The position numbers and the translations under genes were made by a program. Shown here one piece after another: positions 1 through 47,832 of a DNA stretch of 47,832 nt. How positions within the stretch are numbered: the first letter of the stretch is position 1; every line of letters begins with the position of its first letter. The stretch covers positions 1-47,832 of the forward strand of contig NKIB01014085.1 in assembly GCA_002256025.1 (NCBI GenBank). Reading direction: 5' to 3'. The DNA comes from Asterionella formosa (Eukaryota). The notes under the pieces were generated by a model that searched no databases, was not told the DNA's origin, and worked only from the letters and a program-made list of their open reading frames with translations.

Positions 1-1037
1 TTAGACATGTTACAATGACACAAAATCACGCCATTTCATCGTATCCTCTTGCTTGTTTCACGTATCACAAATCAAAGCAACTGATGCATAAGTATGTTAT
101 AGTAAATTGTCAGTAAATTCTTGAATAAGTAAGTTTCAGGTTTCCAATGCTGTAGAATAAAAATTACCGACTCATTTTCGTTAGCTTAACTGTGAGAGAA
201 GGTAAATGTGGCGTATCCATCAGAAGTGAATAGGTCTAACGACAAGAGCACTTGCTGACCAATTTTTTTTGTTTCACATCGGTGCTCCCTTTAACCGAAA
301 CAAGCTGTGGAATCAACTGAGAAAAAAATGAGGGTTTAGTTTACAATTTGTTGTTGTCCTGCCACCCAACGATTGTCATCCAAGTACCACATTGATGGCT
401 TCATTACCCTAATCATACTCCAGCCATCCTTCGAAGGCGCAATGTGTCAAAGCCACAATGTTTTTCGTTATTGCATAAAATTTCCTTTCCTCTTGTCATG
501 TGCTTAACTACGATTTTTCTTTTCATGAATCAGGCATTGTTTGTTAACATGACAGAAAAATTTCAAATATATTTGCCATGTATGTAGCTAGTTATCAAAT
601 TTGTAAATATATAAATATTTCAAGCGTCTTACATTAATAAAATTCAAAAGCACTCTCAATATGGCATGTCTGGTAGCTAGTATTGTTGAGATTGATCATA
701 TTTGCATATAGATAATTCGAAAATATTCAATGCACGATATGTCCATTGTTTTCCACGACTTCGTGTACCGGTACTGTTTCTGAAATTTGTCTGCATCAAT
801 ATTTTCTATGTCCGTTGGAACTAATAATTTACCGGCAGATCATTCAATTGGTGTAAGTGATAACCCATTTGTAACATTATTTATATGCAAGCATTTTGGT
901 AGCCAATTAATCAAGCCCCTTTTTGGGCGGGAGTTCTTCATCATGTCTCCCGGTACATCATATGACAATATCATTTTATCATAGATATACAGAGTACCAT
1001 TACTAGCAGGTAGGAAGTGATATATTGGGGCTATTCA

Positions 1038-1448
1038 GAGTAGTAAGCGAGCAACAGAACACCATATGTTCAGGACTGTTGCTACTGCAGTGGGACAGTA
1101 AATCATCATAGTTTCAGGATTGTATGATCATAAAATTGAAAAAGAATAGTCGGAGTAGTAAGCAAGCAACAGAACACCATATGTTCAGGACTGCTGCTAC
1201 TGCAGCGGGACATTAAATCATTATAGTTTCAGGATTGTATGATCGTAAAATTGAAAAAGCATAGTCGGAGTAGTAAGTGAGCAACAGAACACCATATGTT
1301 CAGGACTGTTGCTACTGCAGTGGGACAGTAAATCATCATAGTTTTAGGATTGTATGATCGTGAAACTGAAAAGCTGTAGTCGGAGTAAAAAGCAAGCAAT
1401 AGAACACCACATGTCTATGAGTACTACTACTGCAGCGGGACAGTAAAT
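1038..1448 (+). repeat. Tandem array, 115-bp unit, ~3.6 copies
   Basis: Unit GAGTAGTAAGCRAGCAACAGAACACCATATGTTCAGGACTG...GTCG restarts at 1038, 1153, 1268 and 1383. The last copy is truncated and more diverged. The array lies just upstream of the ATG at 1506. Confidence 0.93.
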
Positions 1449-1505
1449 AAATTTAAGATCATCGAACTTTAAGGAAGACAACGACAACAATTATCAAGTA
1501 GTACA

Positions 1506-3061
1506 ATGTCTTTAAGAAACCATAAAGAGGTTCATGGAAACAAGCGACATGCGGCGAATACTGCCGGTATGGAACAAAGAGGCAAGTACCATAATGAGAT
1601 AACAAAGAAAAAGCGAATAGGCGATTATCCAAAGGAACCCAATCGGCGACAGGGAATTAGTGGGGGTAATACCCCATCGTTGATGGGGACACCATCAGCT
1701 ACTAGTACAAAGGATCCCGTAATTGATACTGAAAGCAATGATAACATTTCTTCTTCAGTTGTTGCTACAAGAAAAATGGCTCCTGTTGATGATGACATTA
1801 ATAACTCCCGGATGCAGATGGACGACATGGTACCATATCATAAATTTTCTAATCGCACGGACCAACAAGTACATGACAACCTGAGGGAAAAACATTTTGC
1901 ACTTGCCAAAGGATATTATCAATTGGTCAATGAACTCAATCACTACAAAGGTCGTAATTTGGTTCAAAACTCGTCCATACAAGGTTATCAAGACTCTTCA
2001 ATTTCAGCAGCCTTATCAGAACGTCGTTCTCGCTTAGCTAAAATTGAACCATCAATTGTCACAAAGGTTGTGAGTTCTATTTTCAAGACCAAGAAGTTTT
2101 GCTGTGAACATGTAAGTTTGATGTTATAGTTTGTGAATTGCAGGTACTGTAAAACAGAATATCAATCAAATGTGATTTTTTCTGTTCCAAAAAGAGAATC
2201 AAACATCCTGCCCTATCTGGTCCAAGTAGTATGAAAGGCATTTCCAATCACAAACAGGATTGGTTTGCCGAATGTTGCCTAACTTGGCTGTACACAGTGA
2301 AACCGGAGTTAGGCAAAGAAGTGGAGAGTGACCCAGAGCTTGCCGATTTCATATGGAATGGTTCTGATGCACTACTTCCAATGAATCAGACCATTGAACG
2401 TACCAACAAGGCACATTTAGATTACATCAAATCAACATTTGGTGGCATGTGCATTAAAAAGTTGAGAGAATGTCAGAATGTATTGAATAATCAATTTAAG
2501 GAATCTTACGATCTTGCAGGGCGGGAGATGCTCTGAAAGCATGATGTTTTGAGTCGGTGATCATATTCTTATCCAATACGTTTCAATTTAACAATACTAA
2601 CATAATTCATAACACACCAGCTGGTCTAACAGAATATAACTTTCAGACTATGGATATTGATGACTTTATTAGGTAGGCGTTCACGCTTTATCGTTTTGCG
2701 CAATCAAAGGACATTGTCAGGGGAAGTCATGGATACCAAGTCTGGCGTAATGTTCTTTCTCCAGTGTATTTTATAGGCAGGACAAGCCGTGGAGAACCAT
2801 TTTTATCAGGAGACAAATCTGGTGTGACCATTTCTTAACTCAAGTCCTCGGGCACAGTGGGAATTGCAATCACGTTTTGTTGGTTCGCCGATCAATGCCA
2901 GTACAGAAGCATTTTGCTACTTGGTGGTGAAAGGAAAATCCCGATTGCGACAAAAATATTTGTGTTTCAATCCAGATACGCAGGAAATTTCAGAGACTGA
3001 TATTCTTCATTCTACTGATTTTGTCGACATTGTCGGGAAACCACTTATCAAAAAAGTGTGA
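1506..3061 (+). pseudogene. Intron-containing ORF of unknown function (probable transposon accessory gene), disrupted in its 3' half
   Basis: Exon 1506-2111 (202 codons), then a GTAAGT...AAAG intron at 2112-2194 joins in frame (..CCEH|RIKHP..) to the ORF running through 2231-2519. Later segments (2621-3061) contain stops and frameshifts. No recognisable domain. Confidence 0.55.
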
Positions 3062-3668
3062 GGGAAGAAAGTTCAGTTTCAAATGCTCTCACTGATCAAT
3101 GGACTGATGATTTACTCGTTTATTATAGTAAGGAAATCTACTGCACTGGTCTTTCACAAAAAAATTGATCTGAATATGGAAGGAATCCTAGTGGAATTGC
3201 TACTTCCACCACAAATATCATCTACCCAGACACACTCATACTTCTCATTTCCCAACGTAAGTGAAGAGGATGTGCATCAATATGTTAAACCACTTCAACC
3301 AAATGTTCCTGAGAAGAATATTGAATACAATGACCGCATTAATCAATGGGACATTGATGACGACGTTGATTGTGAATGGATCTAATAGAATCCAATGTAT
3401 ACTTAATAGTTGCATAATAAATATAGTTAGTGTCAGACTTCTACAATGCAAATCAAATCATAGATGTTAGGAAAACTTTGACGCTGCTCTATACTACTAG
3501 TATTGCCGCCTGTACTATATGTAGCGGTATATCTCCATTTTTACTAGTACTATGGTGGAGTGATTATTTCACGACTCTGTATTATCCAGCACAGCATGTT
3601 CGGAGTGATGCCAAATTTATTATTATTAATTCATTTTCATTCTATCCTTTCCATATCCTGACTTGGTA

Positions 3669-6600
3669 ATGAATCATTTGAAATCTGCAATGTCTTTGCG
3701 GACATTGCAATGGTGTTATATGTGTAGCTACAAATTTCGGAAGAACAAATGTCCATCTGAGTCTCACAATCGAAATTGTAGCAACCGTGTTTTTTATGGA
3801 TATGGTCACTGCCGACATTGCATGCAAGAACATCGAGTTCCTGGAATACATAATGAAACTATGTATTGCGGTAGTGCATCGAATCATTCAAGGAAAGGAG
3901 TTAATGATACTAGTGTAAGAAATGCTGCAGCATTTAGGTAGATTAGACAACATGAAGAGATTATGTGTCCTACCCTTGAAACAAGTGGCCATAATCATCC
4001 ATGTCATGACGACAGCGATGATTCAGTTTATAACAATATTCAGTCACAACAAGACGAACAACTGAGACTAAAAACTCTCCAAGGATTGAATTCAGAGACC
4101 ATGCAATATTCAGATTTTCAAGATCACACTGGCTTTCTCCCTGAAAATGCAATGGAAATGCCCCTTCCTCCTCAATTTCAATTTCCAAGTAAACTTTCTC
4201 TAAACATGCATACAATCGAATTAGAACTCATGTTATTCCTTAACAAGAATTACCTACCTTCCACCAGTTTACTTTGATCATCTAATGAAATGGCTGTTCA
4301 AATCAAAAGCAATGAAATATTTTGGTGGAAGGAAGGTATCAAGCTCCTTCCTACCAGACTTTGAAAAACGCATGGCTATTTCATTTCCAACAACATTAGC
4401 TGGTAGTCAACTGTTGACCAAACAAATACAGATTTATGACAATTCAAGCATGATCATCCCACACACACTCCAATCCATTATTTCGAACCAGTACAGCTCA
4501 TGGCAGGATTGTTACCTGGCCTGATATCATGCAACATTTTTTATGTCACCCACAAGTGAAACTTAAAACTTCTGGAGAACGCATATATGACGAAGTAACT
4601 TCCGCAACTTGGTTTGAAAATGCATTCAACAATTCTCCTGCATCAGAAAATGGATTGCTGAATCCAAGACAGGGTGTTTATTTGTTGCCCTAGCAGTTTT
4701 CAGTGATGGTTCACCTATTAATAAACAAATGAAACATTCCAAGCATCAGCTTTTGTTGACAATGTTAAACTTAACGTTAGAAGGAATGAAAAAAGTTAAT
4801 GGATGGCAATTGGTATCTCTTTGCTTGCCAGACATTGAAGTCAGTGATCCGGAAAAACAAATGAATAATAAGTTATCTGGTGACGACTTGTCCTTATGTC
4901 GACTCAAATTATACCATTCTGTTACAGGATTTCTATTGTCGCCTTTCGAAGAAGAGCAATCCAAACAAGTCATACAATATTTTTTGCGGTGCGTTTCAGG
5001 GGTGGTAATGGATTATATCGACGATATGTTTGTCTTGATTGCCTGGTTTCAACTGAAGATGCTGATAATCCCGATATTGGATGTGAACGTTGTAAAGTGT
5101 CAGATGTTAGAAAGTTTTTAAACAAATTTCTTGACAAAAATGCATATACCGATGGAAAATTACCCTGTATCCCACCTGAGTATTGTGTCTCCCAATCTAA
5201 TGGCAAATACGCAATAGCAAACGAGTGATGCTGTGGTGTTATATCGCATGATCCTATCATGCCTGTACTTATAAATCAATGTTTTGGTGGTGACTTATAA
5301 GGATTATTTGGTGCAACTCCATTTGAGGTTCTTCATCAATTACTACTTGGAATATTTAAGTACCACATTTTGGAATCATTCTACAATTATCAGACTATCC
5401 CCCTGAAGAATGCACATGTTTTTTAAATGAAAGAAAATCTCCAGATATTCCAGAGAACGTCTTTGATCAGAAACGTATCACTGAAACAACAGACTCAGCT
5501 TTTCTTGATCAAGAGCAACCGAAGAAACTGGCAAAAGACCAAAAAGGACACACGCACCAGTTACCAAAAATATCGACTCTACACTGGCAAAAATCAAGAC
5601 CCAACACTTGTGCCAGCACCAGAAATGTATTTTCGAAACTATACTTCGAAAAAATTGGCTGCTAGATATATCAATAGTCATTTGGATAGGCAAAGCGATC
5701 GTGATATTCCAAAATTTTCATATAGATCTGGGATGACAGCTTTGTCGAAAATGTCAGGGCAAGAAATTCCCGGATTATGTCTGTTAACTATTTTTCCATG
5801 GGTGGAATGATGGGTTCAGAGAACATGCACCGAGAAAAGGATTTCACATTGCTGTTATGGTTTTGCATATCTATCAATGACACTTTATTCATACAGCAGT
5901 ATACATCAGCATGTAATGATATTTTACAGGAAAGGGGTCAAGAGATTTATGTCAGTTACTAAGATTATGATTGGTCCCCAACGGGAAATGCTATCTGAAA
6001 TTGGCTTACGAATGGCGAAATTTCATGGAATTAAACATTACCCTCACCTGATTAGGAAGTTCGGATCTCCTCTTAATTTCTTTGGTGGATATTTGGAGTC
6101 TTTTTTGAAAGACAAATTGAAACGACCCAGTAAGCGTGTCAATGGACAATTACATCGATTAAAGCATGACATTTTAACGAGGTCATCTGAAACGAGGCAG
6201 TTTTCCTTGGCACGAAAAATTGTTTTTGTAAGTGATACATTACATACAGAAAACAAACAAAAGAAGATGAGTAAAGTAATACATATGAATGTAACTGAGG
6301 GTATTTCAACAGAAATTGATTTCGAAGGAATGATTCCGGATACAAGGATGTTACCTAGTGCGTCGCCTGATAATTTGGGAATATCGCGTACCAAGATCCA
6401 TTCACCATGCATCCCTTCCTTTTAAAGTTCAATTCTCTGCTTCATCATCAAATGGTCTATGGACTATAGCAGGTATCCCTAATAAGATTGGGCAGCCATC
6501 ATATCACGGAGTAAGGATGCACCCTTGTCTCAATTGGTTCAGCCATCCTGATGATTAACCGAAGGGGGCCAACTACGTAAAGAGCATTGCGAATTTAGCA

Positions 6601-7170
6601 AGAAGGAAAATTCTTATAGATGGGGTTGGGCCTGTTTCCAATGTAAGGATTGACTTTTATTATCATGTTAAAATTGAAAGTAATGTTCCCGGCCAAACTA
6701 CTAGTTTCAAAGGCCATCCGAAATGGAATAATGATTCAAATGCATGAATCTCTGGTCGTGAATGGTTTGAATGGGTCGAAGTGAACTGGGAGAAAGGAGA
6801 TGGATCAAGCTCCTACACAGTTCCGGCAAAACTACCTCTTTGGGGAAATGTTATTTTCTACAACACAACCACCATTCTCTTAGCGTGTAATTGTTCCTTG
6901 AAAAGTTCAATTGAAATGAAAATTCATAAATATATGTATTTTACAAGAGGAGACTCCTTGTGCAATGATACAACTGAATTGAGCGTTGTTGAATTTCAAA
7001 ACATACTTTCGGCAGCATTTGTTGTTCCTGCTTTGAAACCACAGGAATCAAGGAAACCTCTGAAACCGCAAGAAGTTTTGGAACAGATACGGAAAGATAA
7101 TTCTTATGTTGCCACGATGCCTCCACGGCATGATTATGGAAAGCAATCGGGTGGGACCAAAACAAACTAA
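3669..7170 (+). mobile_element. Degenerate Plavaka-like DNA transposase gene
   Basis: Ordered motifs across shifted frames: N-terminal CxxC clusters (3700-3830); ERIYDEVTSATWF (~4576); FVALAVFSDGS..HQLLLTMLNL (4681); VCLDCLVSTEDADNP; FGGDL*GLFGATPFEVLHQLLLGIFKY (~5283, in-frame TAA); DRQSDRDIPK..SGMTALSKMSGQE; KFHGIKHYPHLIRKFGSPLNFFGGYLES; FKGHP..GREWFEWVEVNW. These match my recollection of the Plavaka transposase family (PF18759-like). Confidence 0.75.
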
Positions 7171-7390
7171 CGAGCGAACGTTGATAAATACACAAGAATA
7201 ATATAAATAATAGTGATGATATAGTTTCAAATACTAGTTAAGTTATTAGAAGGTTTTCACAAAATAAAATGTCCTAAGGAATGATGAGATTGGATGATCC
7301 AAATGGTCCATTATTTGTTCTTTTTCACTCCCATAGAAACTAAGATGGTACTTCTCGTTTCGTCCGAAATTTTTTTTCTCCACTTTTCAA

Positions 7391-8683
7391 CTGTAGTTCG
7401 ATATGAGTCTGTAAGCTTTTTCAATTTGATTCCAGAAGGTGTATCATCAGTTACAAAATATTTTTCAACTTTTTGTCAATTTTGATGCATCCAGAAATTT
7501 GGCCAAGAGGTGCATGATTATACCATTTGAAGGGAGCAACTTTTTCATTCATTTGTTAAATCATGGATTTCACGTAGACAACATCATCCCTCTTGAAAGA
7601 TGAATTGCAAGGAAGTCGTCCAAATACTTCGTTCAACATTTTTAATGCTAAATAGGATCTCAAAATTTTGTCGATACAAAATTGAAGATTTTGTCGATAC
7701 AAAATTGAAGAATAGTTATTTCCAACTGAAACATATCCTCAAGAATGTTTGTCGTTGTCACTTGAGGCCAAACTGTTCCAAGATGAAAATATGTTGACTT
7801 GGTCGGTGGGTCAGATGAAACAGATAGCAAATCGTCTGTTCGATCTGTTGCTACCACCTGACGTTTTAAAGCTCTCCAGGACTCCGTCTCCAAACGGAAT
7901 TGTGCCCGGTTGCCAGGCAATTTGGTTTTGCCATTCCTTTCTAGTTGCAATAGAGTTTCCAATACTTTCACAATTGTAAATGGTCCATAGCATGACCATC
8001 CACTATCATCTTCTGGTTGAAATAACATGGAATCATGTTCAATGGCCATAAAGATCTGCAATGGTGCTTTGGTGCCAGTATAGAAAGATTCCGATAAACC
8101 AATTTTTTCAGGTGTATGGGATTCTTGTGGAAGATATCTTGTGTCGGTGCATAACAATTCCAATTTTTTGGAACTGCAGTTCGATATGAGTCTGTAAACT
8201 TTTTCAATTTGATTCCAGAAGGGCTATCATCAGTTATATAATATTTTTTCAACTTTTTGTCCATTTTGATGCATCAAGAAATTTGGCCAAGAGGTGCATG
8301 ATTATACCATTTGAAGGGAGCAACTTTTTCATTCATTTGTTGGATCATGGATTTCACCTTGACAACATCATCCTTCTTGAAAGATGAATTGCAAGGAAGT
8401 CGTCCAAATACTTCGTTCAACATTTTAAAATCTAAATAGGAGTTCAAATTTTTGTCGATACAAAAGTGAAGAACAGTTAATTCCACGTTCACAATTGAAA
8501 ATGGTCCACATTACCATCCACTATCATCTTCTGGTTGAAATTACATGGAATCATGTTCAGTGGCCATTATGATCTGCTATGGTGCTTTGGTGCCAGTATA
8601 GAAAGATTTCGATAAACCAACTTCTTCAGGTGTATGGGATTCTTGTCGAAGATATCCTGTATTGGTGCATAACAATTCCAATT
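7391..8683. repeat. Internal segmental duplication A-X-B-A'-B'
   Basis: 7391-~7725 matches 8174-~8485 (offset 783). ~7970-8165 matches ~8490-8683. A 23-bp micro-duplication (ATTTTGTCGATACAAAATTGAAG x2) sits at 7665-7710. Confidence 0.88.
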
Positions 8684-10036
8684 GTTTCGTGCATCCAGGG
8701 ATGATGCAGTACCGTACTTACGGGCAAGGTGAAAGACTTGATCATAATGTTCGTTCATCCACGCTTGCATCTTTTCATGGATCACGGACTTGACATAATC
8801 CATCATTTATAGCAAAAAGATAATGCACAAAATGGTTGTTTTCCTCCTCATCTGATCTTTTGCAATAAACAATTAGCACATATTTACTGTCATGATGAAG
8901 CGGATGGAAATCACCTAGTTATATATATGGTTTGTTATTACCCTTTTCTGGGTTCTCATCCAGATCAAATATAACCTTTACATCAGTCGGATGAAGTTCA
9001 TGAATTATAAAATGGATCATAGAGCAAGGTAATTGTTTCAAGGTCCCAATATGCAAGAACTTTAAAATCTGAAGATGATTTTTTGATACCACCTTTGACT
9101 CCATTAAATACAGAGGCGTAATTGCATATTTCTTGTGGGGTGCGTGTTTACAAATCTTTCCACAATATTAGTTGTCCATGCGTTTTCGGCAAACTCAAGG
9201 AAAATGCAGGTTGCTTTGGCATAATAATTCTACACATTTCACATGCTGACTCTTCACAAAAGTAGGCTAGCTGCCTTCGGGATTGTTCTCGATGATTTTA
9301 CAAAGAAATCCTAATCATTTTCTTCCATGTATGATTTTGAAAAAGATTCAATTTTTTCTTCAAACTTCGTTCCCGATTTGTGCATCAACTGCCTTAGCCA
9401 GCATCACATCTTTGTCTGCATTGAACTTATTGAATTCGAGGTCTTGATCTAGCTCAGACTTTTTCTTGAATATCTTTTCTTTTAGAAATGCAATAGTTTC
9501 TCTGCTTTCATGATGATCATCTTGATGTTCTGGACAAATAGTGAAACATATTTCTTGGTTTTGCATCTTTTCAACCATTTCTACTTCAGAAGTGATGTCT
9601 CCCACATTTCTGCCGGTATTTTCATTCATCGCATGAATTTGTTCATCAAATGAATGAGAATCACTGAGTTCTTCTTCATTATCAGCGATTTCAGGAGAAT
9701 GAGGAGCGAATACGACACTGGATGGAACTGTGACTCTGTAGGAATAGAGTCTTCATCCACGAAGAACAACTGTTTGGGTTTCCTCTTCGAAAGCAATCTT
9801 TCCTTCTTTTCAATCTCTGCCACAATTGTATCGGCATACTTCATTATTTTTTCTGGAGTATTATGAATCTGTTCAAGAAAATCTGATCTTTGCGTGCATT
9901 CAAAGTAATCTTCGATTAATTTCAAAAGTTTCTTCATCTTCTTTTCCGAAAACTTAAAGTCGTGCAGTGTAAACAATGGAAGTAAGTCACGTTTCTTGTT
10001 TGATTGATCCTTTGCATGAAATCCATGAAATGCCAT
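7391..10036 (-). pseudogene. Fragmented minus-strand ORF convergent with the transposase, unknown function
   Basis: Chain of short protein-like minus ORFs (9626-10036, 9360-9629, 8919-9104, 8567-8806, 8274-8492, 7968-8264) separated by stops and frameshifts, with the repeated peptide NWNCYAP.QDIF.KNPIHLKKLVYRNLSILAPKHH. Confidence 0.5.
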
Positions 10037-10585
10037 TTGGAAAGCAAGTTGTCAAAGGGCCAGAAGACTATGATGTAAAACGGTGGAAGAGAAACGCGTA
10101 GCTTTTTGCGTCGCTTGTGGAGGTGCAGCTGGTGTGATGGTAACTGAGTGTAGTAATTGTTGAACAGAGCACAGCAGTGTAATATGCATGTTCCGCCAGG
10201 GTAGTATTTACACAATAATACAGCTATAGCAGGGAAAAACGACACAACAATGAACGTGATGGCTGGTTGTTGAGGATACCGGTATGTGATATGCATCAAT
10301 CCATATCACAAATCATATTATAGTGATGTACATATCAACACATCCGTATACTTAGATCCTATCCACCGAATAATACTATCATATTCACTGTTGGCTTTTA
10401 CTGTATACATTAAAAGTCAAATTTATATATTAAGTAACATAATTATGATTTTTTTATTTTTTTATTTTCTGTGATGTATCGATAACACTTGCGTACATAT
10501 TTTATTGTATTTTGTTGTCATTGTATTATTTTAACATGATCATATTTTGATCAAAATTATATCATAATCATTTTAAGAAATCATC

Positions 10586-10652
10586 ATAGTTCTATGATCA
10601 ATGCATCATAGCTAGTATGTGATATAGTTCTATGATCAATGCATCATAGCTA
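10586..10652. repeat. Short tandem duplication (38-bp period) of a hairpin motif
   Basis: ATAGTTCTATGATCAATGCATCATAGCTA at 10586 and 10624. Each copy contains the inverted pair CTATGAT-n6-ATCATAG. Confidence 0.85.
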
Positions 10653-11020
10653 TGTGATATACTTTATTCAATATTACGTATCAGACTTTAGTGATGTATG
10701 CATCGATGTAAACCTATCGTGATATCACATTATCATCTTATCAATCATGATGAGATGATTGGGAACTGTAGTATTCTGCATAATACTACGGAGTATCATA
10801 TTATAACACGCACTTTAGTAGCTAAGTCACTCCTGTAATGTAGCTACACAAGTTGACAGTGCACAAACACACGCGCTAATCAGGTTGGAGGCAAGGGGCA
10901 GTGGTTCCAACGAGCGAATGACGATACCACGGGTACCAATTTTTCCAGTGGCAATCCGCAATGATGAAGGACACTTCTCCCTCTATTGTTGAGGATGACA
11001 CGGACACCGACTTTTCCAGG

Positions 11021-11303
11021 AGCAAACAACAATGAAGAGACCCACTTGTCGCTCTATTGATGGTAACAAAGATGCGGACATGTTCAACAGTGAATACAAG
11101 AACAACATACCAATAAAAACAAGTCGGCAGTGTTTGTACGCACAGCCACGCTAAACAGGTTTGAGGCAACGGACAGTTACAACAAGCAAATGACAAAGCG
11201 GATATCAATTATTTCCTACGAGCAAACAACAATGAAGAGAGCCACTTGCTTTTGCTCTCTTGATGGTATCAAAGATGCGGACAAGTTCAATAGTAAATAC
11301 AAG
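11021..11303. repeat. Two ~80-bp direct repeats, offset 200 bp
   Basis: AGCAAACAACAATGAAGAGA..CACTTG..GCTCT.TTGATGGTA.CAAAGATGCGGACA.GTTCAA at 11021 and 11221. Confidence 0.85.
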
Positions 11304-11410
11304 TACAGCATGACAAAAGCAGAAACAAGCGACATGAAAAAGAAATTGAAATCAGAATCATTCTATAACTATAGCTAAGTGGACAGTAGTCTGTTACATT
11401 TTCATACCTC

Positions 11411-12525
11411 CTTCTATGCTGAATCTCAATAGTAGATGTAGTATCATGTGAGAATTGAAAAAGTCAACAAGAACAAGTAGAATGTGTTTGTTTATGGGTT
11501 GATTGGCGAGATCGTAATGCTGGTGGTCGACGAAACGGATTAACAATGTGCACTGTGTGCGGAACCATTATGAGTTCGAATGATTTGTTCTCTGTAAACT
11601 CTTAATTGAATGATTATGAACAAAGGTTCACTGCACATGACAATTACTCAAAGATATAATGATCACTTGACCAACAATTGACGACGTCGTTATCGCAAAC
11701 AATCCTTCCACTTGTCATCGCTAGTATTTCGTTGTTGTTGCAAAAATCAGAGTGATGACGGATGGAAATGATGAGCCAAATTACATTACTTCAGCTGGTA
11801 CATTATCCTACCAAGAAATTCAAATACAGGAATCTAATAGAAACAATACATATAATAATTAAATATATGTAGTCAAAAGGGTTACTATTTAAATTACTAG
11901 GGCATTTATCAAAATTATTGGATGATATAACGAAAAAATTATGATCAGATGATCACAATCCTATGATGCATCATGGAAATATGATAGTTTTTATTTGCAG
12001 ACATGGTGTATCCAGGGATGATGCAGTATCCCAACAAGCAAATGGTGATACTTCTATGCTGAATCTCAATAGTAGATGTAGTATCATGTGAGAATTGAAA
12101 ATGTCAACAAGAACAAGTAGAATGTGTTTGTTTACGGGTTGATTGGCGAGATTGCAATGCTGGTGGTCGACGAAACGGATAAACGGATTAACAATGTGCA
12201 CTGTGTGCGGAACCATTACGAGTTCGAATGATTTGTTCTCTGTAAACTCTTAGTTGAATGATTATGAACAAAGATTCACTGCACATGACGATTACTCAAA
12301 GATATATTGATCACTTGACCAACAATTGAAGACGTTATCGCAAACAATCATTCCACATGATTGTCATTGCTAGTATTTTGTTGATGCTGCAAAAATCGGA
12401 GTGATGATGGATGGAAATGACGAGCTAAATTACATTACTTTCGCTGGAACATTATCCTACCAAGAAATTCAAATACAGGAATCTAAAAGGAACAATAAAT
12501 ATAATAATTAAAAATACATAGTCAT
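11411..12525. repeat. Direct duplication, 640-bp period
   Basis: CTTCTATGCTGAATCTCAATAGTAGATG... begins at 11411 and 12051 and aligns closely for ~470 bp. Confidence 0.92.
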
Positions 12526-12919
12526 AAGAAGCTACCAAATTTATGTCTTGTAAGATTTATCGCGCATGCATGCATATGTACATGACTCCTACTGGTATAT
12601 ACAATGAAGAAATGATGACCAACAGACTACCAATCCTATAGGTCCTGTAGAATTATCGCAACATGGCTGCTGCATATCTAATGAAAGGGCGGGAGGAGTC
12701 ATCCATGCACCTGTATAGTATGAAATGGTATGGAAATGATCAAATAAAGCTAGTCTACACAAGGAGCAGTGCATCATATATGCCCTGCTGTTGTTATTTT
12801 AATTCCTTTGAAATCTGTTGATCTGTTCTGCGCTTTTTCGCCACAATTGTTTTCATTGGCTGTTTCACTGGACAGCATTCGAGTTGATTGTGCTTTGAAC
12901 GAAGCAACTATCAAAGTCC

Positions 12920-14070
12920 ACCCCATTGCAGAATGGTGAGTCTTACAACTGAGTATCAGCCAGTCGATTAAAATTGGTCTGTCTCTTGTGCACCCTCGTT
13001 GTGTTTGTACTTGACTTGGCAACTGTCAGCCAAGAGCAGCCATGGCATGGCACCATCTATTGTCTGCTCGAATTTTCGAATGCATTCAGCTATGATAACT
13101 TTTGCTCCCCCCTCCTAAACACTATCTCACCACCGCCCTTGTCATAGATTTTCTTTATCCTTGCTTTGGCTTCACAGGCCCAGGTTACTTCATGCCTTCA
13201 TCTGCAAGGAGTTCAGCCAAGCAGGTCCACGTTGGCGTCAAGAAAACCTCAACCCCGATTTTCCTCACATGCTCCACCCATCGAATTCTTCATTGATGAA
13301 GTCAATGGAGCTATATTGACGACATCAGGTGGCGCAGGCTTGTGTATAGATTGATGATGCTGAAAGCATTGCTTCCTTTTCCGGTAGGTACCTATTTGTC
13401 AACATTCTTTTTTGGGTCAATCTATTCTTGTTCCCGCAAGGAGACCAGAAGCAATTATCCCTTTACTTCTCCTCCCAAGAACCTTCATTTCTCTTTCACA
13501 ATTGTCCAGATTTTTGCAGAGCATTTTTAGTTCCTTTTTGATTTTTCCACTGGTTTCGATCCCTTTTGCATTTAAGTCAAGAAACAAGCAACTCATTGAG
13601 ATTTCTGGAGGTTTTGGTCAGTGGCACCATAAAGCAACAATCAACAGGTCATGGCGACTGTTCTCCATTTTTTGTAGCAAGTGACATTCAAGAAGGGACT
13701 GGGATCATTGGGGAGAGAAATTATTAGGATTCTCTGTGTTTGCCCCCGCCCGTTTGGCAGCCATTCTACCATGATTGCTTCCTTTCAATCAATACTAGCT
13801 AGTATAGCTAATGAAAACCGTAATTAGATGAAATGTGACTTCCGGTTTCTAATATTTTACATTTTGGTACTACTGAAACTTGAATCCATAAATGGGCATT
13901 CAACTTGTGCTTGCTTCTTGCATTTTTGCAGTATAGACTGGCTGGTGTTCGATAGGCCAAGCAAAGTGTCTTGCTTTTCATGAACATCTACAAGGTAATA
14001 GTGCCTTTGTCGAGGTTTGTGTCTAAATCCAACTGCTGCCATCCATTGAAATATTCCAGATACATCAAAG
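12920..14070 (-). mobile_element. Highly decayed, internally deleted IS630/Tc1-mariner-like transposase remnant
   Basis: Minus-strand peptides in order: WMAAVGFRHKPRQRHYYLVDVHEK (cf. W..LGF.Y..RKK.YYVDGHE); EG.WEEK / KG...VSLREQE.IDP; SLRHLMS..DFINEE; HVRKIGVEVFLTPTWTCLAELLADEGMK*PG (cf. GV.V..TPK.H.ELAGEG.EY.WG); CIRKF; LI..L...CKTHHSAM. The central catalytic segment appears to be missing. Confidence 0.65.
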
Positions 14071-14519
14071 AATAGCTACGCTCCTGTCTTAAAAGGTAAG
14101 GAGCTAGAATGATGACAAAGAAAATCTAATGAGACATGAAAATTTCGAAACCAGAATCACTCTGTTACTATAAATAGACAGTCTCATGCTTCTTTGTGTA
14201 TATCGCCTGCTATGCTGCGTTTCAATTCTAGATGTATTATGTTCTCGTAACAGACACGATGTAACATAGAAGTAGATTGTTCTGTTCTATTATGAATGTT
14301 GTTTACTATGATTGAGGTTGTAACAATGATCGATGCTCTGGTGACAGACCGGAAATATTAGCCATTTCGTTTTCATTGGATTTCTTTTCAAGCTCTTAAC
14401 GGATTGCATAGTACGAACATACTGTGCAATGTAGATGATGATTCATCGAAGACATATGATGACTTGAATGACAAATGGAGATTTTATCACAAACACTCGT
14501 TCCTCTCAACAAGGCTGGT

Positions 14520-14797
14520 TTGTCGTTGTTGCAAGAATCAGAGTGAGGACTGGCGAGGATGATGAGCCAAACGACATTACTCTAACAACTGGTACATTAT
14601 CCTACCAAGAAATTTAAATAAAGAAACCTAAAAGAAACAATACATATAATAATTCAATTTCCATAGTCAAAAGGGTTACTATTTAAATTATGAGGGCATT
14701 TATCAAAATTATTAGATGATACAACGAAAAATCATGATCAGATGATCATAATCCTATGATGCATCATGGAAATATGATGGTTTTTATTTGCAGACAT
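14520..14797. repeat. Third, partial copy of the 640-bp repeat unit
   Basis: Aligns with ~11730-12004 (…GGTACATTATCCTACCAAGAAATT…TAGTCAAAAGGGTTACTATTT…TTTATTTGCAGACAT). Identity stops abruptly at 14797. Confidence 0.88.
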
Positions 14798-15290
14798 TCC
14801 CGCCTACAGGATGTCCAACTATGGATGGGCGCCCACCGCCTTCAACCTCTCACCTTCCCCCTCCCTGACCTGGCGTGGGCAACCTTCGCCACCCTCTCTT
14901 TCACCAACCAGAAAAATGGTGTCCGGGGCGAAGTTATTGGCCATGACCTTAAAATCCTGCCATTCAACTGGTGAGACCAAAACGGAGACACCCACAGTCT
15001 CCCCCTCCTTGGATACAGTGATCAGGCCATCCCACCAGAGGCACTGATCAGCAAAACAATCCTCACCTGAATTAGCTCGGAAACCCACCCAGGCCCACCC
15101 TCGCTCAACATTTACCCCTTGGGCAAATTTAGAAGTAACGGTTCTTGGATAGAATGATCAGGCCATCCCACCCAAGGCACTGATCAACAGAACAATCCTC
15201 ACCCAAATTAGCTCGGAAACCCACCTAGGGCCACCCTGGCTCAACATTTGCCCCTTGGCAAATTTAGAAGTAACGGTTCCCCGAGGGACC
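14798..15290 (+). mobile_element. Fragment of a tyrosine-recombinase (DIRS/Ngaro-type) retroelement
   Basis: Abrupt C-rich segment encoding RLQDVQLWMG...ATFATLSFTNQKNGVRGEVIGH, resembling the 'TLTF..QKNG.RG' motif of YR-retrotransposon recombinases, followed by 136-bp direct repeats. Confidence 0.6.
15008..15279. repeat. Two tandem 136-bp direct repeats
   Basis: CTTGGATA...TGATCAGGCCATCCCACC...GCAAATTTAGAAGTAACGGTTC at 15008 and 15144. Confidence 0.92.
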
Positions 15291-16090
15291 CCAGTAAATA
15301 GCCGTTACCACCACCACATGTAACAATGGTATAGGAGTGAATGAATAGTCTTTGCGGCTAGTGCCGCCTAGTAGATACAAGTACTGCATTGAAATATTTT
15401 CCTTCCTCATCAGCCAGAAGCAAGATTGTTTTATAAGGAACAATTCGATCAAATGTGGCTATACAGCTCCGAGTATAATAATTTACATTTCAACGGAAAC
15501 GCAACGTCGCACTGTGTCTTGTGAGTATTGTTAATATCAATCCGAAATTTGGAAAAGGAAATGGCTGTCACGATCCAGTAGATTATTGGACTCTGAAAAG
15601 ACTGTATCTACCGGTAATAATGCTACAGTACATACCGGTAGTCGCAGACAAGGCTTTGGCTGGGCAGGCTACTGGTGTCCTGGTTCTTCATATTATTTTA
15701 GTTCACACAAAATGTTGTTTAGCAGGTGTTTTCGAGTTGCTACATAGGTACCGGTATTCTGTTACAATAACGGCATGTAGAACATCACCATTTTATGTAC
15801 GTATCCATGATCAATAAACAAAGAGGGTAAATAAATTTTATGTTCATGATGTGTAAAAGCAGAGGGCAAATGATAGGTTCAGGTACCGGTATATTTATTC
15901 CTGGGTATGCAATTTATTTCTGTACTGTAATAAGACATACGCTCACTTTTTTACAATCATTCGCACTTAAGCTCAAAATTTTACAAACCAAGGCGAGGTG
16001 CGCCGTTTTGGTGAATCATTGGGACCCAAGCTGCTCTGTTTTTTCTTCGTCAAGCTTTGTTGCCAGTGCAAGCTGCTGTTATTTACTCTC

Positions 16091-19000
16091 ATGGCTCCTG
16101 CAATTAATAGACTTGATCCAGTTTTCGAGGCTCCGGTGACTCCTGTGATTTCGCCGTCTGGGGTGACAAATTCAACAAGTCGACCCAAGTCTCCTCGAAC
16201 AACTGATCATCACAAGGTGAAACTGAAATACATGGGATTTTTTGCTGCAGAGCATTTCTCTGCAGTGTCGAAGTCATCGAGGGACTCACCACAGTTGCAG
16301 CCGACACCGGAACTAGGCAGAACGCGAGGACGAGCAGCGATGGGAACGTTTGGTGGACCCTTTCTGCCACCTCAGTTTAATCTCTCAGATCTCAACTGCA
16401 AATCGAAAAACCAGACGCCACGATCTGGTGAAGCGACGACGACGAGGACGAGGACTAGCAAAGATACGATTCAAAATGTTAAGTCGTCAGCATTTTTGCC
16501 CGCACTTTCAGTATTTGCTCGGACAGACGTCAAGGAGATATCTATCAAGAATTCAAAGACTACAAATGCATTTCCTACCCCCGCCGACATGAGACGCTCG
16601 TTTCAAGATTGTACGAGAAACGCAAGGTCGTCGAGTCCACCGAAAGTGTCATCTATTCGAGGATGCATGAATGCGACCACTGAGAAGAAGAGGCAATTGA
16701 ATAGCTGCGCGGTGGATACTTTCAATATCTATGAAAACGAATGCGAATCACGGCGACGGTTCCGGGGCAGAAATCGCGGCGCTGATCGCGCCTTTTTCGT
16801 TGATGCTGTTACTGAAGCTGCGAGTGAAGCACCCGTTGTTATTAACAAAGTGCACTCCATTGCTTCTAGCTTGACATCGGCAACGAAAGAGTCGACAATC
16901 GAAGTAGAAGAGAAATTGTCGCCTGCTGGGCCTTGCGAAGAGACTATCCGAGAGCGCACAAGAAGGTACCCCGATGCAGCGCTTATCAAAAATCCTATCG
17001 ACGCTCGACTCGAGGAAATGATTCGTCAGTCACCGGTGGAGGAAGACCCAGAATTTATTCCTGCAAGTCTGACCGAAGATGAATCCCCAAAAGGCTTGCG
17101 ACAATTACGACTTCAGCTCTTCCAGAATAATCACAACGATGCGACGGTTCCGAAAGCAAGGTTGTCGCGAGCACTCACTGAGTTAAGCATTCAAGATGGG
17201 GCAATTCTAAATTTACAGCAAGAGTTAAACAACGTATCAGGTGCACTCGACAAATCACAGGAGACTATTCGAGAAACAGAGGAGATAACGCAGAGGCATG
17301 AGAAAGCATTGAATGACCTTAAGACACTAGCTGAGCAAGAAAGGCGATCTCTTGAGATCAAGCTTCTATCAGAAACGGAAGAGAATGCAAAGTTGCATGG
17401 CAAAGTGAATGCCTTACAAGTGGAAATGTCGCGCTTACGTACTGCTCTTCGAACGTCGAAAACCGACTTGGCAAAGCAGAGTCAACGATGGACCGAAACT
17501 AGAGCGGTAGCAGACAATCGTTCAGATGCTCGTTTGTCGTTTACAGATACGAACGAACCCTCAAGTCCAATTGAGTCTGCAATATTAACTGCATTGAAAG
17601 CCGAAGTGATTCAATTAAAGTCACAGCTAGCAAACGTGACAGCATCACAATCCATCGCTTCAAATGTTGATACATCACCAAATATTCCCAGTCCCACTCG
17701 ATCTCAAAGCCCAGGTGACCGGAACGCATCGTCCAGGACGGAATTGGTTTGTCTCCGTCTTAAGTTGAGTCGCGCCGAACATGCCCTGAGTAATTTGAAA
17801 TCAAAACAGCAAACGCTGAAGTCATCAAATAGTGTCGATCAAGTCGAGAAAGAACTTGTAGAAGCTCTTGCGAAGTCTAGAGAAGAGACAGCTCGTGCCG
17901 TTGCCAAGGAGGGCGAACTTCGTAAATCTCTCGACTCCACCATGACAGAGCTCGAGAACATCAAGAAATTTCTAATTGATGAGAGCAAAAAGGCCTCAGC
18001 AGACAGAACGAACCTAAGTTCGCGTCTTGCCTTTGCCCAAGAGGAAGCTGAACGCGCTTCCTCGAAAGCAATGGAGGAGCTCAATGAGCTTCGAAACGAT
18101 GCAGAAGAACTGCGTATTGAAGTCACAACATTGACAGAGCAATTGACTGAAGCGAGACAGGAAGCTAAAAATGTTGCTGATGAACGGGCATCGGAGAAGG
18201 CAGAATTCGTTAGCAAGTTGCATTTGAGCAGTAAAGCAAATCAGGCATTGTCAGATGCTGTCGAAAAGTTGAAAGCGAAGGTAGCAAGGGCTGAAGTAGC
18301 GGCAGATGAATCGCCCGCGACGGAAAATGAGATTTCAGATTATAGTCAGGTGCGACGAAATGTGAAAAGACGTATCGACGACGAGGTGATGTCCGAGGAA
18401 ATTAATTCGCTTTCCGAGTCTCCCTCAATAAAGACGCTTATTGCTCAGCTTGAAGAGACCCGAGGTCACGAAAGGAGTTTGCGGGGGGAAGTGTTTGTAT
18501 TGAAGGGTTTGCTCAAGCAGGCTGAAGCGAGAGTCTTGGATGTCAATATGGGTACAAATATCAATGATAAAACACTTGATAAGACGGAACAAACGCTGTC
18601 ATCACAAGTTGATAAGCTCAGTGCTATTCTCGCCTCTCACGAGTCAAGGGCAATGATAGCAACCGAAGTGCAAGACGTTGGCGTCTTGAAGGCACGTGAA
18701 ACAGCTTTGGACGCTGAGGTTATGTTTCTCAGAGCTTGTTTAGAAAGCGCTGAAGCTGAGATAAAGGAAGAGAAAGCGCGAGCGGAAGTTGAGAGAGGCA
18801 TTGCCAAGGGGAATGAATTGAAAATGAGGGAAGAAATGAAGAAACTTGAGTTGGAAATTGAAAACTCACACGACAAGAAGGCCGAGCGCGAACTGCAAGG
18901 AAAGGTTGCACTTTTGAGAGTGCAACTCAAGACTGCCGAGGGTGAAGTTTCGCGTGTGAGAAATGAAGCCGTGACACATGCTCTTAGAAGTGATTTATCC

Positions 19001-19804
19001 ATGAGTAAGCTCAGTAGTGAGATGGGTTTGATGTCAGCAAAGTTATCTGCTGCGCACAAACCGGCGAATGAGACTTCGCTAGACATAGCTCCTTCCTACA
19101 TATCGAATGTTAGTTCGCTGACGCACTGGGATCTTTCACCAATTCGAGCAAATTCGAGCAATGAGCTGCAAGGGCCTTATTCACCGCCAAAGATTAGTAA
19201 ATTGACATCTCATGGTTCCCTCTGTTCCTTGATGAACAGGCTGGATGAAGCACGTTCAACGGATGAATCGTCTACTAGACCACTTCATTCACCTTCTTCG
19301 AATGCACGTCAAATTAAACAGCTCCGCAATAATGATCCTATCGCGACAGTAAATGCTGATCAGGGGTTTCGCACTTCTATGAAATGCGATGATTTTCTTA
19401 GCGAAATTCCACGAGGGGAGGTTGTTGAGAATATCATCGATGATCCTGAAGAAAAATGTAGTACATTGGATCGTTTTGACATCGATGGTCTTCAAGCACG
19501 AATGCGTGAATCAAGTAAGCGTCTCACAGACGCAACGTTTAAGCTCAAGGGCTTGGTCATCGCTAGCGATGAATTAAAAGATGGTCAGAAGAAGACTCAA
19601 GCGAGGGCCAACCATTTGTCTGCTATTGCCAATCGACTGTCGCCGATTAAAGATTCTCTGAAGAAGCCTCGGATAGTGTCTCCAGACGAGAAGCTTGAAA
19701 TCAAAAGGGCGAACACTCCAAGAACCAACGATGTTCTAGAAAAGTATCGAAAGTACAAAGAGAGCAGAATGAGTCCAGACAGAAAGTCGACGTCGAGCAC
19801 TTAG
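16091..19804 (+). CDS. Large coiled-coil protein (~1237 aa), disordered N-terminus, unknown function
   Basis: Uninterrupted ORF; first ATG at 16091 (MAPAINRL). Long E/K/L/A-rich heptad regions flanked by S/P/T-rich segments. Confidence 0.85.
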   Translation: MAPAINRLDPVFEAPVTPVISPSGVTNSTSRPKSPRTTDHHKVKLKYMGFFAAEHFSAVSKSSRDSPQLQPTPELGRTRGRAAMGTFGGPFLPPQFNLSDLNCKSKNQTPRSGEATTTRTRTSKDTIQNVKSSAFLPALSVFARTDVKEISIKNSKTTNAFPTPADMRRSFQDCTRNARSSSPPKVSSIRGCMNATTEKKRQLNSCAVDTFNIYENECESRRRFRGRNRGADRAFFVDAVTEAASEAPVVINKVHSIASSLTSATKESTIEVEEKLSPAGPCEETIRERTRRYPDAALIKNPIDARLEEMIRQSPVEEDPEFIPASLTEDESPKGLRQLRLQLFQNNHNDATVPKARLSRALTELSIQDGAILNLQQELNNVSGALDKSQETIRETEEITQRHEKALNDLKTLAEQERRSLEIKLLSETEENAKLHGKVNALQVEMSRLRTALRTSKTDLAKQSQRWTETRAVADNRSDARLSFTDTNEPSSPIESAILTALKAEVIQLKSQLANVTASQSIASNVDTSPNIPSPTRSQSPGDRNASSRTELVCLRLKLSRAEHALSNLKSKQQTLKSSNSVDQVEKELVEALAKSREETARAVAKEGELRKSLDSTMTELENIKKFLIDESKKASADRTNLSSRLAFAQEEAERASSKAMEELNELRNDAEELRIEVTTLTEQLTEARQEAKNVADERASEKAEFVSKLHLSSKANQALSDAVEKLKAKVARAEVAADESPATENEISDYSQVRRNVKRRIDDEVMSEEINSLSESPSIKTLIAQLEETRGHERSLRGEVFVLKGLLKQAEARVLDVNMGTNINDKTLDKTEQTLSSQVDKLSAILASHESRAMIATEVQDVGVLKARETALDAEVMFLRACLESAEAEIKEEKARAEVERGIAKGNELKMREEMKKLELEIENSHDKKAERELQGKVALLRVQLKTAEGEVSRVRNEAVTHALRSDLSMSKLSSEMGLMSAKLSAAHKPANETSLDIAPSYISNVSSLTHWDLSPIRANSSNELQGPYSPPKISKLTSHGSLCSLMNRLDEARSTDESSTRPLHSPSSNARQIKQLRNNDPIATVNADQGFRTSMKCDDFLSEIPRGEVVENIIDDPEEKCSTLDRFDIDGLQARMRESSKRLTDATFKLKGLVIASDELKDGQKKTQARANHLSAIANRLSPIKDSLKKPRIVSPDEKLEIKRANTPRTNDVLEKYRKYKESRMSPDRKSTSST

Positions 19805-20991
19805 ACTGTCAGTGGCCATTGACTAAGTAGGGGTACCCCAATATGTAGCGAAAGGGACAGAAAGATAGAATCAACAATTGGCACTAGCAAGTTTAAAAGT
19901 TAGTCACTATGATTTTGGTTCGTACGTTTCTGAGACCTACATTGTAGGCATGGTGTAATCACCATTGCTCAAAGGCCTCCTTTAGACGAAAAAAATGTTC
20001 CAGGACTGCTCTGGCCCTAGAAATGCCAGGTAAGATCGCAGTCAGCTTTAGTATACGCAGTCAATGAATTTATGCTAGATAGCGAGTCCTTTGTTGATCC
20101 AACGTAGTGTCTTGACAAACCTCGCCAAATGGCTTCGAGCATCTAAACGATTTCGCCGAACGGTAGCGTATTCTTTTGTTAACATATTCTTGTGTTATCG
20201 GATATCAATCTTCGCGAGAGCTTTGAATTATTTGATAGCTTCGTGTTCAAGCATCTGAGTGAGTGGTCCAGGCCAAGACTGTGATTGATCGATTTGCTTT
20301 AGGGGTTAAGTCCACTTTCGTTTTCGGCTACCTCCGGCCGGCGACACATCGTCTGGATTGATTGCACCTTGCACCGAAATCTGGGAGCTATTCTAACGGG
20401 AAGACAAGGATGCTTCCGCAGCGTCCAATGCTTGAATTCAAAGAAATCCTCAAGGTGCGCAGCATCAAAATAAATACTGTATTGTGCTAGCTCAGACTCT
20501 GCCGGATCATTTTCCACCTAGCATGACATCGCTGCTTTCGATGCCGTCCGTGCAAGGCCCGGCGTCACATAAGCAGAAGATCTGTGACAACAGTATTGAT
20601 TATTAACATTGGATCTGCTCATCTGTGATTGTCAAGGATTTCAGTGTATCAACAAATCTTTCGATCATTACCTGGTAGGAATACGGGTACCAGGTACCCC
20701 TGGTACCAGCTACAATGAGTGCTACGACATCCTTGGATGTAGTTACCGGTAGTAACGGTATGTGTCTACAACAACACAATTCTTGGTACATACCAAAATA
20801 GCAGCATTCCCCCTTTATGGGAGTTTTGTATTAACCCGAAATGGGATCAACCTTATCAAGGTGAAATCACGCAAATAAAGGGTGAGCGAACATCATTTGC
20901 TGTTACAATTCACAATTCATTCGTTCGTTCGTTCAACTGGGTCTTGGTGATTCTCCTTCCGACACCACTCTATACCGCTAGCAGCATCAGT

Positions 20992-22047
20992 ATGCCGCCC
21001 TTGTTTCGGATCAAGTCGTGTTGGTCTAAAGCAGGCATCGGAACATGTACAGTTATCCAACACAACGCGGGTCCTTCCTTGGTGTTGGACCTTGGCGCAA
21101 CTCCCAACTATGGCGACGCACTTCAGGCTAGTGTCGTCTTGCTAACCCATGGTCATTTGGATCACGTTGGTGCCATATTTTCCCATGCTCGGGCCTATGC
21201 GCTCCAACACAGCGGGGTTTCTGCCACCTACTATGCACCTTTGGATCTGGTGCCCTTGTTGCAGCGTGCCAAGGAATGTTTGGAAGCGCTGGATTCAGAG
21301 AATGATAGAACAGGCCCAAACAAGGGAGGATTACCAATGCAGTTCATTGGAGTAAAGCCAGGAGATGAGTTTTTTCTGCCAATTAAGAAACGTTTGAACG
21401 GAGATACTATTTTTGTACGTGTTTTTCAAACATTTCATGGAGGTTCTCCGTCTGTTGGATACGTCGTTGGGGTTAGAAAAAGGTCCACTTTGAAGAAACA
21501 ATATGTCGGAATGACAAGCGACGAGTTGAAAGAACTAACTAGTCGCAACTTAGATATCAAAGAATCCATCGAAACTTTAGAAGTAGCCTACACTGGAGAT
21601 ACCACGGTTGAAACCTTCGACCAAGCCCCTGATACCCGAAGCGGTTTGCACTTGGAACAAGCCTATCAGTGCCACTACTTTTTGACGGAAACGACCATGC
21701 TCGATGATGTTTCAAGAACCAGGGTCCATAGCATAGGGCACATGCACCTGTTGGATGTGGTGGATGCTGTGGTTCCCCGGGTGTGCCACCATCTCGTCTT
21801 GCTGCATGTGAGTGCTCGGTACGATGCATCCACAGCCATGGGGTGGATAGCGGATGCCATACCATCCGATTTGCCCTGTAGTGTAGCAATTGCGTCGTTG
21901 GATCGAGTGCATCAGAATTTTGGTGGAATGGTTTCCAATAATGGACTCTTGCTAGTGTCGGCATACAAGGAACAACAGAATCAAAAAGGGCAAGATAGAG
22001 AAGCAACAAAGCCTAGTAGTAATGATATTCCTAGCGAAACATTATAG
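20992..22047 (+). CDS. Short-form tRNase Z (metallo-beta-lactamase fold, TM/plant TRZ1-like type)
   Basis: THGHLDH (HxHxDH), TFH..SVGY, LKKQYVGM flexible-arm motif, YTGDT, LTETT, GHMH and LLHVSARY. ATG at 20992. Confidence 0.85.
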   Translation: MPPLFRIKSCWSKAGIGTCTVIQHNAGPSLVLDLGATPNYGDALQASVVLLTHGHLDHVGAIFSHARAYALQHSGVSATYYAPLDLVPLLQRAKECLEALDSENDRTGPNKGGLPMQFIGVKPGDEFFLPIKKRLNGDTIFVRVFQTFHGGSPSVGYVVGVRKRSTLKKQYVGMTSDELKELTSRNLDIKESIETLEVAYTGDTTVETFDQAPDTRSGLHLEQAYQCHYFLTETTMLDDVSRTRVHSIGHMHLLDVVDAVVPRVCHHLVLLHVSARYDASTAMGWIADAIPSDLPCSVAIASLDRVHQNFGGMVSNNGLLLVSAYKEQQNQKGQDREATKPSSNDIPSETL

Positions 22048-22713
22048 CGGACTCACATAACCTCCCTGAGCTTGCGCTACTATTGCCTCCAAAAGCTTCA
22101 TAGATGGATTGGTTGGAAACAGAATCCCAAGAGCTGCGGTACCCGTAATGAATGAGAAGAACGCCCATCCAATGGCCAAATCTTTCCTTCCCGCTTGAAC
22201 CGACTTGAGAAATGCTGCTTCGTCAAACTTATTCTTGTCGCCTCTCCATGAGTCAATAATTTTCTCGCAAACTTGCCTTTCAGCAAAGGCTGTCCCACCT
22301 GCGAGTGCCACAAAGAGCGTATCGCCAACAGGGCCTTCACACTTGAACTTTTTGTTCAACTCCTCTTGAGTCAACCACGCCTCGACACAGAGCGGACTGG
22401 ATGTGTCGTAATTGGCCTTTTCTTGAATAGGTGATTCCCCTTGTCCCCCAAAGGCCCGATGCCTAGGTCGAATAGACCCTGGTCGCAAGGGAGGCTTCGT
22501 CCAGCCCAAGTCCTTGACGGACTTGATGGTGGAAGCAATTTTGGCCGCCTTTGCTTCGACTCCGTCGTTCCATCCGCCGGTGAACAAATCAGCGTGTAGT
22601 GCCGAGGAGAATGTGACACTACGACGTTGTATTGGAGAAGAAAATCCAAACGTGGTCGTGAGGCAACATGTGAAGAAGATCAAGGAACAGCAGCGGATGA
22701 ACTGGATCGACAT
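22042..22713 (-). CDS. Putative plastid-targeted membrane protein, 223 aa
   Basis: Signal peptide ending TTTFG|F (ASAFAP-like, Phe at +1), S/R-rich transit peptide and C-terminal hydrophobic helix (LAIGWAFFSFITGTAALGILF). Confidence 0.75.
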   Translation of the reverse strand: MSIQFIRCCSLIFFTCCLTTTFGFSSPIQRRSVTFSSALHADLFTGGWNDGVEAKAAKIASTIKSVKDLGWTKPPLRPGSIRPRHRAFGGQGESPIQEKANYDTSSPLCVEAWLTQEELNKKFKCEGPVGDTLFVALAGGTAFAERQVCEKIIDSWRGDKNKFDEAAFLKSVQAGRKDLAIGWAFFSFITGTAALGILFPTNPSMKLLEAIVAQAQGGYVSPL

Positions 22714-23077
22714 GATGGTAACTTTTGTCTGCGTGTGTTGTAATAATTTTTGTATGTAACAACATAGCGGTACCTCGTTGCCTGGCCTTTTGTTCTAATG
22801 AATCATTTATTTACACGTCACCATGTTATTTATTCGAAGAATTACACCATCATAAACCGGTATAATAAATGACGTGATGTTTCCTGTCGCTCTGTACATA
22901 TATAAATATTATAAGATTTCCTTGCGGTGCAACAGACTGTGGTTAAAATTTAAAAATTTACCATGTCGAACTGGTACCGGTAACTAGCTATTTGATTCCA
23001 CCAAAAGAATGCTGCAAACGCACAACACGCCGTGAAATCAGCATTTTCCTTGTAAACGTCACTCACCTTTGACCTTC

Positions 23078-24508
23078 ATGTCATCCTCCATCAAGATCCT
23101 AGAGTTCGACAACGACGATGGACATGGACAACCTTGTCGCGAGGTCAACATTTCAGATCATGGCATGGCATCAAAACGAATCTTTCCGTCCGCCACGAAC
23201 CGCAGTCAGTCGACTTCATCAGCCCAAGAATGGCTGCATTACTACTTTGTAACAGTCCCTTCACGAGTGACTAGGGACCTCTTCCTTCCTTTGGGGTATC
23301 CACATTCAGTGGGAAAGGAATACATGACGTATCAGATCTGCGACTCACTCCAGGGGTTGTGCTCCTACCTTCGTGGTGTCGTCGCGACGAGCGCTGTTTT
23401 GAAAGCGGCAGGGGTGGGGAATGCCAACGCAACTGCGATGAGTGCCGCTATGACTTGGGCAATGCGAGATGGACTAGGAATGGTAGGAGGCTTGACGTTT
23501 TCATACTGGACCTCGTCGCTTTTTGATGCCCATGTCAAGGAATTCCGACTGTTTGCTGATATCATCAATGATGTGGGCCTGACCCTTGACATGCTGGCAC
23601 CCTATGCCGGATCTGAAAATGTTTTATACATTACGAGCTTGGCCATGATTTGCAAAGTCATGTGTGGAATTTCAGCTGGAGCGACGAAAGGAAGCATCAC
23701 TCAACATTTTTGTAGAAAAGGGAATATGGCAGATTTAAACGCCAAAGAAGGGACGCAAGAGACGCTTGTATCACTCATAGGTATGCTATTTGGGATTGCA
23801 CTCGCAAAATATCTGCAAGGAATGGAGCAAAGGGATAAATCCATGGCAACAGCACTGTCATGGACAATATTTAATACTCTGACACTTGTCCACGTCTACG
23901 TTAACTACATTGGGGTCAGGGCACTCCGCCTGCGCACATTGAACCAAGAACGGACTAAGGTTGTGTTGACTGGCATCATCAAGGCAGTTGCAGAACAATG
24001 CATGGAAAATAGCACCGACAAGGACACAGCAAAAACGTGCATTCGGAATCTCCCCTCACCTGAGGAAGTAAACGAGTCTTTGGTTGCATCAACGTCAACA
24101 CTCCTATTCCCTGGAAACGTTCGGCTTGGATATCCAATCGACAGGGCACTACGACATCTCAGCACCAGCGACACAAAGTTTTTACTAGAAGACGAATTTA
24201 GAGACGAAAAATACATTGTGACAGTTGACGGCAAATATATTTACACTTCGCTAAGAGTTGGAGCGAAGGAAATTGACGAGTTGAAAGCCTTTCTCCATGT
24301 GATGATAATCCGCTTTTGCCAAACATCAGGGGTAAATGCATCGGTCTTGGTCATCAGTCAAACTCATCAGACATTAAATTTTTTGTTTGATGGCGAAAAC
24401 TGTTTGACGTTGGAGGTGCTCGGCAGTGCTGGTTGGGATGTTGAGAATCGACTGTTTCTTGGTTTTGGACGCTGCCGCTTTCAAGATTCTTCATCAAAGG
24501 CTGAATAG
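23078..24508 (+). CDS. RUS1/ROOT UVB SENSITIVE family (DUF647) protein
   Basis: FLPLGYPHSV..EY..YQ..DSLQ..CS, W..RDG.GM.G, K.FRL.AD..ND, and HF...NMADLNAKEG.QET, LRTLN..R motifs. Confidence 0.9.
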   Translation: MSSSIKILEFDNDDGHGQPCREVNISDHGMASKRIFPSATNRSQSTSSAQEWLHYYFVTVPSRVTRDLFLPLGYPHSVGKEYMTYQICDSLQGLCSYLRGVVATSAVLKAAGVGNANATAMSAAMTWAMRDGLGMVGGLTFSYWTSSLFDAHVKEFRLFADIINDVGLTLDMLAPYAGSENVLYITSLAMICKVMCGISAGATKGSITQHFCRKGNMADLNAKEGTQETLVSLIGMLFGIALAKYLQGMEQRDKSMATALSWTIFNTLTLVHVYVNYIGVRALRLRTLNQERTKVVLTGIIKAVAEQCMENSTDKDTAKTCIRNLPSPEEVNESLVASTSTLLFPGNVRLGYPIDRALRHLSTSDTKFLLEDEFRDEKYIVTVDGKYIYTSLRVGAKEIDELKAFLHVMIIRFCQTSGVNASVLVISQTHQTLNFLFDGENCLTLEVLGSAGWDVENRLFLGFGRCRFQDSSSKAE

Positions 24509-26298
24509 TAAAATGTTGAAAGAACACCGTTTTGATTCCACTACAAGTTTATGCTTTTTTCTCTTAAGAAATATTGCAAACTCCAATGGTAAACTTTACT
24601 TGGCCCCAAAATTGTGAAATAATTACCTTCTTGTATTGTCTGTTGATGAATGGTACAACCAGTGCCTAGTGCTCATTATAACAAAACCTAAAGCTTCATA
24701 CAGCTGATTCAAAACATATATATTTCAAGAGAAGAAGATTTACCCTTGTGTTTGGGAATTGATTGATGCTCCAAAGTGATACAGCAACAAATGAAATCAC
24801 AATCACCTCCCTTTCTGCGTTTCCATAATTCATGAAATACATTGCAGACAAACTCAATTGTGGCGGCTACAGCCCTCCTTTTGATTCCCTGAATTTCTGA
24901 ATCTGGTTTCAAGCCAGATGAGCATAGCAGCACTCCATGTGGCTGGAGGTAATCATGCCTAAGAAGTCAATAGTACCTTGAAACAGCCATTTCATTGACA
25001 AGTGCCAATATGGATCAGTTTTATTTTGATAGACTCTGGCAAAGTTCCAATATCTCGTGATAGCGTCAACTTTAATGAAAATATTTGAAGAAGATGAGAC
25101 AGTAAACGAAAATTTGACTCAATCCTCAACAAACTAAAATAGCATCCTGAAATTATAATGGAAATAGTATGAAATTGTAGAGAATTTACCAAAAATCAAA
25201 AGTTGATACTTGGAAATTGAACAGTTGATACTACTCCAAAATACTTACATGATGTAACTTTCACAACAGAAGGTTGTATGGTGATAGTAATGTATTTGAA
25301 ATTGCATTGAAATTGAAATTGATTCAGATGTATGCATTTTTGAAACACTTGGTTATAGCTGATGCCAGTTGCGAACCATGAAATACATAGCATATTAGAA
25401 AATCTCAGAAATTCTCTATCGCTGAGTATATAATATTAATATTTGTCTATATCCTAATAATCCATGATGCAACATAACCAAATACTTGATCATTTTGTTG
25501 CTTTCTTGTTTTTGCATTCTGTTATGTCATAATCCCATGTTATCCATAAACGGAAGTAATTTATTCATATTTTGTTGCGCTGATCTCTATTACGTTTGTC
25601 GCCAAGGGGCGCCATGCGTTCTATTCTATCCCAGCACTATCGATTTAAGGCACCATAAAAATGAAGTTATATTATTGTTACTAGTAGTGTTCCCATTTTC
25701 AATTTTCTGCAAAGCCATGAACATTATATCCGAAGCTGCTGCACTAGTAGTTTGTTCACTCTTCACCAGCACAGAACTGAATCACGTGGAAATGACCATA
25801 ACAGACAGCGGGAATCATCAAGCAAGCAGACACAGTCTAATAAACAGAATTGGTATCGAAGGGGGGATGTTGAAAAAGATCCACAATGAAATGAGCGGCT
25901 GAATATGATCCAGCAACTAATTGAATTGAAACTATAGGTAATGCAGTTTGCATGAAGCATTGGTGAATACTGCTCCATAGTATTAGATTATAGCTATAGA
26001 TGGGAATATTCCATACATGGAGCAGAATAGGAAGAAGTAAGAATGACACGAAAAAGGGTTGAAATAGCAATATAAAGCAAGTTACAATGATTATTGGGAA
26101 CCATGTCAGCCTGGGTTTGTCGAATCTCTATTGCGTTTGAAGTTGGCTCTAATTGGTACTGATAAAGAGCTTCAGTTCATAATTGTAGAGTTTTTATAGT
26201 AGGTTTTCCATGATGTTCATATCAATATCATAATAACTCAACCAATACCCAGAGTATGGTCCCTCCCAGGTATATGTAGACAGACTTACAGTGCATTT

Positions 26299-27441
26299 TT
26301 AACCTTGAATATTGAGTCCATATCCAAAACTGTACTTGCTTTGCAAATGATCCATGTCCGCACTGAACTTTAGGGTTGGCGCCCCTTGTCCCATGCCCAA
26401 GTTAGCTTCCACCACACTCACAATCCTTCCCGAACCATTGGCCATTAAGGAGACTTTGGAACGTGTAAAGTTAAATTCCCCTCCCAACAAGAAGGTCCCA
26501 GTTGGATTTTGCGCCCCCACCTGAAGTTCCGACCCTAGCGTGACCCGTCCCGGCGTCACCACTCGTTTGTAGGATGCTGTCAACATGGCATTGTTGGGTT
26601 CAACTTGTACGTACATGGTAGATGAGGGCTCGCTGTCCCTAGGTTTTTTGATTTCCTTGACAGTTAGGGTTTCCTCGCCACTCTTTGCTGGCATTGTATA
26701 CTTGAAAGAATATGAATGTTGAAAGCGTCCCTCTCGTCCATCCCAAGTAGCTTCTGCGCCAGCTGCCAATCTCTGAGTAATGCCCTGAAAGTAGTTGGTA
26801 CCCCATTGAAGACTACCACCCATGACCCCGTATTTCAAGTTTCCGGTCCAGGTCGTCCCACCAAAGTCCAAATCAGCCAAGCATACGTCTTGCGATGCAT
26901 CCTTGTTTGCCATGTTCATCTGAATCATGAGTTTCCCCATGGCGGCCCCACCCAGCATGGGAGCCATGAGTCGTCCCATCATCATGCCGTTGTCAATATC
27001 CATGCGACTGAGTGCAACATATCCTTCTTCCGACGCGACTTGCACCATGAAGGTTCGATTGTACGTGGCGCCTGTCATTGGGTCAGCAGCGCCGAGGGCG
27101 AATGAATAAAAGCATGCCATGAATGGCGATAATTGTTTGGCAATGTCAAAGCGGAGACCCTCCTTGGCGTCCAGCATGACAATGTTCTTGACGTCGTTGG
27201 CGAAGTGTTCGAGAGGGCCGGGGTTGGTGATAGCAGAGACAGACTCTGCAGCGGCTTGGATGGCATCAGCGGGAGGAGCGGACGCTGCTTCAGCGGGTGG
27301 AGCCGCCCCTGCTAGAGGCGGAGGGGCTGGGGGAGTTGCGTCGCAAGCTGTCGTGGTGGAAGTCAAAAATTTGCTCGTCCATCGTTGCAGCTTTTCTGAT
27401 TTGTGCTGTTGCTGCTGATGTATTGACTGAGAAGAACCCAT
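26299..27441 (-). CDS. TOM40: Mitochondrial outer-membrane translocase channel Tom40
   Basis: P/A-rich N-terminus, NPGP.E...DVK and EGLRFD..K.LSP motifs, alternating beta-strand pattern, C-terminal FSADMDH...YSFGYGLNI beta-signal. Confidence 0.85.
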   Translation of the reverse strand: MGSSQSIHQQQQHKSEKLQRWTSKFLTSTTTACDATPPAPPPLAGAAPPAEAASAPPADAIQAAAESVSAITNPGPLEHFANDVKNIVMLDAKEGLRFDIAKQLSPFMACFYSFALGAADPMTGATYNRTFMVQVASEEGYVALSRMDIDNGMMMGRLMAPMLGGAAMGKLMIQMNMANKDASQDVCLADLDFGGTTWTGNLKYGVMGGSLQWGTNYFQGITQRLAAGAEATWDGREGRFQHSYSFKYTMPAKSGEETLTVKEIKKPRDSEPSSTMYVQVEPNNAMLTASYKRVVTPGRVTLGSELQVGAQNPTGTFLLGGEFNFTRSKVSLMANGSGRIVSVVEANLGMGQGAPTLKFSADMDHLQSKYSFGYGLNIQG

Positions 27442-28804
27442 TGTTCAGAAGGAGTGCAGTTGTGATATGCTTGTACTGTTCTGCCACCGCTTCGAACAGT
27501 CTATAGTTGATTGTGCTTTGTTGTGACAAACTTGTATTATCCATGAAACAAATATTCGATGATTCATGATGACGAGAGGAGCATAGAAACGTATACCTAC
27601 CGGTAGTACTACCGGTAGTTCTATGGTATGATTTAGTATTCCGGTATAATAAAAAATAAACATCTATGATAATTACATTTAGTATGCCAGTAATGTAGTT
27701 TGTATATACTAAATACTTTATAAATACATATATGTGTATGATACCGGTAGTCCATTGTGGAAAATTACTACAACTACCGGCAGATCAAGGTTACCAGCTA
27801 CCCTGGTACCTGGTAGTTACTCCTACGTATTCTATTGTTATGCACACTGTACTGCACCATAATATATGCAGATATATTTATGCCGGGCGGAGTGCAGATC
27901 ATGTACCGGTAAGTAGGAGAATGGGATCCTGGAAGTTTGTACGTACTGCCTACATACCGATATTCATGCATAAGCAAGCTATAAAGAAAAATGGAGTAGA
28001 CTACCAGTAGCGTATACCGGTAGCAGTACCAGTATGCTTATCTATATATTTACATCAATATGAAATAATGGGCGGTATCATATTATGATGGATGACTAGG
28101 CGGACAATGGGCAGAGCGGTTGGCCTTTGTTCCAGTCGTTCCTGCTTCTTTCTTGGTTGTGTGTGGTGCACGCAGTACCTTGTACCTGGTTCCTAGTAGC
28201 TGGTAGTAGTTTTTCAAGAACAGCTCTACATGATCTTAATACTGGTATTCGACCAATCGTACCGGAATTCTAAACGTGACGACATCAACATGTGACTATG
28301 TATGATCTACCGGAATGTATTTTGCTTTTATAATACCTGGTACCAGGTACCAGGTACCAGATACTCTCTAGTGTAGACTGGGTGGGTAGTCTAATGGGTA
28401 CAGTGCCTGGGGGTCCCAGTATGTATCCTGGTAATCTAAATGATAATCTGTTTTATAGTCCATTCCTACTCCCCTTTCTCAAGGCAAGTATTCATTGTGC
28501 TGCCTGCCGACAAGACCCCAACTAACTACTGTAAGCCATTCCCTTGATATCCTGGTAATCTAATATGGACTACGGTATATATTTATATTACCGGGTGGTA
28601 TATGGTTTTCTTTTATCATTATAAAACCCTATTGGTAGGTCCACTGTAATTGATGTCGCCTGGATTTTTCTAGCCACCAATACTTATATCTACGTGATTT
28701 TCACTCCCTAAAATATCTGAATTAGAGCGAAGTTACAAAACAGGTGTGTTCCTTTCAACAGCAGTGATGATAATAATGGTGATAAGCAGAATGAAAAAAG
28801 ACTT

Positions 28805-30418
28805 CTACAAAAAATCTCTAGTAGTATTCACAGTTGGGTTTGGCAAAACAGCCACAACCAATGGTTCCTCTTCTGTCTGTGATCCAATTCCATCTAACCA
28901 TCCCATAAACACCAATGGATACAAGGATGACAAATTGCAAATGATTGTCAATAGTCCCAAATTATCAAAATTATCTTCTGTGACACCCAAAGCCTTGGTT
29001 AACAGGGCCCCCACTTCTGTCCCAACTGTAGAAGCACCATTAAACAGACTCATTAATGTTGCAAATAAAACAGCTTCTACACCTGGTGGACACAATTTGG
29101 CTGCCAGCACCAATGTAGGCAAAAATGCCACTTGTCCCAAAATGGCCAATACAACATCGTCACCCAAGACAAAGACACCATCTGGAATCCCCAAGGCTCG
29201 ATTGGTATGTGTGATGAGTAGGAGGGATGTCAAACCAAGTGGAGTGGAAATGATGCTCGACCAAAACAAAACTGTTTTTATAGGAACATTCCGTAGGTAC
29301 TGTTGATACACCCACACTCCCACCAAACCAGCTGCTGATGTGATTAGTCGGACACGACCTAAAAATTCTGGCCCCATCCCCAGATCGTTTGTCATGAAAT
29401 ACAAAAAAGCGCCATCAGATGTGGGCGTCGATTGCCAAAGAAACAAAAATAAAGCAGGTTTGTAAATGGCAGGCTCCTTCAGGGCAGACCACAGATCCTG
29501 TATTTGCTCTCGTACTACGTTTTTGATCGGCCCAACAATGCGTTCTTCCTCCGTTAACAAGGAAATAAGTGTGACTACAAATGGCAAAATGGCTGTAAGA
29601 CCAAATACCTGGCGGGGCGTCAAAATCTCTAACAAGCTTCCTGAGAAATAGGCACTTAGCAAGCCCCCCGCCGCCGCAGACCCCCAACATAGGGATTGCA
29701 GTCCACCAGCGTTGCTCGGCGACTTTCGTGTCAATTCCACCACCATTCCGTCCGCCACAACATCGGAGCACGCCACACAGGCGGATGCCAAAAGCAAGGA
29801 TACAACTGTGGTGGTAATGTCTCGTCCACCCAGAGCGACAGATGTGTATGCGAGACTCCCGAGGATGCCACATAGGACTAAATAAGAGCGTCGCTTGTAG
29901 CCAAAGAGTGGCAAGCCATCAGATAGGAATCCATACAGGGGTTTAATGGTCCAGGGCAAGGCGAATATTCCAGTCAGGGCGCTCATTTCTGCAGGTCCGA
30001 GATGCAATTCGTCTTTTAGTAAGAACGTTTGCGCCAGACGAGCGAGTCCAAGTGCTCCTTCGACGAAGTAAATTGTCATAACGGCAACAATGGAAGGTGT
30101 CGGCTGGATTCCAAGGAAAAGTGAGTCTTTGTAGTTTGATAGGAACGACAGAGAATTTTTTTCTACATGTTGCTTCCTGATATCTTCCTTATCCAATGTT
30201 GCAGTAGGTTGCTCGTCGCTGGGGGAAGTGAAGAGGGGAATATTGTGGTCGGACCTCTTTGTGCGCGACTGTAACTTGAGTCGCTTCAATTTCCTATCAA
30301 AGGAACAGACGCTGCCACTGCATTTTATAGAAGAGCTAGTTAAGCCTCGTGCTGATCGGAATTTGCAAGAAAGCTGAAGCAGTTGTAGTAACAATATTCG
30401 AATCGCATTCGTCCTCAT
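28805..30418 (-). CDS. Folate-biopterin transporter (BT1 family, MFS), probably plastid-targeted
   Basis: IYFVEG.LGLARLA..F.LKDELHLGPA, LPWTIKPLYGFLSDG.P.FGYKRRSYL, SDVVADG, LQSLCWG, CPPGVEA.LFA.LMS. N-terminal signal-like and transit-like extension. Confidence 0.92.
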   Translation of the reverse strand: MRTNAIRILLLQLLQLSCKFRSARGLTSSSIKCSGSVCSFDRKLKRLKLQSRTKRSDHNIPLFTSPSDEQPTATLDKEDIRKQHVEKNSLSFLSNYKDSLFLGIQPTPSIVAVMTIYFVEGALGLARLAQTFLLKDELHLGPAEMSALTGIFALPWTIKPLYGFLSDGLPLFGYKRRSYLVLCGILGSLAYTSVALGGRDITTTVVSLLLASACVACSDVVADGMVVELTRKSPSNAGGLQSLCWGSAAAGGLLSAYFSGSLLEILTPRQVFGLTAILPFVVTLISLLTEEERIVGPIKNVVREQIQDLWSALKEPAIYKPALFLFLWQSTPTSDGAFLYFMTNDLGMGPEFLGRVRLITSAAGLVGVWVYQQYLRNVPIKTVLFWSSIISTPLGLTSLLLITHTNRALGIPDGVFVLGDDVVLAILGQVAFLPTLVLAAKLCPPGVEAVLFATLMSLFNGASTVGTEVGALLTKALGVTEDNFDNLGLLTIICNLSSLYPLVFMGWLDGIGSQTEEEPLVVAVLPNPTVNTTRDFL

Positions 30419-30903
30419 GGCGGTGGAAAGAATAAATGGTGTGGCCCTTTCTCATCCTTTGCATAATTCACTCACCTGAGTTTTTGGAAGATGCTGCTCA
30501 TCACGGTCGTCCGACGAACGAGATGACCATGGGAACCACCACGTGGTCTGCGACCGTTAATCGTGCGTTTGCTGTTTTCGGCGCGCCATTTTTGAACCTG
30601 CAAAACGGGTAAACAACCGTTTCACTTGGTGCTGACAGTTTCTACCCGGTAATAAATTTCATTTCAGGGATACCAGTACCGGTAATAGCCTCTCCCGTTA
30701 AATTTTTCATGATGAATGTAAATGGACACGGTCGACACAGTCATCGTCATGCGAGCATGAGCTGTGTATCATAATCATTCTGCCTCTTGAAAGGTTTCCA
30801 TTGTGAGCAGACCGTCTCACTAAGAGAGCGAGTACTTTGTTTTCCTCGCATCCTTCGCGTTTTCCACTGCAAGGACAACAGATACTTCAGTAGCGACATC
30901 ACC

Positions 30904-32058
30904 ATGTCAGAAGCAAACAACAATAGCTTGAGCTTGGCTAATGCCAGCAATGGCAATGACAATGACAATGATAAAATCATAAGCGACTGCATCAACAACA
31001 GTAACAAAATCGACAACGAAAGTAACACGAACGGCGACAACAGAAAAAGCGACAATAACAAAAAAGAGAGTAGCATCAGCAACGTCACCATCAACAAAAG
31101 CGAGCAAAGCCCAGCTCCCCCCAATAACACCGCTCCGCCCCACTCGCGGCCAGCAGTCGTTCCCTCCGCCGTTGCACCATCCAGCAAACTTCCAGGGAAT
31201 GTTCGTCTCTTGGCATCCAAGCCTCCACTGGCGCCACCATCTGCCAAACGCTCGCTACCCATGGCTAGTGCCTCCAACAGCGCCCCGGTCGTTGCGGGCC
31301 AAAAGCCAACCAAACGCGCGAAGCGGCAGAAACCTCAGGAGCTTCGATCCACTGTCACCACAACAACAGTTACAGCAGCCACTCCTGTCAATGTCTATGA
31401 CGCTGTCTTGGGCGAAGCCCAAGACTTACTGGGTGCCGCACGTCAAGCCCAAGCGCTCGGTAGGCTCAAAATGGCATCCGCCTATCAGTTGCTCCTCCAT
31501 GCTCGTTTGGTGGGGCTGGGAAAGCGATTCGACCGGGCTCCCGCGGTAGACACAAATACTCCCAGTCCACCTAGTCCGCCCACGCCAATGCAGCCACAGA
31601 ATCCCATCAATGATTTGGCCAAATTTTTGCCAGAGCACATTGAACTGGATTCAGCGATGATGGAGCACTTGGCAAGGGCTGCCATGGAATTGCAGGCACA
31701 ACGTACGGGACGGAAGATCGCATCAGATACTCATTTGCAGCAGTCCTCTCCGGCGACAGGGATTGCATGGACAGAGGCAGAGCAGATGCAAATCAAGGCG
31801 CTGATGCAGCTGGGAAAGAACGATCCAGCGGATTTAGCTGCCAATTTCACGACTCGTAGTGAAGCGCAAATTAGATCGTACTTGAAGCAACAGCAGAGCA
31901 GGCTCAAGGCGGCACAAGGAGTAGAGGAGGAAGTTGATGATGGGTTGGAAAGTCCGAGGAAGAAGGGCAGGGGACGCAAACCGCCGACGCAAGCCATGAA
32001 TACAGTGCCGAATGCTAAATTGGATATTATGAACTTATTGCATGCCAAGGAACTGTAG
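30904..32058 (+). CDS. Single SANT/Myb-like domain nuclear protein (~384 aa)
   Basis: WTEAEQ.QI..LMQLGKND...LAANFTTRSEAQIRSY resembles one Myb/SANT repeat. N-rich and P-rich N-terminus; basic RKKGRGRKP near the C-terminus. Confidence 0.72.
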   Translation: MSEANNNSLSLANASNGNDNDNDKIISDCINNSNKIDNESNTNGDNRKSDNNKKESSISNVTINKSEQSPAPPNNTAPPHSRPAVVPSAVAPSSKLPGNVRLLASKPPLAPPSAKRSLPMASASNSAPVVAGQKPTKRAKRQKPQELRSTVTTTTVTAATPVNVYDAVLGEAQDLLGAARQAQALGRLKMASAYQLLLHARLVGLGKRFDRAPAVDTNTPSPPSPPTPMQPQNPINDLAKFLPEHIELDSAMMEHLARAAMELQAQRTGRKIASDTHLQQSSPATGIAWTEAEQMQIKALMQLGKNDPADLAANFTTRSEAQIRSYLKQQQSRLKAAQGVEEEVDDGLESPRKKGRGRKPPTQAMNTVPNAKLDIMNLLHAKEL

Positions 32059-32148
32059 GGTCGCAATTTATTGGCAGCCTAATTACCTAAATGAAATCAA
32101 TTGACTATAACAGTCGGTTCGCTCATCAAATCGAAGTAGCATCTCACC

Positions 32149-34632
32149 CTAATTGCTCTCAATCGCTTGGAACTCCAATGTCCACAACTCTCTATCATGA
32201 ACAGTAACGGTTCTCAATCCATTCTCTTGACATCCCAACACGCGACTTGTATATTCATCGCCGTCATCCTCGATGCTATCGGTCGACTTGATGGATACAT
32301 CATCAACAACTTCATTGGCTTTGTAGGACATGAGCTCGTCGAAGGAATCCGGATGGTCACTCAGTCCGGAAATAATGTTTGCCCGGCCTCGGACTAATTG
32401 CTTCATTATTCGAGGAGGCAAGGACTTGGGGTCACAGTCACAAAACACGAACAACGGGAATTTCGCCATTCGAGATTGTTCCATTACTTCCCTCAACCAT
32501 GTAACTTGCTCGCTGTGACTTTCGACATTGGACGATTGGAGTGCTAGACAGCAGGCTCCCGAATGCCAAAAAGTGAAAAAGTGGCTGCCATCCATGGCAA
32601 CGACTGGGATCGAGTCATTAACGCGGGCCAATAGCTTGCGGCAAGACTCGTCGAGGAATCCACAGCACACGACCACCTTGGGCCGTGTTCGGTTAATTGT
32701 GGCAATGCACTTTCTGAACAATTTTGTGTACTTTTTACGTGCCTCGTCGGAGCAGTTCTCATTAATTTCCTGGTTAAGCAACGGATTGGTAATCTGAACA
32801 ATTGGAATAGGATCGACCGCAACAGTATGGCCATGTATATCTGGCTCGGGCTGGGCAGGATATTGACCCATGTTGTCTGTCATTTGAGTTAACCCAACAT
32901 AATCTCGTGTTTCTTGTCGTATTTTGTCAAGCCGATATCCCACTGGAGATTCAAAGAAGCGCCTGTAAATCATGGGCTCGTGAAGTCTTAGCTGTCGTTC
33001 TAACAAATGCATGATGGCTTTGCGGTCTCGAAGGTCCAATCGCAACATGTCATGTGAAGATCCATCTCCTGGTGGATGGCGGTCGCAGAGGTCCAAATCA
33101 TTAGCATCTTGACGCACCAATTCGGCACAAGCTCGAATGCACAAATCACGAAGTGTAGGTACTGGTGAGTGGTCTCGAAAGTCGCTAGCAAGCGGAAGGT
33201 CCGCATGGTTGGACTTTTTTGAAAAGTAAGCATGCTCTCGAATGGCATTGTAGCCTCCTTCCATCTTGACAATACTCTTTTTCAAGTTTCCCTTCACATG
33301 AAAGCAATCTGCTCCCAATCTTTTATTTGGTTCTCTCTGCATCAATTCCCGAATTAGGTCCCACGCATCATCATCGGCGATTCCCTGTGGACGGAGCAAA
33401 TTGCATCGCTTTATTTTCATGAAAGCCAAATACTGGGATGGACTCCAAAAGGGTGTCATTCCTGTATGTAATTGAAAGGCGATCGCTCCAAGCGCCCATA
33501 AGTCAGCGGTATGATCAGCTCCTTTGTCACCCTTGGCTTGTTCGTCTGCCATGGTTTGCGGGCCTGATGAACCAGAAACTGCTTCCGGTGACATAAAGTC
33601 AGGGGTACCCACAAATTCGGGCCCATTCAAGTCTGTTTCAACCAAATCTTTGGCAGTTCCAAAGTCAATGATAATTACATGTCCCGATTTGGATAGCAGC
33701 ACGTTTTCAGGCTTTAAATCTCGATGTACAATTCCGTGCGAATGAATGTGTTCGAGTGCATCCAAAATCTCCATGAGGTATACTTTACTCAAGGAGCGAT
33801 GACACCCCACCATTTTTTCATTCAATCGAATCGTACTCCACAAGTCCCCACATTCCATGTGCAGATCCATCAAGTAATAGAGAGAATTGTAATCTTGAAA
33901 GGCATGGTACATGCGCACAATATTCGTCTGATGTGGGAGCCGTTCCAAGAGGGCTCGGCGTTCCATTTGAATTTCGTTATATACATTGGGGTGCTGCCTT
34001 TTGGCTAGTTCAGCGGCTTTCTTCTTTTCAATAATTTTGAGGGCAAATTGCTCGTACGTGATACGATGGGTGGCAACGACAATCTCGGAAAAGTTGCCGA
34101 AGCCCAGTTCCTTCCCCTTGATGAATTCTCGAATCGACACCATGCGAGCCACGTCCTTGACGGATGTAATGTCATTCGTAGCGGTAGTGTCAGATTCTCC
34201 CGCTTGCGCTTCTTCAAGCAATTCCTTGAGCGCCTTGCGCTGTCCCTTGGTGTGCTCATCTACATTGGCCTTGTCTAGAATGTGCATGCCCCCCTGAATA
34301 GTGTCCACAGCATTACCAAACGACTTTAACGCAATTTGCGTCTTAGCCAATCGATAAAAGGCTTTGATGTTCTTATGATCAGAAGCTTCGAGCGCTTGAT
34401 GGGCATCCATCTGCGCATCTTCGTAGCGTTCCATCTTGCTCAGACAAGCGGAACGATTGCATAAATTCACAATCAAGGCTTCCTTATTGCGTTGGGAGTC
34501 AGCCAAATCCACGGCAGCATTGTACAATGCAAGAGACTGATCGTAATCTCCCTTGCTGAAATGATGGTTTCCCATTTGACGGAGATCGTCGAGGGAGTAG
34601 GAAGGCGAAGGAAGGGGAGGAGGAGGGGTCAT
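32149..34632 (-). CDS. TPR + PDK1-like AGC Ser/Thr kinase + degenerate calcineurin-like phosphoesterase domain, 827 aa
   Basis: TPR (GNHHFSKGDY..., NRSACL..., KAFYRLAK). Kinase motifs LGFGNFS, ALKII, HRDLKPEN, DFGTAK, FVGTPDFMSPE, DLWALG. The C-terminus is colinear with CPPED1-type phosphoesterases. Confidence 0.9.
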   Translation of the reverse strand: MTPPPPLPSPSYSLDDLRQMGNHHFSKGDYDQSLALYNAAVDLADSQRNKEALIVNLCNRSACLSKMERYEDAQMDAHQALEASDHKNIKAFYRLAKTQIALKSFGNAVDTIQGGMHILDKANVDEHTKGQRKALKELLEEAQAGESDTTATNDITSVKDVARMVSIREFIKGKELGFGNFSEIVVATHRITYEQFALKIIEKKKAAELAKRQHPNVYNEIQMERRALLERLPHQTNIVRMYHAFQDYNSLYYLMDLHMECGDLWSTIRLNEKMVGCHRSLSKVYLMEILDALEHIHSHGIVHRDLKPENVLLSKSGHVIIIDFGTAKDLVETDLNGPEFVGTPDFMSPEAVSGSSGPQTMADEQAKGDKGADHTADLWALGAIAFQLHTGMTPFWSPSQYLAFMKIKRCNLLRPQGIADDDAWDLIRELMQREPNKRLGADCFHVKGNLKKSIVKMEGGYNAIREHAYFSKKSNHADLPLASDFRDHSPVPTLRDLCIRACAELVRQDANDLDLCDRHPPGDGSSHDMLRLDLRDRKAIMHLLERQLRLHEPMIYRRFFESPVGYRLDKIRQETRDYVGLTQMTDNMGQYPAQPEPDIHGHTVAVDPIPIVQITNPLLNQEINENCSDEARKKYTKLFRKCIATINRTRPKVVVCCGFLDESCRKLLARVNDSIPVVAMDGSHFFTFWHSGACCLALQSSNVESHSEQVTWLREVMEQSRMAKFPLFVFCDCDPKSLPPRIMKQLVRGRANIISGLSDHPDSFDELMSYKANEVVDDVSIKSTDSIEDDGDEYTSRVLGCQENGLRTVTVHDRELWTLEFQAIESN

Positions 34633-35286
34633 CGTGGATTGTATAATAATATTACAGCATCAGCTAGCTTTTTAATTTATTTTGCTATAATAAATGTTAT
34701 CACTTTCCAAGGTACCAGGTACCAGGTATTTATTGTGCAACATACGGGGGACGAAGACGATGCGACACAAAAATAACTCATCGTTGCTACAGTTCTTACC
34801 ACAGGAATCTGGTACCAGGGTAACACCCAGCGACTGTATCATGCCAGCTGCCGTTCATAGTACGGGTACCACCAGGGTACCAGGTACATGGTACCGTCCG
34901 CCTCTGGTACAAATGGGATCCCGAAAATACGTCGTTTAAAATCATGTTCGATGTCGTAATCATTGGCTGTTTTAGCAAGAAAGGTAGCTAACTAGTGGTA
35001 AGCAATATGGGGTACCCTGATATGTGGCCAAAACGATCTGGGATTATAATAGGCTTGATGGACAAGTTTGACAGGCAATGTGGTATATTAACCAAGTCTA
35101 CATTCTTCTTAGGGAGACTCCATCAATGTTGCACTCTAGTAGAGAAAAGTAATCAAGCAAGAAACTCACAAAGAAAATCCTATTTATACTGCCGTAGACG
35201 CCGCATACCGACATAGCGCGCCAATTCAGTCAATCCTCACGACCAATGCAATTGAGTAATAAATGACAATGTACGTGTGTACTAGT

Positions 35287-36930
35287 TTAGAAACATTTTC
35301 GGTGAACAATACTAGGACCAGACTCATCATACTCCTCCTTCGAGATCCACATGGACTGGAAAGTAGAAAGGGAAGCCAAAATGGAACCTCCGATCCAGAC
35401 AGAGTACTTGCGCTCTGGAGGAGCGACAATCTTGACCTTAATGGAAGCAGGGGCAAGAGCGGAAATTTCCTTCGCCATACGCTCAGAGATTCCAGGGAAC
35501 ATGGTGGTACCTCCGGAAAGGACAATGTTGGCATACAAGTCCTTACGGATATCAACGTCACACTTCATGATTGTCTGGAAAGTGGAGTCAGCAATACCGT
35601 CCATTTCAAGACCAGTAAGGTTAGGCTGGAAAAGAACTTCTGGGCATCGGAAGCGTTCGTTACCAATGACAATGATGTTTCCATCAGGAAGCTCAAACGA
35701 CTTCTCAAGGGCGGAGCTCTCAGCGGCCTTCTTCATCTCCTCCTCGAAATCGACAGCGACGAAACACAAACTCTCCTTGATATCACGGACGATTTCTCGC
35801 TCGGCAGTGGTTGTAAGGGAATAACCACGTTCCGTTAGGATCTTCATGAGGTAATCGGTAAGATCACGGCCAGCAAGATCAAGACGAACAACCGCATGGG
35901 GGAGGGCGTAACCCTCGTAAATAGGAACAGTGTGGGTAACACCATCTCCAGAGTCAAGAACACATCCAGTGGTACGCCCAGACGCGTAAAGGGAAAGGAC
36001 GGCCTGGATATTAACATACATGGCAGGGACATTGAAAGTCTCGAACATGATTTGGGTCATACGTTCACGGTTGGCCTTTGGGTTCTGAGGCGCCTCGGTA
36101 AGGAGGACCGGGTGTGCTTCAGGGGCAACACGGAGCTCATTGTAGAAAGTATGATGCCAAATCTTCTCCATGTCATCCCAGTTGGTGACGATTCCGTGCT
36201 CAATAGGGTACTTCAAGGTCAAAACTCCACGCTTGGCTTGGGCTTCGTCTCCAACATAAGCATCACGTTGTTCCATGCCAACCTGAAAATTGAAACGAGA
36301 AGCGATTAGTTCGGGGTCACGGTGCCAGATGAAGAATCACATATCCGCTGTGGGAACATGTCGGTCTCGGACTGCAAAAAACAAACAGCGCCTCGCCATG
36401 TAAACAAATGACACTTTCGCTTTCCTTCCTCATGTACTCACCATGATACCTGGTTGACGAGCGCGCCCGATCAGGGAAGGAAAAACGGAACGAGGAGCAT
36501 CGTCTCCAGCGAAACCGGCTGTTAAGAAGTTGGAGTATATACAGCAGAGTGAGCAATTTTTCGAAAAATTTAGCAGTATTCGTGTAAACGTGGATGATTT
36601 GAAGCAAACTGCTGCTCTCACGGTCAATGGAGCTACTGAGCCATGGCAAACAACCAACAATGACGCTCTCGATTACATTGAGCAAGACAAGAGGATGCGA
36701 ATAAGGTTCATGGCGATGATTCGGATGGCTCTTTGCAGAGAGAAACGAGAAGAAAGGTTACGCGATGAAACGTGGGAACCAAAGACAAGATCAAAATTCA
36801 TTTGACACATGACTGAAATGTTCTTCCTTTCCTTTGCAATTCATTTGTTTGTCTCTAGCAACATACCCTTGCACATTCCAGAGCCATTGTCAATGACAAG
36901 GGCAGCGATATCCTCGTCTTCAGCGGACAT
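35287..36930 (-). CDS. ACT: Actin, 378 aa; exons 36930-36867, 36518-36442, 36282-35287
   Basis: Canonical actin sequence. GTATGT..ACAG intron (348 nt) and GTGAGT..TCAG intron (159 nt) restore [13 protein letters not shown]...GIM|VGMEQ in frame. Confidence 0.98.
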
Positions 36931-38217
36931 TGTAGAGTTGTTGTTTGGGTTTGCTGTTGGAGGTTTATAAGCGCCCGAGGTTTTATAGAAGTTTCTATTT
37001 GCATCACCACAGACGCAATGCAGACCAGCCACTGTAATACGTAGGTTCTACAGGAAATCGGACCATGAGCTGGGAACCAATGTGAATCCATTGGGTAAAG
37101 ATACACTGACAAACTGATAATAAGTTTTTTGAATTTTGTTTTTTCGATTGCTGTAGCTAGCCGAGCTTGCGTGCCGACGAACAAGCAATCCAGTCCATGA
37201 CGAAATTAGGGTTATTTTCCACTTGCCGCCGTGATTGCAGTATTTACCATATACTGGAGTGCACTCCCTGTAACACAGCACCGCGACAGAAATGCTTGGT
37301 TCTCCTACCAGGTACTCTACCATACTCGTCAGCCAGCCACGATCTCACATTTCATATCATGATCACACAAATGATAGTGAAGAACGACATGATATAACAT
37401 TCATATGTGGATACATGCATGAGCCACATCAAGAATCAAAGTACCGGTATACAGGAAGGAGCAGGAAAACACCAACGGAAGAAATTTCTAAAATCGTCGT
37501 AAGTACCTGGTATAACAGGTACCTGGTACCCCCTGTATCTACCAGTATGACAAGCTGGCCTCTATGGTACCTGGTACCCTGGACCCTGGCACCTTGCTTA
37601 CCCAGAGCAACGTGACGGAATCAAGATAACAACGGTACTGGTGCTACTCCCTGTACACTTACTACCTGTAAATACTACCAGAGTGGTTGTCTATCGCCCA
37701 CAGACCATGCATGTCCGGTTTACCACCTTATTCGAGTAATACGTAGTTTCAAGCAACAAACAATACACATGATACGAACATACAGAGGAATCTAAAAGGA
37801 AAAAGAGCAGTCTCAAGACAATGATAACTTGCCAATCCATAATACGAAATGGAATGAGAGAGAACAAGATTGTAACCCTACTGCATGAGCTAACTATCAC
37901 ACCAACTGTGACACGGTGGATGACCAAGCAGCACTAGTCCACATACCAGTAGACTACCAGGTACCGTACATGTTAGTTAACAATCAGGAAGTCAAGGTGA
38001 ATACGTTAATGCAGACTTATATTGGGTTGCAGTGCACTATACGATTCGTCAGGGGACTCCAAAATGTGGGTTACACTGGACTAATACTCAATATGGAAAG
38101 ACTGACAGTTACCTGTCTGTATCGACTTCTTATCTTTAGAGCTCCATCTATAGATGTGTCGATCACCTTCTACTATGGGTAAACAGCCATTCCACTGCTT
38201 AACTCAAAATGTAGCCA

Positions 38218-39067
38218 TCAATCTAGACATTCTTCAATTCCCAATGCTTGACAAGTCTGTTTTTGCAACAATAATCTAACTTGTGCCCTCTTTTTCATCG
38301 CCAATGTATATGCCTCCTTCAGTTCCACCTCCACAATTTGATTCGACCTTAACAATTCCTGAATCCTCGTCATTTGTTGAGTCCTTGTTCGCTCCATCCC
38401 CTTTAAGTGTGACACTCGCTCAGTTACAGCTTCACTTTTTTCTAAAACCCTCGATGCCAGAGTTGCAACCAAACCTGCGTCCTTTTCTCTCTCTACCAGT
38501 TGATAGATTCGTATATAGTCCTCTCGCTTGTGATTTTGTGTTGTACCACCAACCCGCTGGACTGCTGCTACTGTATCCACATCGGCATTGCGATAGTTTT
38601 GCCAAAATTCTTCAAAGTCAGGTTCCGTTGAAGAATTGCTGGTCGCGGCTGTATTTCCAGATTCAGGAGCGACAGCATCACGGAGGCCTCGGAGGGCTTC
38701 AAACATGGCAAGCGAGAGCCTAAATATAATAGTAAGTGGAGTAATAAAAAAAGATTGGGTTTGTGACATTCAGAAAGCCAAATCAATTATTATGAAAATT
38801 AAGTTGACTTACCCATCTGTTGATAAATTGTATTGAAGGAAATTTATCAACGGGTCAGAAACGCTTGTTTTGATAAAAACCAAAATAATTTTATGTTGTG
38901 TTGTGTCTCAATCTTTTATGTTTGGATTCCTTCTCACCTATACTATCTAGAATTGCGGTAATTTCGTCAGTTTTTAGATCTGGCGCAGTCTTTGGAAAAA
39001 TAGAAACAATTTGAGGATCTGTGGATGGAACAGGAGCCATTGGCTCCTCTGTCGTTGTTGCCGCCAT
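38218..39067 (-). CDS. MED21: Mediator subunit Med21/Srb7-like, 211 aa; predicted exons 39067-38938, 38816-38813, 38719-38218
   Basis: TDEITAILDSI-DG-LSLAMFEALRGL resembles the Med21 N-terminal helices. LASRVLEKSEAV...SHLKGMERTRTQQMTRIQELLRSN resembles its C-terminal coiled coil. The reading frame is restored by a 4-nt exon. Confidence 0.75.
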
Positions 39068-40599
39068 CCTGTTATTTTGAAGCTGAGGGTTGAGAAAATG
39101 ATGGTTGTCCAATTTATAATTCAGGTGTATTTTACCGGTATTGCCGTGCATTCATAATCGAAGGATGATGTTTGATGTGCACCAGACCACAATCCAAGAA
39201 GTATGCTGTAGACGTTTTGCTGCAGGCAACAATCCTACGGTACATCGTTGGTTGTGATGTACCAGGTACCGCATATACATATGGGTTTGCATGTGCCGTA
39301 TGTTCTGTATTTATTTATAATTTAAGACGCATGTAAATCGCCTGGAAGGTTCTGTCGGCCTGTAATCTGCAAATGCTCCGTCTACTCTTGTATCTACTGT
39401 ACCGGTACTCTACCAGAAAGTTACGGTCATTTTGCTAAAATAAGAAATTTTATCTTCGATAAAAAAGCTAAATCCTTAGTTCAGCATGATTACCGCAACT
39501 TGCAGGTATTCCCTCTATGTAGTTGAAAATAATTGCGTCAATTCTTAAAATTTCTCGGGGGCAATGTTGATCAACACGATTTTCTCCGACTCAATTGTCC
39601 TAGTATGCGCCACATAAAAGACTAGAGATCTACCGGTATGTATGTTATTAAAAAAAGTTAACTTCAAATTGGCAACTACGTCTCAAAAAGACGTGTTAAA
39701 GCTTTTTCGATTTTCACTTTTGCCTATCTCGCTCGAGCAAAATGCAGCCAGCCAGATACCACCCATTTTTTGCCACAACTCAATCTTAACAAGTAGGGGG
39801 GCAGGTGGGGGGGTTCTGGTGCTATATGGCTGCATTAGATTCAAAACGTTCCCCTGTCCTCCTTTCTACTAATTAAGAGAAAGCAGTCAATATCCATATC
39901 GCTACTTTTTGTTTCAAAGTGGCTTATTTATCATACATCCACAAAAATTTGTTACAATTCACGATTTGCCAACCGTAAACTACTATGATAGTATATGCTA
40001 CACATAAATTGAAAATATGTGTTGCTTAGTACTATGATATAATTTATGTTTCAACCAGATCATCGAAGGCAAAAGTAGCCACTCCGTATCCTCAAATGTT
40101 CATGCACCACTTTGCCGAATCGTAGGAGTTGTGTAAAGGCTCCAAAACAAGAGCCCTGTGGCCAACATGGTAGAGGTGAGTCATATCTCTGTTTCCTGAG
40201 ATATACCTTGAGAGGTCCCACATCACACATTGTTCCTGGAGCTTGCTTTCGTGCTCTCCATCTTGACTTTAACATCCCGTTCATTTTCACCAGGAGTGAT
40301 CTTGTTGTCGATGTAGGTCAACACGCACGGACAGAACAGTAACAGCACTTCTAGAGCCTGGATAGCTTGCTAGTGGAACTTGCAAGTCCCCTTATTGTTG
40401 CACGCCCCTAGCCCAAGAATCCATCCATCCGGCTCCATCCGAACGACCACATCGTCGGCGACAATGGTGCTTGGCTGATTGTTGCATCAAGTCGTCATGT
40501 CATTTGTCATTTGTATAAGTATCTATGGTTCTACATATGTATTATATATTGATATGTTCAAATGGTTTCGAATAATTTATTTAGGTGCTGATAATATCA

Positions 40600-40680
40600 A
40601 ACTCCAGCTATCATGAGGTATGCGGTGGGAGTTATGGTGAGGGCGAGTTGACCATTGCTGAGTCCTCCTCCAATACCATC
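40600..40680 (-). mobile_element. Tiny gag-like fragment of a diatom copia (CoDi-like) retrotransposon
   Basis: GIGGGLSNGQLALTITPTAYLMIAGV resembles the GGG.HGHL.L...PA.Y motif at the start of such gag ORFs. Confidence 0.45.
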
Positions 40681-41004
40681 TTTTACATGAGGTTTGGCTA
40701 ACTTGCGTTTGTTATTAGCTACATAGATGTGAACATATACTCTGATTCTGTATTTAATTGGCGATCACGAGAAGTGCATATGAAATGAGAAGGTTTATGA
40801 TATTGATAAGAAATGTTGTTGATCAGTTGATATACATTGTGTGATGATAATGTTCTTATTATCATTATACTTTGAGTTTGGTAAAATTTAATAAATTATC
40901 ATAGTTACAGGATACCTTGATCATAGTTTTGATCCAAAAATTATTATATATATGAAAATCCTGTGCCAATACCTTTGATCCTATATGCATGAGGCTTTTT
41001 ATAT

Positions 41005-41245
41005 GCAGACACTGTGCTCCCACTCCGGACAAGCTGACATCCTAACATACTACAAATGAAGCACTGTTTTGCTCCCCAGCAGCCACGAAGGCCTCACTCC
41101 ATGACGCCTCCAACATCTCAACAATGAGGAGTCACAGGCGCTCCAACAGTTCCTCACTGCACAGTCCATTGAATGTCAACTTGCGGAAACATGTCCATTG
41201 TTGCAACTCTACCAAACGTGCCATCCACATGTTTAAAACCACTTT
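41005..41245 (+). mobile_element. Decayed Ty1/copia (CoDi-like) integrase core fragment
   Basis: QHLNNEESQALQQFLTAQSIECQLA / HVHCCNSTKRAIHMFK.HF corresponds to QRLDNE.S..L..F.....I.YQL....HRRN.AERAIRTFKNHF. Confidence 0.75.
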
Positions 41246-41773
41246 AAAACCATGATTATATTACGACGTAATCACCTTCACGTACTAATTATTTGATATA
41301 TTTCAATTAATTCTGTAATTTAGTTCACATTGCCTCATATTTTTGTTCACGTAATTCTATAATATAGTTCACTTAATTTATTAAATTTGTTTACGTAATT
41401 CTGTAATTTCGTTCACGCAATTTAAAAGTACTATCAAATAATGTTGATTACTAATCCATGGGAAAAATCTCGATATGAGTTCTTGGCTGATGAAGGATTT
41501 GTTAATGATGAGGCGCTGAAAAGCTAGAAGGGGTATGCTGGTTTAAGGGCTGTCCCCATGTTGAAAACATATTGTGCACAGTGGCGGTTAAATGTTGTCT
41601 TTTTGAATTCAGAGGATCAAAAATCCTGGAGCAGCCATGACTTCATCTTTGTACCAACAGAACCTGCAATCTACGTAAAAAGACTGGCGCAGTCTTACTT
41701 CGTCGGGACAAATTCTGATACTACAAGTGTGACCTAAAACAAATATGACAAGAAGGAGAGGACACAGGAGCCA

Positions 41774-44303
41774 ATGGTTACTCTCAATATATTCACAATA
41801 CGAACGCCATATTGTAATAAGGAGAATACGGGAATGCTGATGGTGACAAGTAATCATAACTCAACCCATGATTTGCACAAGTACAAAAAACATGGCATGG
41901 GTCAATTGCTGATCCAAACTGCTAGTCGTCTTTGTAGCGATGAGGAGGCCTGGAACTGTGCATACCCAGGATGTCCTTCCCAACATCAACCAGTTTTTGC
42001 GCAGGTGCTGGGCAATGCGGTTGAGTGGTATAAATCCTTGGGATTTATACACTGCAATCCTATTCCTTGGAGGATGTACAGGATCAATCATCCTTTTGAA
42101 AACCTTCTTCATGATGAGAGGAACAAGAACAATGGCGATGTTGATTCATACAATTATGGACCTGATATGCCAGAACCAGCAAATCTCGAGACCTTTCCTA
42201 TCGTGCGTTTGCGAACAAATATAGCTGGGAGTCTTCTTTCAGCCACTCATTACTATGATCTTCTTGATCATCAATTGGAAGAGCAAGCCTATGTGTACTC
42301 GATGTTTCTTCCACTTGGGGGTTTCATCTACAAGCAACCAAAAGGTATGTTCGTTTATTATATATGCTGTATTCATATTCATTTATTCACTCACACATTT
42401 CTTTTTTTGCATTCATCGCCTGACGGAGGCGATGAATGCAAAGGCAGCTATCAGGTCAGAGTATGCCCCGATCGAAGCTCCTTCATATGCGCTCGGAAAG
42501 CGTGCGAAGAGAGGCACTATACCGAAGGCTGCTTCTATAGTTACAGCAGGATCAACACAGGCCCAATCCCGAGTGTGGCAGAAGAATGTTCCAAAGAAAG
42601 CTACAAAGACGAGGATGAAGGCTTCTCCAAGAACTGTTGCTGCGAAAGCTGTTGCACTCGAGCCTTCTACCAAGGCTACTCCCAAGCATGATGCTACCAA
42701 AGCCGTCACATCCAAGGCAGGTGATTACAACGCTGCGAAGTCAACAGCCAGGAGCCGAGATGTTGCATCAATGCCTGTAACTAATCCTTACGAAGAATCT
42801 GAATCGGAATGCAAACCAGCCGCGATTCCCAGCAAAAAAGTATCGAAACCAGACTCTAAACCAGCTGCCATAAACAGGAAAAAAGTATCCAAACCGGATT
42901 CCAAATCAGCTGCCACCTCCAGAAAAATGGTCTCCAAACCGGAGTCCCAACAAGAAACGATCGAAGGCTACCTGGCCCCCTTCTACTAGTTCTATTTCCA
43001 AGAAATCACGAATTTCTTCCAAGGACAATGATGTGATTAGTCTAACAGATGATGATAGTAGTGAGTCAAAGGCAACTGACTCAACGAATGACCTCCTCCA
43101 TTGTGTCAATCCTGAACTACCTTCTGTTGTCAATTTCGACAAAAGTAACCAGAATGTGATCAAGCTGGAACTCATCCTCTCCCACCATGGGATAAGGTCG
43201 AAACAATTTGACCTAGCAGGAACTCTTGCTTCACGCCGAGCAATCACCACTCAAAGGTTCAGCTCTCAAGGCAGTTTCAAGGGTGTCACTAACACAGCAA
43301 ATAATCGGCGTTGTAGATGTACCTTCACCACCTTTGACCAACATTAACAATGAGGGGCGTAAAAACATCGAGCAAGAAACCTTGATTTCTTCCATGGAAA
43401 AGAACATTGTAAAGGCCAAAGAAGCTGTGGTCCCAACTCCACCAGCTTTGCTTAACAATATTCCTAGTCCAGTCAAAAATTCTGTCCACTTGAGATTTGA
43501 CCGGAGCACCAAGAATTATGATTCAAATACTCATGATTCAGTTCTTGAATCAGCAGCTCAATCAGAGAAAAAAGCGCGTAAGGAAAACAGTGGCAATGCC
43601 ACTGTGGTTTTTGTTCATCGACCACCTCCAGTATTAGAACCTGCCCTCAAACCTGTGCCCTTAACAAAGCACACCACCAAGGCTAATCGACAAGGCAAAG
43701 ACGAAGAAGATATTTCCATCGCCTCAGAGGATGCCTCAGATGCTGGTCCTTCCTTGGAATTTCTCAAGTCTGTTGAAAACTCGAATATGAAGTTGCTTGG
43801 GGTCAACAACAGGGATCATAAGCAGGTCAAGAAGGGTCCACATCTTGCCCTCCAGCGAGATTGGAACCCAGATGAAACTTTAGGTGAAACCTGGTCTATC
43901 ATCAAGCTCCCACCTTCTATCTCCCTCCAGCAGGATCATGTCCAACCTGGTCTGAAACCTGTGCCTCCAACCAAGCATATCACCAGAGTGATTCAGCATA
44001 CCACCAGATTGATTCCGCAAGGCAAAGACGACGAAGATAGCTCCGTCTCTCAGAGGATGTTCCTTCTTTGGAATTTCTCAAGTCTGTTGAGAAATCAAGT
44101 GTGAAGGAGGTGCCTGCGGTCGACAAAAAGGATAATGAAGTCACAAAGGGTAGACTTCTTATTCTACAGAAGGATCATGTCAAACCGGTGCCCAAACCTG
44201 TGCCTCCAACAAAGCACACCAACAAGCTGAATTCACAAAGCCAAGACGAAGATAGTTCCAATGTCTCCGAGGATGGTCCTTCATTGGAATTTCTCAAATC
44301 TGT
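41774..44303 (+). pseudogene. Disrupted gene: GNAT acetyltransferase domain followed by a long K/S/P-rich repetitive disordered tail
   Basis: HKYKKHGMGQLLIQ (acetyl-CoA motif A) and NAVEWYKSLGF (motif B). Donor AAAG|GTATGT at ~42345. Tail ORFs 42255-42989, 43033-43347, 43226-44104 and 44068-44303 are linked by frameshifts and carry repeated KPAA and KPVPPTKH/PSLEFLKSV units. The true 5' end is unclear. Confidence 0.62.
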
Positions 44304-44563
44304 ATATTGGTATGATCGCCAAAATGTAGTGTTTGAACATGACAAATTTTGGCCCTTTTCTTTAACGACGACGAAAAGTCATCAGCAGGTGATGGTGGAG
44401 ATTGATGAAATCCATCATATTCTTCCTGACCGTCGTCTGGACCAGTTGCTGGTTTACGAAACAACTCAGCAGCTGTTTCGCATTCGGGGCTATGTGCGTA
44501 ATGACGGTGAAGGGAAACAAATGGACCCTTATCACATATCAAACAGCAATCATTGTCGTTCAT
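44304..44563 (-). pseudogene. Truncated ORF start with C2HC zinc finger
   Basis: MNDNDCCLICDKGPFVSLHRHYAHSPEC followed by an acidic linker. It ends at the junction with the plus-strand repeat at 44303. Confidence 0.45.
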
Positions 44564-45533
44564 GGTGATAAAACACGATTAAATTGCGATTATGTACCGA
44601 TATTTGTTTTATAGAAAGAGACAACGGCCGACATAGATATTTGACCCATCATTTGTAAAACCACAAAATAAATTATCTCATTCAATTCGATCTAACACAG
44701 CTATACATCCAATGCTACTTTCCCTGATGCCAGCCACTTGCTAGAGATATCACTGTTGACTATTTGAAGTATCTCGGAAATAGCTACCTCTTTTTCGACT
44801 CACTACAACGATATTCGATGAACGCTATTAGCTATAGTACCGGTATGCAACTCCTTTTTCTATAGAACTACAGGTGCCAGTAAATATAAAACATATCTAC
44901 TGATGTTTCTTTTGATTTGATTTGTTAACCGAATCTTATTTGATAAAATAATCATTGTAGACAAATTGTAGCCTTTCCGAAAAGAAATGATAGCTTTGGT
45001 TGCAGCTCTTATTTTCTACTGACTACAATGACATGATCATCAGAGGAACGCGAATACATGCAACAGCTATTTATGTGCAGCAAAATTCGCATATTCGATA
45101 GATTTGCTACAGCTAGATATTTTCCCTGTTGGAGTCTTCATTGTAGCGGTAGTTTTGCTTATAGACGCTCCGAAAAGGTGGGAAAAATAGTTGAGTTAAT
45201 TCAGACATCCTATGTAGTGCAATCTAGCGGCATTACTGGTACTAACCTTCTTTTGCAAATCACAACATTGAAAATCGTGACAATTCACCATGTTCATCAG
45301 ATTTTCTTGAGGTCTGCATTGCTCGCCAAAAAGTATACTGACAAAACATAGACTGCGTGCCAGCTTTTTGTTATGTAGAATGTCCACATGGCTAGTACAA
45401 AGCAAAGGTATAGGAGGAGGACCGTCCGCGCCAGGTTTCTTTTAATGGATAACAGCTACTGGCTAGAATGTGGTGAAGGAACAAATTATAACTTTCGTGG
45501 TAAGATGCATTATGCATTGTGGTTATTGTTATT

Positions 45534-45534
<1 letters not shown>

Positions 45535-45569
<35 letters not shown>

Positions 45570-45570
45570 A
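45535..45570. repeat. (TTGTCG)n microsatellite
   Basis: About six hexamer units seen directly. Confidence 0.9.
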
Positions 45571-46093
45571 CTATCGCTGTTGTTTCTGCTGTTATCCTTT
45601 TGGATCTTATTGGTGGAAACAAGGATCTGGCTGGTGGTGCATTGTGGTTACTTTGGCTGTATACCCTTCTCTTGCTTGTTCTTTGCCCTCCGTTTGAACT
45701 GAATATGCATTATTTGTTAAGAAATGGAAAAGGTCTTACGTGAGTTTAAACAGCTATGATCTTACTCTTTGAATGATGTTCTTCGCTTCCAGAAAAGCAA
45801 CGATGACTCAGTTGCTGCCCGCTTCTGAAAGAAACAGACAGGCAATTGTTTTGCTATTCCTTGTCAGTAGTACAGAAAGGAGGCATCTGAAAGCTCGAGA
45901 AATTATGGTAAGCAGTTAATATTTTGGAAAATGGAGATAGGTTGTGTGTTACATTGTTGTTGTTGTTCCTGTTCTGCACCATCGTCGTGTTCTTCGATTG
46001 TGTTCGGAACTATATTTGATTGTTGTTGTAGTTCCTCTACCTCCATTTCGTTTTTCCTCTTGCTTGTTCCATTTGTATTTGGAACAGGGGTCA

Positions 46094-46688
46094 GTCATGA
46101 ACTTACTCTGTGAACCTTTTTCTTTTCCTACAGACAATCAAACTGTTCTTGGCAGGGCATGGTTGAACCTTGGGAAGAATGAAATGTGTCATGCTCTGCC
46201 TGTGTCAGGCAGGCTATTAATCATTTGTTTTCGCATTGTCGAAACGATTCCTCTGGTGCAAAGGGGATGAATATATACATGGTAAGCAAGTGCAATGTTT
46301 TCTTGCCTTCTGCTGATATTGTTTGCTGTTGCTTGTTGTGGGCGGATCTCCTCTCCTATTCTCCTTCGTCTTTGTTCGGAATTGTTAGCGCATGAATTGT
46401 TGTTTGTAATGAATTAGAAGAAGGACTTGATTGTGTGCTTGTTACTTGCTTGTTGATCACGAACTTACTCTGCAAACGCTGTTCTTTGTCTACAGACAAT
46501 ATATCTGTGGAGCGAGAGATTTGTTGGGAATCAGGCTGCGGCATGGTAGCTAAGCACAACGAAAATAATGCCTTTGTAACAATTGTTTGTTCATGAACTT
46601 ACTCTGCGATTGTTGTTCAATGATCGCAACTTTTGTTTTCTCATCAACTTGCTCTGCAAAATGCTGCCCTCTTTCGACAACAGACAAT
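46094..46688. repeat. Dispersed ~45-bp imperfect repeats within a decayed minus-strand Q/E-rich ORF
   Basis: TCAYGAACTTACTCTG...TACAGACAAT at ~46094 and ~46457; partial copies at ~46591 and ~46644. Confidence 0.65.
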
Positions 46689-47832
46689 AAATTTGAGCAA
46701 TGAGAATGAGCAGCTGGCTCATTTGCTATGAATTGATCTACCGGTAGTAGTAACAGGGATTCCTGCAATTACTATGAGTAGCCAAGCAATCTTGCGATTA
46801 GTTACAGCATCCAGCTGCAAGAATGAACATGCATTGCTTGTCGTATTGGTTTGAGAATCGCGTTCTATAGAAAGTATTAATATAAACTATATAGCAAAGC
46901 GAATAATTTGATTTACTTTGCGATTGTAGAATGAAATTGAAAAAATGAATTGATTACTCATAATTATTTGTTTGACTAGCATATATATTTGTTTAACCTT
47001 GAGGTATTAATGTGATCAAAGCAAAGATAAAATGGGAGCAAACTAACAGAATTAATGGTAGTCAGAGTGAAGAATATTTGTGAACAGAAATGTTGCGAAT
47101 TGTAGAGAAAAGTACCACTTAAAAACTGTAAGCCACCTCTATGACGACTTTTGAACTGTAAGCCACCGCTAAACGGAGTAAACGCACGGTTTGAACTTAG
47201 TTTGGAAGATTGTCACGAAGGAGTTGTTCAGATTTATATAGCGAGTAAATACGTACGTACTTGTATTGTTGCATTGTGTAAGTTGTTAACTACTTATTAC
47301 GGCCCAAAGGTTGCTGTCGACGCGAAATTGCGAAAAATGGAAAATTTCATGTTTACTCTATTGAGCTGGCATCTACTTTCTACACGTGCAAATGTATTTG
47401 GAGAAATTCTTGCCATAGAATTAATTTAGCATTATTACATGTGTGTACGACGTCATTGTGCTTTCGAATACATTATGCATCAGAAGAATTCGGTGATGAT
47501 GCAAGCGCAAAAAGCATACTGCATCGCGCAAAAAAGGTAAAGTAATACGAAAATAGTTTCTGTAGTATAAACGGAGTAAAAATAAACACGGTTTGGGGGG
47601 AAAATATACTCGTGTATGAATAGAAAAATATGCACTGTAAGCCATGGCTATGCAACAATCTTAATGACTTTATAAAAGATTAGATCTTCATGGCTTTATA
47701 CACTGAATCGAAACTGATTACTTATTCGTAGAAAAGAGTGCATCGTGTAACATACACTTCGTACTTGCATCAGGTTTCGATTGTTATATTACTTGAATAT
47801 TTTTTAGTCGGAAGATGGAGTAAAATAACGGT

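Follow-up and report, generated by a model that had tools for sequence, protein, structure and literature searches.

The window (the whole 47,832-nt stretch of DNA analysed here) carries on its minus strand a Med21 gene whose coding sequence is split into exon 1, an exon of four nucleotides and a last exon, separated by two short introns (Table 1). On that strand exon 1 ends ...GAT AGT ATA G|GTGAG at 38938, in phase 1; an acceptor and a donor then lie four letters apart in the string ...atcaacag|ATGG|gtaagt (38816-38813), and the last exon, contained in the open reading frame 38218..38769, starts ...atatttag|GCTCTCG at 38719 with the third position of a Gly codon. The microexon provides the AT of an Asp codon, split G|AT, and the GG of the adjacent Gly codon, split GG|G. 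An initial annotation had proposed this arrangement together with introns of 121 and 93 nt, a coding sequence of 636 nt and a CTGAC motif upstream of the microexon. All of these coordinates and strings matched the sequence, the motif being located at 38858-38854 in intron 1, where its A stands 38 nt from the intron's end.

Table 1. Parts of the Med21 gene in the window and their cover by RNA contigs of runs X1, X2 and X3 (described in the text).
Feature	Positions	Strand	Description
5' untranslated region	39068..39187	-	Contig reach: X3 to 39082, X2 to 39089, X1 to 39187
Exon 1, coding part	38938..39067	-	130 nt, ATG at 39067; upstream pieces of X1, X2 and X3 end exactly at 38938
Intron 1	38817..38937	-	121 nt, GTGAGA...AACAG; skipped in RNA contigs X1, X2 and X3
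Microexon ATGG	38813..38816	-	4 nt, between AG and GTAAGT; letters present in X1, X2 and X3
Intron 2	38720..38812	-	93 nt, GTAAGT...ATTTAG; skipped in RNA contigs X1, X2 and X3
Last exon, coding part	38218..38719	-	502 nt including TGA 38220-38218; gapless cover by X1, X2 and X3
3' untranslated region	38000..38217	-	X3 contig to 38052; X1 contig to or beyond 38000

Joined by script on the window, the three coding segments (130 + 4 + 502 nt) give a 636-nt sequence for 211 amino acids plus a stop codon, with no internal stop. When the four nucleotides are absent the frame breaks: exon 1 joined directly to the last exon reaches its first stop after 93 residues. Retention of intron 2 leads immediately to a TAA and ends the product after 45 residues, and retention of both introns ends it after 58. 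The frameshift and the immediate TAA had both been anticipated in the initial annotation. Within the 218 nt that separate exon 1 from the last exon, ATGG occurs a single time, placed between AG and GTAAGT. Two segments of up to 19 nt in this interval fit the form AG-N(3k+1)-GT, namely ATGG and a 1-nt C followed by a poor donor (GTTTCT). When the 218 nt were shuffled 20,000 times at mononucleotide level, 13 of the shuffles contained the string AGATGGGT.

A search of an RNA index returned 11 runs (nine holding all or part of the stretch, seven recorded as RNA; six studies). Four runs of four studies, X1, X2, X3 and X7, were aligned to positions 38000-39300. All are represented by Logan contigs, that is, by assembled sequence as opposed to raw reads, and parts of the window outside the cover of RNA contigs are uninformative. 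X1 is RNA by guess, X2 is a polyA transcriptome (depth 228), X3 a polyA metatranscriptome and X7 a metatranscriptome. Runs X3-X8 are labelled as lake-water or freshwater metatranscriptomes, and the source diatom is apparently a freshwater one.

X1, X2 and X3, belonging to three studies, each hold one contig with a single joint, 38720->38938, at which 217 nt are skipped and the letters CAT (plus strand) stand between the two sides. The pieces of these contigs differ from the window by 0-2 letters per piece. Read on the minus strand, the joint is G(38938)+A+T+G+G(38720)+G(38719), the aligner having placed the fourth letter on the G at 38720 that closes the intron; therefore, the mRNA consists of exon 1, ATGG and the last exon. 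The junction predicted from the DNA was in this way found in RNA contigs of all three runs, and the letters of the microexon stand between its flanking exons in mature RNA as well as in the protein P0002 (see below). The observation of the microexon is confirmed. Since four letters alone cannot map uniquely, their placement at 38816-38813 rests on the uniqueness of ATGG in the intervening DNA, on its AG and GTAAGT flanks and on the occurrence of introns at the same positions in other diatoms. With the boundaries AG|ATGG|GTAAGT the element falls under the definition of a microexon as an exon of <=15 nt bounded by canonical AG and GT, as given in the accessible text of PMC8831610.

All three spliced contigs (3/3) include the microexon, contigs resolving neither the inclusion level nor rare isoforms. 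No joint skipping it was found among the contigs of X1, X2, X3 and X7 over 38000-39300, a resolution that rare isoforms escape, and inclusion is the one isoform of the pair seen at the locus, as far as contigs, which may miss rare forms, can tell. Two other joints were looked for in the contigs of X1, X2 and X3, both of them absent: the direct one between exon 1 and the last exon, which breaks the frame, and the splice of 38938 to a downstream AAG (GAAG|CC), which the initial annotation had named as the outcome that would contradict it. From X7 came a contig of 244 nt (depth 2.2) that follows the DNA without a break between 38595 and 38838, running across intron 2 and the microexon and 22 nt into intron 1; it represents either unspliced pre-mRNA or DNA carry-over.

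At the 5' end of the gene, the ATG at 39067 has an A at -3 and a G at +4, and most orthologues begin with MA. This context favours 39067 as the putative Med21 start codon. A second in-frame ATG is found at 39149-39151 (minus strand); it directly follows a TGA and precedes the ATG at 39067 by 28 codons. The contig of X1 (to 39187) spans the ATG at 39151, and those of X2 (39089) and X3 (39082) stop short of it.

Taken alone, the last exon matched the Pfam Med21 family (PF11221) with an E value of 1e-5 over profile positions 71-140, and exon 1 alone matched 0 Pfam families. P0001, a plain ORF of the Med21 locus (183 aa) that runs through intron 2, matched profile positions 72-140 only. P0002 (202 aa, jgi and Logan, from a 1167-nt contig), which includes part of exon 1 and the microexon, matched positions 2-140 of 144 (E 2e-7, 31.8 bits). 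This score is below the curated gathering cut-off of 37.3, though the E value is significant and the match near full-length; PF11221.14 is precomputed in the protein database for both P0001 and P0002. The growth of the match on addition of exon 1 and the microexon bears out the proposed Med21 identity of the host gene. P0002 equals the joined translation from the second Met onwards and is 100% identical over the last exon. At the junction it reads ...ILDSIDGLSLAMFE..., i.e. it contains DSIDGLSLAMFE (in a longer reading, ...TDEITAILDSIDGLSLAMFEALRGLRD...). Together with the junction in X1, X2 and X3, this agrees with the product ...DSI-D-G-LSLAMF... that had been predicted, and the interpretation of ATGG as a frame-restoring 4-nt Med21 exon is supported.

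A protein search with the last exon identified 258 relatives at E <=0.001 among 493 candidates, and the best 120 of the 258 were examined. The named relatives (UniRef, NCBI) are Mediator subunit 21 of diatoms, from Cyclophora tenuis, Nitzschia inconspicua, Seminavis robusta and two Thalassionema species. When a profile of 12 diatom orthologues was used as query, it retrieved the yeast Srb7/Med21 chains 1ykh_B, 5oqm_n and 1yke_B with E values of about 0.005, the only distinct PDB sequences at E <=0.01. The yeast chains and the names of the orthologues relate the product to experimentally defined Med21/Srb7; the C-terminal part alone aligns to the chains, so that the solved structures carry no information on the microexon residues.

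In the alignment of the 12 full-length diatom orthologues, proposed earlier as a check at the motif IDGLS, the Asp split by intron 1 is invariant (12/12), the next residue, split by intron 2, is Gly in six and Ser in the other six, and the block after the microexon residues, LSL[AS]MFEALRGLRDAVAPESGN, is almost invariant. Thus, the microexon sits where the Med21 domain begins, in the stretch of the protein with the highest conservation. The product of the window holds the conserved ...ID[GS]LSLAMFEALRGLRD... N-terminal helix region of diatom Med21. With the microexon included, a core transcription factor subunit receives a corrected gene model; the N-terminal helix region at the head of the Med21 domain is missing from the ORF-type protein.

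The initial annotation had further suggested that gene predictors would miss the microexon, and the database proteins bear this out, starting with P0001, which reads through intron 2. The N-termini were classified by script in the 115 proteins that contain the core motif, from the best 120 of the 258 relatives; P0001 and 4 proteins lacking the motif as written were excluded. In 61 of the 115 the N-terminus is uninformative, nearly all of these proteins starting with MFEAL. Read-through of an intron marks another 27, with the mark of intron 2 in 19 and that of intron 1 in 8; two of these eight are doubtful, P0115 because the codon ahead of its Asp cannot have A as its last letter, and P0120 because its N-terminus may be genuine. 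The full conserved N-terminus is present in 26/115, P0002 being one more. A separate count, among the matches listed, concerned 32 proteins that are extended at the N-terminus by sequence in which the conserved exon-1 motif is missing. In 21 of them Ser or Arg (AGN) directly precedes LSL with no preceding Asp, as results from read-through of the intron-2 acceptor, and nine have D[GS] before LSL, as results from read-through of the intron-1 acceptor. The remaining two, P0056 and P0057, match neither pattern.

P0056 (Cylindrotheca fusiformis, 253 aa) continues in frame from exon 1 (DAI-GKFE..., G|GTAAG) via about 50 foreign residues to ...AEGA-LSLAMFE, and appears, to judge from these residues, to be an intron-retaining model of the same Med21 junction. 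It was dropped as evidence on layout, an intron layout not being derivable from a protein alone. One truncation can be followed within a single 90% cluster, which groups P0018, an NCBI-sourced "hypothetical protein" of 163 aa beginning with MFEAL, with P0122, a protein of 212 aa with the full conserved N-terminus from a 956-nt Logan contig. P0018 being the shorter of the two, Med21 is therefore truncated in at least one deposited diatom annotation. The same N-terminal error is widespread among public diatom Med21 entries and serves as a warning for diatom annotation. Two further Med21 homologues, P0034 and P0044, bear apparently wrong JGI names, "Mg2+ and Co2+ transporter CorA" and "gas vesicle protein".

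A scan of metagenome contigs yielded 17 loci, in each of which the DNA upstream of the FEALRGLR motif was examined. One of them, L005 (10.9-kb contig), has both introns, of 98 nt and 70 nt, around a 4-nt exon ACAG. There exon 1 ends ...GAT AGT GTC G|GTACGT, followed by ccctacag|ACAG|gtagga (L005:2426-2429) and then by ...cgtag|C TTA TCT CTG GCA ATG. The combination G+ACAG+C encodes Asp-Ser and gives DSVDSLSLAMFE, a string also present at the N-terminus of P0051, a relative of L005. Seven AG-N(3k+1)-GT candidates are present in L005, and ACAG alone yields Asp followed by Gly or Ser; the other 4-nt candidate, TTTT, would encode Val-Phe and was rejected. By sequence, L005 thus holds a predicted 4-nt exon at the same codon positions as that of the window. 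This exon and the intron-2 read-through mark in 21 of the 32 extended proteins show conservation of the microexon in relatives.

Other loci have one intron or neither. Intron 1 alone is present in L012 (81 nt) and in L013 (94 nt; identical to L014 in the compared region), and intron 2 alone in L006 (172 nt). Neither intron is found on the long contigs of L001 (10.5 kb; equal to L002 in the compared region), L003 (4.2 kb), L009 (13.9 kb) and L017 (14.5 kb); L009 and L017 are genomic, because opposite-strand ORFs of >600 aa lie beside the gene. The introns of L005, L006, L012 and L013 are canonical GT...AG introns at exactly the two canonical positions, and they agree in phase with those of the window. 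L008 has an acceptor like that of L006 on a contig cut just upstream, and L010 begins inside the last exon; both are uninformative on intron 1. Upstream of the intron-2 acceptor, the end of the L008 contig (L008:1-60) resembles a sequencing adapter and may be a transposase mosaic end; if so, the cut is artificial. L004, L007, L011, L015 and L016 (1.0-1.5 kb, contiguous) may be transcripts and were set aside as genomic evidence. With all four intron states in related diatoms, the locus therefore forms a compact natural series, which bears on how the spliceosome handles introns 4 nt apart and on the origin and loss of such exons.

A quick tree of 70 rows (14 loci and 56 proteins; 174 columns) was computed with IQ-TREE under LG+G4, with SH-aLRT as the only support and a midpoint root for drawing; 59 unnamed truncated proteins, P0001, the 4 proteins without the motif, L002, L014 and L010 were omitted. 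The window's Med21 pairs with P0005 (SH-aLRT 99), and the two fall in a set of 16 rows (SH-aLRT 97) in which, as drawn, Thalassionema species and Cyclophora are among the nearer relatives. L005 falls in a set of 54 rows (SH-aLRT 97) with Nitzschia, Cylindrotheca and Seminavis. The window and L005 are thus separated by a branch of 97% SH-aLRT support, on either side of which the read-through marks of both introns occur. The simplest reading of these marks is that both introns would predate the split and have been lost repeatedly since, the marks coming in part from ORF-type proteins and the root of the tree not being fixed; the alternative is a parallel gain of introns at the same sites. A wider reading, which we hold to be slightly less likely than not, would make the pair of introns ancestral at least to pennate diatoms, with the pair still whole in two or more distant lineages (the araphid-like one of the window and the raphid-like one of L005) and one or both introns lost elsewhere. 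On this reading, constitutive exons of <=6 nt would form a class found throughout the diatoms, spliced stepwise by intron definition and systematically unannotated.

The explanation that we hold with great confidence is that ATGG is a real 4-nt coding exon of diatom Med21, present in every spliced transcript seen, between two short introns four nucleotides apart that are presumably removed sequentially and probably old. The microexon exists because two ordinary introns (121 and 93 nt) sit four bases apart: the Asp codon is interrupted by an intron in phase 1 and the Gly codon right after it by one in phase 2, which leaves 4 nt between them. Exon definition cannot recognise an exon of 4 nt, and the RNA-supported exon of Med21 is well below the size allowed by exon-definition models. 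Four bases would be too short to accommodate the 3' splice-site complex and a U1-bound donor simultaneously. With no room for both complexes, removal of the introns is therefore most likely sequential and governed by intron definition. Were intron 1 removed first, the result would be a 134-nt exon ending TGG|GTAAGT; were intron 2 removed first, the acceptor ACAG| would be followed by a 506-nt exon. On the intron side of the microexon's donor the perfect GTAAGT probably aids recognition. Within the pennate diatoms both introns may be old, with separate losses in many lineages, the 4-nt exon persisting only where both survive. The accessible part of PMC4674806 argues for sequential removal in the case of the 1-nt APC11 exon and reports it for the 9-nt potato invertase exon.

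A constitutive exon is not the only role that could be imagined for these four letters. As a regulated switch, conditional skipping of the microexon or retention of intron 2 would give a frameshifted or truncated Med21 and tune the assembly of Mediator. Either event would abolish the protein, given the stops after 93 and 45 residues, and the shallow X7 contig does run unspliced through intron 2, the microexon and part of intron 1; among plants, the accessible text of PMC8831610 describes alternative forms for some 1-nt microexons (VPS55). However, the X7 contig is wholly unspliced and may be pre-mRNA or DNA, whereas all the spliced contigs from three studies include the microexon and the skipping joint was not found in them. 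Moreover, many diatoms have fused the four nucleotides to a neighbouring exon or lost both introns; the arrangement is therefore dispensable for Med21 function. Four nucleotides are also not a multiple of three, unlike the known regulated microexons that remodel proteins. The on/off switch suggested in the initial annotation has no support, at the resolution of contigs, and is quite improbable.

That there is no microexon at all, the true gene having a single intron and the assembly an indel or misjoin, is a reading that the initial annotation had itself named as a possible contradiction and to which we give hardly any weight: no support for such an error was found, the four extra letters of the RNA occur once in the intervening DNA and between canonical AG and GTAAGT, the RNA contigs agree with the window on both sides, and L005, an independent contig of another diatom, has the same two-intron layout. 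A non-canonical split, such as one into a 3-nt exon (ATG) and a last exon that begins at 38720, is permitted by the alignment alone, which put the fourth letter on 38720 and three letters between the two sides, but has next to no chance of being correct, as ATG would then have to be followed by a GG donor, and 38720 preceded by an intron with TA as its last letters, whereas the canonical split AG|ATGG|GT needs no exception and both positions carry canonical introns in L005, L006, L012 and L013.

The 4-nt exon can be set beside three known systems. Recursive splice sites (ratchet points) act as zero-length exons of the form AG|GTAAGT, typically in very long introns. Like them, the Med21 element has a strong GTAAGT donor close behind an acceptor, and the intron segments on either side would be expected to be removed in steps. 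It differs in that four translated nucleotides stay in the mRNA, so that it is not a zero-length site, and in that its introns are short. Animal neuronal microexons are mostly multiples of 3 nt, alternatively included and tissue-regulated; they share with the Med21 exon a very short length within structured regions of proteins, whereas the latter is 4 nt long, essential for the frame and present in all spliced contigs seen.

Closest are the ultra-short constitutive microexons of plants. According to the accessible text of PMC8831610, plants have 2,398 microexons of 1-15 nt in 10 species, most of them unannotated. Among them are the 1-nt exons of APC11 and VPS55; most monocots have lost the introns on either side, and the base of the 1-nt exon is subsumed in one exon. 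Ultra-short constitutive microexons are already known, and the Med21 microexon reveals neither a new mechanism nor a regulatory switch. New here are the diatom lineage and the Med21 gene: no report of a diatom or MED21 microexon was found in the literature searched, which consisted of papers open without subscription and their main texts, and the word "mediator" has 0 occurrences in the accessible text of PMC8831610. To the extent that the accessible parts of PMC8831610 and PMC4674806 describe them, the plant exons agree with that of Med21 in being internal coding exons of a few bases, bounded by canonical introns and essential for the frame, with donors of the GTRAGT type. They are likewise often unannotated, giving wrong N-termini, and are merged into a larger exon in relatives that have lost introns. 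On the same partial view of the plant cases, the Med21 exon differs in residing in a diatom (stramenopile), in being known from sequence and RNA contigs, and in occurring among relatives that display all four intron states.
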